Shown: positions 1 to 64,000 of the stretch, in pieces
How the letters are laid out: each line of letters starts with the position of its first letter
How positions within the stretch are numbered: the stretch's first letter is position 1
Origin: a bacterium
GTDB lineage: Bacteria; UBA8248
Assembly: GCA_963692865.2 (NCBI GenBank)
Contig: OY843592.1
Coordinates: 32,001-96,000, forward strand
DNA length: 64,000 bases
Direction of reading: 5' to 3'
The notes under the pieces: generated by a model
What the model was told of the DNA's origin: nothing
Databases searched by the model: none
What the model saw: only the letters and a program-made list of their open reading frames with translations
Made by a program: the position numbers and the translations under genes

Positions 1-260
1 GAATGGATGCACTCCAGGGCGCACGCGGCGGGCAGGATGAATTCGGGGTCTGCGCCTACGGCTTCACAACCGGCCAGACAAAGCACGGGGCGCAGGCGTT
101 TCCCCCCGGCGAAAAGGCTGTAACGCATGATCTCGAAAATCTCGGGCGGCGCGGAGGATTTCGGCACGAGGCGATCGAGTTCTTCTTCCACGCGCTTCGC
201 CCAGTTGCTCAGGTAAGCCGCTGCGTCGATACGACCGGGAAGCTCGGCCTCACTCATCAT
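1..260 (-). CDS. ispA: Farnesyl diphosphate synthase / geranyltranstransferase, 5' part (runs off window start)
   Basis: Hand translation of the minus strand gives ...[25 protein letters not shown]...AACALECIH, the typical prenyltransferase N-terminus. It lies downstream of xseB in the usual gene order and is absent from the ORF track. Confidence 0.9.
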
Positions 261-519
261 CTTCACCATTTTCGAGCGGCTGCAGCGAAAACGAATCTTC
301 CGATTCCCCGACGAGTTCCTCCACCTTCTTTTGCGCCGCGTTCAACTGCTCCCGGCTATAGCGGAAGAGCTTCACGCCCTCTTCATACAGCAAAACGGCC
401 TTCTCCAGGGAAGGCTCGCCCCCTTCGAGTTCTTCGACGATGGCTTCCAGACGCTCCAGCGCCGCCTCGAAGTTTTTTGGTTCCGCGCTTACGTTCGCGG
501 ATTCATTCTCATTATTCAT
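250..519 (-). CDS. xseB: Exodeoxyribonuclease VII small subunit
   Basis: [35 protein letters not shown] motif. The ATG at 519 overlaps the xseA stop (ATGA); the longer ORF from 900 is over-extended. Confidence 0.93.
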
Positions 520-1916
520 GGGCCCTCTCCCTCGGGGAAGACTTCTTCTACCCGGCACATCAAGCCGCCTTGCGACAAACGAACCCGCACGGATTCCGAC
601 GCCTTCACGTCTTCGGCCTTTTTCACCAATGCGCCGTCCGGTTCCTTGTACACCAGGCTGTATCCCCGCGCCAAAACGGCCAGCGGCGACACCAACTCGA
701 GACGTCCGGCAACCGTCCGCAGCGCGTCCGTCCTCGTCTTCGACAACAACCCATGCGCCGCGTGCAGGCGCTTCAAATCGCCTTCGAGTCTCGATATGAA
801 CCCGCCTATTCTTTCTCCGGGCGAGAGCATCCGCAGTCTCGGCGCTATTGCGTCCAGATACGCCCGGCTCATTCGTTGTCGTTGCCTGGTTTCTCTGCAC
901 ATTCTCTCATAGAGCGCATCCAGGCGCTGCGCCAGGGATTCGAGCGGGGCTTCGGGCCTTCTGAATGCGGGTTCTCTAAGAAAACGGGACAACCGCTCAT
1001 CGAGAGAGACCAGAATAGTTTCCACCGCCCGGAGCGCATCATGGATCAGGTCGGCGACGTCCCGGGCGACGCCCTGCCACCCTCTTGCCACCCGCTCGGC
1101 CGCCGCCGAGGGCGTAAGCGCCGACTCATCGGCCGCCAAATCACTGAGCGAGGCATCAATCTCGTGTCCCACCGCCGAAATGAGGGGAGCCCTGCAAGCG
1201 GCGATAGCCCGAACCACCTCCTCTTCGTTGAACGCCCACAAATCCTCCCGGCTTCCTCCGCCGCGGCCCGTGATGACGAGGTCCACGGGGCGCCCCAGGT
1301 TCCCGAGGTTCTCATCCGCCCTTCGGATCGCCGCCGCGATGGAAGCCGCGGCGCGCTCTCCCTGCACCAGGGTGTGGACGACGACGAGCTCGACAATCGG
1401 GGCGCGCTCCCGGAAGACCCGCAACATGTCCTGGAGGGCGGCGCCTTCTCTGCTCGTCACCAACGCCACGCGGCGGGGACGTTCGGGTATCTCCTTTTTT
1501 CGCAAAGGGTCGAACAAGCCCTCTTTTTCCAGGCGTTCGTGCAACTGGCGGAAAGCGACCTCAAGCGCGCCTTCTCCCAAAGGCTCCATGGAAAGCGCAG
1601 AAACCTGGAAGCGTCCGTCCTTCTCGTAAAGCGTCACCCGGCAGCGGATCATCACGCGCATGCCCGCTTCCGGCTCGAAGCGCAAAAACCGCCTGCGGCC
1701 AGAGAACATCACCGCGCTTACCCTGGATGCGGCGTCTTTCAGGTCGAAATAGGAATGTCCCGACGGATAGGTGCGCCAGGAGGAGATTTCCCCCTCGACC
1801 AAGACCTCGCCGAATTCGCCTTCCAGCAATTCTCTCGCGCGCGCGTTGAGTTGCGAGACGGTGAGCACCGCAGGTGCTGCGCGAGGCGTGTCGCCGCCCA
1901 GAAGGTCTACGTTCAT
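516..1916 (-). CDS. xseA: Exodeoxyribonuclease VII large subunit
   Basis: LTVSQLN, SGHSYFDLKD, GRGGGSREDLWAFNEE, SAVGHEID and TPSAAAE motifs. Confidence 0.96.
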   Translation of the reverse strand: MNVDLLGGDTPRAAPAVLTVSQLNARARELLEGEFGEVLVEGEISSWRTYPSGHSYFDLKDAASRVSAVMFSGRRRFLRFEPEAGMRVMIRCRVTLYEKDGRFQVSALSMEPLGEGALEVAFRQLHERLEKEGLFDPLRKKEIPERPRRVALVTSREGAALQDMLRVFRERAPIVELVVVHTLVQGERAAASIAAAIRRADENLGNLGRPVDLVITGRGGGSREDLWAFNEEEVVRAIAACRAPLISAVGHEIDASLSDLAADESALTPSAAAERVARGWQGVARDVADLIHDALRAVETILVSLDERLSRFLREPAFRRPEAPLESLAQRLDALYERMCRETRQRQRMSRAYLDAIAPRLRMLSPGERIGGFISRLEGDLKRLHAAHGLLSKTRTDALRTVAGRLELVSPLAVLARGYSLVYKEPDGALVKKAEDVKASESVRVRLSQGGLMCRVEEVFPEGEGP

Positions 1917-1935
1917 TCGAGAACCCGCATCGGCG

Positions 1936-2808
1936 CTACGCCATCGCTTCCTGCGACTTGAGAGAGTAAGCGCGCACCGTATTCGCCATCAGCATGGCGA
2001 CCGTCATGGGTCCCACGCCGCCCGGCACGGGCGTGATGGCGGAAACCTTCTCGAGCAACGGTTCGAAATCACAATCGCCGACCAACTCTCCATCCACACG
2101 GTTGATGCCGACGTCGACCACCACCGCCCCTTGGCGAACCATGTCCGCGGTCAGGAATTTCGGCCTCCCCATGGCGGCCACAACGATGTCGGCTTCTCTG
2201 GTGATGGCGGGAATATCGCGCGTCCGGGAGTGGCACACGGTAATCGTCGCGTTCTCGTGCATCATCAAAATGGCCAATGGAAGCCCGACGATCTTGCTGC
2301 GCCCGATGATGGCGGTTTTCTTGCCTTCCAGGCCGATATCGTAGAACTTCAGAATCTCGAGCACGCCTGCGGGCGTACAGGGCTTGAGCGTGCCCTGCTT
2401 GAGCGCCAGCTTTCCGAAATTCTCCGGGTGGAATACGTCGGCGTCCTTTCGGGGGGAGACCCTGCGCAACACCTCTTCTTCGTTCAGGTGTCCTGGGAGC
2501 GGCAGCTGCACCAGCATCCCGTCCACTTCGTCGTCGTGGTTCAACTCCTCGATGAGCGAGACGACGTCCTCTTGCCTCGCGTCCTCGCCGAGATGGTGAT
2601 CGAAGGTGCGGATGCCGAGCTTCTTGGCGGAACGCCCCTTGATGCGGACGTATACCTGGGAGGCCGGGTCCTCGCCCACGAGCACGACGGCGAGACCCGG
2701 CGGCCTGCCCACCTTGGGAAGCAAGGCATCGATGGAGGTCTTGAGCTCCTCCATCACCTTTTCCGCCACGGGTTTGCCTTCAAGCAGCAGGGCTTGTGCC
2801 ATCTTCAT
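1936..2808 (-). CDS. folD: Bifunctional methylenetetrahydrofolate dehydrogenase/cyclohydrolase
   Basis: LVQLPLP, PCTPAG, GRSKIVG and TPVPGGVGPMTVAML motifs. Confidence 0.97.
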   Translation of the reverse strand: MKMAQALLLEGKPVAEKVMEELKTSIDALLPKVGRPPGLAVVLVGEDPASQVYVRIKGRSAKKLGIRTFDHHLGEDARQEDVVSLIEELNHDDEVDGMLVQLPLPGHLNEEEVLRRVSPRKDADVFHPENFGKLALKQGTLKPCTPAGVLEILKFYDIGLEGKKTAIIGRSKIVGLPLAILMMHENATITVCHSRTRDIPAITREADIVVAAMGRPKFLTADMVRQGAVVVDVGINRVDGELVGDCDFEPLLEKVSAITPVPGGVGPMTVAMLMANTVRAYSLKSQEAMA

Positions 2809-2856
2809 CCTTCATCATCGGGCGCGGCGGTCACATACTATCATCTCGAATAAGCG

Positions 2857-3828
2857 CTACACCAGAATTTTTCCGTCCTGGATGATCATCCGTTCATCCG
2901 CCCACACGGTGGGGTTGTCGAAAATCATGTCGATGTGGAGCGGGGCTTCGACCACGCCCCCGATGCTGCCGCTGTCGCCCACCGCCATGTGGCACGTGCC
3001 CCACGTCTTTTTCGCCTCCCGCATCGTCTCGCGCGGCCTGCACGCCGGGTTCGTGCCGATGGCGAACTCCGCCACGTTCTTCGCCAAGTCGCCGTTTTCA
3101 TCCAGCAGTCTCCAGAACCGGTCCGCGGCGGCGCTTCCGGTGATGGACACCACTTTCCCGTCTTTGATTTCAAGACGCATGGGCTCGGTGACGAAACCCA
3201 AATCCTTTCGCTCGATGGAGAAGGGATTCACCATCACGCCGTTCGACGTGCCCTCCAGGGGACTCATGGCCGCTTCCCCGTCGGGACACGCCGCGAATTC
3301 ACCGGATTTTCTCGCCACGCCGATGAGGGGGAAGCAAGTCCTGCCCTCCAGCGAAAACTCCATGTCGCAACCATCCGGCGTCGTGAACCGGCCCGTTTTG
3401 GCCTCGGTGTAGATGTCGGAAATCGTTCGGGTGACCCGGGCGACCTCGTCGTAATCGGCCAGGGCGCCGCCTGCGACCATCATGTCCTCGCGCCATCCCC
3501 ACATGTCCAGGACGCGCGCGCCCTCCCTGAGCGCGTTCCTCGCCGTCTCGGTGTGGATGGTGGCGAAGCTGGTCTGGAGTATCACCACGTCTGAAGCCGC
3601 CATCGCCGCCCCCACGTGGGGCAGCGGGTCGATTCCCCCGTTCATGTGAGGGGGCATGTGCATGACGGAGAGCTTCGCGCCCGCGGCGCTCAAGGCATGC
3701 GCCAGCGCTTCGGTTACGGAGGCGGGACGATCCGAATCCGTCACGAGAAGCACCAGTTCGCCCTCCTTCACGTCGAGAACCTGCTCTACGATTCGCCTGG
3801 CGGTAGGCGCCATGTTGAATTTCACCAT
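2857..3828 (-). CDS. M29-like (thermophilic metalloprotease / leucyl aminopeptidase-like) protein
   Basis: [28 protein letters not shown] and HID motifs. Start set at MVKFN after GGGGTGA. Confidence 0.75.
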
Positions 3829-4017
3829 TTCATCACCCCTGCGTATTGGAAACCAAGAATTGACAATACCTCGATTAGAATGAATCGACTCCCGGCGGAA
3901 CTGCTTTTTGAACCGCCGCATTATATGGGCCAGGGAAAGGTGGTCGCAAGAGCGCGGCCCGATGTGCGAGAATCGCTCGGCGTCCATGGCTATCTATCCT
4001 TAAAAGCGAGCGCACAG

Positions 4018-4434
4018 GTGAAAACCCCCAGAAATCCTTACCTTACGGTGGACGTCATCATAGAGTTCGAGCGCGAGAGCGGCGAGCGGGGCGTCGTGAT
4101 GATCGAACGGAAAAATCCGCCCCATGGCTGGGCGCTGCCGGGCGGATTCGTCGACTACGGGGAATCGCTTGAAACGGCCGCCGTTCGAGAAGCCAGGGAA
4201 GAAACCTCGCTCGACGTGGAGTTGATCCGCCAGTTCCACGCATACAGCGACCCCGAGCGCGACGAGAGGCAGCACAACGTCACAATCGTGTTCATTGCAA
4301 GACCCCTCGGCGGCGCGCTCAAGGCGCGGGACGATGCGAGGCGCGCAGGCGTTTTCGGCAAGAATTCCCTGCCCGCTGAAATCGCATTTGATCACGCGGA
4401 CATTCTAAGCGATTATTTTTCAAGGAAGTATTAG
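4018..4434 (+). CDS. NUDIX hydrolase
   Basis: Nudix box [23 protein letters not shown] and C-terminal AFDH. GTG start inferred. Confidence 0.9.
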
Positions 4435-4546
4435 CATGAACCTTCATTGCGAAAGGCGTACCGGAATACTCTGTGCTATCATGGATGCGCAACGCGGGGG
4501 GACACGTTTGTTTCCCCGGTTTTTCTTTGACTGAAGGTTACAAGCC

Positions 4547-5254
4547 ATGGGTGGACTACTCGGAAGTTTCGGGCGCGGATTCGAATCGATTCGAAAGGAC
4601 ATCGCCGCCGTCATGGAGCGCGACCCGGCCTGCAGATCGAAACTGGAGGTGATCCTTTGCTATCCGGGATTCCACGCCGTCTGCCTCCACCGGATGGCCC
4701 ACTATTTCTGGAAACGGGGATTTCTGATCCTTGCGCGGTGGCTGAGCCACTGGAACCGGTTCATCACGGGCATCGAAATCCACCCCGGCGCGCAGATCGG
4801 CGAGGGGCTTTTCATCGACCACGGGATGGGCGTCGTCATCGGTGAAACGACGCAGATCGGGAAAAACTGCACCATCTACCAGGGGGTGACGCTCGGCGGC
4901 GTGAGCCTCAAGAAGGAAAAAAGGCATCCCTCCCTGGAGGGCAACGTCGTCGTAGGCGTGGGCGCCCGGGTGTTGGGTCCGCACGTCATCGGCGCGGGCA
5001 GCCGCATCGGCGCGAGTTCGGTCGTCATCTCGGACGTTCCGCCCGGCTGCACCGTCGTCGGCGTGCCCGCGCGCATCGTCTACCGGGAGGGGCAAGGCAA
5101 AACCGACGATCTGCTCCCCGTATCTTTCGAGCACCACGAGTTGCCCGACCCGGTGGAGGCGGCCATTCAGGCGCTGAACCAGCGCATCGCGGCTTTGGAG
5201 AAAGAACTCTCCCACTTGCGAGAACCGGCACGGGAAAAACAAGAGTCCCCATGA
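4547..5254 (+). CDS. cysE: Serine O-acetyltransferase
   Basis: [26 protein letters not shown] and KRHP motifs plus hexapeptide repeats. Confidence 0.95.
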
Positions 5255-6420
5255 AAACCATCTACATGGACCACAACGCGACCACCCCGATGCGGCCCGA
5301 GGTTCTGGCCGCGATGCAGCCCTATCTCGGCGAGAAATTCGGAAACCCGAACAGCATTCACCGATACGGGCGTGAAACCAGAATCGCGATAGAAAACGCC
5401 CGCGATCATGCGGCGGCGCTCATCGGCGCGGCGGAGGGCGATGAGATATTCTTCACCTCCGGCGGCACGGAAAGCGACAACTGGGCGCTTCGGGGCGTCG
5501 TCTCCGCCGCAGAGGGCGCGAGCCACGTCGTCACGACGGCCATCGAGCACGAAGCCGTACTCGCGACGTGCCAAGCCCTGGAAGCCGAAGGGGTGGAGGT
5601 CACCTACGTGAAGCCGAACCGCCAGGGGCGCGTCTCGGCCGAAGACGTGGCGGCGGCGATTCGGCCGGATACGAAAATCGCCTCCGTCATCTGGGGGAAC
5701 AACGAGGTCGGCACGGTTCAGCCGATCCATGAAATCGGCGCGATTTGCCGGGAGCGCGGCGTATTGTTCCACACCGACGCCGTGCAGGCGCTCGGCAAGG
5801 TGGAGATCGACGTGGAGCGCGCCGGCGTTTCCCTGCTCTCCGCCACCGGACACAAAATCAACGCTTCGAAGGGCGCGGGGTTTTTGTACGTCAAAAAGGG
5901 AACCAGTATCGACCCCTTCATCACCGGCGGCGGACAGGAGCAGAAACTGCGCTCGGGGACGGAAAACGTGGCCGGCATCGTGGCGATGGGAGAAGCCTGC
6001 CGCCTAGCGAAAACCGAAGGCCCGCAATCCGCCAAGAACATCGCCGCCCTGCGGGATCGGCTCGAAAACGAAATCTGCGAACACGTTCCCGACGTGCTGG
6101 TGAACGGCGATACGGCGCACAGGCTTCCCGGCACGTCGAACCTGGGCTTTATCGGCGCGGAAGGGGAGACGCTCCTGATCCGCCTCGATCTGGAGGGGGT
6201 CGCCGTGAGCACGGGCGCGGCGTGCAGTTCGGGCTCCCCCGAGCCCAGCCACGTTCTGCTGGCGATGGACCTGCCGAAGGAAACCGTGCAGGGATCGCTG
6301 CGGTTCAGCTTGGGCTACGGCAACTCGGATGCGGATATCGACAGATTGCTCGAAGTGTTGCCCGAAGCCGTCGGCAAGGTGCGCGAAATGGCGCCTCGTC
6401 TGAAATCAACAAAAGCATGA
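5251..6420 (+). CDS. iscS: Cysteine desulfurase (IscS/NifS type)
   Basis: [28 protein letters not shown] (PLP lysine) and STGAACSS motifs. Confidence 0.93.
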
Positions 6421-6429
6421 GAAGAACCC

Positions 6430-6813
6430 TTGGCGCCAAGAGACGACTACCACTATAACGAGACAGTCCTCGGCCATATCGCGGACCCGCGCAACATCGG
6501 CGTCATCGAAGACGCGGACGCCGAGGGAAGCGGAACGAACCCCGCCTGCGGCGATGAGGTGACGCTCTATCTCAAATTCGAAGGCGAGGCGGTCTCGGAC
6601 GCCAGGATAAGAATTCTCGGTTGCGGGGCGATTACCGCCGCCATGAGTTCTTTGACGGACATGGTGCGCGGAAAAACAGCGGAGGAGCTTTTGGAAATCA
6701 CCGCCGAGGAAATCGCGCAAAGCGTCGGCGGCCTCCCCTCCCACAAACGCCACTGCGCCACCCTCGCCCGGCGCGTGCTGCAAAACGCCCTGAAATCGAA
6801 AAGCGCAAGCTGA
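6430..6813 (+). CDS. iscU: Fe-S cluster scaffold (IscU/NifU N-terminal domain)
   Basis: NPACGD, GCG and KRHCA conserved cysteines; follows iscS. Confidence 0.9.
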   Translation: MAPRDDYHYNETVLGHIADPRNIGVIEDADAEGSGTNPACGDEVTLYLKFEGEAVSDARIRILGCGAITAAMSSLTDMVRGKTAEELLEITAEEIAQSVGGLPSHKRHCATLARRVLQNALKSKSAS

Positions 6814-6819
6814 CCCTCC

Positions 6820-7281
6820 ATGAGGACTCCGCAGCCCGTCAGAATACTCGAACTGGACGGCTTGAAGTTTTGGGCGCTTCGCACCGAGGCCGCCGCCGGC
6901 CCCGAAATCATCGGTCTCACCCAGGCGCGCCTGCTCAGGATATGCGGGAATCTCCCCACCATCGGCCCCGCCTATGGGCTCGACTATGGAGAGAAGGGAT
7001 ACGAAGCCTGCCGGCGGGCGCTCACAGACCTGCCCATGCCCGACGCGCTTCACGAGACGGACTTTCCGGGCGGCTGGCATGCGGTGGGAGCGCACACCGG
7101 GGGATACGACACGCTTGGGCTTACACTGGGCGAGATGCTTGAAAAGTGGCTGCCGCACAGCGGATTCAGGAGAAGAGAAGGCCCCGTAGTGTACCGCTAC
7201 CTGACCGACCCCCGCGATACGGCGGAGGCCGACATCAGGACCGAAATCTGCGTGCCCGTTCAGCCTGATCCGATTGAGTGA
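6820..7281 (+). CDS. GyrI-like small-molecule-binding protein
   Basis: PGGWHAVGAHTGGYDTL, WLPHSG and YLTDP...TEICVPV signature. Confidence 0.75.
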   Translation: MRTPQPVRILELDGLKFWALRTEAAAGPEIIGLTQARLLRICGNLPTIGPAYGLDYGEKGYEACRRALTDLPMPDALHETDFPGGWHAVGAHTGGYDTLGLTLGEMLEKWLPHSGFRRREGPVVYRYLTDPRDTAEADIRTEICVPVQPDPIE

Positions 7282-7290
7282 GCCAATCGG

Positions 7291-7791
7291 GTGGCTTCCC
7301 GTGGCTGCCCTGCCCCCGTGGCCACCCGTGATTCGCCTTTGGTCGTCATTCCGGCGAAAGCCGGAATCCATTTGCGGATGCGTGTGAACGAACGGCGGCG
7401 TTTCCTCCCCCGCCGATGCGCAGGAATCCTGACGAAAGGCAAAAGGCGTAAAATGGATTCCGGCTTTCACCGGAATGACGGTGAATAATCTCGATTGTAG
7501 GGGCCGTTCGCGAACGGCCCCTACCGGAGCAACGGGCTTCACGAAGCGCCCTACGGAATCCTTGTCAATCGGGAATCACTCCCCCCTTGAGGGAGTTGTT
7601 GAAAAAACCGGAGAGGGAAATTTGTTGGTGTGTAGGGGTCGCATATATGCGACCCTGATTTTGTCACCCACTACAAGGGCCGCATATATGCGGCCCCTAC
7701 ACCATTGTGCGGCAAAACGGAATCGCGCCGCCGGAGTGACGATACTTTTGCTCGGTCGGCAAACAAGAATGTAGGGACAGGTCGCGATCAT
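7291..7791. repeat. Mosaic palindromic repeat cluster (REP/MITE-like)
   Basis: CGTCATTCCGGCGAAAGCCGGAATCCA...TGGATTCCGGCTTTCACCGGAATGACG (7344-7480), GTAGGGGCCGTTCGCGAACGGCCCCTAC and GTAGGGGTCGCATATATGCGACCC...GGGCCGCATATATGCGGCCCCTAC. The same modules recur elsewhere in the window. Confidence 0.85.
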
Positions 7792-7813
7792 ACTTCCCTA
7801 TATTCCCGATCCA

Positions 7814-10765
7814 TCATGCCTTTGTGATTCGGCACAGCAGGCTCTTGAGATTCGTCTGGTCCGAGCACGGGTCGCGCTGCGCGATGTCCGTCAGGAAGTT
7901 CACCGATCGCCAGGGATGGTAGGGCTGGCGCTCCCCCCAGCCGATGGGGACGTAAACGGAGTCCTCCCTTATTCCTGAATTCACCCAGGCCATCGCCTCG
8001 ATGGCGCCGTGCGCCGTCTCCACCTTGACTTTCTCTCCGTCCTCGATACCCAATTCCCCCGCTTTTCGGGGATGAATCTGGCAATAGAGATCCGGCCACA
8101 TCTCCTGCGCCTGCCAGAAATAATGCGTCCAGCTGTGAAAATGCGGCGCGGGCGGGCGGCCCGTTATCAACGTCGTCTCGAAGCCCTGCCCGCGAAGCGC
8201 ATCGCCGGGGTTCTTCTCTTCCGGCTGAACGATTCTGGCGGCGCGGGAACCCGTGGGCGCCTTGCTGAACGGGGAGATGACTTCCAGATCGTCGTCTGCG
8301 TGTTCATATTCGAGATAGGGCAACCCCTGGAGATTCTCTTTCTCGCCGTAGAACTCGGGCAGCGCCGACAACCCTACTTGAGAGAATTTTTCCTCAAGCT
8401 CATCCGTCCAGAACTCGAGCCGCCCGCTCGGCGTGGGGAAGCGCTTGCCCTCGGGCTGCCCGGCGGCGGTCGTCCCTTCGAGATACAGGGTCTCCTGCTC
8501 GGGAGCGTCCTCGCTCGCGACGGGAAAGCGCACCCACCGCCAGGGTACCGAGTGGAGCCTTTTCTGCGTAACGCCCCGCAGGAAATCGTTGTCGATGCAC
8601 ATCTCGTCCCAGAACCTGCCCGGGTCCTTGTATTCCTCCTTCATCACGTCGCCGAAGCCCAGGCGCCTCCCGAGCTCTATCCATATCCAGCCATCGGGCT
8701 TCGCCTCTCCGGGCGGGTCGATCATCTTGTCGATCCAAACGATTCGCCTGTCGTCGTTCGTGCGGCCCAGTTCTCCTTTTTCGATCCCGCCCGCCGCGGG
8801 CAGCACGTAATCCGCAAACGCGGAAGTTTCGTTCGCGAACAACTCGATGTGGACGATGAGGTCGAGCGCCTGGAAGGCCGCGCGCGCGTCGTCCTGGCCG
8901 GGCCACTGCGCCAGCGGGTTGTTGCAAGTGATGAGTCCTTTCATCGGGTATGGCTTGCCCTCGCGCATGGCGCTCAGCCAGCCGGCTGGACTCCTGCGGA
9001 CCATAGGTTTACGAATTTCCGCCCGTCTGTCCTCCGGCGCGTTGGCGGCGATGGGCGGCCCCGCCGTCATGTTCACGTAGGCGCCGCCCTTGCGGCCCCA
9101 GTTTCCCGTAATCGCGGCGACGAACATGAACGCACGGTTCGTCTGCACTGAGTTGGTGTGCTGGTTGAGTCCCCGGCTCCCGAAGATGACGCAGCCGTCC
9201 GCCCTGGCCACGTCCCCGGCGAGCGCGCGAATCTCATCCGCTGCGATGCCCGTAACGGCCTCCGCCCAATCGGGAGAATAGCCTTTGGAGAATATGAAAT
9301 CGCGCCAGCGCTCCCAGCCGAGCACCCATTCCTCGCAGAAACGCTTATCGTGCAGACCTTCTGCGAAAATATGATGCGCCATGGCGAGGGCGAGCCCTAA
9401 GTCGGTTCCCGGTCGGATGGCGAGCCACTTGTCCGCCTTGCTCGCCGTGGCGGTGTATCTGGGGTCCACCACCACCATCTTCGTCTTGTTCCTGATGCGC
9501 CAGTCGTTCACCTTGCCGAAGTAGACCGGCCGCGTCTCCGCCTGGTTGTCCCCGACGTAGAGATACATCCCGGCGCTGCCGATGTCCTCGGGCGTGTAGC
9601 TGTTCCCGTTGCCGTTGATCCCGTGCGTCAACTCGTAGGCGACCACCTTGCCCGCCGCGCAAAAGGGGTCCGTCCCCTGAAGGTTGGGCGTGCCCCACAT
9701 CTGGCTGAACAACCGCGCGTAGCCTTTCTGGGTAATCAGGCCCGTGCGGGTGCCCACGAACATCGCCAGCGCCTCCGTGCCCCACTTTTCTCTCAAGACT
9801 TCCAGTTTCGCGGCGATCTCATCAAGCGCCTGCTCCCAGGAGATGCGCTCGAACTCGCCGTCTCCCCGGCGGCCGACGCGCTTGAGCGGATATTGCAGGC
9901 GGTGTTCGTTGTGATGGAGCTGGAGCGTGAACTGCGCCTTGGGGCAGATTTTTCCGTTCAGGACGGGGTCCTCGTCGTTCCCCGTCACGTTGATGAGCTT
10001 ATCGCCCTGGAAATGGAACTTCGCGCTGCAGCAGTTGAAGCAGAAATTGCATCCCCCCGGCACGACGCGGTCCGCCTGAAGGGTCTTTTTGTCATGCAGG
10101 TAGGGGAAGTCCGGGCCTTTCTCCTCGAAAACGTCCTTCGCCTCAGGTGAATCCACGAACCGGGGACGGCTCGGTTTTTCAGACAAACCCAAGCCATCCT
10201 TGCCGTTCACGCGGCCGTTTTCTCTCTCGATTTTCTCCAGATATATCGTCTGCGGCTTCAGGAGAAAATGATCGTGATCCCGAAGATGGCGATCCTCCTG
10301 ATGCGCTTTTTCGAGAAGGTTCTCCCGCTCCCCGAACGAGATGGCGAAGCCGGGGCAGATTTCGGCGCAGGCGGGCTCCAGCCCCTTCTCCCGCCTCTCG
10401 GGGCACAGGTCGCACTTGACCGAGTGATGCCCCTGGGCGTCATACCCCATCGCGCTGTAGGGGCACGCCATGACGCACTCCCCGCAACCCGTGCAAAGCG
10501 CCTCATGAACTTCCACAACACCGGTATCGGGGTCTTTCGTTATCGCCTTGGGATGGACGGGACAGGCCCTCAGGCATGCGGGGCGCTCGCAGTGCTGGCA
10601 GGTGAGCGTGAGGAAATCGGGCGCGCCCGTGGAGGCGTTCCCCAGCCAAACCACCTTGTTGCGGTATTGGCCGGGCCCGAGTCTGTGCTCCTGCTTGCAG
10701 GCCGCCTCGCAGCTCTTGCAGCCGAAGCACCGCTCCAGATCGATCATCAAGGCCAGCTTGCCCAA
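7814..10765 (-). CDS. DMSO-reductase-family molybdopterin oxidoreductase with fused N-terminal DmsB-like 4x[4Fe-4S] domain
   Basis: N-terminal CFGCKSCEAAC, CQHCERPAC, CTGCGECVMAC and KCDLC, then CNFCFNCC...CPK (FS0), RISWEQALD, VVDPR, IRPGTD, ADYVLP and a C-terminal Mo-dinucleotide domain. TTG start at 10765 follows AAGGAG; the ORF extension to 10927 lies in repeats. Confidence 0.88.
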   Translation of the reverse strand: MGKLALMIDLERCFGCKSCEAACKQEHRLGPGQYRNKVVWLGNASTGAPDFLTLTCQHCERPACLRACPVHPKAITKDPDTGVVEVHEALCTGCGECVMACPYSAMGYDAQGHHSVKCDLCPERREKGLEPACAEICPGFAISFGERENLLEKAHQEDRHLRDHDHFLLKPQTIYLEKIERENGRVNGKDGLGLSEKPSRPRFVDSPEAKDVFEEKGPDFPYLHDKKTLQADRVVPGGCNFCFNCCSAKFHFQGDKLINVTGNDEDPVLNGKICPKAQFTLQLHHNEHRLQYPLKRVGRRGDGEFERISWEQALDEIAAKLEVLREKWGTEALAMFVGTRTGLITQKGYARLFSQMWGTPNLQGTDPFCAAGKVVAYELTHGINGNGNSYTPEDIGSAGMYLYVGDNQAETRPVYFGKVNDWRIRNKTKMVVVDPRYTATASKADKWLAIRPGTDLGLALAMAHHIFAEGLHDKRFCEEWVLGWERWRDFIFSKGYSPDWAEAVTGIAADEIRALAGDVARADGCVIFGSRGLNQHTNSVQTNRAFMFVAAITGNWGRKGGAYVNMTAGPPIAANAPEDRRAEIRKPMVRRSPAGWLSAMREGKPYPMKGLITCNNPLAQWPGQDDARAAFQALDLIVHIELFANETSAFADYVLPAAGGIEKGELGRTNDDRRIVWIDKMIDPPGEAKPDGWIWIELGRRLGFGDVMKEEYKDPGRFWDEMCIDNDFLRGVTQKRLHSVPWRWVRFPVASEDAPEQETLYLEGTTAAGQPEGKRFPTPSGRLEFWTDELEEKFSQVGLSALPEFYGEKENLQGLPYLEYEHADDDLEVISPFSKAPTGSRAARIVQPEEKNPGDALRGQGFETTLITGRPPAPHFHSWTHYFWQAQEMWPDLYCQIHPRKAGELGIEDGEKVKVETAHGAIEAMAWVNSGIREDSVYVPIGWGERQPYHPWRSVNFLTDIAQRDPCSDQTNLKSLLCRITKA

Positions 10766-10880
10766 GTCTCGCTCCTTCAGGAAGGGGATGTTGAAAAGAC
10801 CCCTGAGGAAGGGATTTACAGGTGGCGGTTCCTCCCTCTTCGGTCGGAACCGACTCCTCGGGGTTGTCCCACACATATGA

Positions 10881-11103
10881 GGCTGTTGAAAAACCCCTCC
10901 TCGCTCGGAATTCACCACCGCCGTCATTCCGGCGTGAATGCCGCTGCTGTTGTAGGTCGGACATATATGTCCGACATATATGCGACCCTGATTTTTCGCG
11001 CCTCCTGCGAACGGGCCGCATATCTGTAGCGCTCCCTTCTTGGGAGCGCTACCTACAAAACCAACCTCCCCGTCCCCTCCTCAGGTAGATTTTTTCAACA
11101 ACC
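10881..11103. repeat. MITE-like cassette with GGCTGTTGAAAAA...TTTTTTCAACAACC ends enclosing REP palindromes
   Basis: Imperfect terminal inverted repeats enclose GTAGGTCGGACATATATGTCCGAC and GTAGCGCTCCC...GGGAGCGCTAC palindromes. Confidence 0.7.
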
Positions 11104-11115
11104 CGGACGCGCGGG

Positions 11116-11889
11116 CTACCACTTCGTCAAATGCCACCAATATATCTCTCCCCCGCCCGAGACATAACCGGCGAAAAACGTGACGGTGACGACGTGTCCC
11201 AGAATACCGAGAATGAAGAGAAACGCCAAAACGACGTGAACGATACGCCAGTACGCCTGCGCGGTCGATACGCCGGAGCGCGCGCCCAAAATCTTGTTCT
11301 CTTCGCTGATCAGCCGGGCGTAGGCGAGCGTAAGTCCCGGTCTCGTGAACCAATGCTTGAGTCTGGGAGAGAAGACGCCCTCATCCGCTCCCGGATCGAG
11401 TCTCGAAAGCAGGGACTCTTTTTTTTCGATGAGCCGGGCCAGGCGCTCGCGGCTTTCGGAACCGGGCGGGGAGAAGGATTGCTCCCTCGTGGCGAACGTG
11501 GCCGCCATGTCTTTCGAGAGGCGAACGCGCGCCCACACGCCCAGGATCACCAGCAGCAAAAGTGCGACGAGCAACAGCGCAGGCGCATAGCGAAGAAACC
11601 CGGCCGAGTGGACCGTCACCAGCACGCCGCCCAGGGTGGCCGTAACGACATGGGCGGAGAACCAGCCGAGGGGAGAACCGCCCGCGCCCGTTCGCTTCGT
11701 GATCACGAATACCAGGGACACGCACAGGAGGAGCGTGCCCGCGACGCCGAGCAGATACAGCGTCGGGGAGCCGGGCAGGCGCCATTCGCTCGATAATTTA
11801 TTTTGAAACGCGAAGAAGGTGACCAGAACGACCGCCGCCGCGAAGACGAGGTACGCAAGCAGCCTGTCGCCGATATCGAGTCTTCGCAT
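11116..11889 (-). CDS. Multi-pass membrane protein with paired His residues (possible haem-binding partner of the oxidoreductase)
   Basis: About 6 hydrophobic segments with WFSAHVV...TVHS and WRIVHVV...GHV His pairs; co-oriented upstream of the Mo enzyme. Confidence 0.6.
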   Translation of the reverse strand: MRRLDIGDRLLAYLVFAAAVVLVTFFAFQNKLSSEWRLPGSPTLYLLGVAGTLLLCVSLVFVITKRTGAGGSPLGWFSAHVVTATLGGVLVTVHSAGFLRYAPALLLVALLLLVILGVWARVRLSKDMAATFATREQSFSPPGSESRERLARLIEKKESLLSRLDPGADEGVFSPRLKHWFTRPGLTLAYARLISEENKILGARSGVSTAQAYWRIVHVVLAFLFILGILGHVVTVTFFAGYVSGGGEIYWWHLTKW

Positions 11890-11894
11890 GAAAA

Positions 11895-12374
11895 TCAGGA
11901 AAATTCGATTTTTTCGACGTCCACGATCTCGAAATTTCTCACGCCGCCAGGCAACTGTACCGCCACCTCGTCGCCCGGCTCTTTTTGCATGAGCCCGCGC
12001 GAGAGCGGCGCGCTGAAGGAGATGATGCCGTTCGGGAGGTCGCTTTCCTCCTCGCCCAGTATCTTGTAGGTGAGCTCCTCGTTCTTGTCCAGGTCGAAGA
12101 GCGTGACCCGCGTGCCGATGGTGACCTTATCGCCGGAGATTGGGAGTTCCTCGATGACGCTCGCCTCGCGGATCTTGTCCATGATCCGGCTCACCTCGTT
12201 CTTGAGGTTGCCCTGCAATTCGATGGCCGCCTCCCACTCGGCGTTTTCGCTCAAATCACCCAGGCTCGCCGCCTTGCCGATCTCTTTCGACACCTCATGC
12301 TTCAGGCGGTATTGAATCTCTTCGACCTTTTTTCTCAGCCCATCGAGGCTCGCTTTGGTGATGTAGTACGGCAT
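11895..12374 (-). CDS. greA: Transcription elongation factor GreA
   Basis: GDLSENAEW, VTIGTRVTL, ISFSAPLSRGL and PGG motifs. An alternative GTG start lies at 12389. Confidence 0.92.
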   Translation of the reverse strand: MPYYITKASLDGLRKKVEEIQYRLKHEVSKEIGKAASLGDLSENAEWEAAIELQGNLKNEVSRIMDKIREASVIEELPISGDKVTIGTRVTLFDLDKNEELTYKILGEEESDLPNGIISFSAPLSRGLMQKEPGDEVAVQLPGGVRNFEIVDVEKIEFS

Positions 12375-12416
12375 TTCTTCCTCATCCACCCTTTGAAATA
12401 ATCGAAAAAACGCGCA

Positions 12417-13334
12417 TCAGGCGCCTTCAGCTATTTTTTCCTTCACCTGCTCGCGAAAGTCATAGCCCGTGTCTTCGACGAACGCATCGATCAGGCGTTT
12501 CGTGACCGGCCCCGGAACCGGCGCGCTCGGCCGGAAGCTGTCGATCTCGCGCACAGGCATGGCGCATATCGCGCTCGAGGTGATGAAATACTCTTCCGCC
12601 TGCGCCAGATCGTAGGTCGTCATGTCCCTTTCCTCGACGGCGATACCCAGGCGCGCGGCCAGTTCGAACACCGCCAGACGGGTCACTCCCTGCAATATGT
12701 TCCTCTCATGCGGCGTCCAGAGCGCGCCGTCTTTCACCATGAAGAAATTGGCGACCGAGTTTTCCGCCACGTTGCCGCGCACGTCGAGCATCAAGGATAG
12801 TGAGCCGGACGCAGCGGCATCGAGTTCCGCCAGAATCTGGTTCATCTTGCTCGTCACCTTGGCTCTCGTCTCGATGCACTCGGGCGGATTGCGCCTCGTG
12901 GGCGTTATCGCGAGGCGCACGCCGTTCAGATACCGCTCCGCGAAAGACGCAACGTTCACGGGCCGCCAGAATATGAACACCGAGGCCGGCCCCGCCGCGC
13001 CCGCCGCCATGGAGGGGTCGTCGTAACCGCGGGTCACCCAGTGGCCGACGCGGTACATGGCGCCCTCTTCGAGACGGCACAGGTTCGACTCCAGGGTGGC
13101 GAGCGTGGCCTGCTTCATTTCCTCTTTGCTTAGCTCCAAGTCGATACGGACGTACTTGAGCGAGCGATAGAGGCGGTCGATATGGTCGTCGAGCCTGTAG
13201 AGCTTGCCGTCGAAACACGGGGTAACCTCGTACACCCCGTCGCCCCAGAGGAAGCCGCGATCGAAGGGCGATATCCTGGCGCTGTTTTCTTCCATGATCT
13301 CGCCGTTGAGATAGACGAATCGCTCACCGGGCAT
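12417..13334 (-). CDS. Class IV PLP aminotransferase (branched-chain/D-amino acid type)
   Basis: DRGFLWGDGVYE, HIDRL, ILQGVTR, EYFITSS and PGPVTKRL motifs. Confidence 0.9.
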   Translation of the reverse strand: MPGERFVYLNGEIMEENSARISPFDRGFLWGDGVYEVTPCFDGKLYRLDDHIDRLYRSLKYVRIDLELSKEEMKQATLATLESNLCRLEEGAMYRVGHWVTRGYDDPSMAAGAAGPASVFIFWRPVNVASFAERYLNGVRLAITPTRRNPPECIETRAKVTSKMNQILAELDAAASGSLSLMLDVRGNVAENSVANFFMVKDGALWTPHERNILQGVTRLAVFELAARLGIAVEERDMTTYDLAQAEEYFITSSAICAMPVREIDSFRPSAPVPGPVTKRLIDAFVEDTGYDFREQVKEKIAEGA

Positions 13335-13522
13335 CTGACGATCCTCCCATGCGCATCAACAAAGAAAGGCCGGCCCGAAAGGACGGACACAGCCACGTGT
13401 AAGATGAAATATCATTCAACCTCATTCATCTTATAAAAGAAAAGGGCAAAGGGCAAAATCGTTCCGTGAAATTCCGCCGGCCCGCTACCACCGGCCCCGG
13501 GTCTTCCCGTTCATGCTTACGG

Positions 13523-14096
13523 GGGTTGTTGGAGAAGCTTACCAATCGAGAGTGTTCACCGTCATTCCGGCGAAAGCCGGAATCCATTTGCGGATGCGGG
13601 TGAATGAACTGCGGCGTTTCATCCCCCGCCGATGTGTAGGAACCCTCAAGAAAGGCAAAAGGCGAAAATGGATTCCGGCTTTCGCCGGAATGACGACCAC
13701 AACCGCATTCACCCGTAGGGGCGGCCCCCCGTGGCCGCCCGTATCGGATATATCCATCCCCGTAGTTGCAATTTGCAGAAGCAGGCACAGGAACCTCGGA
13801 CAGGCACGGGGGCCTGTCCCTACAAAACCATCGCGGCCATGCACGCCGTGTTTGAAGTTCACTACCCCCTTGAGGGTTGGGCTTCCCGAGGGGAAAGCCC
13901 AACGATGAAGCCGAGCGGTTTTTGCGAAGGCTGAATCGGTGGGGGGAGCTTTTTACTGTGGCATGTCCCCCCACCGCATCGGATTTCGCCTAAAGGCTCA
14001 TCCTCTGCGACTCCCCCTCAAGGGGGGAGTGAAGTCTCCTTTCTCATCGGTCGGATCCATACTCAAAATTATGAAACCAGGTTTTTTCAACAATCC
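13523..14096. repeat. Mosaic palindromic repeat cluster (REP/MITE-like)
   Basis: GTCATTCCGGCGAAAGCCGGAATCC element (13560-13695), GTAGGGGCGGCCCCCCGTGGCCGCCC and CACTACCCCCTTGAGGG...CCCCTCAAGGGGGGAGTG (13860-14031), bounded by GTTGTTGGAGAA / TTTTTTCAACAA. Confidence 0.85.
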
Positions 14097-14146
14097 TTTA
14101 TGGATCGAGCTCCGAGTTAAAAATTTTCCGAAGAGGATGAACCCGC

Positions 14147-15739
14147 TCAAGCCTTCCTCCCCCAGCCGCCGCCGCCGGGGGTCTCCAGGCGTATCCTGTC
14201 CCCGCGCTTCGCTCTTAGACGGGCCTTGCCGGAGAATTGCCTCTCTTCACCCCCGCTCACGAGCAGATTCCGGCCCTTCGTGCCCGGTTCTCCGCCGCTC
14301 AGGGGCCAGGGAGGCTTTTCCCGCCTCTCCGTCATGAACGAGACGGTGGCGTCGCCGAGGAGTTCGATCTCGCGGACGATGCCGTCGCCGCCGCGGTGTT
14401 TTCCCCCGCCGCCGCTGCCGCGGCGGACGGTGTAGCGGCTCACCCGGAAGGGATAGGCGTGTTCGAGCGCTTCTATCGGGGTGTTCAGGGTGTTGGTGAG
14501 ATGGGTGTGGATGGCGTCTTCGCCTGCGCCCCACGGTCCCCCGCCCATGCCGCCGCCCGTGGTCTCATAATAGGCGTAGGGACGGCCCTGCCGGGGGCCT
14601 GCGCGGTGATCCATGCCCCCCACCGTGAGGTTGTTCATCGTGCCGCAGGAGGCGGCGGGAATCTTGCCGGGACAGGCTTTTGCCAGCGCGCCGAGTATCA
14701 CGTCCACCATTCTCTGGCTCGTCTCCACGTTCCCACCGGCGACGGCGGCGGGAAACTCGGCGTTCACCACCGTGCCCGAGGGCGCAACCACCTCGATGGG
14801 ATCCATGCAGCCCGAATTGTTCGGTATGTCGTAGGGCACCAGGCAGCGCAGGGCGTAGTAGGCCGCCGTGCGGGCGATGGACTCCACGGCGTTCACGCTG
14901 CCTTGGGTCTGCGGGGCCGAGCCGGTGTAGTCCACGCGCATCTTCGATCCGCGCACCGTGATCTCCACCCGTATCGGCACGAAGCCGCTGCCGAAACCGT
15001 CGTCGTCCATGTAATCCTCGAAGCGGTACCGACCATCGGGTATGTCGCGAATCACGGCCTTGGTCAGGCGCTCGGAATACTTTTGAAGCTCGGCCGTGTA
15101 GCGCAGCGTCTCGGCCAGTCCGTGACGCTCGATGATCTCCAGAATCCGCCGCTCGCCCACGCGGTTCGCCGCGATTTGCGCCGCGATGTCTCCCCGGCGC
15201 TCCTCGGCGGTGCGCACGTTCGCCAGGATGAGCGCGAAGACGTCTTCCTGCATCTCGCCTCCGCGCACGAGCTTGACCGGCGGTATGACCACGCCGTCCT
15301 GGAAAATCTCGGTCGTGATGCTCATCGAGCCGGGCGCGATGCCGCCCACGTCCGCATGGTGCGCCCGGTTGGCGACGTAGTAGATGAGTTTTTCCCTGCC
15401 CCTCTCCTGGCCGTATACGGGCGAGATCATCGTGATGTCCGGCAGGTGGTTTCCTCCGCGAAAAGGGTCGTTCAGCACGACCACGTCGCCCGGTTCGAGC
15501 GTCATGCGCTCGATGACGTATTCCACCGACATCGGCATGGAGCCCAGATGGGCGGGCAAGTGCGCCGCCTGCGCCGCCATCCGGCCCTCCGCGTCGAAGA
15601 CGGCGCACGAATAATCCTTGCGCTCCTTGATGTTGGGGGAGAACGAGGAGCGGCAGAGCGCCACGCCCATCTCTTCGGAGGCCGCGAACAACAGGTTGCG
15701 GAAGACTTCCAGGAGTATCGGATCGTACGTGTTCGCCAT
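14147..15739 (-). CDS. Hydantoinase B / 5-oxoprolinase subunit B
   Basis: SPNIKERKDYSCA, AHLGSM, NDPFRGGNHLPD, HHADVGG and TPGGGGWG motifs. Confidence 0.93.
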   Translation of the reverse strand: MANTYDPILLEVFRNLLFAASEEMGVALCRSSFSPNIKERKDYSCAVFDAEGRMAAQAAHLPAHLGSMPMSVEYVIERMTLEPGDVVVLNDPFRGGNHLPDITMISPVYGQERGREKLIYYVANRAHHADVGGIAPGSMSITTEIFQDGVVIPPVKLVRGGEMQEDVFALILANVRTAEERRGDIAAQIAANRVGERRILEIIERHGLAETLRYTAELQKYSERLTKAVIRDIPDGRYRFEDYMDDDGFGSGFVPIRVEITVRGSKMRVDYTGSAPQTQGSVNAVESIARTAAYYALRCLVPYDIPNNSGCMDPIEVVAPSGTVVNAEFPAAVAGGNVETSQRMVDVILGALAKACPGKIPAASCGTMNNLTVGGMDHRAGPRQGRPYAYYETTGGGMGGGPWGAGEDAIHTHLTNTLNTPIEALEHAYPFRVSRYTVRRGSGGGGKHRGGDGIVREIELLGDATVSFMTERREKPPWPLSGGEPGTKGRNLLVSGGEERQFSGKARLRAKRGDRIRLETPGGGGWGRKA

Positions 15740-15748
15740 CGCGCCCTC

Positions 15749-17764
15749 TCAGCCTAAATTTTTCAACACGAGATTGCCCCACTCGTCCACCCGGCATTCC
15801 CAGCCCGGCGGGACGACCGTCGTCGCGCTGAACTCGCACACCAGCGCGGGGCCCTCGAAGCGATTCCCGCGAGAAAATTTATCCCGCATATAAACCGAAC
15901 CCTCGATTTGCTTACCCGCAAATACCATCTTCCGGCTCCCCATGAGCGCACCGGATACGTCTCTGCGCGCCTTGGGAAGCCGTCTCGCGGGCGGACGCTC
16001 CACTTCGCCTACGCCCCGGACTCTCAACGTCACGATCTCGACCGGACTCTCCGGGCTGGACGTGCCGAAGCGCTCGTCGTGCAGCGCATCGAACGAAGTC
16101 CTGAGGCTCTTGCGGAGGTCCACGCCCTTCTGGGGCAGGTAAGGGAGCGTCAACTCATAGGATTGCCCGAGATAGCGCATGTCGATGAAGAGCGAAAAGG
16201 CGGGCCTTGCGAAACCCTCGAATTTCAGGTCCTCCCGCCCTTTTTGCAGCAAGGGGGAAAAGTGGCCCGCGAGCGTTCTCTTGCTCAATCCCTCAAGCGG
16301 CAGGAGCACCGTCCGGGCGTAGTCCTTCACCACGTCGGCGGTCAACATGCCCCGCGCGGAAAGAATCCCCGGGTCATTGGGCACGACGACGTGCGGGATG
16401 CCCAATATCTCCGCCAGGGAACAGGCGTGCATCGCCCCCGCGCCGCCGAAGGAGATGAGGGCGAACGTGCGCGGATCGTGGCCCCGCTCCACGCTGATGA
16501 GGCGAATCGCGCGCGCCATGTGCTGGTTGGCGACGCGGATAACGCCCTCGGCCGCCTGGCGGTCGCCCAGGCGCAGGGACTTCGCCAGACGCGCGATACC
16601 GATCTTTACCGGCTCGATATCGAGCGCCATCCTGCCGCCCAGGAACTGTTCGGGGTCGAGACGGCCTAGGAAGAGGTTCGCATCCGTAACGGTCACCTGA
16701 TCCCCCTTGCCGTAGCATATCGGCCCCGGAGCGGCGCCCGCGCTCTGCGGACCCACGGCCAGAGCGCCCCCCGGATCGACCCGGGCGATGGAGCCGCCGC
16801 CCGCGCCGACCGTGTGGATGTCAATGAGGGGGACCCGGATCGGGCAGCCGGCCACCTCGGTCTCCGCCGTGAAGCCGACCCCGCCGTGCAGCAGGGACAC
16901 GTCCGTACTCGTGCCGCCCATATCGAACGCGATAGCGTTCTCGAACCCCGCTCGTTTCGCCACCTCATAGGCGCCCACGACGCCGCCGGCCGGGCCGGAA
17001 AGAATGGTCCGTATGGCCTCCTCGCCCGCCATCGCGCTCGATATGACGCCGCCGTTGCTCTGCATGACCCGCAAACGGCCCGAACCCAGTCGCGATTCCA
17101 GGTCCTTGAGATATCGGTTCATCATGGGAGAGACGTAGGCGTTCACGCACGTGGTGCTCATCCGCTCGTACTCCCGGAACTCAGGCAGCACCTGGCTGGA
17201 GGTCGACACGTGGATGCCGCTCCGGCGTATGGCGTCGGCCACTTTCTCCTCGTGCGCAGGATTCGCATAAGAGTGCAGCAGGCAGATGGCGACGGATTCG
17301 ACGCCCGCTCGCTTGAGCTTGCGGTTCAGCGCCCTCAAGTCCGACGCCTTGACCCGCAGGAGTTCGCCGCCTTTCTCGTCCAGACGCTCCGCCACGCCCA
17401 ATCTCAAGTCTCTCGGCACCAGCGCAGGCGGCTTGCGGTACGCGAGATTGTAGAGTTCCTTCCGGTTCTGGCGGCCGATCTCGATCAGGTCTTCGAAACC
17501 GGCAGTCGTCACGAGGGCGGTCCTGGCGCCGCCCCGGGTGAGGAGGGCGTTCGTCGCCACGGTGGAGCCGTGCGTGATGTCGAGAGCCACGCCTCGGCCT
17601 TCGAGTATTTCATCCAGCCCCTGCAGGATGGCGCGCTCGGGCGCATCGGGCGTGGAGGGCACCTTGTGGACGCGCACACGGGCGCCGTCGAAGGAGATGA
17701 AATCCGTAAAGGTGCCGCCTGTGTCGACGCCGATCCTGAGCGTCTTCGCCTTGTGCGCGGGCAT
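15749..17764 (-). CDS. Hydantoinase A / 5-oxoprolinase ATP-binding subunit
   Basis: DTGGTFTD, SGPAGG, DMGGTSTD, GAGGGS and FGGAG motifs. Confidence 0.93.
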   Translation of the reverse strand: MPAHKAKTLRIGVDTGGTFTDFISFDGARVRVHKVPSTPDAPERAILQGLDEILEGRGVALDITHGSTVATNALLTRGGARTALVTTAGFEDLIEIGRQNRKELYNLAYRKPPALVPRDLRLGVAERLDEKGGELLRVKASDLRALNRKLKRAGVESVAICLLHSYANPAHEEKVADAIRRSGIHVSTSSQVLPEFREYERMSTTCVNAYVSPMMNRYLKDLESRLGSGRLRVMQSNGGVISSAMAGEEAIRTILSGPAGGVVGAYEVAKRAGFENAIAFDMGGTSTDVSLLHGGVGFTAETEVAGCPIRVPLIDIHTVGAGGGSIARVDPGGALAVGPQSAGAAPGPICYGKGDQVTVTDANLFLGRLDPEQFLGGRMALDIEPVKIGIARLAKSLRLGDRQAAEGVIRVANQHMARAIRLISVERGHDPRTFALISFGGAGAMHACSLAEILGIPHVVVPNDPGILSARGMLTADVVKDYARTVLLPLEGLSKRTLAGHFSPLLQKGREDLKFEGFARPAFSLFIDMRYLGQSYELTLPYLPQKGVDLRKSLRTSFDALHDERFGTSSPESPVEIVTLRVRGVGEVERPPARRLPKARRDVSGALMGSRKMVFAGKQIEGSVYMRDKFSRGNRFEGPALVCEFSATTVVPPGWECRVDEWGNLVLKNLG

Positions 17765-18774
17765 CAGCGCCTCCTGTTCGGCCAGGCTTCGGGGTTCAGC
17801 AGATCAGGAGGGCGCCTGCCGAGCAGATAGGCCTTTACGTTCCTCTCCACGCGATCAGATACCGCGTCCCGGCCCAAGTCGGTGTTCGTTCCCAGGTGCG
17901 GCATCATGACGACGTTCTTCATCCGCAGGAGCCTCGGGTGCGGCTCGGGTTCATTCTCGAACACGTCCAGTCCGGCTCCGCCCAAGCGGCCCGAGCGGAG
18001 CGCTTCGACCAGGGCTTTCTCGTCCAGAATGGGGCCCCGGGCGGTGTTGATGATCACGGCACCCTGTTTCATCCGGGCGAACTCCGCCGCGCCGATGAGG
18101 TGGCGCGTCTCATCGTTCAGGGCCAGGTGCACGCTCAGGAAATCGGATTCGCGCAACAGCCTGCCGAATGCGCGGTAGGAGACGCCCGTCTGCTTCTCCA
18201 TTTCGGGGCTTTTCCTGTTCCGGCTCCAGTAGCGGACCTTCATGCCGAACGCGTTCGCCATGCGCGCCACGGCGCAGCCGATGCGCCCCAGACCGATGAC
18301 CCCGAGCACCCGGCCGTTCAGCCCCCGGCCTTCCAGCAGCGTGGGCGTCCAACCCTTCCATCGCCCCGTTCTGATATACGAATCCGCTTCCGCCACCCGC
18401 CTGTTCACCCCGAGCAGGAGCGCCATGGCGCATTCCGCCGTCGGCTCCGTGACGACGCCGGGCGTGTTCGTGGCCAGAATTCCCCGCCCGGTGATCTCCT
18501 CCAGGTCGAGATTGTTGAAGCCGACCCCGCAGTTGGCGACCAGTTTGAGGCGCGGCGCGGCATCGAGGAATCCGGCGTCTATCTCGTCTCCCACCATCGA
18601 GATGAGCACGTCCGCGCGGCGCACGGCGCGCCTGTACGCGGCGGGACTCGGCCGCACGTCTTTCGCGTGCATGGCGAACTCGGAGATTCGCTTGAGTTCT
18701 TCGAAATGACGGGCAGGAAACTTTCGGGAGAGGAATACGCGCGGGAGACCTCCAGGGGGCGCCTTATCAGCCAT
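17764..18774 (-). CDS. D-isomer-specific 2-hydroxyacid dehydrogenase (glyoxylate reductase-like)
   Basis: GLGRIG Rossmann motif, INTARG, GLDVFENEP and PHLG. Confidence 0.9.
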   Translation of the reverse strand: MADKAPPGGLPRVFLSRKFPARHFEELKRISEFAMHAKDVRPSPAAYRRAVRRADVLISMVGDEIDAGFLDAAPRLKLVANCGVGFNNLDLEEITGRGILATNTPGVVTEPTAECAMALLLGVNRRVAEADSYIRTGRWKGWTPTLLEGRGLNGRVLGVIGLGRIGCAVARMANAFGMKVRYWSRNRKSPEMEKQTGVSYRAFGRLLRESDFLSVHLALNDETRHLIGAAEFARMKQGAVIINTARGPILDEKALVEALRSGRLGGAGLDVFENEPEPHPRLLRMKNVVMMPHLGTNTDLGRDAVSDRVERNVKAYLLGRRPPDLLNPEAWPNRRR

Positions 18775-18776
18775 CT

Positions 18777-19940
18777 TCACAACCGCTTCACGGCGTCCGC
18801 GATCCGGTCCACGGCCCGCTCCAGATTCTCCACGCTGTTGGCGAAGCACATTCTCAGGTGATTGTCCGCGTGAACGCCGAAGGCCGAGCCGGGCAGAGTC
18901 GCCACCCCCACCTCGTCGAGCAGATAGTCGGCGAAATCATCCGCGCTCATGGGGATTCGGCTCACGTTGGGAAAAGCGTAGAAAGCGCCGTCGGGGTATT
19001 GGCAGGATATGCCTTCCACCTCGTTCAGGCCCGAGATGAAGATGTCGCGCCTGCGCCTGAAATCATCCATCATGGCGCGGCTCTCGGACTGATCCTCCAG
19101 AAGCCCCTTCGCGCCCGCCAGTTGAATGAAGGGCGGCACGCAGCTCACCGAGTTGGTGATGAGCTGGGCGAGCGGGTCGGCGAGCGCGGTGGGCGCGGCG
19201 ATGAAGCCGAGGCGCCAGCCCGTCATGGCGTATGTCTTCGAGAACGTCTCGAGCAGGATGGTGCGCTCGCGCATCCCCGGCAGCGTGCCCAGGGAGACGT
19301 GTTCCCCCTCGAAAAGCATGTGGGCGTACACCTCATCGGACAGGACGATGATGTCGTTTTCCACGGCGATCTCCGCGATGGCTTCGAGTTCGCTCCTCGC
19401 AAGCGTCCCGCCGGTGGGGTTGTGCGGATAGTTCAGGATGAGGAGGCGGGTCCTGTCCGTGACGCGCGCGCGCAGATCGTCCGGCGTGAAGCGGAAATTG
19501 TTTTCCTCCAGTATCGGCAGCGGCACGGGCTTGGCGCCCGCGTAGAGCGCCACGGACTCATAGACCGGAAAACCCGGATCGGGATAGATCACCTCATCGC
19601 CCGGCCCCGCCGTGGCCATGATGGTGTAGTAAAGAAACGGCTTGCCCCCCGGGCCGACCACGATCTCATCCGGCGAATAATCCCCGCGCCCGTCGCGCCC
19701 GAGCCACTCACAGGCCGCTTCGCGAAGCTCCAGCACGCCGGCGGAGGGGCAGTAGTGCGTCTTGCCCGCCTTGAGCTGCGCGTACGCTTCCTCGACGATG
19801 CTCGAGGGCGTGTCGAAATCGGTATCGCCGATCTCCAGGTGGATGATGTCCCGGCCCCCCCGCTCCATTTCGCTCGCCTTGGCGAGAACCACGAACGCGC
19901 TTTCCGTTTTGAGCAGCTTCATCCGATCAGCCAGACGCAT
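18777..19940 (-). CDS. Class I/II PLP-dependent (aspartate-type) aminotransferase
   Basis: NYPHNPTG, SDEVY, SKTYAMTGWRLG and GAFYAF motifs. Confidence 0.92.
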   Translation of the reverse strand: MRLADRMKLLKTESAFVVLAKASEMERGGRDIIHLEIGDTDFDTPSSIVEEAYAQLKAGKTHYCPSAGVLELREAACEWLGRDGRGDYSPDEIVVGPGGKPFLYYTIMATAGPGDEVIYPDPGFPVYESVALYAGAKPVPLPILEENNFRFTPDDLRARVTDRTRLLILNYPHNPTGGTLARSELEAIAEIAVENDIIVLSDEVYAHMLFEGEHVSLGTLPGMRERTILLETFSKTYAMTGWRLGFIAAPTALADPLAQLITNSVSCVPPFIQLAGAKGLLEDQSESRAMMDDFRRRRDIFISGLNEVEGISCQYPDGAFYAFPNVSRIPMSADDFADYLLDEVGVATLPGSAFGVHADNHLRMCFANSVENLERAVDRIADAVKRL

Positions 19941-19958
19941 AATTCATCCCCGTCCCTA

Positions 19959-20564
19959 TTATATCGTCGAGTGAAGAGGCGCGTCCGTCACGACGCCGCA
20001 CCTCGTGAGGGCGTTCAACGCTTCCGCAACGGGCAGACCCACGACGTTGGTGTAGCTTCCCTCCACCCTGTCCACGAGGCTCCCGCCCAGACCCTGAATG
20101 GCGTATGCGCCCGCCTTGTCCATGGGTTCGCCGCTTTCGACGTATCGCCCGATGGTTTCCCCGTCAAGCTTCCGAAAGGACACCTTCGTCGTGACCGCCT
20201 CTTCATGGCGGGCATCCGCTTCTAAGAGAGCGAACGCGGTGATCACCTCGTGCGTCCGCCCCGAAAGCAACCCGAGCATGCGCGAGGCGTCCTCCCCGTC
20301 CGACGGCTTTCCCAGGATTTCCCCGTCCAGGACGACCACCGTATCGGCTCCGAGAACGAACGCGCCCGGGTTCATCCCCGCCACGAAACCCGCCTTCGCC
20401 AGGGCGCGGCGCATGGCCTCGGCTTCGGCCTCAAGCCCCGGCGCGATTTCCTCCTCCACGTCCGGGGGCGCCTGGACGACGTCGAACGCGAGGCCCGCAT
20501 CCTGCAGGAGCCGTTTTCTGCGCGGGGAACCCGAAGCCAGAATGAAATGCCGAATCTGTCGCAA
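19959..20564 (-). CDS. maf: Maf nucleoside-triphosphate pyrophosphatase
   Basis: ILASGSPRR, GADTVV, GKP, DKAGAYAIQG and NVVGLP motifs. TTG start inferred. Confidence 0.93.
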   Translation of the reverse strand: MRQIRHFILASGSPRRKRLLQDAGLAFDVVQAPPDVEEEIAPGLEAEAEAMRRALAKAGFVAGMNPGAFVLGADTVVVLDGEILGKPSDGEDASRMLGLLSGRTHEVITAFALLEADARHEEAVTTKVSFRKLDGETIGRYVESGEPMDKAGAYAIQGLGGSLVDRVEGSYTNVVGLPVAEALNALTRCGVVTDAPLHSTI

Positions 20565-20583
20565 GAAACGAACCTGCGGAGGG

Positions 20584-21561
20584 CTAATTGTCCCGATCGA
20601 CAATGTAGTCGGCGACGTCGCGCAACACGTCGACATGGAACGAGTCCGGCAATATGGAGAGAGCCGCCTTGCCCGCCTCGACGTATCCCCGCGCCCTGTC
20701 CAGCGTGTAGTCCACCGCGCCGTACTTGTTCATCATTTCGAGAACGTCGTCCAAGTCTTCCGCGCGAATCTCGTCCGCGTGAACCACCAGATGATTCAAT
20801 CTCTCGAATTCCGCCTCCGTGGCCCGGGCGCAAACCCGGAGCAAAGGCAGCGTAACGTTCCCCTCGCGCAGATCCTCGCCAACGGATTTTCCGGTTTTCC
20901 GCGCATCGCCCATGTAGTCGAGGGCGTCGTCGACCAGCTGGAAGGCGTATCCGATCTGGGCGCCGAACTGATGGATCGCGTCCGCAATCGTGGGCGGACT
21001 GTCGGGGATCAGGGCGCCGACCCTGCAACTCGCGGCGATGAGGGCGGCCGTCTTGCGGTAGATGACGTCGAGATATTCCCCTTCGGTGAGCTTCAGGTTG
21101 TACATGTTCACCAGCTGGAGCACTTCCCCCTCGGAAAGCAGGGTGCAGGCCTCGCTCATGGTTTGAATGATTCGCAGATCGGCGTCCGCTGCCATGAGCG
21201 AGAAACTCTTGGCGAAGAGGAAATCACCCACCAGGACGCTCGTCTCGTTGTTCCATTTCGCGTTGGCGGACGGGTTGCCCCGCCTCATCTGCGCGTCATC
21301 CACCACGTCGTCGTGCAGGAGCGTGGCCGTGTGGATGTACTCCACCACGCAACCCATCGTCGTGGCGCGGGGACCCTCATAGCCGCACGCCTTGGCGACG
21401 AGCACCAGAAGCATCGGGCGGATCCGCTTGCCGCCGGAACCGATGAGATAATCGCTCACATCGGGTATCAGGACGACGTCCGAATGAAAATTCGCGTGAA
21501 TCGCATCTTCCACTTCCTTCATCTCGGAAGCGATTGAATCCGCAATCTCAGAAAATTTCAT
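20584..21561 (-). CDS. Long-chain polyprenyl diphosphate synthase (IspB-like)
   Basis: GGKRIRP, LLHDDVVD...RRG and FQLVDDALD motifs; SD GGAGG before the ATG at 21561. Confidence 0.92.
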   Translation of the reverse strand: MKFSEIADSIASEMKEVEDAIHANFHSDVVLIPDVSDYLIGSGGKRIRPMLLVLVAKACGYEGPRATTMGCVVEYIHTATLLHDDVVDDAQMRRGNPSANAKWNNETSVLVGDFLFAKSFSLMAADADLRIIQTMSEACTLLSEGEVLQLVNMYNLKLTEGEYLDVIYRKTAALIAASCRVGALIPDSPPTIADAIHQFGAQIGYAFQLVDDALDYMGDARKTGKSVGEDLREGNVTLPLLRVCARATEAEFERLNHLVVHADEIRAEDLDDVLEMMNKYGAVDYTLDRARGYVEAGKAALSILPDSFHVDVLRDVADYIVDRDN

Positions 21562-21649
21562 CCCACCTCCGAACTGCGGGCACATCTCCTAAAACGGGGG
21601 GGTCCTTCCGCAGATCATTTTCCCCGATAACCGAACACAAGAGCAACTC

Positions 21650-21678
21650 AATCTATTGAGGAGGCCCATGGGTGTCAA
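21650..21678 (-). promoter_or_regulatory. Sigma70-type promoter upstream of the ispB-like/maf gene run
   Basis: TTGACA-N17-TAGATT on the minus strand. Confidence 0.6.
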
Positions 21679-21767
21679 GGCGATGAAACGCCCCTTTTCC
21701 TCAAGACGAAGCTCGGCTATGTTGCCAGATACGAGGCGATTATCCAACCAACGGGAGAGTTACGGTC

Positions 21768-22145
21768 TTGCAGAGAAAAATTCGAATCACCGCCGGCAGC
21801 GCAAGCACCGAGGCGGAACTCACGGAGAGCGAGACCGCGAACGCCTTGTGGGACGCATTGCCGATTACCGGCATGGCGAACGTATGGGGCGAGGAGATAT
21901 ATTTCCAGGTTCCCGTAGAGGCGCCCCTGGAGGATTCCGCGCGCGAGGAGATGGAAGTCGGAGAGATCGCCTACTGGCCCCCCGGCAGCGCGTTCTGCAT
22001 CTTTTTCGGCAGAACCCCGGCGAGCGTGGATGACGCGCCCCGCGCGGCCGGCCCCGTGAATCCGCTGGGCAAAGTGGACGGCGACCCGAAAGATTTCCTG
22101 GGCGTGCGCTCGGGAGAAGAGGTTCTCCTGGAGAGAGCGCCGTGA
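21768..22145 (+). CDS. Cyclophilin-like fold protein (DUF369-like)
   Basis: WGEEIYF, GEIAYWPPGSAFCIFFG and TP motifs. Confidence 0.8.
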   Translation: MQRKIRITAGSASTEAELTESETANALWDALPITGMANVWGEEIYFQVPVEAPLEDSAREEMEVGEIAYWPPGSAFCIFFGRTPASVDDAPRAAGPVNPLGKVDGDPKDFLGVRSGEEVLLERAP

Positions 22146-23395
22146 GTTCTCAAGGAGCCAAAGACGTCTCGGTCCTCATTCATTACGATGAGATTGGGCT
22201 CAAGGGAAAGAACCGTCCGCTTTTCATCGAGCGCCTCTCCAGGAGGATCGAGCGCGCGGCGTCCCTGTTCTGCGAGGCGAAAGTCAAAAAACGCACGGGA
22301 CGGCTGATTCTGGAAACGAACGGCCTGAAAGACCCCGACGCTCTGATCGAAGCCCTCAGAAAAGTATTCGGCGTCGCCTATTTCGCCCGCGCCCGAAGGG
22401 TTCCGCTCGACCTCGACGCGGCGGCGAGAGTCGCGCTCGAAATGATCGCCCCTCTCAAAATCAAAAGTTTCCGGGTGCGAACCCGCAAATCGTTCCCGAC
22501 CACGCCCGTCAGCGCGAGGGAGTGGGACAGGGCCATCGGCGCTGCGATTCAGGCCAGAAGACACCTGCCGGTCGATCTGGAGCATCCGGGGCTTACGGTT
22601 CACGTCGAGGTCATTCCCAGGGAAGCCTGGGTGTACGCCGAGAAAATACCGGGCCCGGGCGGCCTGCCCGTCGGCTCGCTCGGCAGGGTGGCGGCGCTCC
22701 TCTCGGGCGGCATCGACTCGCCGCTTGCCGCCTGGCGCATCATGAAGCGCGGCTGCGAGGTGGTGTTCATCCACTTTCACGGCGCGCCCTACTTGAGCCG
22801 CGCCTCCGCCGACAAGGCGAAGGATCTGGCCCAGGTGCTGAACGGCTACCAGTTGGGCAGCAGGCTCTACATGGTTCCGTTCGGGAACCTGCAAAAAGAG
22901 GTCGTTCTCGCCACGCAGCCCGAATACCGCGTCGTTCTATACCGCCGGTTCATGGCGCGCATCGGGGAGCGGATAGCCGGGCTGGAGAACGCACGCGCCC
23001 TGGTCTCCGGCGAGAGCCTGGGGCAGGTGGCGAGCCAGACGCTCCAGAACCTGGCGGCCATCGAGGACGCGGTGCGGATGCCTATCTTAAGGCCCCTGAT
23101 CGGCATGGACAAGGACGAGATCATCGAGGGGGCGAAAAAACTCGGCACGTTCGACATTTCCATCGAGCCCGACCAGGACTGCTGCTCGCTGTTCGTGCCG
23201 AAACACCCCGCCATCCGCTCCCACGCGGGGCACCTGCGCGGGATCGAGTCCCGCCTGCCCGTCCGGGACATGATCGACAAGGTGATCCACGAAACCGAGA
23301 TCATCGATTTAGGCGCAGACGGCCGGACCAGGAATTTCTCCTTCACCGAAATTCATCCCGCCGAGGTGGAGGCTGCTATCGCGCCGAATGCGTAG
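22142..23395 (+). CDS. thiI: tRNA 4-thiouridine synthase (THUMP + PP-loop, no rhodanese domain)
   Basis: EIGLKGKNR, GPGGLPVG, SGGIDS, GESLGQVASQT, RPLIGMDK and QDCC motifs. Confidence 0.95.
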   Translation: MSSQGAKDVSVLIHYDEIGLKGKNRPLFIERLSRRIERAASLFCEAKVKKRTGRLILETNGLKDPDALIEALRKVFGVAYFARARRVPLDLDAAARVALEMIAPLKIKSFRVRTRKSFPTTPVSAREWDRAIGAAIQARRHLPVDLEHPGLTVHVEVIPREAWVYAEKIPGPGGLPVGSLGRVAALLSGGIDSPLAAWRIMKRGCEVVFIHFHGAPYLSRASADKAKDLAQVLNGYQLGSRLYMVPFGNLQKEVVLATQPEYRVVLYRRFMARIGERIAGLENARALVSGESLGQVASQTLQNLAAIEDAVRMPILRPLIGMDKDEIIEGAKKLGTFDISIEPDQDCCSLFVPKHPAIRSHAGHLRGIESRLPVRDMIDKVIHETEIIDLGADGRTRNFSFTEIHPAEVEAAIAPNA

Positions 23396-23727
23396 GGGCA
23401 TGGACAGGCGCGGGGGTAGGGACAGGTCGCGACCTGTCCGATTTGGTTTGGATCGTCATTCCGGCGAATGCCGGAACCCAGGGGTTTCGCCTTTGTCTTT
23501 TACTTCTGTCGGATTCCTGCAGATAAGAAGGCATGAAAGGGCCGTAATGTGGCCACCTCATCCGCTCTGGATTCCGGCATTCGCCGGAATGACGGTGGTT
23601 TATCTCGGGCGATGAGGAAAAGTACAAGGACAGGTCGCGACCCCGGACAGGCCCTCACGCCTGTCCGGTTACAAAAACGGCACGTACCGAAACAAACCTG
23701 CAGCAGGGCGGCTTCCGTGGCCGCCCT
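23392..23727. repeat. Mosaic palindromic repeat cluster
   Basis: GTAGGGACAGGTCGCGACCTGTCC and a GTCATTCCGGCGAATGCCGGAA...TTCCGGCATTCGCCGGAATGAC element (23454-23594) in reverse orientation to the copies at 7344 and 13560. Confidence 0.8.
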
Positions 23728-23759
23728 GCCTCGAGAAGCGTCCGATTCTCGCGCGAATT

Positions 23760-24290
23760 CTACCGGGCGGGGGGCGCCGAGGTGCGCCGGATGAGCTCCC
23801 TGAGCGCTTCGCTCTGGTCTGAGAGCGCCTTTATGGATTCGCGATGCTGTTCGCTTTGCGTCTCGCGCTGAGCGGTCAACTCCTCCATGGATTCGCGGTG
23901 TCGGCCTTTTTCCGCCTCGCGCTCTTCGGCCAGCGCCGCCATGGATTCGCGGTGTCGGTCTTTTTCCGCTTCGCGCTCTTCGGCCAGCACCGCCATGGAT
24001 TCGCGGTGTCGGTCTTTTTCCGCTTCGCGCTCTTCGGCCAGCACCGCCATGTGTTCGCGGTGCCTGCTGTCGATCGCCGCCATGGATTCGCGATGTCGGC
24101 GATCCATCGCCTCCATGGTTTCGCGGTGCTGGGAGTCTCGGTGACGCGCGGCCTGGCGCATGAAGTAGAGGCCGTACGCGATCAGGGTGCATTGCGCGGC
24201 CCCGACGATGGCGGCAACCCACACGGAGGCCTGCTGCGCCGCGAGAGAGGCTTGCTGGATGGCGAGGGTTGCCGTTTCGAATTCCGTCAT
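23760..24290 (-). CDS. Membrane-anchored coiled-coil tandem-repeat protein
   Basis: One N-terminal hydrophobic helix, then seven (R/Q)HRE(S/T/H)(M/I) motifs at 11- and 18-aa spacing. A putative TTGACG-N18-TAGAGT promoter lies upstream. Confidence 0.7.
   Translation of the reverse strand: MTEFETATLAIQQASLAAQQASVWVAAIVGAAQCTLIAYGLYFMRQAARHRDSQHRETMEAMDRRHRESMAAIDSRHREHMAVLAEEREAEKDRHRESMAVLAEEREAEKDRHRESMAALAEEREAEKGRHRESMEELTAQRETQSEQHRESIKALSDQSEALRELIRRTSAPPAR
23832..24128. repeat. Intragenic tandem repeats (54-bp and 33-bp periods)
   Basis: CATGGATTCGCGGTG-type units start at 23832, 23886, 23940, 23994, 24048, 24081 and 24114. Confidence 0.85.
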
Positions 24291-24390
24291 TCGTTTTTCT
24301 CCCACCAAAGTGAAGTGGGTCCTCAGACGTATTCATTGACTCTAGCGAGGCGCCTCGCCCTCCGTCAAGCGCGGTCAAATATTAGCCAAT

Positions 24391-24470
24391 CGGGCGGACA
24401 CATAGGTCCGCCCCTACGGAAACCTCGCGTATCGAAACGACCCGTAGGGGCGGCCACAGGGGGCCGCCCA
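24391..24470. repeat. REP-like palindromes
   Basis: GGGCGGACACATAGGTCCGCCCCTAC (near-identical copy at 30772) and GTAGGGGCGGCCACAGGGGCCGCCC. Confidence 0.7.
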
Positions 24471-24520
24471 TGATTCAGGGGGCCTCGGACAGGCCTCTGC
24501 GCCGGTCCAGCTACGCATCC

Positions 24521-24922
24521 CTACCCCGCCTGCTCCCTCTCCATGTCCGCCGCGAGGTCTCTCTGATCGACGAAATGCGTGTCCTCGTGCAGGTAGCCGG
24601 CGAAATTGTCCAGCCGTATGGGGCCTGCGGCCTCGAAGGCCACCGTGTCCTCGAGATAGTCCGCCTGGTGCTCGGTATGCGGCGGCACGTACCAGACGTC
24701 GCCCGGCTTCAAGACCGCCACCGGATCGCCGCCCGCCTGTACGCGGGCGGAGCCGCTGATGAGGCAGAAAATCTGCTCCGCCTCATGGTGGTGTCTGCGC
24801 GTGGAATTCCCGCCTTTCGCGTGGATGTAGCTGATCATGCAGTGTTTTCCGCTTACGAGGCCCACTTCCACCCCCGGAAACGGCGCCTTCACCGGCAGTT
24901 CGTCCCAATTCGTCACTGGCAT
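24521..24922 (-). CDS. Cupin domain protein
   Basis: HHHEAEQ and PGDVWYVPPHTEH cupin motifs. Confidence 0.88.
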   Translation of the reverse strand: MPVTNWDELPVKAPFPGVEVGLVSGKHCMISYIHAKGGNSTRRHHHEAEQIFCLISGSARVQAGGDPVAVLKPGDVWYVPPHTEHQADYLEDTVAFEAAGPIRLDNFAGYLHEDTHFVDQRDLAADMEREQAG

Positions 24923-25028
24923 TTTCGTCTCCTTGCGTTTCGCGACCGCCGCGCGCCCGACCGAGGGCGAAGGGCGTTGCGCGAATAAAGAAATTACGGC
25001 GTCTCTATCGTCATGGAGCTGTTTGTGT

Positions 25029-25273
25029 GTAGGGGCCGCATGGGGCTGTTGAAAAAGCTATCCCTCTCGCATCAACCACGTTTTACCCGTAGGGGCCGTT
25101 CGCGAACGTGGGGCGTTCATCAACGCCCCACCCCGGAGAAGAAACGGGCGCTTCCCGAAGCGCCCCTACGGTCGCCATTCAGAGTCGGTGTAGGGGTCGC
25201 ATATCATGCGACCCTGATTTTCGCCTCCACAAGGCGGGCCGCATAATATGTCAGACATATATGTCTGACCTAC
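25029..25273. repeat. Mosaic REP cluster
   Basis: GGGGCTGTTGAAAAAG end, GTAGGGGCCGTTCGCGAACG, GGGGCGTTCATCAACGCC and GTAGGGGTCGCATATCATGCGACCC...GTCAGACATATATGTCTGACCTAC. Similar modules lie in inverted orientation on the other side of the aldo-keto reductase gene. Confidence 0.8.
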
Positions 25274-25351
25274 AAAAACCGCTCCTCCATGGTCGGTTAA
25301 ATACGCCGAATCGCTAAATCAGGTCTTTCCCGACAACCCCTCTTACGCGCC

Positions 25352-26260
25352 CTAGACCTCCTCGAGCCTCCTGACGGCCTCTGCGGGCAGGGATTCGCCG
25401 CATGCGGCGTTCTGCTGGGACTGCTCGGGCGTCCTGATGCCCGGAATCACGCAGCTTACGTTCTCGTTCGAGACGCAGAAGCGGATGGCCGCCTGGGCCG
25501 CCGATATGCCGAGATTCGCCGCCACCTCGCGCGTGCGGGCGAGCTGCGCCTGGAACTTGCGGATGTTTTCGGGCGAGAGGATGCCCTTTCGCCGGTCGCC
25601 TTCGGCGAACTCGAACGCCTCGTCGATGCGCCCCGAGAGGAAGCCCCGCTTCAGGGGAACGCGGGATATCACGCCCACGTCCGCCTCCTTCGCGCGGGCG
25701 AAGGCGGGCGCCGCCTCCTGGCTGATGACGTTGTACTCCATCTGGAGGGTGGCGGGCTTGTCCTGCTCCACGGTCAGGTCGCATTCCTCGACCGTGTTCA
25801 CCGAAACGCCCCAGTGCTTGATCTTGCCGTCGTCCCTGGCCTTCTCGAGCAGGGCGTAGCTGTCCTCGGCCGCCAGGTTGTCGACGTTGGGGTTGTGGAG
25901 CTGGTAGTAGTCGATGGCGTCCACGCCCAGGCGCTTCAAGCTCCCCTCCAGGCAGCCGGCGATGTACTCGGGCGTAAAATTCCGCGCGCCCGTCGACATG
26001 TCGTTCCCGCCCTTGGTGAAGACGAGGATGTCGCCGCGGTCCGAGCGCTCGTTCAGGAACTTGCCGATGACGGTCTCGCTGTGGCCCGCGCCGTAGGCGT
26101 CGGAGGTGTCGATGAAGTTCATGCCGGCGTCGACCGCGGCGTGCAGGGCGCGGTTGCTCTCCCCGTCGTCCACGGGGCCGAACACGCCCCCGATGGTCAT
26201 GGCGCCGAAGCCGATGACCGTGACCTCCAGACCGGTGCGTCCGAGTGTTCTTTTCTCCAT
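25352..26260 (-). CDS. Aldo/keto reductase
   Basis: RTLGRTG, FIDTSDAYG, SLKRLGVDAIDYYQLH, GKIKHWGVS and VIPG motifs. Confidence 0.92.
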   Translation of the reverse strand: MEKRTLGRTGLEVTVIGFGAMTIGGVFGPVDDGESNRALHAAVDAGMNFIDTSDAYGAGHSETVIGKFLNERSDRGDILVFTKGGNDMSTGARNFTPEYIAGCLEGSLKRLGVDAIDYYQLHNPNVDNLAAEDSYALLEKARDDGKIKHWGVSVNTVEECDLTVEQDKPATLQMEYNVISQEAAPAFARAKEADVGVISRVPLKRGFLSGRIDEAFEFAEGDRRKGILSPENIRKFQAQLARTREVAANLGISAAQAAIRFCVSNENVSCVIPGIRTPEQSQQNAACGESLPAEAVRRLEEV

Positions 26261-26421
26261 GTGTCGTCTCCATAAAAACGAGGAAAATTTCATAATCCCG
26301 GAGCCGGGTTCCAGGAAACCCCGAACTTCGTCCGGGAAACAGCGATTGCGTGGATGCGCTTGATGGCGGCTGCATCATAGCTTTCATCCGGCGATTTCCG
26401 CAATCGAACTCGCGCATGGAC

Positions 26422-26920
26422 GGGCTGTTGAAAGAGCCCCCTTTGGTCGGGATTGCGGTTGCAGCAGGGACAACCACGGAGGGTTCGGACAACCCCTCTT
26501 CGGGGTTATCCCTGCTACACGCCTCGTTCGGGTGTCGGCGTAGGGGCCGCATATCATGCGGCCCGTTGTCGGAGGGCGAAAAAGGCCGGGTCGCATGATA
26601 TGTCAGACATACAACACCATCTTGAATAACAACCGTAGAGGCGCTTCGTGAAGCGCCCGTTTTTTTTCCGGGGTGAGGCGTTGATGAACGCCCCACGTTC
26701 GCGAACGGCCCCTACGGGAGCATCACGTCGCCGGCCGGGCAGCGAGCAACCACTCCCCCCTTGAGGGGGAGTCAACGCGGCAAGGACAATGTCCGCAGCC
26801 GCGTTGGTGGGGGGAGATTTTTCTGTGGCATGTCCCCCCACCGGTTCAGCCTTTGCACAAAACGCTCGGCTTCACCGTCGGGCATTCCCCTCGGGATGCC
26901 CGACCCTCAAGGGGGGAGTG
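26422..26920. repeat. Mosaic REP/MITE-like cluster
   Basis: GGGCTGTTGAAAG end, GTAG-type palindromes and CACTCCCCCCTTGAGGGGG...CCCTCAAGGGGGGAGTG (26751-26920), an inverted relative of 13860-14031. Confidence 0.8.
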
Positions 26921-27303
26921 ATTCCCGTCGCCATACAGCCTCACCCACGCATTTCCCCGCATTTCCTCTTCCCCCTCAAACCCCGCCCTGCGCTATCGTG
27001 CGCGCGACGCGGGGAAACGGTTTCTCCCGCATCGGTTGGAATGAAAAGGGTGGAGGGCTTCTCATGGATTCAGGTGCAGGGGCGAAATTGAAGACGGCGA
27101 ATCTTTTTTATGTGCTCGGAACTCTCCTGTCATCGCTCGGTCAGATTCGACTTCTTCGGCTGGAACGGATTCTCGCTCCTTGCCCGGGTTTCACCGCCGG
27201 AGGGGTAGCGCCGGCGGGTTCAGGGAAACGATTGATAATGAAAATAATGATATTTTGTATAAAATTGGGAATTATATACGAAAGTGCCGAAACGGGCCGA
27301 TCG

Positions 27304-27474
27304 CTACCGCTCCTTGGGGATTCTCACATGTTTGACGTTTACGTCTTTGGCCAAGGCCTTGACGGCTTGCTCGAACGTCGCATCCACCCGCAGGTCGGCT
27401 TCTAGTTCCGCCTTGCTCGGCTGGTAGGTTGGTTCGGCCACCTCGACGGTGGGGCGGTCGGGTTTCTTGCTCAT
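27304..27474 (-). CDS. Small hypothetical protein (56 aa, YQPSKAELE motif) at the IS end
   Basis: SD GAGGAG and a TATACT -10 upstream; ends about 10 bp inside the left TIR. Confidence 0.7.
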   Translation of the reverse strand: MSKKPDRPTVEVAEPTYQPSKAELEADLRVDATFEQAVKALAKDVNVKHVRIPKER

Positions 27475-27545
27475 GGCATTCTCCTCACGGGCAAAGTATA
27501 GCGCGTGTAATGAAAATTCGCCACCGCTTTCATGGCTGGCCGCCC

Positions 27546-27899
27546 CTAGTCGCATTTCCGGTCAGTGTTTTTGTGGAAAAACCACCATGTACTGTTGTCG
27601 GCAAACCGCATGTTCCTATTGCCGGTCTTCGGCACCTCCAACACCTGCCGCCAGAATACTTCTTTGCCATCCACGTACATGTGGAGGCCGCCAAACTCGA
27701 ATTTCCATTTGCCCGTCGCCTTAAGGGCGCATGTAACTTTGTTGTACAGCTTCATGCTCCGGTCTTCGTAAAGCCACAAGATGCTGTTCTTCGTAAACCA
27801 GATACCGGTTAAGTCGGCCTTGGATATGCGGGCCATATCGTAGCCGTGGGAAATGGAAACCGAACCTGCCAGCAACAGAACCGCCAAGACGTAGCGCAT
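27546..27899 (-). CDS. Putative secreted small beta-rich protein (IS passenger)
   Basis: Signal peptide MRYVLAVLLLAGSVSISHG, LTGIW...ATGKW pattern and SD GGAGGGG. Confidence 0.65.
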   Translation of the reverse strand: MRYVLAVLLLAGSVSISHGYDMARISKADLTGIWFTKNSILWLYEDRSMKLYNKVTCALKATGKWKFEFGGLHMYVDGKEVFWRQVLEVPKTGNRNMRFADNSTWWFFHKNTDRKCD

Positions 27900-27922
27900 G
27901 GCCTACCCCTCCGCAAATTGAA

Positions 27923-28225
27923 AATGGCGGTGGGGCGTGCTACCAATGATGATGCAACTCCAAGTTGTAATGGTGGCACGCTCCACCATTGCGGGAGTCT
28001 CGGCGGCCACCGAGGCTCCCGCGCTTTTCTATCATCAATTTCCTTGGGATATGAGGAAGTGCCCCGACCTACCCAAAGAGGCCGGGCCTTGTCGTTACCG
28101 CACAGAGAGTGTGGGAACCCCGCTTATTCGCCTTTCGCCTGGGGAGCGACCCCGGGCCTGAATCAAGGCTGTTTTATTCGGCGAGAGACCCGACTAAGGC
28201 ATCGGGTTCTCCTGCGGTAACGACA
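27923..28225. ncRNA. Candidate structured non-coding RNA(s) inside the IS
   Basis: Perfect 13-bp inverted repeat (28090-28102 / 28213-28225) enclosing several hairpins, a 17-bp stem (27929-27987) and a 13-bp terminator-like stem (27991-28022). Confidence 0.5.
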
Positions 28226-28231
28226 TCGCAG

Positions 28232-28311
28232 ATTGTAATGGAAACAGAACGCAAAATACAACCGCTAAATCGGCGGGGGCAATTGACAGCATCATTCCGA
28301 TTTGGGATCAT
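28232..28311. promoter_or_regulatory. Divergent sigma70-like promoters within the IS
   Basis: Minus strand TTGTAT-N18-TACAAT (28261-28232). Plus strand TTGACA-N17-GATCAT with a TG extension (28283-28311, weak -10). Confidence 0.45.
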
Positions 28312-28502
28312 TATCGAACATTCGAAGTGGCCACTAGGACGCCAAGAGGCCGGGCCCCAGCCCAGCCTCTTGGTAAAACGGTGGCCCCGTAGCCAACCGT
28401 GGTAGGGACGCTACGGGAGCAGAAAAACAAGCCTCTCAACGATACGCTGCTCCCCAGCATTTTGCAAGCGTCCCTGCCCTTTACTTACGGAAGGGCCGTA
28501 AA

Positions 28503-28739
28503 ATGACGCTTGCTCTTGAAGAAGTGCTCTGCCACCTACCAGAACGAGATCAAAGGAAATTCATCAACCTGCCAGAGGCGAATCGCAACGAACTGCGCGC
28601 CTACATTATGGCATCCGAACGCCTGCCGAGGTCGGCTTCCGATCTGTTTTTGGCACCCGGCACGGTATCGGGTCCAGCCGTAGGCCGAACAAGGGAAGTG
28701 GTGCGTGGAAGGGTAGAAACAACCCCGATTACGATATGA
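28503..28739 (+). CDS. Hypothetical protein (78 aa) convergent with the transposase
   Basis: ATG preceded by GGAAGGG; the 3' end overlaps the transposase stop. No recognisable motif. Confidence 0.35.
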   Translation: MTLALEEVLCHLPERDQRKFINLPEANRNELRAYIMASERLPRSASDLFLAPGTVSGPAVGRTREVVRGRVETTPITI

Positions 28740-29685
28740 GGTCGCGGTAGCGTAGCCGCTTGCCGTTCATGCCATCGCTCATGGCGATGATCTGGTCAAG
28801 CGTATCCAGCGGGCGGATGTTATGCCGCCCCGAAAACTCCGCAACATACCTGTGCAGATGCTTCTGGCTGATCTTGTGGAAGGTGCCATGGTAGCCCCGC
28901 TTTAGTACGGCCCAAAAGCTCTCGATGCCGTTCGTATGGGCCTGCTCTTTCACGTATTCCTTGGCGGAGTGCTTTACGCTTTCGTGCTTGTATTCCCCGC
29001 CGTAGCCATAGCCCAGATGGACGTAGCCCCGGTTCTCGTCGGTAAACAGCGTGGCCCCCGGAGCAACATTCTGGCGAACGAACTGCTTGATCGTTTCGCC
29101 CTTGCCGTCCTCAAGAACCCCGGCCTTTACCCGTCCGGTTTCACGTTCCTTCGCGCCGATGACCGCCACCTTGCCCACGGGGCCGCGCCCTTCCTTCACA
29201 CGCTTGGATTTCGGCTTGTTCTTATCCAGCCCTCCAAAATAGCTTTCATCACATTCCACCGCGCCGGTAAACATACCGCCGTCCGCCTCCAACGCCTTGC
29301 GCAACCTATGGGCCATGAACCACGCGCTTTTTTGCGTGATACCGAACTCCCGGTGTAGCTTCATGCTGGATACGCTCTTGAGGCTGGTGGTGAACATATA
29401 GGTGGCAATCATCCAGTCCTGAAACCCGATCTTGGATCCTTCCATGACCGTGCCCGTCTTCGCGCTGAACCGCTTGGCGCATTCCTTCTCCCGGCACCTG
29501 TACGGCATGGTCTTGTGCTTGGCGCCCGTCTGGACGTTAAGCGACCCGCAGTGCGGGCAACAGATGCCCACGGGCCAGCGTTGCTTCACGAACCATGCTT
29601 CGGCGGTTTCATCGTCAGGGAACATGCGGAAAATCTCTTTGGTGGAAATGCCTTTTCTGTAGTGCTTGCCCGGTGCTTTACCCAT
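28729..29685 (-). CDS. IS1595-family DDE transposase
   Basis: Zn ribbon CPHC...CREKEC, HTH (SSMKLHREFGITQKSAWFM), ECDESYFGG, TDE, HTNGIESFWAVLKR and YVAEFSGRHN. Confidence 0.95.
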   Translation of the reverse strand: MGKAPGKHYRKGISTKEIFRMFPDDETAEAWFVKQRWPVGICCPHCGSLNVQTGAKHKTMPYRCREKECAKRFSAKTGTVMEGSKIGFQDWMIATYMFTTSLKSVSSMKLHREFGITQKSAWFMAHRLRKALEADGGMFTGAVECDESYFGGLDKNKPKSKRVKEGRGPVGKVAVIGAKERETGRVKAGVLEDGKGETIKQFVRQNVAPGATLFTDENRGYVHLGYGYGGEYKHESVKHSAKEYVKEQAHTNGIESFWAVLKRGYHGTFHKISQKHLHRYVAEFSGRHNIRPLDTLDQIIAMSDGMNGKRLRYRDLIS

Positions 29686-29713
29686 CGTTTTCTCCCTTTG
29701 CCATCATGGGAGA

Positions 29714-29761
29714 ATAATACTACAAAGTGCCGAAAATGTAAAGCGGGTTTCGGCACTTTCG
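29714..29761 (-). promoter_or_regulatory. Transposase promoter overlapped by two internal TIR-core copies
   Basis: TTTACA-N17-TATTAT (29742-29714). AAAGTGCCGAAA (29724-29735) lies in the spacer and inverted TTTCGGCACTTTCG (29748-29761) lies just upstream. Confidence 0.75.
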
Positions 29762-29963
29762 TGGAAAAATTTCTCAATGTGTTGCATAATCCACAACATT
29801 CTATAATTATTGCGCTAGGATATGTCTCTTGGTCGACTGAGGTGATCCGACCCTAAATTTTCACCGGAGGGACAAATCTATCTGGCGGAAATCGCGCAAT
29901 AAACAGCATTGAAGCGGAAACCAATCAGAAGTCTCAAAAGGAGAATAGATAGGAGATGAGCCG

Positions 29964-30239
29964 ATGCCCATTTTCGCTGTCGCTTTAGGAGAGCGTAACA
30001 ACGAAATAAAAAAAGCTATAGAGAAAGCATATCCCGATGAACATCATGAACTTCAAGACATGTTTTTCCTTATACAAGACCCTGCCAGCGCTAGAGACGT
30101 AGCCGTGAAAATAAGATTGCGAGGCGATAATCAAGTTGAGGATGCGAATGGCGTAGTCTTCAAAATTAACAGTGCATACGCTGGATACACATACAGCGAT
30201 TTGTGGGATTGGCTTGAAAATGCTGAGGGCAAAGAATGA
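29964..30239 (+). CDS. Hypothetical 91-aa protein (possible Cas2/VapD-like ferredoxin fold), IS passenger
   Basis: SD AGGAG, low GC, C-terminal YAG...WDWL pattern. The fold assignment is inference only. Confidence 0.65.
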   Translation: MPIFAVALGERNNEIKKAIEKAYPDEHHELQDMFFLIQDPASARDVAVKIRLRGDNQVEDANGVVFKINSAYAGYTYSDLWDWLENAEGKE

Positions 30240-30481
30240 ATGCCAGAAATGAATTAGAAGGAAAGGTGGGTGAGCTTGATGTAGTACAACTTGAGAAGCG
30301 CTTAACGGAATTAGCAACACGCGCAGAAACTTATGCTACCGAGAAAGATATTTCTGACCTAAAGACCCTCATTGAGAATAAAACCTCAAGCTTGCAAAGA
30401 TGGGCCATCGGCGTCCTTATTACTGCGTGTATCACTACCACCATCGCCTTGATACGGCTATTTTCTATCCCTAGCAATTAA
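30236..30481 (+). CDS. Coiled-coil protein with C-terminal transmembrane helix (DUF1640/CCDC90-like), IS passenger
   Basis: ATGA overlap with the upstream gene; ATEKDISDLK...LQRWAIG motif followed by a hydrophobic helix. Confidence 0.65.
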   Translation: MNARNELEGKVGELDVVQLEKRLTELATRAETYATEKDISDLKTLIENKTSSLQRWAIGVLITACITTTIALIRLFSIPSN

Positions 30482-30741
30482 ATGGGCTTGAATTAACCCA
30501 CTCACCTTTTCGGCACTTTCGTATATAATTCCCATAAAATTGGATAAATTCACGGGGTTTTTCGATAAATTGATGAAAAGATTACCTCCTGTAATTGATT
30601 GTAATAAAAGGAGTTATTACATAAATCTCAGCGCGCCGCACTCAGATATGGCGGTAAAAAAAGTTTTCCGGCAACCCCGCATTTCCCCGCAACAGCCCGC
30701 ATTTCCCCTCGCGCCGCATCACATCGGCAACCCCCCTCCCC

Positions 30742-30931
30742 GGGGCTGTTGAAAAAGCCTGTTCCGGGGTCGGGCGGACACACAGGTCCGCCCCTACGTT
30801 TCGTTTCGCAGAGGTTGGTAGGTCAGACATATCATGCGGCCCGCTTTGTGGAGGCGAAAATCAGGGCCGCATGATATGCGGCCCCTACGGTGAGATCCCG
30901 ACCGGCCCGCAAGGGCTTTTTCAACAGCCCC
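30742..30931. mobile_element. 190-bp MITE-like element with perfect 18-bp TIRs enclosing REP palindromes
   Basis: GGGGCTGTTGAAAAAGCC (30742-30759) and GGCTTTTTCAACAGCCCC (30914-30931). Confidence 0.7.
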
Positions 30932-31049
30932 TCCCCACTCGCGTCGAACCCTCCCTCCCCGGTCGGGTTCGACATATACGAAACGTCTTGTCTGGGCTAT
31001 AATCGCCCCATCCAGCCATCAACATCTGAACCACCATGTGGAGGAAGAC

Positions 31050-32372
31050 ATGGACGAGCTCAAACGACACGCCGTCGACTACCTCGACGGCCAGGCGGGC
31101 GAGGCGCGCGAAATCGCCCGCGAAATCTGGAACTTCGCGGAAATCGCCTTAGAGGAATTCAAGTCCGCGGAACTGCTCGAAGACTTGCTCGAGCAAAATG
31201 GATTCGAGGTTCAGCGCGGCGTGGGAGATCTCCCCACCGCCTTCATCGCGAGATGGGGCGACAGCGGCCCCGCGGTGGGAATTCTCGGGGAATACGACGC
31301 GCTCCCCCACTGCGGCGATTCCCACGAAAAACAGGGCCACGGCTGCGGGCACAACCTCTTCGGCACGGCGAGTTCCTACGCCGCGATTGCGGCCGCTCGC
31401 GCGCTGCAAGAATCGGGGACGAAAGGCCAGGTCGTGTGCTTCGGCTGTCCTGCGGAGGAAACCCTGGAGGGCAAGGTGTACATGGCGCGAGACGGCGCGT
31501 TCGACGGACTCGACGCCGCCGTCACCTGGCATCCCGGCGAGAAGAACTTCACCCGGGGCGGCAGCACGAACGCGATGGACTCCATCGTCTTCGAGTTCTA
31601 CGGCGAGACGGCCCACTCGGCCCGAGACCCGTGGAACGGCAGAAGCGCGCTCGACGGCGTGGAAATCATGAACTACGGCGTCAACATGATGCGCGAGCAC
31701 GTCATCGAGCCGGTCAAGATCCACTACGTGATCACCGACGGCGGGGTGGCGCCCAACGTCGTGCCCTCCTATTCGCGCGTGTGGTACTACGTCCGCGCGC
31801 CAAAAAGGGCGATGGTCAACGAACTGAGCGAGCGCGTGCGAAACTGCGCGAAGGCCGGCGCGCTGGCGTCCGGCACCACGATGAAGGAAACCCTGCTCAC
31901 CGCCGTGTACGAGAATCTGCCCAACAGCGCCCTCGCCAATTGCGTGCAGCGAAACCTCGAATTCGTGGGCGCGCATACCTATACGGAAGATGCGAAGGAA
32001 TTCGCCCGGAATCTTGGCTATGAGACGCCGCTTTCGGAGGATGTCTCGCCACTCGACCCGGCGGACATCCGCCCGAGCAACGAGCGCGGCAACGTGAGCT
32101 GGCTCACGCCCCTGGGCAACCTGATGGTCACCTGCCACGCGCCCGGGACGCCCGGGCACTCATGGCTCGCCACGCAGCAATACGGGATGGAAATCGGGGA
32201 GAAGGGCATGATGACAGCCGCCAAGACCATGGCGGCCACCGCGCTGGAACTCATCGGTGACGAGAGCGTATTGAAGCAGGTGCGGGAGGAGTTCGAGGAG
32301 AAGACGAGGGGTTTCACATACGACCCCATCGTCCCCGAGGGGCAAAAACCGAACCCCCTGGGCATGAGATAG
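31050..32372 (+). CDS. M20 amidohydrolase (AbgB-like)
   Basis: GEYDAL, GHGCGHNLFG, CPAEE, WHP and PWNGRSALDGVE motifs. Confidence 0.9.
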   Translation: MDELKRHAVDYLDGQAGEAREIAREIWNFAEIALEEFKSAELLEDLLEQNGFEVQRGVGDLPTAFIARWGDSGPAVGILGEYDALPHCGDSHEKQGHGCGHNLFGTASSYAAIAAARALQESGTKGQVVCFGCPAEETLEGKVYMARDGAFDGLDAAVTWHPGEKNFTRGGSTNAMDSIVFEFYGETAHSARDPWNGRSALDGVEIMNYGVNMMREHVIEPVKIHYVITDGGVAPNVVPSYSRVWYYVRAPKRAMVNELSERVRNCAKAGALASGTTMKETLLTAVYENLPNSALANCVQRNLEFVGAHTYTEDAKEFARNLGYETPLSEDVSPLDPADIRPSNERGNVSWLTPLGNLMVTCHAPGTPGHSWLATQQYGMEIGEKGMMTAAKTMAATALELIGDESVLKQVREEFEEKTRGFTYDPIVPEGQKPNPLGMR

Positions 32373-32417
32373 AAATCATCCAAGGATGATGCACAGTACG
32401 AACCAAAGGAGCAGACT

Positions 32418-33257
32418 ATGAAGTTCGGCGTCGCGATTTTCCCGACCGATTATTCCATCGCCCCGCACCGGGTCGCCAAGGAGGCGGAAGACAGGGGTTT
32501 CGAGTCCATCTTTTTCCCGGAGCACACCCACATTCCGGCGAGCAGAAAAACCCCCTGGCCCGGCGGCGCGGAACTCCCGAAGGAATACTCGCACTCGCTC
32601 GATCTTTTCGTGGCGCTGGGGGCAGCGGCGGCGGCGACGGAAAAAATCATGCTGGGCACGGGCATCTGCCTCGTCATCGAGCGCGACCCGATCACCCTCG
32701 CCAACGAGATGGCTTCGCTCGACCACATATCGAACGGCCGCGCGCTATTCGGGGTGGGCGGCGGCTGGAACCGCGAGGAGATGGAAAACCACGGGACGAA
32801 CTACGAGAAGCGCTGGATTATCCTGCGCGAGCGCATCGAGGCCATGAAAGCCATCTGGACGGAAGATGAGGCCAGCTATCACGGAGATTTCGTGGATTTC
32901 GAGCGCATCTGGTCCTGGCCCAAGCCGGTGCAGAAGCCGCATCCACCCATACTCGTGGGCGGCAACGGGGCGAGAACGCTGGATCGCGTGGTGCGCTACG
33001 GAGACGAGTGGATGCCGCTGCCGCGCGGTGGCCTGGACCTCTCGCCGCGAATTCGGGAACTTCAGGATCTGGCCGCCAAGGCGGGGCGAGCGCCCATTCC
33101 GGTCACCATATTCTTCGCGCCTCCCGACCTGGAACAGTTGCATGCTTTCGAGAACCTCGGCGTGGGAAGGAGCCTCTTCCACCTGCCCTCGGCGGAGGAA
33201 GACGTCATCTTGCCGAAACTCGACGAGTTGGCCGGCGTCGTGGCGCAATACGGTTAA
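32418..33257 (+). CDS. LLM-class (luciferase-like) oxidoreductase, putative F420-dependent
   Basis: PEHTHIP, GWNREEMENHG and WPKPVQKPHPPILVGG motifs. Confidence 0.85.
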   Translation: MKFGVAIFPTDYSIAPHRVAKEAEDRGFESIFFPEHTHIPASRKTPWPGGAELPKEYSHSLDLFVALGAAAAATEKIMLGTGICLVIERDPITLANEMASLDHISNGRALFGVGGGWNREEMENHGTNYEKRWIILRERIEAMKAIWTEDEASYHGDFVDFERIWSWPKPVQKPHPPILVGGNGARTLDRVVRYGDEWMPLPRGGLDLSPRIRELQDLAAKAGRAPIPVTIFFAPPDLEQLHAFENLGVGRSLFHLPSAEEDVILPKLDELAGVVAQYG

Positions 33258-33260
33258 GAT

Positions 33261-33298
33261 AAAAAAGCCCCCGGCAGGCTGCAACCCGCCGGGGGCTT
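33261..33298. terminator. Intrinsic terminator between convergent genes
   Basis: 11-bp stem AAGCCCCCGGC / GCCGGGGGCTT with an A-run on the left, giving a U-tail for the minus-strand msrA transcript. Confidence 0.75.
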
Positions 33299-33314
33299 AC
33301 TCGTTCGTGTGCGG

Positions 33315-33779
33315 TTAGTGGCAGATGATCCCGTTTTTCTCGGCGTATTGCTGGTGATAGTCCTCGCCAATCCAGAATCGTGACGCTGGGGTAATCTCTG
33401 TCACAATCGGCCCCCAGTGGCGCCCCGATTTCTCCTCCTCCTGCTTGGAAGACTGCGCAGCGGCCTCCTGCTCGGGCGAGAAGAAATAAATCGCCGAGCG
33501 GTACTGGGCGCCCACGTCGGGACCCTGGCGGTTCAGCGTGCACGGGTCGTGAATCCGCCAGAACAACTCCAAGAGTTGGCGGTAAGAGACTTTCTCGGGT
33601 TCGAACTCCAGGTAGACGACTTCCGCATGTCCCGTGCGGCCCGTGCATACCTCCCGGTAGGTGGGCTCATTCTTCGCGCCGCCCGAATATCCCACCGCGG
33701 TGTACGCCACGCCTTCCACTTTGCGGAACGCCGCCTCCACCCCCCAGAAACAACCTGCGCCGAACATGGCCTTTTCCAT
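33315..33779 (-). CDS. msrA: Peptide methionine sulfoxide reductase A
   Basis: [33 protein letters not shown] and EDYHQQY motifs. Confidence 0.96.
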
Positions 33780-33809
33780 AAATTACGCTCCTCGCTGAAA
33801 AGAGAAGAA

Positions 33810-34907
33810 CTACGGCTCTATTTCCAAGCTGCCGGGCAAGCCTTCCACCACCTCGCCGAATACGGCGGCGGGAGCCACGCCGGCTTCGTGCAGTTCGTCC
33901 AACAGGGCCTTCGCCTTTTCCGCATCCACGGCGATGACGAGTCCGCCGGATGTCTGCGCATCGTTGAGCAACGCGATCATCTCCTCATCGACGCCCGGTT
34001 TCGAGTCGACGAACGGCTTCGTCCACACGCGGTTGCGCTCGCCACCTCCCGCCGTGCCCGCGATGGCGTGGGGGAGCAATTCCTCGAACCGGGGGACATC
34101 GGAAAAAACGACCCGCGCCCGCGCGCCGCTGGCCTCCATCACGTTGTGCAGATGTCCCAAGAGGCCGAACCCGGTCACGTCCGTGCAGGCGTTTACGCCC
34201 ACGCGCATCATCCGTTCGCTCGCCTTTTTGTTGAGCGCCTTCATCGAATCCACGGCCTCTTCGAACACGCCGTCGCGAAGCGAACCGTTTTTCCCGAAAA
34301 TGCCGCGCGCGGCCCGCACCACCGGGTTCACCTGCTTCGTCACGTTGGTGACGACGCCGGTGCCGATTTTCTTCGTCAAAACGAGCTTATCGCCCGGTTT
34401 CGCCCCCTGGTTCGTGACCATCTTCCTGGGGTCGACCGTTCCCGTGACGGCGATGCCGTATTTGGGCTCCACGTCATCCACGCTGTGGCCGCCCACGATA
34501 ACGCCGCCCGCCTCGCGCATCTTGTCCGCGCCGCCGGCGAGGATTCTCCCCAGCACGTCCAAGCCGATGTGGCAGGGGAAGCCCACCAGATTCAGCCCGG
34601 TAATCGGCTGCGCGCCCATGGTGAAGCAATCGCTCAGCGCGTTGGCGGCGGCTATCTGGCCGTAGTCGTAGGGGTCGTCCACGATGGGCGTGAAGAAATC
34701 CACCGTCTGGACGATGGCCAGGTCTTCTCTGAGCCGATACACGCCCGTATCGTCACCGGCGTTCGTTCCGTAGAGCAGGTTGGGGTCCGAAAACGGCTCG
34801 AACCGGCTCAAAGCCTCCCGCAGGTCCTCCGGACCCAGCTTCGAACCTCACCCGCCCGCCTTGACCATCCGGGTAAGCTGTACCTTTCTCTCCGATGCAG
34901 TCGCCAT
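33810..34907 (-). CDS. selD: Selenophosphate synthetase, selenocysteine-containing (Sec at codon 20)
   Basis: ATG at 34907 after GAGGAT gives MATASERKVQLTRMVKAGG-TGA-GSKLGP, in frame with DDTGVY, QTVDFFTPIVDDP, TDVTGFGLLGH and QTSGGL. Confidence 0.93.
34806..34850 (-). promoter_or_regulatory. Bacterial SECIS-like hairpin 3' of the selD UGA
   Basis: GGUUCGAAGC pairs with GCUUUGAGCC. The apical GGUCC-GGA-GGACC hairpin has a G-starting loop about 17 nt after the UGA. Confidence 0.7.
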
Positions 34908-35041
34908 ATCCTCGCCTCAAAATCCCGAAGCGGCTTGGGAAAATTCCCGTCCGGGGGGATAATAATACATCTCCGGGGGATAGACAAAAAACTGATTTCT
35001 TTTCCCACTTTCTCAATCAATGCCCCTGAAAGGACACCCGA

Positions 35042-36010
35042 ATGAAAGTCGTGATTTCAGACGATTATCAAGACTGCATCCGCAATCTCGATTGCTTTTC
35101 CAAGATGGCGGAACACGACGTCACGATCCACAACGACACGCTGGATGACATCGACGCCCTCGCGGCTCGGTTCCGGGACGCGGAAGCCATCGTCCTGATC
35201 AGGGAACGCACCCACATCACGGAAGAATTGCTCGTCAGACTCCCAAACCTCAAAATCGTGAGCCAGACGGGCGCCGGCTTCGGCGGACACGTCGACCTGG
35301 AAGCTTGCACGCGCCACAAAGTGGCCGTGGCCGCGGGAGGCGCGGGCACTCATTCCACATGCGAACTCACCTGGGGCCTCATCCACTGCGCCATGCGCTC
35401 CATCCCCCAGGAGATCAGGAACCTGGCTGAGGGCGGGTGGCAGACCACACTGGGCGAAGACCTCTACGGCAAGACGCTCGGCGTATATTCCTACGGCAAC
35501 ATCGGCAGCCAGGTGGCCGCCGTGGGAAAGGCCTTCGGCATGAGCGTCATTACCTACGGGAGAGCGGGTTCCGCCGAGCGCGCCCGGGCGGACGGCATTC
35601 CGATAGCCGATAGCAAGGAGGCGCTCTTCGCAGAGGCCGACATCGTGAGCCTCCATATTCGCTTGATCCCCCAGACGAGGGGCATCGTGACGGCGAAGGA
35701 TTTGGGCCTCATGAAACCGAGCGCCCTCTTGGTGAACACAAGCCGCGCCGGGCTGATAGAAGAAGGCGCCCTCGAGGCGGCGCTCAAGGCGGGCAGGCCC
35801 GGTTTCGCCGCCGTAGACGTGTATGAGAAAGAGCCTGTTCGAGGTGCAGAACATCCGCTCTTGAGCATGAAGAACGCGGTTTGCACGCCGCATCTGGGCT
35901 ACGTCACGCGGGGCACGTTCGAGAGATATTTCGGGATCGCCTTCGATCAAATCAACGCCTTCGCCGATGAGCAGCCGATAAACATCCACAACCCCGAAGT
36001 CCTGGAATGA
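35042..36010 (+). CDS. D-2-hydroxyacid dehydrogenase family protein
   Basis: DDYQ, IRERT, YGNIG, VNTSRA, DVYEKEP and TPHLGYVT motifs. Confidence 0.9.
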   Translation: MKVVISDDYQDCIRNLDCFSKMAEHDVTIHNDTLDDIDALAARFRDAEAIVLIRERTHITEELLVRLPNLKIVSQTGAGFGGHVDLEACTRHKVAVAAGGAGTHSTCELTWGLIHCAMRSIPQEIRNLAEGGWQTTLGEDLYGKTLGVYSYGNIGSQVAAVGKAFGMSVITYGRAGSAERARADGIPIADSKEALFAEADIVSLHIRLIPQTRGIVTAKDLGLMKPSALLVNTSRAGLIEEGALEAALKAGRPGFAAVDVYEKEPVRGAEHPLLSMKNAVCTPHLGYVTRGTFERYFGIAFDQINAFADEQPINIHNPEVLE

Positions 36011-36101
36011 GGGCTATTCCGCGTCGATCCCGCATTCGGCTTGATTTTTTGCGCGTGTCGGTGTTCAATCGCCTCCCGAAGCCGAGAAATCACTCACATC
36101 T

Positions 36102-37259
36102 TTGAGGTTCACCAATTTGGATTTTGCCTTCAATGAGCGCCAGGAACTCATGCGCCGTACGCTGCACGAGCTTTTGGAACGAGTGTGCCCTCCCGAATAC
36201 GCAATGGAGTGCGATAAAAAGGGCGAAGCCCCCATCGAGGCATACAAGGCCATGGCCGATGACGGCTGGATAGGCGTGTCCACGCCGGAGGAATACGGCG
36301 GCATGGGAGGCGACGCGCTCGATCTGGCCCTTGTCCTTGAAACCGCAGGCATGCACTATCTGGACCTCGCCACCATGATCTTCAGAAACGTCTGCTACGG
36401 TGTGGACGCTCTCTTGGTCAGCGGAACGAACGCGCAGAAAAAAGATTTCATCCCCGCCACCATCCAGGGGGAGAAGTATTTCGCCTTCAGTCTCACTGAA
36501 CCCGACGCCGGCTCGGACGCGGCGGCCATCATCGCCCGCGCGGACCGGGAAGAAGACCGCTTCCGCCTCACGGGCACAAAAAACTTCACTTCCGGTATGC
36601 CGACGGCCACACACATTCTCGTCGCCGCGCGAACGGACAACTCGGGCGCCAAGCACGAGGGCATCACGAACTTCATCATCCCCGCCGACGCCGAGGGCGT
36701 CACCTGGTCGAAGCTCGATTTGCTCGGCCACCGGGCGATGGGGACGTGCGTGGTGCATTATGACGCCGTGGAGGCGAGCGAAGCCGATGTTCTGGGAGAA
36801 GTGGGAGACGGCTGGCAGGGCCTCATGGCCTACATCACCACCGAGCGTCTGTGCCTGTCCGCAGCGCGTACGGGCGCGGCGGCGGCGGCCCTTGAGTTGG
36901 CTCTCAATCACGCGAAGGAAAGAAAGCAATTCGGCCGCCCCATCGGGAAATTCCAGGCCGTGAGCCACATGCTCACCGAAATGCACATGCTTGTCGATAC
37001 GGCGCGGCTCCAAGTCTACCGGTTCGCGTGGCTGGTCTCTCAGGGAAAGGCGGGGCGCATCGAGGCGGCGACGCTCAAGCTCTACGCCGGAGAGGCATAT
37101 AAGCGGGTGGCCGACCTGGGCGTGCAGGTGATGGGCGGGTACGGCTACAGCGGAGAATACGCGATGGAACGCCACTACCGCGACGCGCGGCTGGCCACCA
37201 TCGGCGCGGGCACGAGCGAGGTGCAGAGAAACATCATCGCCAAGGCGCTGGGACTTTAA
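36102..37259 (+). CDS. Acyl-CoA dehydrogenase
   Basis: PEEYGG, SLTEPDAGSD, RKQFGRPIGKFQAV, GGYGY and GTSEVQR motifs. Start approximate. Confidence 0.92.
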   Translation: MRFTNLDFAFNERQELMRRTLHELLERVCPPEYAMECDKKGEAPIEAYKAMADDGWIGVSTPEEYGGMGGDALDLALVLETAGMHYLDLATMIFRNVCYGVDALLVSGTNAQKKDFIPATIQGEKYFAFSLTEPDAGSDAAAIIARADREEDRFRLTGTKNFTSGMPTATHILVAARTDNSGAKHEGITNFIIPADAEGVTWSKLDLLGHRAMGTCVVHYDAVEASEADVLGEVGDGWQGLMAYITTERLCLSAARTGAAAAALELALNHAKERKQFGRPIGKFQAVSHMLTEMHMLVDTARLQVYRFAWLVSQGKAGRIEAATLKLYAGEAYKRVADLGVQVMGGYGYSGEYAMERHYRDARLATIGAGTSEVQRNIIAKALGL

Positions 37260-37346
37260 CCCTTCCCTCGCTTGATGATTTCGCCGAAAGAGCCGAAACT
37301 GACAACAATCCGAAAGATGAAACGGTATTCATAAGGAAACGATTTC

Positions 37347-37814
37347 ATGCCGTTGGATAGAAGCGTACTGGAGAGAACATTCCCCGAGTTCGAGTTCCGG
37401 GTCGAGCGCGGAAAAATCAGGGAATACGCCCTCGCCCTGGGGCTGACCGACGCGCTGCATACGGACGTGGAGGCCGCCCGGGCGGCGGGTTTTGACGATC
37501 TGCTCGCTCCGCCGACGTTCGTGCGCCAGTTCTGGCACGAAAATCCCCAGAACGACCCCATGCCGCATCTGGGCTACGACCCAAAACGCCGCCTCCATGG
37601 GGAGCAGGAATTCGAATATCATAAACCCCTGGTCGCAGGAATGAACCTGAAGGGAAGAAACGCCATCGTCTCCACCCGTGAGAAAGAAGGGCGCCGGGGC
37701 GGGATGATGACCTTCGTCGTCATCGAAACCAGGTTCGTGGACGAGGAGGGCGAACTGGTTCAGGTGGCGAGGCGCACCCTGATCGAAACCGCGGCCCCTC
37801 CCAAAGAGGCCTGA
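37347..37814 (+). CDS. MaoC-like hot-dog dehydratase subunit (HadA-like)
   Basis: VERGKIREYA, APPTF and LHGEQEFEY motifs. Confidence 0.85.
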   Translation: MPLDRSVLERTFPEFEFRVERGKIREYALALGLTDALHTDVEAARAAGFDDLLAPPTFVRQFWHENPQNDPMPHLGYDPKRRLHGEQEFEYHKPLVAGMNLKGRNAIVSTREKEGRRGGMMTFVVIETRFVDEEGELVQVARRTLIETAAPPKEA

Positions 37815-38257
37815 TGGAGAGCTACATGACAACGACTATCGAGTACGCGAAATGGGAGGAACTCACCGAAGGCGCCGAGCACGAGTTGACGGTAGGCCCC
37901 ATTACCCGGACGGACCTGGTTCGCTACGCGGGCGCCAGCGGAGATTTCAACCCCAATCACCACGATGAGATTTACGCGATCCGGGCAGGGTTCGACAAAC
38001 CTTTCGCGCACGGGATGCTCCAGGGTGGATATCTTGCTCGCCTTCTCAGCGAATGGCTGGGGCCGGATTCTTTCAAGAACCTGAAACTCCGCTTCAGCGC
38101 CCAGGCATGGCCGGGCGACATGGTGATATGCAAGGCCGGGGTCGTGCGCCGATACGAAGAGGCGGGCGAGCGTCTGGTGGAAATCGAGGCGAGCGCAGAG
38201 AACCAGCGCGGCGACGTACTCATCAAGGCCACGGCGACCGCCGCCCCTCAAACCTAA
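37814..38257 (+). CDS. MaoC-family dehydratase (HadB-like)
   Basis: YAGASGDFNPNHHD and AHGML hydratase motif. An alternative start lies at 37826. Confidence 0.88.
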   Translation: MESYMTTTIEYAKWEELTEGAEHELTVGPITRTDLVRYAGASGDFNPNHHDEIYAIRAGFDKPFAHGMLQGGYLARLLSEWLGPDSFKNLKLRFSAQAWPGDMVICKAGVVRRYEEAGERLVEIEASAENQRGDVLIKATATAAPQT

Positions 38258-38273
38258 TTTCAGGATTACTCAA

Positions 38274-39482
38274 ATGCTGGAAGGCTACCGAATTCTCGAT
38301 CTCGGCCAAGTCATCGCCGGGACCATCGGCGGCATGATACTCGCGGACATGGGCGCCGAGGTCATCAAGGTCGAATCTCCACAGGGCGACATCGGGCGCA
38401 ACCCCGCCATCGCGGGCATCGGCTCCGTTTCGAGCATATTTCTCACCTTCAACCGGAACAAGAAGGGCCTTGCCATCGATTTGAAGAAACCCGAAGGCAA
38501 GGAGGTGTTTCTCTCTCTGGTGGAAAAATCCGACGCCGTGATGGTGAACTTCCGGCCCGGCGCCATGGATCGTCTCGGCCTCGGGTTCGACGTGATGAGA
38601 CGGAGAAACCCCGACATCGTATTCGTCGACTCGAGCGGATACGGAGAGCAAGGACCATGGCGCGACAAGCCCGCCTTCGATCTGGTCGAACAGGCCGTAA
38701 GCGGCCATATGTCCATCACGGGCGAGCCGAACCGCCCGCCAGCCAGAAACGGCTCGCCCACGGCGGATATCTCCACCGCTCTCTACACCGCCATCGCCTG
38801 CATGGCGGGTCTGCTGGCCAAGGCGAAAGGAAGAAGCGGTGCGCATCTCGAAGTGCCCATGTTCGACGTTCAGCTCGCCATGCTCGGCTATATTTCGACC
38901 ATGTATCTCAACAACGGCGACATTCCAGAACCGCCCGGCAACGCCCATGAGTACATGGTGCCCTACCAGGCGTTCCCGACGGCCACGATCTACATCGTGC
39001 TCTCCCCGCGTGAGGAGCGATTCTGGAAAAAGATGTGCGAAGTCATGGAAATGAACGAACTCGCGGACGACCCGCGCTTTCGCACAAACGACCTGCGCTC
39101 CAAGAACAGGGACGCCCTCCTCCCCATCATGGAAGAAATCCTGATGACGCGATCCGGCGAGGAGTGGCTCGCGCTCTTCGAGGCGGCGGGCGTTCCCTCC
39201 GCACCGGTGAACCCGCTCGATCGCGCGCTCGATAACGAGCAAGTCGAGGCGAGGCGACTGATACGCGAATACGAATACCCCGAAGTCGGAACCGTGCGGA
39301 TAGTGGGTAATCCCATCCTAAACCGCATAGAAAACGGAAACCCGGATCCCAAGCCCGCCCCACTACATGGAGGCGACACCGAGGCAATACTCAGCGAAGT
39401 TCTCCTCATGTCGGATGAGCAAATCCGCTCACTCATCGAATCCGGGGCCGTTATGACCTCAGGTTCCGAAGTTCCAAGCTAA
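38274..39482 (+). CDS. CaiB/BaiF class III CoA-transferase
   Basis: LADMGAEVIKVE, NRNKK, NFRPG and AFD motifs. Confidence 0.92.
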   Translation: MLEGYRILDLGQVIAGTIGGMILADMGAEVIKVESPQGDIGRNPAIAGIGSVSSIFLTFNRNKKGLAIDLKKPEGKEVFLSLVEKSDAVMVNFRPGAMDRLGLGFDVMRRRNPDIVFVDSSGYGEQGPWRDKPAFDLVEQAVSGHMSITGEPNRPPARNGSPTADISTALYTAIACMAGLLAKAKGRSGAHLEVPMFDVQLAMLGYISTMYLNNGDIPEPPGNAHEYMVPYQAFPTATIYIVLSPREERFWKKMCEVMEMNELADDPRFRTNDLRSKNRDALLPIMEEILMTRSGEEWLALFEAAGVPSAPVNPLDRALDNEQVEARRLIREYEYPEVGTVRIVGNPILNRIENGNPDPKPAPLHGGDTEAILSEVLLMSDEQIRSLIESGAVMTSGSEVPS

Positions 39483-39676
39483 TATATGCCCCACTTCTCT
39501 TCGGCGGCATAATCACAAAAACCAAATCTTCTTGTTCGCCTTCCTTTTCGATAATTCTCCGAGTGTAACAACCGTATATATACAAAATTTTACCGATCAT
39601 GACTTGATTTCGTATTTATTTCGTTATATATTTCGCTTTATTTTTGCTATCCCGCGAAACAACATGGAGAGATGCC

Positions 39677-41209
39677 ATGCTTGCCAAAACCCAAGCAGCA
39701 GCCGTACTGGGCGTAGACGCCTATCCGGTCGAAGTAGAGGTCGACCTCGCCTCAGGCCTCCCCTATTACTCCACCGTCGGCCTGCCCGACGCCGCCGTCA
39801 AGGAGAGCAAGGACAGGATTCGCGCCGCCATCGTCAATACGGGTTTCATCTACCCGATGGGACGCATCACCGTCAGCCTCTCGCCAGCGGACGTCCGGAA
39901 GGAGGGCAGCGCCTTCGATTTGCCCATCGCGCTCTCGTTGCTGCGCGCGAACGGCGTGTTTCATTCTCGCTCTCGAATGGAGGATTCTTTGTTGTTCCTG
40001 GGCGAGTTGGCGCTTGATGGCTCCCTGCGGCCCATCCGGGGAGCGCTCAACATCGCCGTTCTCGCCAAGAAGATGGGCAAGCGCGGCCTCGTTCTCCCGG
40101 CGGAGAACGCGCCCGAAGCCGCCGTCGTCGACAAGCTTGAGGTCTACCCCGTCCATACGCTCCCCCAGGTGGTGGGATTCATCCGGGACGAAATCGATAT
40201 TCCTCTGGCGTGTCGCCAGAAAAACGGCATCGAAAAAAAAGAGGTCGATAGAATCGATTTCTCGGACATACGGGGACAACACCAGGCCAAACGAGCCGTG
40301 GAGGTAGCGGCGGCAGGCTCGCACAATCTTTTGATGATAGGCCCGCCCGGCAGCGGAAAAAGCATGTTGGCGAAAAGATTCCCCACCATACTGCCACCGC
40401 TGTCTCTGGATGAGGCCATCGAGACCAGTCAGGTCTGGAGCGTGCTCGGTAAGCTCACGAAACACGACTCACTGATTCAGGAAAGGCCCTTTCGCGCTCC
40501 GCACCACACCATCAGCGACGCAGGCCTCGTGGGCGGAGGCGCGCTCCCGCTGCCCGGTGAAGCCTCGCTCGCGCACAATGGGGTTTTGTTCCTCGATGAA
40601 TTGCCCGAGTTTCGGAAAAACGTACTCGAATCCTTGCGCGGCCCACTAGAAGACGGGAAGATCACCATCAGCAGGGCGCAGGCGAGCCTCTCGTTTCCGG
40701 CACGGTTCATGCTCACCGCCGCGATGAACCCGTGCGTATGCGGCCTGCGGTCGGACGGATCATGCACCTGTACGCCCAAGCAAGTGGCCCGGTACCGCTC
40801 CCGTATCTCGGGGCCGATTCTGGATCGCATCGATATCCACATCAACGTGCCGAGAGTGCCCTGGAAAGAACTCGCCGAAGACCCCGAAGGCGAGAGTTCG
40901 GCGACTATCAGGGGCCGCGTTCTCGCGGCGCAGGAAATCCAGAAAGAGCGCTTCAAGGATCATCCGGGTGTCTACGCCAACGCTCACATGGGGCCGGCCC
41001 TCATCAACGAGCACTGCAAGCTCGACGCCGAGGGCAGGCGCCTGCTCAAGCTGGCGGTGGAAAAACTGGGCCTCTCGGCGCGCGCCTACCACCGCGTGCT
41101 GAAAGTGGCGCGAACCATCGGCGACCTAGCCGGCGAGAGGGACATCGCACCCCAGCACGTGGCGGAGGCGGTTCAGTACCGGCAACTGGACAGGCAAATG
41201 CCCGTTTGA
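39677..41209 (+). CDS. comM: YifB/ComM Mg-chelatase-like AAA+ ATPase
   Basis: VGLPD, FDLPIA, GPPGSGKSM, PFRAPHH, LFLDELPEF and SARAYHRVLKVARTI motifs. Confidence 0.92.
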   Translation: MLAKTQAAAVLGVDAYPVEVEVDLASGLPYYSTVGLPDAAVKESKDRIRAAIVNTGFIYPMGRITVSLSPADVRKEGSAFDLPIALSLLRANGVFHSRSRMEDSLLFLGELALDGSLRPIRGALNIAVLAKKMGKRGLVLPAENAPEAAVVDKLEVYPVHTLPQVVGFIRDEIDIPLACRQKNGIEKKEVDRIDFSDIRGQHQAKRAVEVAAAGSHNLLMIGPPGSGKSMLAKRFPTILPPLSLDEAIETSQVWSVLGKLTKHDSLIQERPFRAPHHTISDAGLVGGGALPLPGEASLAHNGVLFLDELPEFRKNVLESLRGPLEDGKITISRAQASLSFPARFMLTAAMNPCVCGLRSDGSCTCTPKQVARYRSRISGPILDRIDIHINVPRVPWKELAEDPEGESSATIRGRVLAAQEIQKERFKDHPGVYANAHMGPALINEHCKLDAEGRRLLKLAVEKLGLSARAYHRVLKVARTIGDLAGERDIAPQHVAEAVQYRQLDRQMPV

Positions 41210-41232
41210 ACCTCGCGGTTTCGGTCTTGAGA

Positions 41233-41261
41233 TTGACGCGCTTTCTCCTTGTTTGTATTTT
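41233..41261 (+). promoter_or_regulatory. Sigma70-like promoter of LLM copy 1 (conserved at 42845-42873 for copy 2)
   Basis: TTGACG-N17-TATTTT with TG nearby; both hexamers are identical in the two duplicated units. Confidence 0.55.
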
Positions 41262-41340
41262 CAGAATCAGGCGAGGTGAATACACGTGCGATCATCTCGC
41301 GCTATACTGAGCGTATCTCTCATCACAGAGGATTTGGGAT

Positions 41341-42456
41341 ATGGTGACCGAATACGCTTGGTTTCTTCCCTCGGCCAGGGCGGGTGACGGCCACAAAATC
41401 AACACCAAGGTTCCTGAACGAAAACCCACCATCGAGTACCTATCCCGAGTGGCAAGCGCCGCCGAGCGGGCCGGTTTTGTGAACCTTCTGGTTCCCACGG
41501 GCACCCACTGCCTGGACGCCTGGCTCGTGGCCGCGGGCGTAGCGCAGCATACCGAAAGAATCAAATTCTGCGTGGCGTTTCGCCCGGGACTCACAAGCCC
41601 CGTTTTCGCCGCCCAGACGGCGAACACGCTCGATACGCTCACCGGCGGGCGACTGACGCTCAACGTCGTCACCGGCTCGAGCCACTTGGAACAGATGCGC
41701 TACGGCGACCACCTCGTACACGATGAGCGCTACAACAGAACGGAGGAGTTTCTGGAAATCGTCACTCGCATCTGGAGCGCCGACGCTCCCATCACCTACA
41801 AGGGGCAGTATTTCGACATCAGAGAAGCCGCCTTTTTCCCGGTCCACGTCTCAAAACCCTGGCCGCCCATCTATCTCGGCGGAAGCTCGGAGCCCGGCCG
41901 CCGGGTGGGGGCGAAATTCTCGGACGTGCACATGATGTACGCCGTGGATGTGGAAACCATCGCCAAGGACGCGCTCGACATGAAGCGGCGCGCCGCGGAG
42001 GTCGGCCGCGAGGAAAAGATAAAATTCGGCATCCGGATGCACATCCTTTGCCGGGAGACAAAGAAGGAGGCAAAAAAAGCCGCGCAGGCGCTCATCGAGG
42101 GAAGCGATATCTCGAACGTGCAGGTCTGGGCCGACTTGAAGACCAAATCGGAGAGCACAGGCCAGACGCGCGTGAACGAACTGGCGAAAGGCGAATCGCT
42201 CTGGATCACGGACACCTTGTGGATGGGCGTGAACACCGTCCGCGCGGGCCCGGGCGCCTGCCTGGTGGGAACGCCGGACATGATCGCCAAGGCGCTCAAG
42301 GAATACGTGGACGTGGGCGTTCACACGTTCATCCTCTCAGGTTGGCCGCACATCGAGGAAGTCGAGATATTCGGACGCGAGATAATGCCCCTGCTCGAGG
42401 AGACGGACCCCATCACCCTGGAGCCTCCCATGCCCGCCCTCTCCGAATACGATTGA
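41341..42456 (+). CDS. LLM-class flavin-dependent monooxygenase (SsuD-like), copy 1
   Basis: WFLP, AERAGF..LLVPTG..C.DAW, AFRPG, NVVTG, HDERY and LVGTP...GVHTFILSG.P motifs. Confidence 0.9.
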   Translation: MVTEYAWFLPSARAGDGHKINTKVPERKPTIEYLSRVASAAERAGFVNLLVPTGTHCLDAWLVAAGVAQHTERIKFCVAFRPGLTSPVFAAQTANTLDTLTGGRLTLNVVTGSSHLEQMRYGDHLVHDERYNRTEEFLEIVTRIWSADAPITYKGQYFDIREAAFFPVHVSKPWPPIYLGGSSEPGRRVGAKFSDVHMMYAVDVETIAKDALDMKRRAAEVGREEKIKFGIRMHILCRETKKEAKKAAQALIEGSDISNVQVWADLKTKSESTGQTRVNELAKGESLWITDTLWMGVNTVRAGPGACLVGTPDMIAKALKEYVDVGVHTFILSGWPHIEEVEIFGREIMPLLEETDPITLEPPMPALSEYD

Positions 42457-42488
42457 TAATAGAACGCAACGGAAACAGAAAACCTTTG

Positions 42489-42657
42489 ATGAACAGTTCC
42501 GCCGGTGTGCTTTGCGCCGAATCTCAAAAATAGATCGAGGTCGCCGAATCCCCGGGGCAGGAGAAATTCGCGCCGCGCACTAAGATGATCGACGAGGAAT
42601 CACGCTTTCCGGCGGAAAACTATCAGTACCTGACCGACGCCGGTCTTCTCGCCCTCT
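42489..42657 (+). pseudogene. Decayed 5' fragment of the downstream acyl-CoA dehydrogenase gene
   Basis: MNSSAGVLCAESQK* versus intact MNNSAGALGAESQKW (TGG to TAG at 42531), followed by IDEESRFPAENYQ. Confidence 0.85.
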
Positions 42658-42665
42658 CGGCGGTA

Positions 42666-42821
42666 GCGGTGGAACAGCGGGGGCTATCGGCGCGCCCCTA
42701 TCATCGCGTGCTGAAAGCGGCGCGAACCATCAGCGATCTGGCCGGAGAAAAAGACATCTCTCCCCAGCATGTGGCGGAGGCGGTTCAGTGCCGCCGACTG
42801 GACGGACAGATTCATGTCTGA
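42666..42821 (+). pseudogene. Decayed 3' fragment of comM
   Basis: AVEQRGLSARPYHRVLKAARTISDLAGEKDISPQHVAEAVQCR aligns with the ComM C-terminus. Confidence 0.85.
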
Positions 42822-42953
42822 CCCTCGCGGCCTCGATGTTGAGATTGACGCGCATTCGCCTTGTTTGTATTTTCAGAACCGGGTGGGAGGCATATACATC
42901 CCATCATTTTGGATTATACTATGCCCCATCTCTCACTTTAGAGGCTTCTGAAT

Positions 42954-44069
42954 ATGGGGACAGAATACGCCTGGTTTCTCCCGTCGGCCAGGGCGGGTGA
43001 CGGCCACAAGATCAACACCAGGGTGCCGGAGCGAAAACCCACCATCGAGTACCTCTCCCAGGTTGCGAGCGCCGCCGAGCGGGCCGGTTTCGTGAATCTT
43101 CTGGTGCCCACCGGCACCCACTGCATGGACGCCTGGCTCGTGGCCGCAGGCGTGGCCCAGCACACGGAGAAAATCAAGTTCTGCGTGGCGTTCCGCCCCG
43201 GCCTCACCAGTCCCGTTTTCGCCGCCCAGACGGCGAGCACGCTCGACGCGCTCACCGGCGGGCGTCTAACGCTCAACGTCGTCACCGGATCGAGCCACGT
43301 GGAGCAAATGCGCTACGGCGACCATCTTGCGCACGATGAACGTTACGACAGGACGGAGGAGTTCCTGGACATCGTCACTCGCATCTGGAGCGCCGATGCT
43401 CCCATGACCTACAAGGGGAAGCATTTCGATATACGCGAAGCCGCTTTTTTCCCGATCCACATCTCCAAGCCCTGGCCGCCCATTTACCTCGGCGGCAGTT
43501 CGGAGCCCGGCCGCCGGGTGGGTGCGAAATTCTCGGACGTTCACATGATGTACGCCGTGGATGTGGACACCATCGCAAAAGACGTGCTCGATATGAGGCG
43601 GCGCGCAGCGGAGTTCGGACGTGAGGAGCAGATACAGTTCGGCGTACGAATGCACATCCTCTGCCGGGAGACCAAGGCGGAGGCGAGAAGAGCGGCGCAG
43701 GCGCTTATCGAGGGAAGCGACATCTCGAACGTGCAGGCATGGGCCGATATGAAGACCAAAACGGAGAGCACCGGTCAGACGCGGGTCAACGAGTTGGCGA
43801 AGGGCGAGTCGCTCTGGATCACCGACACCTTGTGGATGGGCGTGAACACCGTCCGAGCGGGCGCGGGCGCTTCGCTTGTAGGAACGCCCGACATGATCGC
43901 CAAGGCGCTCAAGGAATACGTGGATGTGGGCGTTCATACTTTCATCCTCTCCGGCTGGCCGCACGTCGAAGAAGTGGAGATATTCGGACGCGATATCATG
44001 CCGCTGCTCGAGGATACCGAGCCTATTACCCTGGGAGAACCGTTGCCCGCGCTCGCCGAATACGACTGA
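42954..44069 (+). CDS. LLM-class flavin-dependent monooxygenase (SsuD-like), copy 2
   Basis: Same length (371 aa) and roughly 90% identical by eye to copy 1. Confidence 0.9.
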   Translation: MGTEYAWFLPSARAGDGHKINTRVPERKPTIEYLSQVASAAERAGFVNLLVPTGTHCMDAWLVAAGVAQHTEKIKFCVAFRPGLTSPVFAAQTASTLDALTGGRLTLNVVTGSSHVEQMRYGDHLAHDERYDRTEEFLDIVTRIWSADAPMTYKGKHFDIREAAFFPIHISKPWPPIYLGGSSEPGRRVGAKFSDVHMMYAVDVDTIAKDVLDMRRRAAEFGREEQIQFGVRMHILCRETKAEARRAAQALIEGSDISNVQAWADMKTKTESTGQTRVNELAKGESLWITDTLWMGVNTVRAGAGASLVGTPDMIAKALKEYVDVGVHTFILSGWPHVEEVEIFGRDIMPLLEDTEPITLGEPLPALAEYD

Positions 44070-44112
44070 TGAGGCAACAGATCGACGAAGCAACGCGAAA
44101 AGGAAACCTTGG

Positions 44113-45291
44113 ATGAACAATTCCGCAGGCGCGCTCGGCGCCGAATCCCAAAAATGGGTCGATCTCGCAGAATCGCTGGCGCTGGAGAAATTCGCGCCGC
44201 GCGCCAAGACGATCGACGAGGAATCACGCTTTCCGGCTGAAAACTATCAGGATTTGGCCGACGCCGGCCTTCTCTCCCTCATGGTGCCCAGGGAATTCGG
44301 CGGCATCGGGGCGGATTCGCTTACCTACGTCACGGTGCTTTCGAAGATCGCGAAAGGCTGCGCCTCCACCGGCCTCACCTTCAACATGCACAGCGCCGTC
44401 GTGGATTTTCTGGGGCAAATCGCTTCAAAAGAACAGATGGAGCGCTATTTCTCGGAAGTAGTGAACAACGGCGCTATCTTCGCCTCCATCACGAGCGAAC
44501 CGGGAAGTTCCTTCCGCGACAAGCTGGCGGTGCGCACCTCCATCCGCGAGGACAACGGCCTCTACCGCCTTCACGGCAAGAAGCACTTCTGCTCCCTCTC
44601 GACCGGGGCGACGTATTACTTCACCTGGAGCTACCTCGACGGCGCGGAAACTCTGCAGGATGGTCTTCTGAACGTGATGATCCCATCGGAGAGAGAAAAC
44701 ATAGAAATCCTCGATGACTGGCATACCATCGGCATGCGGGGAACCGCGTCGAATTCGCTGATGTTTCATGACGTCGCCGTGAAGCCGGATGAGATCATCG
44801 GGGAGCCGGGCAGCATTCTGGGCAAGGACATGAGCATGTGGTCACTGGGCTACACCGCCGTCTACATCGGCATCGCGGAGGCGGCCTATCAGTTCACCGT
44901 GGATTACGTGAAAAAAACGAAATCGGGCATGGGGATACCTTTAGGAGAACTGGACCGGACACAGCGACAGATCGGCGAGATGGCCATGCTGCTCGAAAAC
45001 GCGCGCCGCGCCGCAGAAAAGCTGGGCGCGCTCAGAGGGAATCTCGGCAAGATGGAGTTGACCTTCATCCTGAATCAGGCGAAATACCTCGCGACCGAAG
45101 CCGCCAAGGAACTCGCCGAACAGGGAATTCGCCTGTGCGGCGGACGGGGGCTTCACCGCTCCCTGCCGCTTGAGCGCCACTTGAGAGACGCGGTGGCCGG
45201 CATCGTCATGCCGCCCGCCAACGACCGCTGCCTCGAAACCATCGGGCAAATCGCCTTGGGCCGCGAAGCGAAAACGCTCGATTTTCAGTAG
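44113..45291 (+). CDS. Acyl-CoA-dehydrogenase-fold flavoprotein (possibly DszC/SfnB-like monooxygenase)
   Basis: VPREFGG, NMH, GKKHFCS, WHTIGMRGTASN and LERHLRD motifs. Confidence 0.82.
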   Translation: MNNSAGALGAESQKWVDLAESLALEKFAPRAKTIDEESRFPAENYQDLADAGLLSLMVPREFGGIGADSLTYVTVLSKIAKGCASTGLTFNMHSAVVDFLGQIASKEQMERYFSEVVNNGAIFASITSEPGSSFRDKLAVRTSIREDNGLYRLHGKKHFCSLSTGATYYFTWSYLDGAETLQDGLLNVMIPSERENIEILDDWHTIGMRGTASNSLMFHDVAVKPDEIIGEPGSILGKDMSMWSLGYTAVYIGIAEAAYQFTVDYVKKTKSGMGIPLGELDRTQRQIGEMAMLLENARRAAEKLGALRGNLGKMELTFILNQAKYLATEAAKELAEQGIRLCGGRGLHRSLPLERHLRDAVAGIVMPPANDRCLETIGQIALGREAKTLDFQ

Positions 45292-45379
45292 CAACTCATC
45301 TAACGGCCCTCGTCCGGCCCGCCGCGTTAATCTGACAGACGCCCCTTGCCCGTTCGCATTCACAAAAGAGTATTGCGCC

Positions 45380-46936
45380 TTACTCCCTCGTTCCCGACTT
45401 TCCGTCGCGGCGCGGGTCGCCGAAGGCCGTGAGACGGACCTCGTCGCCCACCTCCACGGCGTGCACGCCACCGAAAAAATGATGAGGATACGGGCGGGGA
45501 GAAACCTCGAAACCGCTCTTGCGCGCAGATTCCAGAACCACTCGATCCACAGCATCTTCGGCGCACAGGGAACCGACATCCAGGTGCATGCGGGGGGCTT
45601 CCACCGCTTCTTGAAGCGTCTTGTTCCGGTAAAAGAAGTTCAGGATCACCTGGGCAACCGCAGTGGGGATGCGATACGAACCGGGGCTGCCAAGGCCCAG
45701 GCGCAATTTCTCCCCCTCGAAGACGAGGGTAGGAGCGTAGCCCGCCATGGGCCGCTTGCCCGCGCCGAGGGAATTACCGCGCCCCGGGCGCGGGTCCATC
45801 CAGTTCGTGTGGTTGTTCAGAATAACGCCCGTGCCCGGAGGCACGACGGCCGACCCCCACCCCAAGCCTAAGGTCTGCGTCTGGCAGACCACGTTGCCTT
45901 CGGCGTCCACAATCGTGAAATGGGTGGTGGAACCCGGCTCCGCATCGTGGACGTGAACACCGGAAGATCGCTCCTCGGCTATCGCGGCGGCGGCGTATTC
46001 CTTGCTCAGGAGTCGCTCCACCGGCATATCGAAATGGTAAGGATCGCCATAGATCGAAAATCTGTCTCGAAACGCCGCGCGCATGGCGCGCGCAAGGGCC
46101 AGACCGCGCACAGTCTCATTCGCAGCATCCCATTCGGGCAGCAGGACTTCGAGGAAATTCAATATCTGAATCAGGATAAGACCGGAAGAAGGAGGCGGCG
46201 CAGTGAGGAAGCGCAGATCCCCGTAACGCGAGGCGAGCGGCGCCATCCAACGCACCCGGTAGTTTTTGAGGTCGGAGGCTCCCAGATAACCCCCGCCGCT
46301 TCTCACCTCTTCCACAACAGCCTTGGCGAGGGCACCCTCATAAAAAGCATTTACGCCTTTTTCTGCTATCCCGCGAAGCGTTCTCGCCAAATCCGGCTGG
46401 CGCAAGAGCGCGCCTTCAGAAAGCGGCGCGCCGCTCTCCGAGTGAATTCCCGCAAACTCCGGGTAATTCTCACAAAGACGCTGAAAGCGTACTCCCTCCT
46501 GTTGACGACACAAGAACCAACCGACGTGAAAACCCTCATCCGCCAGACGAATCGCGCTCTCGAACAGATCGCTCCAAGGCTTGCGTCCGTATTCGCGGTG
46601 AATCGCCTCGAGCCCGCGCAACAACCCCGGAATCAGGACGGAGCGATGGCCCCGGCTGTGCGCTTCGCCTGTGTGTTTTCCGTTTTCATCGCACGTAAAA
46701 ATACCCGGTTCCATCCCGAGAGGGCATTCGTTGCTGAAATCGACGAATCTCGCTCTTTTCTCGTCCTCGCGCCAGATGAGCGCCACGCCGCCTCCGCCCA
46801 GCCCGGAATAGAAAGGCTCCGCCGCCCCCAGAGCCAGGGAAACGGCCACCGCCGCATCGCAGGCGTCTCCTCCATCTTCCATGACGCGCAAACCCGCTTC
46901 CACCGCTTTTTCGTGGGCCGCCGCTACGGCGAACAT
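45380..46936 (-). CDS. Gamma-glutamyltransferase-family Ntn hydrolase (no signal peptide)
   Basis: SGLGGGG, QPDLARTL, STTHFTIVD (Thr nucleophile), TGVILNN, APRMH and DPRRDG motifs. Confidence 0.88.
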   Translation of the reverse strand: MFAVAAAHEKAVEAGLRVMEDGGDACDAAVAVSLALGAAEPFYSGLGGGGVALIWREDEKRARFVDFSNECPLGMEPGIFTCDENGKHTGEAHSRGHRSVLIPGLLRGLEAIHREYGRKPWSDLFESAIRLADEGFHVGWFLCRQQEGVRFQRLCENYPEFAGIHSESGAPLSEGALLRQPDLARTLRGIAEKGVNAFYEGALAKAVVEEVRSGGGYLGASDLKNYRVRWMAPLASRYGDLRFLTAPPPSSGLILIQILNFLEVLLPEWDAANETVRGLALARAMRAAFRDRFSIYGDPYHFDMPVERLLSKEYAAAAIAEERSSGVHVHDAEPGSTTHFTIVDAEGNVVCQTQTLGLGWGSAVVPPGTGVILNNHTNWMDPRPGRGNSLGAGKRPMAGYAPTLVFEGEKLRLGLGSPGSYRIPTAVAQVILNFFYRNKTLQEAVEAPRMHLDVGSLCAEDAVDRVVLESARKSGFEVSPRPYPHHFFGGVHAVEVGDEVRLTAFGDPRRDGKSGTRE

Positions 46937-47138
46937 CCGAAGTCCTCCCTTTTCCCAATCATCCACTCTTGCAGATTATAAACACACCGAGGCTCAAGGT
47001 CGCACGCGAAGACGCTGGGCAAGACTCATCATGCTATTTTCCCCTGGCGCAATGACAAAACTGCATTATTTGCTGTAATTTAAGCAGGTTACGCTTGAAT
47101 ATCGCCGCATTTCATTACTGCGGCGCTCTCGTAGACTC

Positions 47139-48497
47139 ATGGATTCTGTTATGACGGAAAAACCGCCAGATCGGGAAAATCCCTCCCGCACCGGCTCCCC
47201 GGAAAAGGAGAAAAGACCACCGTCCGCAAAAAAACGCCGGCCTCGGAAAAAGCGCTTTACACTCTCATTCGTCAGGAAGTTCCTCCTTTTTCTGGCCCTC
47301 GGCGTGGGTCTTTTCTTCGCCGCCGAGTCGGGATATTTCTGGTGGCAGCACTGGGAGCGATACGTCTCGACGGACAACGCATATGTCCATAGCACGCTGA
47401 CGCCGGTGAGCACCGAAATTTCGGGCGTGGTGAAAAAACTCCTGGTCAAGGACAACCAGGCGGTCCGGAAAGGGGACCTCCTCGTCGTCCTCGACAAGCG
47501 GCGTCACGAGGTGGCTCTCCAAAAGGCCGAGGCCGCCGTGGCCGTCGCCCGCGCGAAGTATGAGGCGAGCAAGGTATCCATCACACATTCGATGGGCCGC
47601 GCGAGCGGCCTTCAGCAGGAAGCCCGCGCCCGTCTGGAAACGCTCAAACGAACTCTCCGGTCGGCCCGTGCGCTTCTCGTTCAAAGAGAAAACGAAGCGC
47701 GCGCCCATGCGGCCACGATGAAACAGGCGCGCGAGGACTTGAAGAGAAAACTGCGCCTGCACGGCCAGAAAATCATCTCGGACGAGCAACTCGCCCTCGC
47801 TCGCGCCACGCACGGCGTCGCCAAGGCGAACTACGACGCATCCCAGGCCGCGCTCAACGTGGAGGAGAACAAGATATCGGCCATCGTCAACCAGATCGAA
47901 GAAGCGCAGGCCGCCGTGGCGCTGGCCGAAAACGAGGATCGCTCCCGGCGCGTGAAAAGCCATGACGCCGATTCTCTGAAGGCGGAGCTCGAAGAAGCCC
48001 TGGCGGCGTATAAGGAGAAGGAGCTTCTACTTTCCTATACCGATATTCGCGCGCCCGTGTCCGGCTACGTGGAGAAATCCGTTGATCCGGGAACCTACGT
48101 GCAGCCCGGGCGTCCTCTACTGCTCATCGTTCAGCTTGAGAAGGCATACATCCGGGCGAGTTTCAAGGAAATCAAACTCGAAGGCATCCACGTGGGCCAA
48201 CCCGCGGAAATCGTTCTCGACGCCTACCCGAACCGAACGTTCAATGGCCGCGTCGCAAGCCTGTATTCGGGCACGGGTGAGACCTTCTCCCTCCTGCCGC
48301 CCGAGAACGCCACAGGCAACTGGGTGAAGGTCACCCGCCGCGTTCCCGTGAAGATATTGCTGGACGAAAGGCCACCCCCGAACTTCCCCCTTCTGATCGG
48401 TATGTCCGCCTACGTGACCGTAGACACCAAGATACGGCGCGGCCCCCGCCTGCTGGCGTACCCCGTGGACGAAAACCCGCAAAACCAGAAACCTTGA
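47139..48497 (+). CDS. EmrA-type efflux membrane-fusion protein
   Basis: STDNAYV, VRKGD, IRAPVSG and FSLLPPENATGNWVKVTRRVPV motifs. Confidence 0.92.
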   Translation: MDSVMTEKPPDRENPSRTGSPEKEKRPPSAKKRRPRKKRFTLSFVRKFLLFLALGVGLFFAAESGYFWWQHWERYVSTDNAYVHSTLTPVSTEISGVVKKLLVKDNQAVRKGDLLVVLDKRRHEVALQKAEAAVAVARAKYEASKVSITHSMGRASGLQQEARARLETLKRTLRSARALLVQRENEARAHAATMKQAREDLKRKLRLHGQKIISDEQLALARATHGVAKANYDASQAALNVEENKISAIVNQIEEAQAAVALAENEDRSRRVKSHDADSLKAELEEALAAYKEKELLLSYTDIRAPVSGYVEKSVDPGTYVQPGRPLLLIVQLEKAYIRASFKEIKLEGIHVGQPAEIVLDAYPNRTFNGRVASLYSGTGETFSLLPPENATGNWVKVTRRVPVKILLDERPPPNFPLLIGMSAYVTVDTKIRRGPRLLAYPVDENPQNQKP

Positions 48498-50077
48498 ACG
48501 AACAAACGACTTCATCCGCTCCCCAAGGCGGGGGAAAAGCCGCCTCGTCTATAAGTTATCCCTCTCCCTTCCATCGCGCGATGATAACGCTTGCGGTCGT
48601 CTCGGCCGCGTTCATCTCCGTAATGGACGCCAGCATCGTCAACGTGGTGATGCCGCACATGCGCGGTTCGTTCAACGTTGACCTGTCAACCATCACGTGG
48701 GTGGCGACCATCTACACCATCGCCCAGATCATCACGATCACCATGTCGGCCTGGTGGAGCACCCTGCTGGGACGAAAGCGCTACTTCCTTGTCTCCTTCA
48801 TCTTGTTCACCCTGGCGTCGATCCTCGTCGGCACCTCGCAAACCTTCATCCAGATGCTCGTCTACCGCATTCTGCAAGGACTCGGCGGCGGCGGGCTCAT
48901 CCCCGTAGCGCAGGCGATATTGCGCGAGACCTATCCGCCAAACAGGCAAGGCTGGGCGATGGCCATGTTCGCAGCCGGCGTGGTGATTGCGCCCGCGATG
49001 GGTCCGGTGGTGGGTGGGTGGATCACGGAAACGCTCAGTTGGCCATGGGTTTTCTACATCAACGTGCCCGTCGCCGCCGTGGGACTCACTCTCGTCTCCG
49101 TCTACGTGTACGACCCGCCCCACATGAAGCGCGGGATCAACAGGGTGGACTGGATGGGCATCATCCTGATCGGTATCGGTCTCACCGCGCTCCAGGTCGT
49201 CCTGGAGCGCGGACAGGACGAGGACTGGTTCGATTCGAACCTCATCATCGTGATGACGATTCTCACTGTCATAACGCTCACGGCTTTGGTTCTGTGGGAG
49301 TTGCGGATGGAAGAACCCATCGTCGATTTCAGGGTTCTCAGAAACTTGAACCTGAGCGCTTCGTGCTTCGTGGTGCTGATCTTCGGGATCGTGATGTTCG
49401 GAACCACCTTCATCCTGCCGCAATTCCTGCAGAACCTGCTCGATCACGGTCCGTATGAAACCGGCCTCGTCATGCTGCCGAGGGGCATCGCGCTGTTTTG
49501 CATGATGCCCATCGTGGGACACCTCTATAACCTTGTGGATTACAGGATATTGATGTGCGGCGGCGTCACGCTGGCCGTTATCTCCATGTTCCTGATGTCG
49601 GGGCTCTCCTTGCAGACGGACTACTGGGGCATGGTGTCGCGGCTCGTCATCCTGGGATTCGGCATGCCCTTCGTCTTCGTCACACTAACGACCGTCGCCT
49701 TCAGCACCACGCCCGTGGCCGACATCAACTCCGCCACGAGTCTATACAATCTGGCGCGCCGGCTGGGCGGCAACCTGGGCTTCGCTATCATGGCGATACT
49801 GCTCGAACGCCGCACGGCGCTTCACCGCGTAAACATGGTGGGAAACATCACCGAGTCGAACGCCACGTTTCTCTCGTATAAAGAAACGCTATCGGAAATG
49901 CTCGTCCGCAAGCAGATCGACCCGCACACCGCGCAAACACAGGCGATGGGCCTCATCGAGCAGACCATCGACAAGCAAGCCACCATGCTCGCCTACAACG
50001 ACATCTACTGGTTCATGGGGTGGGGCTTCATCTTCGTCATCCCCTTCATTCTGGTGCTGAGAGTCAAACAGGCATGA
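48494..50077 (+). CDS. DHA2-family MFS efflux permease (EmrB-like)
   Basis: DASIVNV, RILQGLGGG, GPVVGGW, W.W.FYINVP and LERGQDEDWF motifs. Confidence 0.92.
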   Translation: MNEQTTSSAPQGGGKAASSISYPSPFHRAMITLAVVSAAFISVMDASIVNVVMPHMRGSFNVDLSTITWVATIYTIAQIITITMSAWWSTLLGRKRYFLVSFILFTLASILVGTSQTFIQMLVYRILQGLGGGGLIPVAQAILRETYPPNRQGWAMAMFAAGVVIAPAMGPVVGGWITETLSWPWVFYINVPVAAVGLTLVSVYVYDPPHMKRGINRVDWMGIILIGIGLTALQVVLERGQDEDWFDSNLIIVMTILTVITLTALVLWELRMEEPIVDFRVLRNLNLSASCFVVLIFGIVMFGTTFILPQFLQNLLDHGPYETGLVMLPRGIALFCMMPIVGHLYNLVDYRILMCGGVTLAVISMFLMSGLSLQTDYWGMVSRLVILGFGMPFVFVTLTTVAFSTTPVADINSATSLYNLARRLGGNLGFAIMAILLERRTALHRVNMVGNITESNATFLSYKETLSEMLVRKQIDPHTAQTQAMGLIEQTIDKQATMLAYNDIYWFMGWGFIFVIPFILVLRVKQA

Positions 50078-50173
50078 GTTTCGCTCGGCAGATCAAAGAA
50101 ATCACAGGTGCAGCAGTTCCTCGTTGAGGGGGGAGAGATGAATGGAACGCCCCGGTTGCAGAGCGTGAAAAAT

Positions 50174-50272
50174 TTATCTCTTGGGGTAAATCCCGAAAGG
50201 ATCCTTGAGCAACACTTTCCAGGCGAAGATGAGCACCGCCAGGACCACTACGACGATCACGAACGTTTTCAT
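50174..50272 (-). CDS. Small single-TM protein (32 aa)
   Basis: MKTFVIVVVVLAVLIFAWKVLLKDPFGIYPKR* with a GGGAG SD and GC3-rich codons; below the ORF-track length cutoff. Confidence 0.55.
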   Translation of the reverse strand: MKTFVIVVVVLAVLIFAWKVLLKDPFGIYPKR

Positions 50273-50304
50273 AAAGAACCGGCTCCCCCATGAACGCGAA
50301 TAGC

Positions 50305-50381
50305 TGGTGGGTCGCCGGGGAATCGAACCCCGAACCCACGGATTAAGAGTCCGTTGCTCTGCCTAGTTGAGCTAGCGACCC
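50305..50381 (-). tRNA. tRNA-Lys(CTT)
   Basis: Cloverleaf GGGTCGC..GCGACCC, anticodon loop CT-CTT-AA, TTCGA T-loop, encoded CCA. Confidence 0.96.
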
Positions 50382-50517
50382 GATATATGAATCATCGCCG
50401 AGCGACGATAACCAAATCAGAAGTTAGCACAGGGAACTCTCATAACAAAACCGCTACGGCCTATCAACTTTTGAACATCCCGGGGCGTGACGGAATTTGA
50501 TCCCTTTGGCGCGTCAA

Positions 50518-51840
50518 CTATCTTTCCGGAATCAGTCCGCGGGGGCTGAAGCGCAGAACCACCAACAGGATCACCCCCATGACCATCAGTCGCATGTGGG
50601 CCGCGCTTTCCATCAGATGCCGGCGCAACGGACTGTCCTGTCCGAGACCCGAGGTGAGCAGGTCCATCACCCAAAGACCGATGGGTTCGGCTTCCACCCA
50701 GAAGAACCAGATGACGAAACCGCCCAGAACCGCGCCCCGGTTGTTCCCCGAACCGCCGACGATGACCATCACCCAGATGATGAAGGTGAAGCGCAGCGGC
50801 TGGTAGGAAGCGGGCGTGAACTGCCCGTCCAGGGTAGTGAGCATGGCCCCGGCGACGCCGGCCACCGCCGAACCCAGGACGAACACCTGCAGATGGCGGC
50901 TCGTGACGTCCTTGCCCATGGCGGCGGCGGCGAGTTCGTTGTCCCTGATGGCGCGCATCATCCGGCCCCACGGGGAATGGAGCGCCCGTTCGCAGAGCCA
51001 CAACAGGGTGAAGAGCACAATGGCGAACAGCCCCGCGTAGCATAATTTGACGAAGATGGAAGAAAACTCGACGGGCGATACGCCCAGACGGGCGGCCCAA
51101 TCCCGGAACCAGAGAGCCTGCTGAAGGTCGACCTCATACGGCACGGGACGCGGCAGCCCGCTCACGTTCTTCACGCCCCGGGCCAGCCAGTCTTCGTTTT
51201 TCAGCACGGCGATGATGATCTCCGAAATGCCCAGCGTGGCGATCGCCAGATAATCCGCCCTTAAACCTAAGGCGATTTTTCCGATCAGCCAGGCGACGGC
51301 GGCGGCGAGCAGCCCCCCCGCGATCCATGACAGCAGGATGGGCAACCCGAGGCCGCCCAGAAACCCGGCTTTGGTCGGGTCAACGGCCTCGATGGCTTCC
51401 ACCGCAGGGAAAAAGAACGACCGAGCGAGGAAATAGCCGCCGATGCCGATGCAGGCGACGACAACTTTTCGCGGCAGCCCGGCGGGCGCGCGTCTGGCGG
51501 CGAAAACAGCGGCCAGAATCGTCGCCAGTGAGATCGCCAGGGCGACGATGATCCCACTGCCGCCCGCTCTCCAGGCCGCCGGGACGGGCGCGACGGAGAC
51601 GAGAACCGCCGTCACCCCGCCCAAAGCCGCAAACCCCATGACGCCGATGTTGAAGAGTCCGGCGTAGCCCCATTGTATGTTGACGCCCAGCGCCATTACG
51701 GCCGATATGAGGCAGAGGTTCAGGATCGCCAGCGCCAGGGACCAGCTCTGGATCACGCCGACCACGGCCAAGGCCGCGAACATGGCGCCGAACATGCAGA
51801 CGGCGCGCACGTTCTCTCCCGTGCGGTCCGCAGGGTTCAT
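50518..51840 (-). CDS. Branched-chain amino acid ABC permease (LivM-like)
   Basis: GYAGLFNIG, LRADYLAIATLG, AIRDNELAA and VGGSGNNRG motifs. Confidence 0.9.
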   Translation of the reverse strand: MNPADRTGENVRAVCMFGAMFAALAVVGVIQSWSLALAILNLCLISAVMALGVNIQWGYAGLFNIGVMGFAALGGVTAVLVSVAPVPAAWRAGGSGIIVALAISLATILAAVFAARRAPAGLPRKVVVACIGIGGYFLARSFFFPAVEAIEAVDPTKAGFLGGLGLPILLSWIAGGLLAAAVAWLIGKIALGLRADYLAIATLGISEIIIAVLKNEDWLARGVKNVSGLPRPVPYEVDLQQALWFRDWAARLGVSPVEFSSIFVKLCYAGLFAIVLFTLLWLCERALHSPWGRMMRAIRDNELAAAAMGKDVTSRHLQVFVLGSAVAGVAGAMLTTLDGQFTPASYQPLRFTFIIWVMVIVGGSGNNRGAVLGGFVIWFFWVEAEPIGLWVMDLLTSGLGQDSPLRRHLMESAAHMRLMVMGVILLVVLRFSPRGLIPER

Positions 51841-52850
51841 GGGGCTCTCCTACCGAAAATGCCGGTGGGCCGAAGCAACAAGACCAGCACCAGAATGACG
51901 AAGGAAACCGCGAACTTGTAATCGGTGGACAACAGTTGCACCAACCCTTGCGGCGCCCAGTCTCCGGGCGCGAGATAGGCGACGAATTTCCTGTAGGCAT
52001 AGGTAAGCCCGACTTCGGAGAAGGCGATGGTGAAGCCGCCGGCGATCGCGCCCAGCGGGTTGCCCAGTCCGCCGACGATGGCGGCGGCGAAGATGGGCAG
52101 CAGAAGGTGGAAATAGGTGAACGGCTTGAAACTCTTGTCCAGGCCATACAGGACGCCGGCGGTGGTGGCGAGCGCCGCGGCGATGATCCAGGTGGTCCGC
52201 ACGACCCGTTCCGGATCGATCCCCGAGAGCAGGGCCAGGTCCTCGTTGTCGGAATAAGCGCGCATGGATTTGCCTGCGCGCGTGCGGTTCAGAAACGAGA
52301 AAAGCGCCGCCACCACGATGACGGCCGTCAGGATGGTCAGCCCCTGTGTGGTCTTGAAGGCGACGCCTTCGCTCAAACCGCTCAGGCGCTTGAAAGCCGG
52401 CGCCGTGATGATGAAGCGCTCCCCATCGACGAACCACCGATCGGCGGGCCCGATGATGAAGCGCACCAGGCTGTTGTAGACGAACATCACCCCGACCGAA
52501 ACGATCATCAACACCTCGGGCTTCGCCTTCACCCGGCGATAGAAGCGATACACCCAGCGATCGAGCAACAGGCAAAGGGAGATCGTGCAGAGGACGCCGA
52601 ACGGCAGGGCCAGCAGCGCGGTCGGCAGCGGGAAAATGGAAACGCCCCAATGCTGGAACACCCAGGTGAGCAGGATGGTCGCCATGGCCCCGAAGGCCAT
52701 GGTGTCGCCCTGGGCGAAGTCCGAAAAGCGCAAGATGGCGTATATCAGGGTGACGGCCAGAGCGCCGAGCGCCAACTGGCTGCCGTACGCCATGGCGGGA
52801 ACGATAACGAAATTCGACAGCAGGAGCAGCGCGTTCAGGATGCCGTCCAT
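51837..52850 (-). CDS. Branched-chain amino acid ABC permease (LivH-like)
   Basis: FAQGD, GKSMRA.SDN..LA..SGI, GGLGNP.GA and RPTGIFG motifs. Confidence 0.9.
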   Translation of the reverse strand: MDGILNALLLLSNFVIVPAMAYGSQLALGALAVTLIYAILRFSDFAQGDTMAFGAMATILLTWVFQHWGVSIFPLPTALLALPFGVLCTISLCLLLDRWVYRFYRRVKAKPEVLMIVSVGVMFVYNSLVRFIIGPADRWFVDGERFIITAPAFKRLSGLSEGVAFKTTQGLTILTAVIVVAALFSFLNRTRAGKSMRAYSDNEDLALLSGIDPERVVRTTWIIAAALATTAGVLYGLDKSFKPFTYFHLLLPIFAAAIVGGLGNPLGAIAGGFTIAFSEVGLTYAYRKFVAYLAPGDWAPQGLVQLLSTDYKFAVSFVILVLVLLLRPTGIFGRRAP

Positions 52851-52854
52851 CGCC

Positions 52855-53571
52855 TCATCCGCCCAGAAACGCCCGGCGGACTTCCGTGTTCATCATCAGG
52901 GCCGGGCCGGTGTCGGTATAGCGGTTCCGCCCCTGCACCAGCACGTAGCCCCTGTCGGCGATGCTCAGCGCCTGGCGGGCGTTCTGCTCCACCATCAGAA
53001 TGGCGACGCCGTCGCCCGCGATGTAGAGGATCCGCTCGAACAACTCGGTCATCACGATGGGCGAGACTCCCGCCGTGGGTTCGTCGAGCATCAGCACCTT
53101 GGGCCGCGTCATGAGCGCGCGGCCCACCGCCACCTGCTGGCGCTGGCCGCCGGAAAGCTCGCCGGCGAGTTGACGGCGTTTTTCCTTGAGTACCGGGAAG
53201 AGGTCGAAAACTTGCTCCATGGTCTCCGCAATGTCGTCCTCGCGGATGAAGGCCCCCATCTCCAGGTTTTCCTCCACCGTCATGGAGGTGAAGACGTTGC
53301 CCGTTTGCGGCACCAGGCTCATGCCGCGGACGACGCGATCCTGCGGCGTCAGCCCGGTGATGTCCTCCCCTCCCAGGCGCACCGCGCCCCCGCGCACGCG
53401 CAACATGCCGAAGAGCGCCTTCATGGCCGTGGATTTGCCCGAGCCGTTGGGGCCGACGATGGCCGTGATTTCTCCGCGCCGGGCGCCGATGGTGCACCCG
53501 CGCAGAATGTCCGGCCCGCCGTAGCCGCCGGTCATGTTCTCGCCGATGAGATAATCTTCCGAATCATTCAT
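52855..53571 (-). CDS. ABC ATPase (LivF-like)
   Basis: GPNGSGKST, LSGGQRQ, LDEP and VEQN motifs. Confidence 0.92.
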   Translation of the reverse strand: MNDSEDYLIGENMTGGYGGPDILRGCTIGARRGEITAIVGPNGSGKSTAMKALFGMLRVRGGAVRLGGEDITGLTPQDRVVRGMSLVPQTGNVFTSMTVEENLEMGAFIREDDIAETMEQVFDLFPVLKEKRRQLAGELSGGQRQQVAVGRALMTRPKVLMLDEPTAGVSPIVMTELFERILYIAGDGVAILMVEQNARQALSIADRGYVLVQGRNRYTDTGPALMMNTEVRRAFLGG

Positions 53572-54355
53572 CGTCGTCGGATCGGTCCGGTTCGTCTTTG
53601 CGGCGCCCGCCCAGATAAGCCGTAATGACCTGCTCGTCGGCCTTCACCTCCTCGACGCCGCCCTGTGCGAGAATCGCGCCCTCGGCCATGACGATCACGT
53701 GATCGCAAAGGCGCGAGATGAAATCCATGTCGTGCTCTATCATGCAGAATGTATAGTTGCGCTCGCGCTGCAAACGCAGGATCGCATCGCCCAGCGTTTT
53801 GAGCAGGGTGCGGTTCACACCGGCGCCCACCTCGTCGAGAAGAACGATCCTGGCGTCGGCCATCATGGTGCGGCCCAGTTCCAGAAGCTTCTTCTGGCCG
53901 CCGGAGAGGTTCCCGGCCAGTTCGTCGGCTACCTGCGTGATTTGAAGAAACTCGACGACTTCATCGGCCTTGGCGCGAACGAGCTCTTCTTCGGAGCGCA
54001 CCTGCGCGGGCCGCAGCCAAGCGCCGATCAGGTTTTCTCCCGACTGGCCCGAGGGCGCCATCATGAGGTTTTCGCGCACCGTCAGGGTGGGGAATTCCTG
54101 CGCGATCTGAAAGGTGCGCAACATGCCCATGGCGCACAATTCATGAGGTTTGAGACCGGTGACGTCCGCTCCGTCCAGATAGACGCTGCCCGACGTCGGA
54201 CGGTAAACCCCCGCGATGACGTTGAACAGCGTGGTCTTGCCCGCACCGTTGGGGCCGATGAGACCCGTGATGCGGCCGCCGTCGATGGAGAGGGAAACGC
54301 CATCGACGGCGCGAATGCCGCCAAAGTGCATGTGCAGATCAACAACCGAGATCAT
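53564..54355 (-). CDS. ABC ATPase (LivG-like)
   Basis: GPNGAGKTT, RTFQ, LSGGQ, IEHDM and AYLG motifs. Confidence 0.92.
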   Translation of the reverse strand: MISVVDLHMHFGGIRAVDGVSLSIDGGRITGLIGPNGAGKTTLFNVIAGVYRPTSGSVYLDGADVTGLKPHELCAMGMLRTFQIAQEFPTLTVRENLMMAPSGQSGENLIGAWLRPAQVRSEEELVRAKADEVVEFLQITQVADELAGNLSGGQKKLLELGRTMMADARIVLLDEVGAGVNRTLLKTLGDAILRLQRERNYTFCMIEHDMDFISRLCDHVIVMAEGAILAQGGVEEVKADEQVITAYLGGRRKDEPDRSDDDE

Positions 54356-54430
54356 GAAACCCACAAAGAACGCCCGGCCGCATCGTCCGGTCGTCTCCCA
54401 TGGAGCGAATCACCGACAAAACGACCCGGG

Positions 54431-55615
54431 CTAGCGGTACCGCGCGGTGGTGATCTTCCCGCCCTTCACGAGTATCTCGCGGTAGTTGCCCGCGCTTTCG
54501 CCGGGGCCTATCAGTTCGACCGCCGAAGCGCCCACGTAATCGACGTCGCCGCCCTTGGCGATAATCTTGAGCGCCTTGGCCAGCTCACCGGGATAAATCT
54601 TCTCGCCCGGCGCATTGGCGACCATCATCACCTTGTCCTTGAGTTTCATGCTCTTGCTGGAGCCGGCCGCCTGCATGGCCAGTAGAATCAAGGCCGCGGC
54701 GTCATAGGATTCGGGCACGAACGGGGTGCCCCCCTTGAAGCCCGCCTTCTTTGCCAACGCTCCGAGCTTCGCGGCGCCCGGGCTGTCCGTGCCGGGAACG
54801 GTGCCGAAAGAACCATCGAGCGCTTTGCCGATGGCCTTCGGCAGGCTTTCGCCGATCATGCCGTCGGGCAGTACGAAGGTCTTGAACGCGCCGGTATCGA
54901 CCGCCGCCCGGATGACGCCCTTGCCGCCCTGGTCCACGTAACCAGCGACGATCAGAACGTCGCCGCCCGCGGCCGCGAGCGCGCCGACTTCCGCCGTGTA
55001 GTCCCCCTTCCCGTCTTCGTGCGCGGCGGAAATCGTTATCTTGCCGCCGGCCTTCTCGAAGTTGGTCTTGATGCTGTCGGCCAGACCCTTGCCGTAGTCG
55101 TTGTTGGTGTAGGTCAGAGCCGCCGACTTGACGCCCCGTTCCTTCAAAACGGCGCTGATGACCTGCCCCTGCCGGGCGTCGGAGGGAGCGGTGCGGAAAA
55201 ACAGGCCGTTGTCCTTGATGGTGGAAAGGGCCGGCGAAGTCGCCGAGGGGGAGATCATCACGACCCCGTTGGGCAGGGCCACGCTTTTCAGCATGGCGAT
55301 GGTGACGCCCGAACAATCCCCGCCGACGATGGCGTTGACCTTATCGGACGTGACCAGACGCTCGGCCGCCGCCCTGGCGGCCGCGGAATCGGTGCAGGTG
55401 GTGTCGCCGCGCACCGAAACCACCTTGGCGCCGCCCAGGAGGGCGCCGCTGTCGCTGACTTCCTTGATCGCCAACTCGGCGCCCTTGGCCATACCCGGCG
55501 TCAGGGATTCAATGGGGCCCGTATAACCGAACAGGACGCCCAACTTGACGGTTTCCGCGCCGGCCGCCGCACTTGCGAGTAAAACCAAAGCCATCGCAAC
55601 AAGTAGTTTTTTCAT
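54431..55615 (-). CDS. Periplasmic substrate-binding protein (LivJ/K-like)
   Basis: Signal peptide MKKLLVAMALVLLASAAAGA; SPSATSP, FRTAPSD, NNDYG and YDAA motifs. Confidence 0.9.
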   Translation of the reverse strand: MKKLLVAMALVLLASAAAGAETVKLGVLFGYTGPIESLTPGMAKGAELAIKEVSDSGALLGGAKVVSVRGDTTCTDSAAARAAAERLVTSDKVNAIVGGDCSGVTIAMLKSVALPNGVVMISPSATSPALSTIKDNGLFFRTAPSDARQGQVISAVLKERGVKSAALTYTNNDYGKGLADSIKTNFEKAGGKITISAAHEDGKGDYTAEVGALAAAGGDVLIVAGYVDQGGKGVIRAAVDTGAFKTFVLPDGMIGESLPKAIGKALDGSFGTVPGTDSPGAAKLGALAKKAGFKGGTPFVPESYDAAALILLAMQAAGSSKSMKLKDKVMMVANAPGEKIYPGELAKALKIIAKGGDVDYVGASAVELIGPGESAGNYREILVKGGKITTARYR

Positions 55616-55955
55616 TGCTCGTCTCCTATACGGTCGGGTCATGGTTGTGAATATGGCGGCGCTCCTAACCTTCAACGTGAATGAAACCAAATTATACATG
55701 AATACAAATCCGGGAATCGACGAAATTCTTACGGAGAATCAATGAAATTCTTATAAGCAAGCGATTTCACGCGAAGAGCGCACCGGGTGGGGGATTGCTG
55801 TCTCTTTCGTATTAGGCGTATGGAATTTTCAAGGGGATCCGTTTCAGCGCTCGTTCTTCAGAACGCGGGAACGACAACCAGGACGGCAGGAGAGCGGGGC
55901 CGGCGCCTTCCTGCGCCTGCATCCTGTGGAGGGAAGATGCTCCCCGGTTTTCGAA

Positions 55956-56032
55956 TGGCACGCCCGGTAGGACTCGAACCTACAACCTTCGGATCCGAAG
56001 TCCGACGCTCTATCCAATTGAGCTACGGGCGC
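55956..56032 (-). tRNA. tRNA-Arg(TCG)
   Basis: Cloverleaf, anticodon loop CT-TCG-GA, CCA end. Confidence 0.95.
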
Positions 56033-56090
56033 GCGATATCCGTCGGTCTTGTTCGGAAGCCGGCTTCCGAACAAGAATGCGTAAACGCCG

Positions 56091-56167
56091 TGGGGTGAGT
56101 GAGGGGATTTGAACCCCCGACCTCCGGGGCCACAACCCGGCGCTCTAACCACTGAGCTACACCCACC
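56091..56167 (-). tRNA. tRNA-His(GTG)
   Basis: Cloverleaf with G-1, anticodon loop TT-GTG-GC, discriminator C and CCA. Confidence 0.96.
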
Positions 56168-56235
56168 ATGCCTTCATTCCTCTCCCCCGCGGTGGCCTCG
56201 CATACGGGGAGAAGGGCGACGCGATTTCCCAAAAA

Positions 56236-56312
<77 letters not shown>

Positions 56313-56686
56313 CCGCCTCGGCGACTTTTCCGTGGCGACCCATTCGCAGGCGCCGATTTTCCGCCTGAAAGGCAAAAGAAAGTATCATAAATCGAGATCG
56401 TCAACAACGCTTGGTCGAGGGAGCACCACCCTGCGCGAGCGGCATCGGTTCAAAAAGAACGGCTCTTCGTCCGGCGGGTGCGGGGAGACGTCCGGGACGA
56501 TTACGCGGACGGATAAACCAGAAAAGCGCGCGCATAGGGCCTCCCGGCCCCGCCCCGCGAGCGCCCCCTTCTCCCCATTTTTTTAGATTGAGCGGTTCAG
56601 TATAAGGAAACCACCGGAAATGTCCAGCACCCTCGGGAGACGCCCCGACAACACGCATCGGGAGCGACCACCGGCGAAGCGGGAAC

Positions 56687-57577
56687 CTACTCCCCCTCGA
56701 AGGGTTTCCTGCGCACCCTGCCCTCGCCCACCAGGGCCGCCTTCATGAGGAGAACCAGCGTGTTGGTCCGGGGAATGAGGTGGATGAAGCGATCGAGTTT
56801 CTGATCGATCACGTCGATCTCGCCCTCGGAAAGCCCCAGCGCCGCCGCGCGCTCCCTGCCCAGTTCGACGGCGAAGGGAAACTCCTGCGCGGCCGCCGCC
56901 GCCGCTCCTTGCGCCTGGGTGACGGTGATCCGGTAGCCCGCCTTCGCCATCTCTTCTTTCAAGAACGGCCACACGCGCTCCAGGAAGGCGGGATGATGCC
57001 CGAGGGCGCGCCAGACGCTGCCCAGCCCTCCGGTCGCCTCGCTAATCTCTCGATAGAGGGCGGCCAGAGAATCATCGACGGCCGCCGGGTCGACCAGGCT
57101 CCCGGCGCGCATCGAGGCGGGCGGCCCGGTGGGCAGCGCATCGGTGTCCGCCTCAGAACCCGGGCGGACGCCGCCTATCTTCATGCCGTTGAGCGCGCCC
57201 TTGAGCGCCGCCGCGAGAATGAGGTTCTTGGGATTCGCGTCGTTGTATACGTCCAGGACGCCATCGACCGCGTCGATGTCCTCGGGTGAGTAGCCGCAGT
57301 CGTCTTCCAGTTCTTCGCCCACGTCGGGCACGTCGGGTGGCAGGGGCGGGGCCATCCGCATCCTGAGGTTGTCCGCGCAGCGCTCGAAATAGGCGATGGA
57401 GGCGTTGGGTCTGAGCGCGTCCCAGGCCGCGCAGAAGTAATCCTCATGCACCGCGAGGGTGCGGTAGATCAGGTTCACCTGCGTGCTGCGGAGCACCCGG
57501 CGCATGTCTTCATAAATCGCCGCGACTCTTCCCGCGGCGCGATCTTCGGTGATCTCATCAAGAGCGATGGGCTTCAT
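56687..57577 (-). CDS. DehI-family (group I alpha-haloacid dehalogenase-like) protein
   Basis: Two internal repeats IYEDMRRVLR..VNLIYRTLA...AWDALRP and LYREI...VWRALGHHPAFLERVW. Confidence 0.7.
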   Translation of the reverse strand: MKPIALDEITEDRAAGRVAAIYEDMRRVLRSTQVNLIYRTLAVHEDYFCAAWDALRPNASIAYFERCADNLRMRMAPPLPPDVPDVGEELEDDCGYSPEDIDAVDGVLDVYNDANPKNLILAAALKGALNGMKIGGVRPGSEADTDALPTGPPASMRAGSLVDPAAVDDSLAALYREISEATGGLGSVWRALGHHPAFLERVWPFLKEEMAKAGYRITVTQAQGAAAAAAQEFPFAVELGRERAAALGLSEGEIDVIDQKLDRFIHLIPRTNTLVLLMKAALVGEGRVRRKPFEGE

Positions 57578-57727
57578 AATTTCCTCTTCAAGGCCTCCAA
57601 GACGAAAAACAGGGCAGCGGCCCGGTGAGGCGCTGAAATAACCGCCCAGAGTATAGGGGTGGCGATGGGATGGAACAAGCCGGTCTCGCCCCGAAACCCG
57701 TTGTCTTCAAGAAAGCAGAAAAAACCC

Positions 57728-57772
57728 TTGACAGAAAAATTGAATGGCAATATATTTGATTTATTCAAATAT
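57728..57772 (+). promoter_or_regulatory. Sigma70 promoter with overlapping palindromic MarR-type operator
   Basis: TTGACA-N17-TATATT (57728-57756) and ATATTTGA-N5-TCAAATAT (57752-57772). Confidence 0.75.
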
Positions 57773-57873
57773 TGATATTCGACATATTTGACGAACATTA
57801 CAAAAACATCGCTTGGCGCAAGGAATCAGCCAAGAGGATTCGGGAACAAAAACATAGAGGAGTTGAGAACGGA

Positions 57874-58359
57874 ATGAACACCACACCACAAACCTGCTGC
57901 GAAGGCGCAGCGCTGGAAACCCACGACCTCGGCGCGCGTCTTCACGTGGCGCTCGATAATCTCTTTCACCAGAAAAAACCCGCCGATAGAGAGGCGGTGT
58001 GCTGCCACGACATCACCCACAATCAATGGACGCTCCTCCACATGCTCGCGGACGCGGAAGCGGGGCCCCTCCCCATGGGGGTCATCGCCAGGCGAATGCG
58101 GCTCACTCCGAGCGGGGTGACGCGCTGCGCGGACCCCCTCGTCGAGCGCGGGCTGATCGAGCGCTGCATGAAGGAAGGAGACCGCCGCGTATGCTGTCTG
58201 GTACTGAGCGAGGCCGGCGCGGCGCTTCATGCCACCATCTCGCAAGACTGCGCGATCGAGGACGGCGCGCTTCTGGACGCTTTTCCCCCCGAGGAACAAG
58301 AAGAGATAGTTCGCGCGATAGAAAAACTCGCGCGCGCCGCCAAGGAGTTATCTTCATGA
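57874..58359 (+). CDS. MarR-family regulator with three vicinal Cys pairs (putative arsenic/metal sensor)
   Basis: wHTH LTPSGVTR...LVERGLIER...DRR; TCC, VCC and VCC pairs. Confidence 0.82.
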   Translation: MNTTPQTCCEGAALETHDLGARLHVALDNLFHQKKPADREAVCCHDITHNQWTLLHMLADAEAGPLPMGVIARRMRLTPSGVTRCADPLVERGLIERCMKEGDRRVCCLVLSEAGAALHATISQDCAIEDGALLDAFPPEEQEEIVRAIEKLARAAKELSS

Positions 58360-59453
58360 TCACCGAAGTGAAAACGGCCCCTGCTTCCGACGGCCCCGCA
58401 TCCCCGGCCGAGGACGCTTCTTGTTGCGAGCCTGCGCCAAAATTCAGGTGGACTTCCCCCTACCTGTGGAGCTCCATTTCCTTGAGTGTGCTGTTGGCGC
58501 TCATCCTGTGGGCGGGAGCGGAACGAGAGATTTCCGCCGAGATCCTCGCCGTCGAGATCAAACGGAATCTCCTCTTTATGCTGAACAGCTTCCGGGGCAT
58601 CGCGCCCTTTTTCCTGTTGAGCGTGGGGGTCTCGGCGTGGGTCACCGTCGCCGGATACGCGGACAAGATAAAAACGGTGTTCGACAAGCGCCAGGGCATG
58701 GCCATCGTCGGCGCATCGGCCGTGGGCGCCGTGGTTCCGTTCTGCTCCTGCGGCGTCATCCCCCTGATAGCCGCCATGCTGGCAAGCGGCGTGCCCCTGG
58801 GGCCCGTGATGGCCTTCTGGATGAGTTCGCCCCTCATGAGCCCCGAAAAATTCGTGCTGACGGCGGGCGTTCTGGGCACGGACTACGCCGTCGCGCGGCT
58901 CGTCAGCGCGGTCGTCCTGGGCGCAGGCGCGGGCTACGCCACCTATCTCATCGGACGGGGCGGCAGGCTCGATGGCGAACTGAGGAGCATCGTCGCGCCT
59001 AGAAATCGAGAAAACCAGAATGACACCAGAATGCCGAGGCCGTCTCTGGGCGGCTTCGCCATCCAGGCGAGGAGCGTTGGACTTTACCTCGCCAAATGGC
59101 TGGCCGTGGCGTTTTTCCTGGAAGCGCTCATCGTCCACTACGTCGACCCCGCGTGGATAGGCGCGATACTCGGCTCGGACAACCCCTGGTCGATTCCCCT
59201 GGCGAGTGCGGTGGGAATACCGCTCTACACCTCGGGCGTCGCCGCGATTCCCATCACCAAGGGGCTCATCGCCGCAGGCATGGGCGGGGGCGCGGCGATG
59301 GCGTTTCTCATCGCGGGTCCCGTCACGTGCGTCCCCGCCATGGCCGGCGTGTGGGCGCTGGTGAAACGAAAAATTCTTGCCATCTACCTGGCGGGCGGCA
59401 TACTGGGTTCGCTGGTTGCGGGATACGCTTTCCAGTTTCTCGTCCGGTTATAA
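58356..59453 (+). CDS. ArsP/DUF318-family permease
   Basis: PFCSCGVIP, MAFWMSSPL, GIPLY and AFLIAGP motifs; ATGA overlap with marR. Confidence 0.85.
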   Translation: MITEVKTAPASDGPASPAEDASCCEPAPKFRWTSPYLWSSISLSVLLALILWAGAEREISAEILAVEIKRNLLFMLNSFRGIAPFFLLSVGVSAWVTVAGYADKIKTVFDKRQGMAIVGASAVGAVVPFCSCGVIPLIAAMLASGVPLGPVMAFWMSSPLMSPEKFVLTAGVLGTDYAVARLVSAVVLGAGAGYATYLIGRGGRLDGELRSIVAPRNRENQNDTRMPRPSLGGFAIQARSVGLYLAKWLAVAFFLEALIVHYVDPAWIGAILGSDNPWSIPLASAVGIPLYTSGVAAIPITKGLIAAGMGGGAAMAFLIAGPVTCVPAMAGVWALVKRKILAIYLAGGILGSLVAGYAFQFLVRL

Positions 59454-59588
59454 GATTCAAGGCCCCCGGCCTCGGGGGTCTGCGCATCTCCTCCCGGGAA
59501 ATCCCCCTGCGCCTCTCGACAAGATGCGCGCGCAGTCGTAACCTCCGGGAAAATTTATGAAACAACCTCACCCTGGAGACATGCGAAA

Positions 59589-60446
59589 ATGCCGATATCC
59601 CTTCACGCCGCTGAATACTCCGAACCCAGCCGCATGAGCGTGGGCTACGTCATCACCACGCCCGAGGTGCGCTCGCCCCTGATGCCGGGCGTACGCGGGG
59701 ATTTCGGCGAGAATCTGGGCGTCCTCAAGGATCTGGGCTACGACACGCTCGAAGTCGCCATGCGCGACCCGGAGGACCCAGACGCCCAGGGGGTGGGGGC
59801 GGAAATCGCCCGCTCGGGCCTTTCGGTGACGATGATAGGCTCGGCCCCCAGCGAACTTCAGGACGGGGTGATGATGTGCCACCCCGATGCCCAAGTTCGA
59901 GAAGCAGGCGCGGCCCGGCTGCGCTCTCTGATCGATGCGGGCGAGAAACTCGGCGCCTTGGGCGTGAACATCGGCCGCTTCCGCGGCACGTGCATCCCGG
60001 GCGAGATGTGGGAGACCTCGAACGGATGGATGCGCGACGCGATGACCGCAGGAGCCGACTACGCCGCCGCGCGGGGCATGAAGATATACATCGAGCCCTA
60101 CAACCGCTACGAGACGAACTTCATCAACACCGTGCGCCAGGGGATGGAATACGTGAAGGAGGAGAACCACGCAGGCCTCGCGCTGATGATAGACAGCTGC
60201 TGGATGAATTCCGAGGACGCCTCCATACCCGGAGCCGTCTTCGCCGCGCGCGAGTGGATAGAATACGTGCACGTGGCCGATTCCACGCGCGGCTATCCGG
60301 GTTCGGCCCACATCCACTTCGGCGACTTCATCCGCGCGCTCCGCGAGATCGGTTACGAGGGCGTGCTATCGGTGCAGATCGACCAGAAACCCGCCTTCCG
60401 GGTCGCGGCGGAGCGGAGCATCACGCTGCTCAGGTGTTTTTTGTAG
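59589..60446 (+). CDS. Sugar phosphate isomerase/epimerase (xylose-isomerase-like TIM barrel)
   Basis: IEPYNRYETNFINT, HVADSTRGYPG and ALREIGYEG motifs. Confidence 0.85.
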   Translation: MPISLHAAEYSEPSRMSVGYVITTPEVRSPLMPGVRGDFGENLGVLKDLGYDTLEVAMRDPEDPDAQGVGAEIARSGLSVTMIGSAPSELQDGVMMCHPDAQVREAGAARLRSLIDAGEKLGALGVNIGRFRGTCIPGEMWETSNGWMRDAMTAGADYAAARGMKIYIEPYNRYETNFINTVRQGMEYVKEENHAGLALMIDSCWMNSEDASIPGAVFAAREWIEYVHVADSTRGYPGSAHIHFGDFIRALREIGYEGVLSVQIDQKPAFRVAAERSITLLRCFL

Positions 60447-60470
60447 AGGTGGAAATGAAGGGCACACAAC

Positions 60471-60932
60471 ATGACTGATATTGTGGACAAACAGCGGCGA
60501 AGCAAGATGATGTCCAAGATTCGAGGGCGCAATACTGTGCCCGAGCTCGTCGTTCGTCGTATTGCACACAAGTTGGGTCTCCGTTTCCGTCTTCACCGGA
60601 AAGACCTTCCCGGTTGCCCCGACTTAGTTTTTCCAAAATATCGTCTAGTCGTGTTCGTACATGGATGCTTTTGGCATCGGCATGAAGGATGCCAGTACGC
60701 ATATAAACCCAAGTCTCGAATAGAATTTTGGACGGAAAAGTTCGCAAGCAATGTCGCGCGTGACCGGCGCAATGAAGAAGCGTTACGAAACCTCGGCTGG
60801 CGAGTTCTGGTAATCTGGGAATGCGAAACGAAAAATGAGGGGTCTGTCAAACAAAATCTTGCTAAGTATATTAATCGTGACGATCCTGATTTGTATTCCG
60901 AAACTTCTCAACAACCATTGAATGAGAAATAG
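60471..60932 (+). CDS. vsr: Very-short-patch repair endonuclease
   Basis: RSKMMSKI...T.PE, LPGCPD, FVHGCFWH.H, NVARD and GWRVLVIWEC motifs. Confidence 0.95.
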   Translation: MTDIVDKQRRSKMMSKIRGRNTVPELVVRRIAHKLGLRFRLHRKDLPGCPDLVFPKYRLVVFVHGCFWHRHEGCQYAYKPKSRIEFWTEKFASNVARDRRNEEALRNLGWRVLVIWECETKNEGSVKQNLAKYINRDDPDLYSETSQQPLNEK

Positions 60933-61889
60933 ATGCTGACTTTTGTTGACTTGTTCTGTGGAGGGGGATTTGGTGCCTGGGGAGCGATTAGGGGTGGGGG
61001 CAAGCCGCTCTTGGGGATCGATTCTTGGAAGACCGCTGTCAAGACATACAAACACAATTACCCTCAAGCGGATGTGATTTGTGCCAGAATCGAAGATTTA
61101 GATCCCTGTACATTATCAAATCGCTACCAACCTGACGTCTTGCTAACATCGCCAGAATGTACCGCACACTCCATCGCGAGGGGTGCGAATCCTGGATGTG
61201 AGAGAAGCCGGGAGGTCGCACTTGGAATTATTCCTTGGTTAACAGCTATGCAACCTAGATGGCTGATTATTGAAAATGTTAATCGAATGAAACGCTGGAA
61301 CAGACATGATGAACTGATAACGACAATAGAGTCTGCTGGATATAAGGTCAGTGATCTATACTTGAATTCTGCCGATTTCGGCACCCCTCAAGCAAGAAAG
61401 CGGCTATTCCTAGTATGTGACCGGGACGGGACGTTGCTCAGCCGGGAACTACTGCTTGATCAGCAGAGCAAAAAACAAATGACTGCCAAAGATATTCTTG
61501 CTCCTGAAAACAAGTTTCAGTCCTCCCCGCTGCTCAAGAAAAACAGAGCCGAGGCGACAATTGAGAGAGCGGAAAGAGCAATTGAGGAACTCGGCAAGGA
61601 AGTACCGTTTCTTATTGTGTACTATGGTTCAGACTACGCGGGTGGCTGGCAGGCGCTTGATGCGCCTCTCCGCACTGTCACAACAATAGATAGATTTGGA
61701 CTTGTTACATGGCAACATGGAGAACCGTTTTTGAGAATGTTACAGCCAGAGGAGCTCACGAGAGCCATGGGGGCAGATGGGCTAAAACTAGAAGTTGGAA
61801 ATCGGCGAGAAAAAATCAGACTCTGCGGTAATGGAGTATGCGCCCCTGTACTGGAAACAATCTTCCGGACACTCGACACGGCAGCCTGA
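60933..61889 (+). CDS. DNA (cytosine-5) methyltransferase
   Basis: Motif I DLFCGGG, motif IV SPEC, motif VI IENV, motif VIII PQARKR and motif X GNGV. Confidence 0.9.
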   Translation: MLTFVDLFCGGGFGAWGAIRGGGKPLLGIDSWKTAVKTYKHNYPQADVICARIEDLDPCTLSNRYQPDVLLTSPECTAHSIARGANPGCERSREVALGIIPWLTAMQPRWLIIENVNRMKRWNRHDELITTIESAGYKVSDLYLNSADFGTPQARKRLFLVCDRDGTLLSRELLLDQQSKKQMTAKDILAPENKFQSSPLLKKNRAEATIERAERAIEELGKEVPFLIVYYGSDYAGGWQALDAPLRTVTTIDRFGLVTWQHGEPFLRMLQPEELTRAMGADGLKLEVGNRREKIRLCGNGVCAPVLETIFRTLDTAA

Positions 61890-61907
61890 GATGGACAGGG
61901 CAAAAAA

Positions 61908-62068
61908 GTCCTGAAATCGACCGATTTGATCATCGATCAAATTTACGAGGACGGTCGAAAAGGTAACGTATCAGATGACCCACTTCAATGTCCTGAAATC
62001 GGCCGACTTGATCATCGATCAAATCTACGAGGGCGGTCGAAAAGGTAACGCATCAGATGACCCACTTC
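61908..62068 (+). repeat. 79-bp direct repeat (82-bp period) at the start of the nuclease gene
   Basis: 61908-61986 versus 61990-62068, five mismatches. Confidence 0.9.
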
Positions 62069-63141
62069 CTCATCTTTTGGGTGTTTCCAATAGCGCGGGA
62101 TTTAGACATCTCGGCAAGCGGCCCAGAGTTAACACCCTAAAATTATTGGTTCTGTATACCAATTTACGTGACCCAAACTGGCCGGATTCGATGGATCCTG
62201 AAACGGGTATATTTACGTATTATGGGGATCGTCGAACGCCAGGGCCACTACATGAAACTCCCAGAAGCGGCAATCAAATTCTGGCAAATCTATTCGAGGC
62301 CCGACATGGAGATATATCGAAATTTCCCCCGATATTGATATTCGGAAATGCCGGGAGATTTCGTGATGTAAGATTTTATGGCTTGGCTGTACCCGGGGCA
62401 GAAGGCATGACTCAGGATGAAGATCTCGTGGCCGTATGGCGAAGTAGCGGTGATCAAGGGATTCGATACCAGAACTACAGGGCGAGATTTACGATACTAA
62501 ATGTTCCTGTAATCAGCAGAGCTTGGATTTCTGATATTCAAGACGGCTGCGCTCTACCATCACGACTTGCACCAAAACCCTGGCTTGATTGGGTGAAATT
62601 AAGAAAATACGCCCCCATCGAGGCAGAGCAAATTATCAAGACTCGGTCCAAAAATGAACAGTTACCACATAACTTGGAAGACATCCGTATTCTGTCATTG
62701 GTATATGAACGCTATAAAAATGCTCCCATTGACTTTGAAAGGTGCGCTGTTGAGATTGCGAAACTATCCATGCCGTCTATTGCTCGGGTCGATCTAACTA
62801 GGCCTTGGCGCGATGGCGGGCGCGATGCTTTAGGGACTTATCAAATCGGTCAAGAGCGCTCAGCTATCAAAGTAGAATTCTCGTTGGAAGCCAAGTGTTA
62901 TAGCACTTCCCATGGTGTCGGGGTGAAACTTCTTTCTCGATTAATATCAAGGCTTCGCCACAGGCAATTTGGGATACTCGTCACAACTTCGTATCTGAGC
63001 GGACAAGCCTATCAAGAAATTACCAATGACCAACATCCTATAATAATTATATCCGGGAAAGACATCGTTTCTATTCTGAAGACAAAGATTGGTGACTTGC
63101 ATCGTATTCGGGAGTGGCTAGGTTCGCTTTCAGAATCTTGA
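61975..63141 (+). CDS. AspBHI/MspJI-like modification-dependent restriction endonuclease (SRA-like + Mrr_cat)
   Basis: ADLIIDQIYEGG, NS.GFR, WPD.....G.FTYYGD, F.GLAVPG, RDGGRD, EAKCY and RLISRLRHRQFGILVTTSY motifs. Confidence 0.82.
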   Translation: MTHFNVLKSADLIIDQIYEGGRKGNASDDPLPHLLGVSNSAGFRHLGKRPRVNTLKLLVLYTNLRDPNWPDSMDPETGIFTYYGDRRTPGPLHETPRSGNQILANLFEARHGDISKFPPILIFGNAGRFRDVRFYGLAVPGAEGMTQDEDLVAVWRSSGDQGIRYQNYRARFTILNVPVISRAWISDIQDGCALPSRLAPKPWLDWVKLRKYAPIEAEQIIKTRSKNEQLPHNLEDIRILSLVYERYKNAPIDFERCAVEIAKLSMPSIARVDLTRPWRDGGRDALGTYQIGQERSAIKVEFSLEAKCYSTSHGVGVKLLSRLISRLRHRQFGILVTTSYLSGQAYQEITNDQHPIIIISGKDIVSILKTKIGDLHRIREWLGSLSES

Positions 63142-63160
63142 AAGCACTTTATTTATGGTT

Positions 63161-64000
63161 TCAGGGAAACGAAATGATTCCCGGGCGGGCACCATAGCTA
63201 TGAATCCAATATATCAGGTCATTGAGAAGCTGCTCACGCAAGCGAAAAAGAAATTTTGCCTTCTTAACATTCGCGCTCGGTAATGACACCTGAAAACGCG
63301 CGTTTACGTGCAAAAAACAATTCTCATTGTTACATACGAAGTGTGGACTGCGCCAAAGAGCAGCAGGAGGTCTATTTTTTCGCACTTGGTCTGCGGGCAG
63401 GAGCAGACCGAGATAGAAAGGTGAGGGTCCTGGCTGTTTTTGAGCATAGTCGCAGGCCGCTTGAGTCTGTACCAATACCCATAGATCACCGTTATGGTCT
63501 TTCTGGTTATTTTTACGCCAGAACTGTTTTTCAGCTGCCATGGCTTCCTTAATGTTAAATGTAGATTCGAACATATCGCCAGAAAACTCTTTTGGAAGAG
63601 AGAGCACGTCACCACGCTCAGACCCATCCTTATCAGAAGTCGAAAGTGCAACATGAATCAGTTTGTTGAGCTTTGCGGCTTTATCCTGAGACAGGTTTTG
63701 CCCGACATCGGTTTCATCAAATGCCGCCTCCCATTGTTCGTTGTCGACTTCCCGTGATCGCATTGACGCGATACGGTCAGCTAGAATAGGCAGAAGTGCC
63801 TCATTCACCGCTCGAAATCGATCCTCTTCGACATGTTCCTTTCCAACTGCGGCAACAGCGAAATTTGCAAGCAACTTGCCAAGGGTTTTAGTGTGGTCCT
63901 GAACCTGTGTCTCAGACTTCGCCAGTTCAAGAATGGATGAAACTGTATCAGCTCCAGCATCAGTCACTCGCTCTTCCCAATTGAAAAGCGCCTGGATTTG
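63161..64000 (-). CDS. C-terminal part of a protein resembling receiver-domain partners of R-M loci (5' end outside window)
   Basis: The frame is open to the window end (QIQALFNWEERVTD...). The ACDYAQ motif and terminal LRE...ARPG pattern resemble C-termini of R-M-associated receiver-domain proteins. Confidence 0.5.
   Translation of the reverse strand, partial: QIQALFNWEERVTDAGADTVSSILELAKSETQVQDHTKTLGKLLANFAVAAVGKEHVEEDRFRAVNEALLPILADRIASMRSREVDNEQWEAAFDETDVGQNLSQDKAAKLNKLIHVALSTSDKDGSERGDVLSLPKEFSGDMFESTFNIKEAMAAEKQFWRKNNQKDHNGDLWVLVQTQAACDYAQKQPGPSPFYLGLLLPADQVRKNRPPAALWRSPHFVCNNENCFLHVNARFQVSLPSANVKKAKFLFRLREQLLNDLIYWIHSYGARPGIISFP

Follow-up and report, generated by a model that had tools for sequence, protein, structure and literature searches.

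sRNA-Xcc1 has been included in Rfam since 2012 (RF02221) without a settled function, and a report by Chen et al. from 2011 is said to term it trans-acting in its title. The IS1595 family of insertion sequences includes passenger-carrying groups in ISfinder, and a target duplication of 8 bp is typical of this family. Published accounts describe sRNA-Xcc1 as an 88-nt discrete RNA of Xanthomonas campestris, which was detected on Northern blots with mapped ends (PMC2996969) and is carried by integron cassettes, transposons, and plasmids. In more recent accounts, it lies upstream of symE in the same orientation in Xanthomonas integron cassettes (bioRxiv 10.1101/2025.06.18.660453), and seven homologues are given for Xylella (PMC12189769). 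By these accounts, its function is poorly defined, with just predicted targets and control by HrpG/HrpX reported.

Here, we analyzed a minus-strand locus in a stretch of 64,000 nt from a bacterial contig (OY843592.1), which is called the window below and whose positions are used throughout. A first-pass annotation had placed a promoter-defined RNA here, inside an insertion sequence, and had described it as a discrete ncRNA or regulatory leader that could not be assigned to a known family. We found by covariation that the minus strand at 28225-28081 encodes a real conserved structured RNA. Judging by shared architecture and by sub-threshold matches in its relatives, its closest named relative appears to be sRNA-Xcc1, which would be a distant relative.

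The RNA and a secreted-protein gene are cargo of an IS1595-family transposon

The surrounding DNA proved to be a whole transposon of 3,267 bp (27267..30533), as had been supposed. Its termini (GGGAATTATATAC...) are inverted repeats of 30 nt, which are 97% complementary (27266-27295 and 30505-30534). Direct reading of the sequence showed an 8-bp target-site duplication, ATAAAATT, at 27259..27266 on the left and 30534-30541 on the right. The transposase of 318 aa (28729..29685, minus strand) is an IS1595-family DDE enzyme, with Pfam matches to DDE_Tnp_IS1595 (PF12762, E = 2e-39) and Zn_ribbon_IS1595 (PF12760, E = 3e-06). Two smaller genes were found on the same strand. One encodes a 117-aa protein (27546..27899) with a signal-peptide-like N-terminus, MRYVLAVLLLAGSVSIS...; it matched no Pfam family, and the leads from the protein atlas were weak and lipocalin-like (0.86-0.89). 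The other is an ORF of 83 aa at the transposon end (27304..27555), which has a possible inner Met start and no Pfam match; its motif YQPSKAELE also occurs in the last ORF of a related element in genome G016. Thus, the RNA and the 117-aa secreted-protein gene are cargo of an IS1595-family element.

Related RNA-carrying IS1595 elements were found in G016, G022, L052, L027, L026, and L018. The element termini are shared with those in G016 and in the alphaproteobacterial MAG L052, and the terminal inverted repeat of the L027 element contains the −35 box. The left flank of the window transposon is repetitive, with 37 matches in its own genome, so an empty-site test of the insertion was uninformative. 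BLAST against PLSDB plasmids gave no match for the element or for an alphaproteobacterial copy, and no exact pattern match was found in IMG/VR. The zinc-ribbon DDE_Tnp_IS1595 transposase, the short terminal inverted repeats, the 8-bp duplication, and the extra genes inside all resemble the IS1595 family. As an IS1595 passenger, however, the cargo here is a complete module of promoter, structured leader, and exported-protein gene, which recurs in several phyla with different cargo genes; a limited literature search found no description of such a module in IS1595 elements.

Promoter and fold of the window copy

A sigma-70-type promoter (28232..28261, minus strand) consists of a −35 box TTGTAT (28261-28256), an 18-nt spacer, and a −10 box TACAAT (28237-28232), and this motif predicts a transcription start at ~28225-28223. 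The strand and the start near 28225 that the first-pass annotation had derived from it agree with the family-wide position of the −35 motif: of the 99 copies, 53 have an exact TTGAC beginning 34-41 nt ahead of the RNA, compared with 4 of 91 control slots.

The structured RNA, which takes the form of an extended sRNA-Xcc1-like leader, runs on the minus strand from the 5′ strand of the outer stem P1 to a conserved tail, GGCCCGGC (28081..28225). The 5′ strand of P1 (28208..28225) pairs with its 3′ strand (28090..28108) through 13 bp, a bulged G at 28103, and then 5 bp. The 13 bp join the outer arm UGUCGUUACCGCA (28225-28213) to 28102-28090 without a mismatch, and GGAGA (28212-28208) extends it by pairing with UCUCU (28108-28104). 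The P2 hairpin (28188..28207) is formed by ACCCGAU (28207-28201), a GCCUUA loop, and GUCGGGU (28194-28188). It is followed by the core (28119..28185), whose pairings are kept across the family. The core consists of P3 (CUCGC, 28185-28181, with GCGGG, 28123-28119), an internal loop in which GAAUA (28179-28175) faces GAAUA (28129-28125), each within CGAAUAA, and which includes the bulge AAACA (28174-28170), P4 (GCCUU, 28169-28165, with AAGGC, 28134-28130), and P5, where the conserved pairing P5a (GCC, 28157-28155, with GGC, 28139-28137) is followed by a second segment (GGGG, 28153-28150, with CCCC, 28144-28141).

The tail AGGCCCGGC (28081..28089) has two possible partners: it pairs either with GUCGGGUCU (28194-28186), which excludes P2, or with the downstream strand in hairpin H (28063..28086), where CCCGGCCU (28086-28079) pairs with AGGUCGGG (28070-28063) and no U-tract follows. 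The functional unit is 9 nt longer than first proposed, running through this tail and then to the hairpin at 28086-28063. Two further hairpins, GGGAGCC...GAGACUCCC and GGUGG...CCACC, lie in the long 5′ UTR (27968..28022, minus strand). Similar pairs of hairpins occur 3′ of the RNA in the genus relatives L003 and L005.

The promoter, the outer arm, the ACCCGAU/GUCGGGU and GGGG/CCCC stems, and both CGAAUAA motifs had been marked in the first-pass annotation on this strand and at these positions. The UCGCC/GGCGA and GCCU/AGGC stems that it also listed are present in the window copy but are window-specific, not being kept in the family. Folding of the 212-nt stretch gave −84.4 kcal/mol (z = −3.66), which none of 200 shuffles equaled. 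A covariance model built from homologues matched at 28223-28081 (92.4 bits, E = 2.5e-20) on the minus strand only. Rfam 15 at gathering thresholds returned only four tRNAs in the whole window and hence no known family for this RNA, and at E up to 10 only chance-level matches (mir-342, U6, EBER2) were observed around the locus.

Covariation in the RNA family

The alignment comprised 99 homologues, all among the matches listed; their sources are the genome of the window, other members of its genus, and MAGs spanning at least six phyla. In these copies, 92.6% of the structure cells pair, compared with 70.9% in shuffles and 33-49% when partners were slid, with the pairing somewhat inflated in these counts because the alignment was fitted to the model. 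Both-side changes occurred in 741 cells versus 209 in shuffles, and none of 500 shuffles reached the observed values. Compensatory change is heavy, most of all in P1, where both-side changes were found at all 15 family pairs, 96.5% and 89.5% of cells are paired, and the sequence is different in every copy. A simple scan found at least 8 contiguous bp of P1 in 77 of 93 copies. For P2, 83.2% of family cells are paired, and column 28 is G in all six copies with C at column 76. Paired cells reached 97.1% in P3, 99.3% in P4, and 94.4-94.6% in P5, with both-side changes in each.

P3, the GAAUA/GAAUA internal loop, P4, and P5 form the conserved core of the family, and a short subtype in the window's genome has the same core without P5. 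About 50 unpaired or core nucleotides are near-invariant, including the GAAUA/GAAUA loop, the sAACA bulge, and a GUAGCU loop, with the invariance of the loops, bulge, and tail being partly a product of the search pattern that collected the homologues. The combination looked for in riboswitches, namely an aptamer-like conserved fold with covariation support and conserved unpaired nucleotides, was thus observed.

The RNA is multi-copy, in numbers that resemble a regulon. The window's genome has 10 copies, and five other genomes have 23, 9, 6, 4, and 1. All nine other copies in the window's genome have the usual promoter, and five of them directly precede a clear secreted-protein or lipoprotein gene. 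Most of the named carrier records look like sponge-microbiome MAGs. A claim of strict sponge-specificity was dropped, the homologues being among the matches listed and the habitat being read from MAG names.

Comparison with sRNA-Xcc1

RF02221 did not match the window copy at 28030-28270 at E up to 10. It was, on the other hand, the top sub-threshold match in four of six alphaproteobacterial relatives, at 25.7-31.8 bits against a gathering cut-off of 53; its best score was 23.5 bits in the window's own genome and 29.7 bits in five other genomes, and none reached 53. In the cmscan alignments, the GUCGGGUCG...CGGCCCGGC closing helix of the family, P3, the AAUACAA/GAAU loop, P4, and the tail align to RF02221, and this architecture is present in the window copy as the 9-bp helix 28194-28186/28089-28081, P3, the loop, and P4. 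The earlier statement that the RNA cannot be assigned to a known family thus stands for the window copy in Rfam, but through its relatives a related family can now be named.

Both RNAs have a closing helix of G-Y-C-G-G-G-Y-R with Y-R-G-C-C-C-G-R-C stacked directly on a GC-rich P3, an internal loop of AAUACAA.A facing GAAU, a distal P4 hairpin, and a 3′ tail C-A-C-C past the helix. Carriage on mobile DNA is also common to both, here on an IS1595-family transposon with a target duplication, as are a position ahead of a gene that is read in the same direction and the presence of several copies in some genomes. In contrast to sRNA-Xcc1, the RNA described here has ~31 additional 5′ nt, which form P2 and a P1 of 15-20 bp, both competing with the closing helix, and most copies have an added P5 branch. 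sRNA-Xcc1 has its 5′ end at the closing helix and a U-rich tail, whereas here the promoter motif puts the predicted start ~31 nt upstream, at P1, and the U-tail is missing (U-run in one of 85 copies). Furthermore, the genes downstream are mostly those of exported proteins and not symE.

Two competing helices

RNAalifold indicated that the 3′ strand of P2, GUCGGGUCU, can instead form 9 bp with the tail. Each of the nine pairs of this alternative helix forms in 95-98% of the family, and covariation was seen for columns 78-257 and 79-256. At columns 79/256, the 68 copies with G have C opposite in 63, the 24 with A have U in 12, and the seven with U have A in 4; 81 cells are paired, compared with 63 expected from a naive permutation. 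In 85 of 98 copies, the tail can form hairpin H with the 45 nt that come after it. P2 and the tail helix are mutually exclusive, with covariation in both. We call the state with P1, P2, and hairpin H fold A, and the state with the closing helix fold B. In silico, fold B of the window copy has −60.6 kcal/mol and fold A −80.8 kcal/mol, and across 71 copies fold B is less stable by a median of 18 kcal/mol. Because fold B is far less stable, switching needs a strong effector or kinetic control.

Several possible outputs were considered. Masking of the Shine-Dalgarno sequence was rejected for the 71 leaders, in which it had no consistent pairing partner and was mostly paired in 36 in fold A (free MFE) and in 35 in fold B (closing helix enforced). 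Attenuation by a terminator was rejected for this set, a U-run 3′ of hairpin H being observed in just one of 85 copies. A pseudoknot of P1 with the closing helix is unlikely on geometric grounds, as just 1-3 nt join the outer end of P1 (15-20 bp) to the tail.

Genes downstream of the RNA

A Shine-Dalgarno sequence with an ORF of at least 40 aa was found 8-260 nt after the RNA in 88 of 99 copies (median 41 nt), with a distance of 20-60 nt in 68 of these 88; the remaining 11 copies have no downstream ORF. In the window copy, the ORF starts 190 nt past the RNA, not ~40 nt. Of the 88 downstream proteins, 61 have a hydrophobic N-terminus and 27 a lipobox-like motif, compared with 70 and 32, respectively, of 479 other ORFs. 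Pfam matches were obtained for 31 of 68 downstream proteins, with TbpB_B_D (7), CsgG (4), and OMP_b-brl (3) along with further envelope families (LpoB, IAT_beta, and an RTX protease); HTH regulators, a methyltransferase, and a nuclease were also identified by Pfam. Of the two terms in the first-pass annotation, regulatory leader fits better than discrete ncRNA, given this recurrent Shine-Dalgarno sequence and ORF (88 of 99 copies) and the lack of a terminator with a U-tract after the RNA.

Discussion

The reading that we favor, with modest confidence, is that the RNA is a distant, 5′-extended relative of sRNA-Xcc1 and likely a promoter-proximal leader of an exported-protein cargo gene, which it probably controls by switching between two folds. 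The first base of P1 would be the first of the transcript, making its 5′-terminal stem blunt. In fold A, P1, P2, and hairpin H would form, the last by pairing of the tail with the downstream strand. In fold B, the 3′ strand of P2 would pair with the tail, as in sRNA-Xcc1, and this helix would stack on P3, releasing both strands of P1 along with the 3′ strand of H. Binding of an effector to the GAAUA/GAAUA-P3-P4 core, or hindered formation of P1 during transcription, may shift the balance and thereby change the stability, continuation, or translation of the cargo mRNA. The transposon would move promoter, leader, and gene as one unit, which would explain the patchy, multi-copy, and cross-phylum spread. 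A more far-reaching version, which we regard as tentative and rather doubtful, is that the leader is a mobile riboswitch-like sensor that answers a signal, possibly one from the host environment, by turning on sets of surface and secreted proteins, and that IS1595 transposons spread such modules between habitat-sharing phyla.

The two-fold leader resembles known attenuator and riboswitch leaders (alternation of 1:2/3:4 with 2:3, trp-type attenuators, and second-messenger riboswitches) in being a promoter-proximal structured leader. The four strands would here be the P2 5′ strand, GUCGGGUCR, the tail, and the H 3′ strand, pairing as 1:2 plus 3:4 or as 2:3. As in riboswitches, the conserved unpaired core suggests a candidate binding site, and as with second-messenger riboswitches before diverse envelope genes, many copies per genome precede varied surface-protein genes. 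However, the 3:4 hairpin here lacks a U-tract, a leader peptide is absent, and no Shine-Dalgarno masking is detectable. In a further difference from these designs, strands 1 and 2 lie within a very long P1 that strongly favors one state, and the downstream genes are diverse, in contrast to those of most metabolite riboswitches.

Other explanations must be weighed against the two-fold leader. The RNA may be a stand-alone, trans-acting sRNA like sRNA-Xcc1, with its own promoter and an end at or just after hairpin H, behind which the gene is unrelated or merely read through. This explanation is unlikely. In its favor, the closest relative is an 88-nt RNA with mapped ends on Northern blots (PMC2996969); the RNA has a promoter of its own; 85 of 98 copies have a strong hairpin 3′ of it, and 11 of 99 lack an ORF; and the ORF of the window copy is 190 nt and two additional hairpins away. 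However, this hairpin has no U-tract in 84 of 85 copies, and the tight spacing from RNA to Shine-Dalgarno sequence and ORF (median 41 nt; 20-60 nt in 68 of 88) leaves no room for a separate promoter. The strong bias to exported proteins downstream argues for a link in cis, and a P1 sequence that differs in every copy offers no common seed for trans pairing. Less credence is given to a constitutive, portable expression module without sensing, in which P1 would shield the cargo mRNA from 5′-end-dependent decay, the mobile gene would gain a promoter and translation start in many hosts, and the Xcc1-type helix would be a remnant. A promoter placed so that the transcript begins at the first P1 base, the large stability advantage of fold A, the lack of any Shine-Dalgarno masking logic in 71 leaders, and the carriage of the module into several phyla by transposons, with the −35 box of L027 in a terminal repeat, all fit this idea. 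A merely stabilizing stem, on the other hand, would need neither ~50 near-invariant unpaired or core nucleotides nor a tail that covaries with the P2-P3 linker, and the short subtype keeps exactly the core while losing P5.

Two further explanations seem very improbable. If the RNA served the transposon, by regulating the IS1595 transposase or as a cofactor or guide for transposition, this would account for the 22 of 95 loci, from several phyla and with conserved element termini, that have such a transposase no more than 2.5 kb away, and for the higher identity of the RNA (86%) than of the segment between tnp and RNA (72.6%) in the comparison of the window with G016. Yet 73 of the 95 loci have no IS1595 transposase nearby, and the position of the RNA relative to tnp is not fixed, being upstream or convergent. 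Among the 10 copies in the window's genome, the window copy alone is known to lie in this IS, the transposase having been searched for there only, and the nine others have the usual leader promoter, five of them before a secreted-protein or lipoprotein gene. P1 is also hypervariable, and no match to the element ends was noticed in an informal comparison. Equally little weight is given to a self-cleaving ribozyme or a single-stranded-DNA structure, such as a retron msr/msd-like element or a recombination site. The junction of several helices, with its conserved unpaired bases and a pairing that may be pseudoknot-like, the multiple copies linked to mobile elements, and the long terminal inverted repeat, which recalls the a1/a2 arms of retrons, would suit such a structure. 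The fixed geometry from promoter to RNA and from RNA to ORF does not, and the frequent G-U pairs on a defined strand fit an RNA. No Rfam ribozyme family matched at E up to 10, Pfam found no reverse transcriptase among seven neighboring ORFs, and the genes downstream of the homologues encode envelope proteins.

On the two-fold leader reading, the locus belongs to a much larger, 5′-extended branch of sRNA-Xcc1 that the Rfam model does not detect, in which the Xcc1 fold would be one of two competing conformations. The placement of the RNA as a leader ahead of genes for surface and exported proteins, as often as 23 times in one genome, offers a testable handle on the role of the Xcc1 superfamily. 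The module is IS1595 cargo in Nitrospirota, Alpha- and Gammaproteobacteria, and Gemmatimonadota, with the promoter in the terminal repeat of at least one element. A signal-sensing RNA would mean that transposition across phyla is assembling a regulatory element together with its regulon; without sensing, the RNA would still provide transposons with a compact, host-independent leader for expressing their cargo.

A structured RNA on the minus strand

The first-pass annotation had proposed a promoter-defined, structured RNA on the minus strand. As read from the sequence, the predicted promoter consists of TTGTAT (28261-28256) and TACAAT (28237-28232) separated by 18 nt. Seven bases past TACAAT begins the 5′ arm of the outer stem P1, UGUCGUUACCGCA (28225-28213); its pairing with 28102-28090 is perfect and is extended by GGAGA (28212-28208) with UCUCU (28108-28104). 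P1 encloses ACCCGAU/GUCGGGU, GGGG/CCCC and two GAAUA motifs, as claimed. The fold of the 212-nt stretch reached −84.4 kcal/mol (z = −3.66), and none of 200 shuffles was as stable. Rfam 15 gave no family at this locus, either at gathering thresholds or at E up to 10.

By BLAST, the window's genome gave one copy and 6 of 100 related genomes gave homologues; their alignment showed a variable yet complementary outer stem plus two near-invariant blocks. A 25-position IUPAC pattern drawn from the first block was then searched against one-genome-per-species contigs, where it matched at least 86 stretches. By record title, the matches listed included Nitrospirales, Alpha- and Gammaproteobacteria, Chloroflexota, Longimicrobiales, Rhodothermales and Acidimicrobiia MAGs; many of these titles belong to what we take to be MAG series of sponge-microbiome sets, from which we draw no claim on habitat. 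In a simple scan, 77 of the 93 unique copies had 8 or more contiguous pairs in the outer stem, which was mostly 15-20 bp long. The covariance model built from these 77 copies, R1, recovered 99 of the 99 loci searched.

In the 99 copies, aligned by fitting to the model and with pattern columns invariant by construction, standard pairs filled 92.6% of 3,464 cells, compared with 70.9% in column shuffles and 33-49% with slid partners. Both-side changes occupied 741 cells versus 209 in shuffles, and none of 500 shuffles reached the observed values, which bears out the proposed structured RNA. The outer-stem sequence differed in every copy while complementarity was kept. The UCGCC/GGCGA and GCCU/AGGC stems of the annotation are not conserved across the family; the kept pairings are P3 (28185-28181/28123-28119), P4 (28169-28165/28134-28130) and P5 (28157-28155/28139-28137 plus 28153-28150/28144-28141), and the twin GAAUA motifs form opposite sides of the P3-P4 internal loop. 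The RNA is a real feature and belongs to a real RNA family.

Competing helices and relation to sRNA-Xcc1

In both RNAalifold runs, the favoured pairing was a long-range helix that joins GUCGGGUYR, which is the 3′ strand of the P2 hairpin plus two bases, to YRGCCCGRC, which starts 1-3 nt past P1. Each of its nine pairs was paired in 95-98% of the 99 copies, and the two pairs beside P3 covary. P2 was 83% paired and also covarying, column 28 being G in all six copies with C at column 76. Because five bases are common to both, P2 and the long-range helix are mutually exclusive.

The top Rfam match in 4 of 6 alphaproteobacterial copies, at 25.7-31.8 bits and below the cut-off of 53, was sRNA-Xcc1 (RF02221). 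In the printed alignments, its closing helix aligned with the long-range helix, and P3, the AAUACAA/GAAU loop, P4 and the tail CACC all matched. RF02221 did not match the window copy (E up to 10), and its best scores were 23.5 bits in the window's genome and 29.7 bits in five other genomes, below the same cut-off. Since the architecture aligned and no copy reached the cut-off, the leader RNA is, as judged from these alignments, a distant, 5′-extended relative of sRNA-Xcc1 and not a member by the Rfam criterion. sRNA-Xcc1 is described as 88 nt long, with Northern-blot confirmation and mapped ends (PMC2996969); Rfam took it in with release 11 as a community submission (PMC3531072). The gene symE is reported downstream of it, in the same orientation, in integron cassettes of Xanthomonas (bioRxiv 10.1101/2025.06.18.660453), and seven homologues are reported in Xylella (PMC12189769). 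A literature search at the abstract level returned no account of the extended family or of its association with IS1595.

Predicted promoter and downstream genes

In 53 of 99 copies, compared with 4 of 91 control slots, an exact TTGAC started 34-41 nt ahead of where the model begins, with a peak at −36/−37; the window's TTGTAT lies at −38. Given this spacing, the first base of P1 would be the transcription start. A Shine-Dalgarno sequence and an ORF of 40 aa or more followed the RNA by 8-260 nt (median 41 nt) in 88 of 99 copies. By crude heuristics and against crude controls from the same loci, a hydrophobic N-terminus was found in 61 of the 88 downstream proteins versus 70 of 479 other ORFs; for a lipobox-like motif the counts were 27 of 88 and 32 of 479. 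Among the 68 downstream ORFs that were 90 aa or longer, 31 had a Pfam match, including TbpB_B_D (7), CsgG (4), OMP_b-brl (3), HTH_3 (3) and Rhodanese (2), with LpoB, IAT_beta, RTX metalloprotease, SNase, T5orf172, methyltransferase, GT25, TM2 and DUF732 found once each. At an alphaproteobacterial MAG locus (L091, 393-477), a tRNA gene lies on the same strand about 40 nt ahead of the start of the RNA.

The IS1595 transposon and its relatives

The RNA lies inside an IS, as annotated. An IS1595-family transposase ORF (28729-29685) is enclosed by 30-nt inverted repeats beginning GGGAATTATATAC (27266-27295 and 30505-30534), and ATAAAATT, read from the sequence, flanks the repeats on either side; the element is therefore 3,267 bp (27267-30533). 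In the transposase orientation, it comprises a ~770-bp region, a palindrome (29712-29762), the transposase gene, ~470 nt, the promoter and RNA, three hairpins, a 117-aa secreted-protein ORF (27546-27899, minus strand) as cargo, and a small ORF. The palindrome, just upstream of the transposase start, is made of repeat-like sequence in which a facing pair of terminal-repeat cores, AAAGTGCCGAAA ... TTTCGGCACTTT, forms 12 bp; it could be an operator or a relic of a second element end. Two extra hairpins between the RNA and the cargo ORF (27968-28022, minus strand; GGGAGCC..GAGACUCCC and GGUGG..CCACC) recur at L003 and L005, two genus relatives, where they again lie behind the RNA. For the small ORF beside the left transposon end (27304-27555, minus strand), Pfam gave no family. 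Its motif YQPSKAELE also occurs in the final ORF of the element in the related genome G016 (L002 oriented coordinates 2803-2961), and the ORF could serve this IS lineage as an accessory gene.

The left flank is repetitive, with a ~170-nt unit at 26748-26921, also at 26600-26718 and 26944-27266. In the window's genome this unit (80-90% identity) was matched 37 times; 16 of 22 other genus genomes had about 30-50 matches each, and a 17th had 5. The unit looks like a MITE/REP-like element. To the right, 30742-30931 holds nested perfect inverted repeats of 18 nt (30742-30759/30914-30931) and 15 nt (30828-30842/30864-30878). Four tRNA genes lie farther along the minus strand (50308-50381 and 55959-56312), three of them clustered within 360 bp.

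The G016 element (3,036 bp) has the same termini as the window element; the transposase-to-RNA segment is 72.6% identical and the RNA stretch 86%, and the cargo ORFs differ. A second related genome, G022, has a different IS1595 element carrying the RNA and a TbpB-like lipoprotein. By tblastn, an IS1595 transposase lay within 2.5 kb of the RNA in 22 of 95 loci, arranged either as transposase-RNA-cargo or as RNA-cargo facing the transposase. Inverted repeats surrounded transposase, RNA and cargo at four loci: L052 (an alphaproteobacterial MAG), L027 (a Thalassobaculaceae MAG), L026 and L018. At L027, the RNA's −35 box lies within the terminal repeat, 36 nt upstream of the RNA, and the opposite end carries the same box in front of the transposase. 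These repeats are 32 nt and perfect (352-383 and 2578-2609), with an inward-facing TTGACT in each.

Distribution

R1 matched ten loci in the window's genome, which includes a short subtype that is without P5 and keeps the P3-loop-P4 core. A TTGAC-type box lay upstream at every one of the other nine loci, and five of these had a clear secreted-protein or lipoprotein gene directly behind the leader. Five other genomes held 23, 9, 6, 4 and 1 copies. Within the window's genus, R1 matched 20 of 22 further genomes; beyond it, R1 matched none of 19 from other genera of the family, 2 of 7 from one other family, and none of the remaining ~100 relatives. A Rhodobacter-like carrier shares the RNA with 2 of 140 other genomes of its family. 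Searches of PLSDB and IMG/VR gave no match. The scattered matches, with none in these two databases, therefore indicate a patchy, multi-copy spread, as would be expected for horizontal gain. SB066x and PNG bins are tabulated among sponge-associated Poribacteria (PMC7883664).

Proposed mechanism

These data show exclusive covarying helices and a leader geometry, and the RNA is probably a two-state cis-acting leader. Fold A would consist of P1, P2 and the tail hairpin (28086-28063), and fold B of the Xcc1-type closing helix stacked on P3; some factor would shift the balance between them and thereby alter cargo expression. The tail hairpin is a third possible pairing of the tail, formed with the next 45 nt in 85 of 98 copies (median −20 kcal/mol). 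Just 1 of these 85 copies had a U-run behind it, by which a terminator as output was ruled out in this set; the same count argues against a stand-alone sRNA, which we regard as unlikely. Like the missing terminator, two further results weaken the two-state reading: fold B is less stable than fold A (by 20 kcal/mol in the window copy; median gap 18 kcal/mol in 71 copies), and the Shine-Dalgarno site was mostly paired about as often in fold A as in fold B (36 vs 35 of 71 copies). The latter two also favour a passive stabilising and expression module, which is somewhat less likely again than the sRNA. A function in transposition is very improbable, and we give just as little weight to a ribozyme or DNA-level element. 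Beside the two-state leader that we prefer, the new point of the window is the transposon-cargo side of this RNA.
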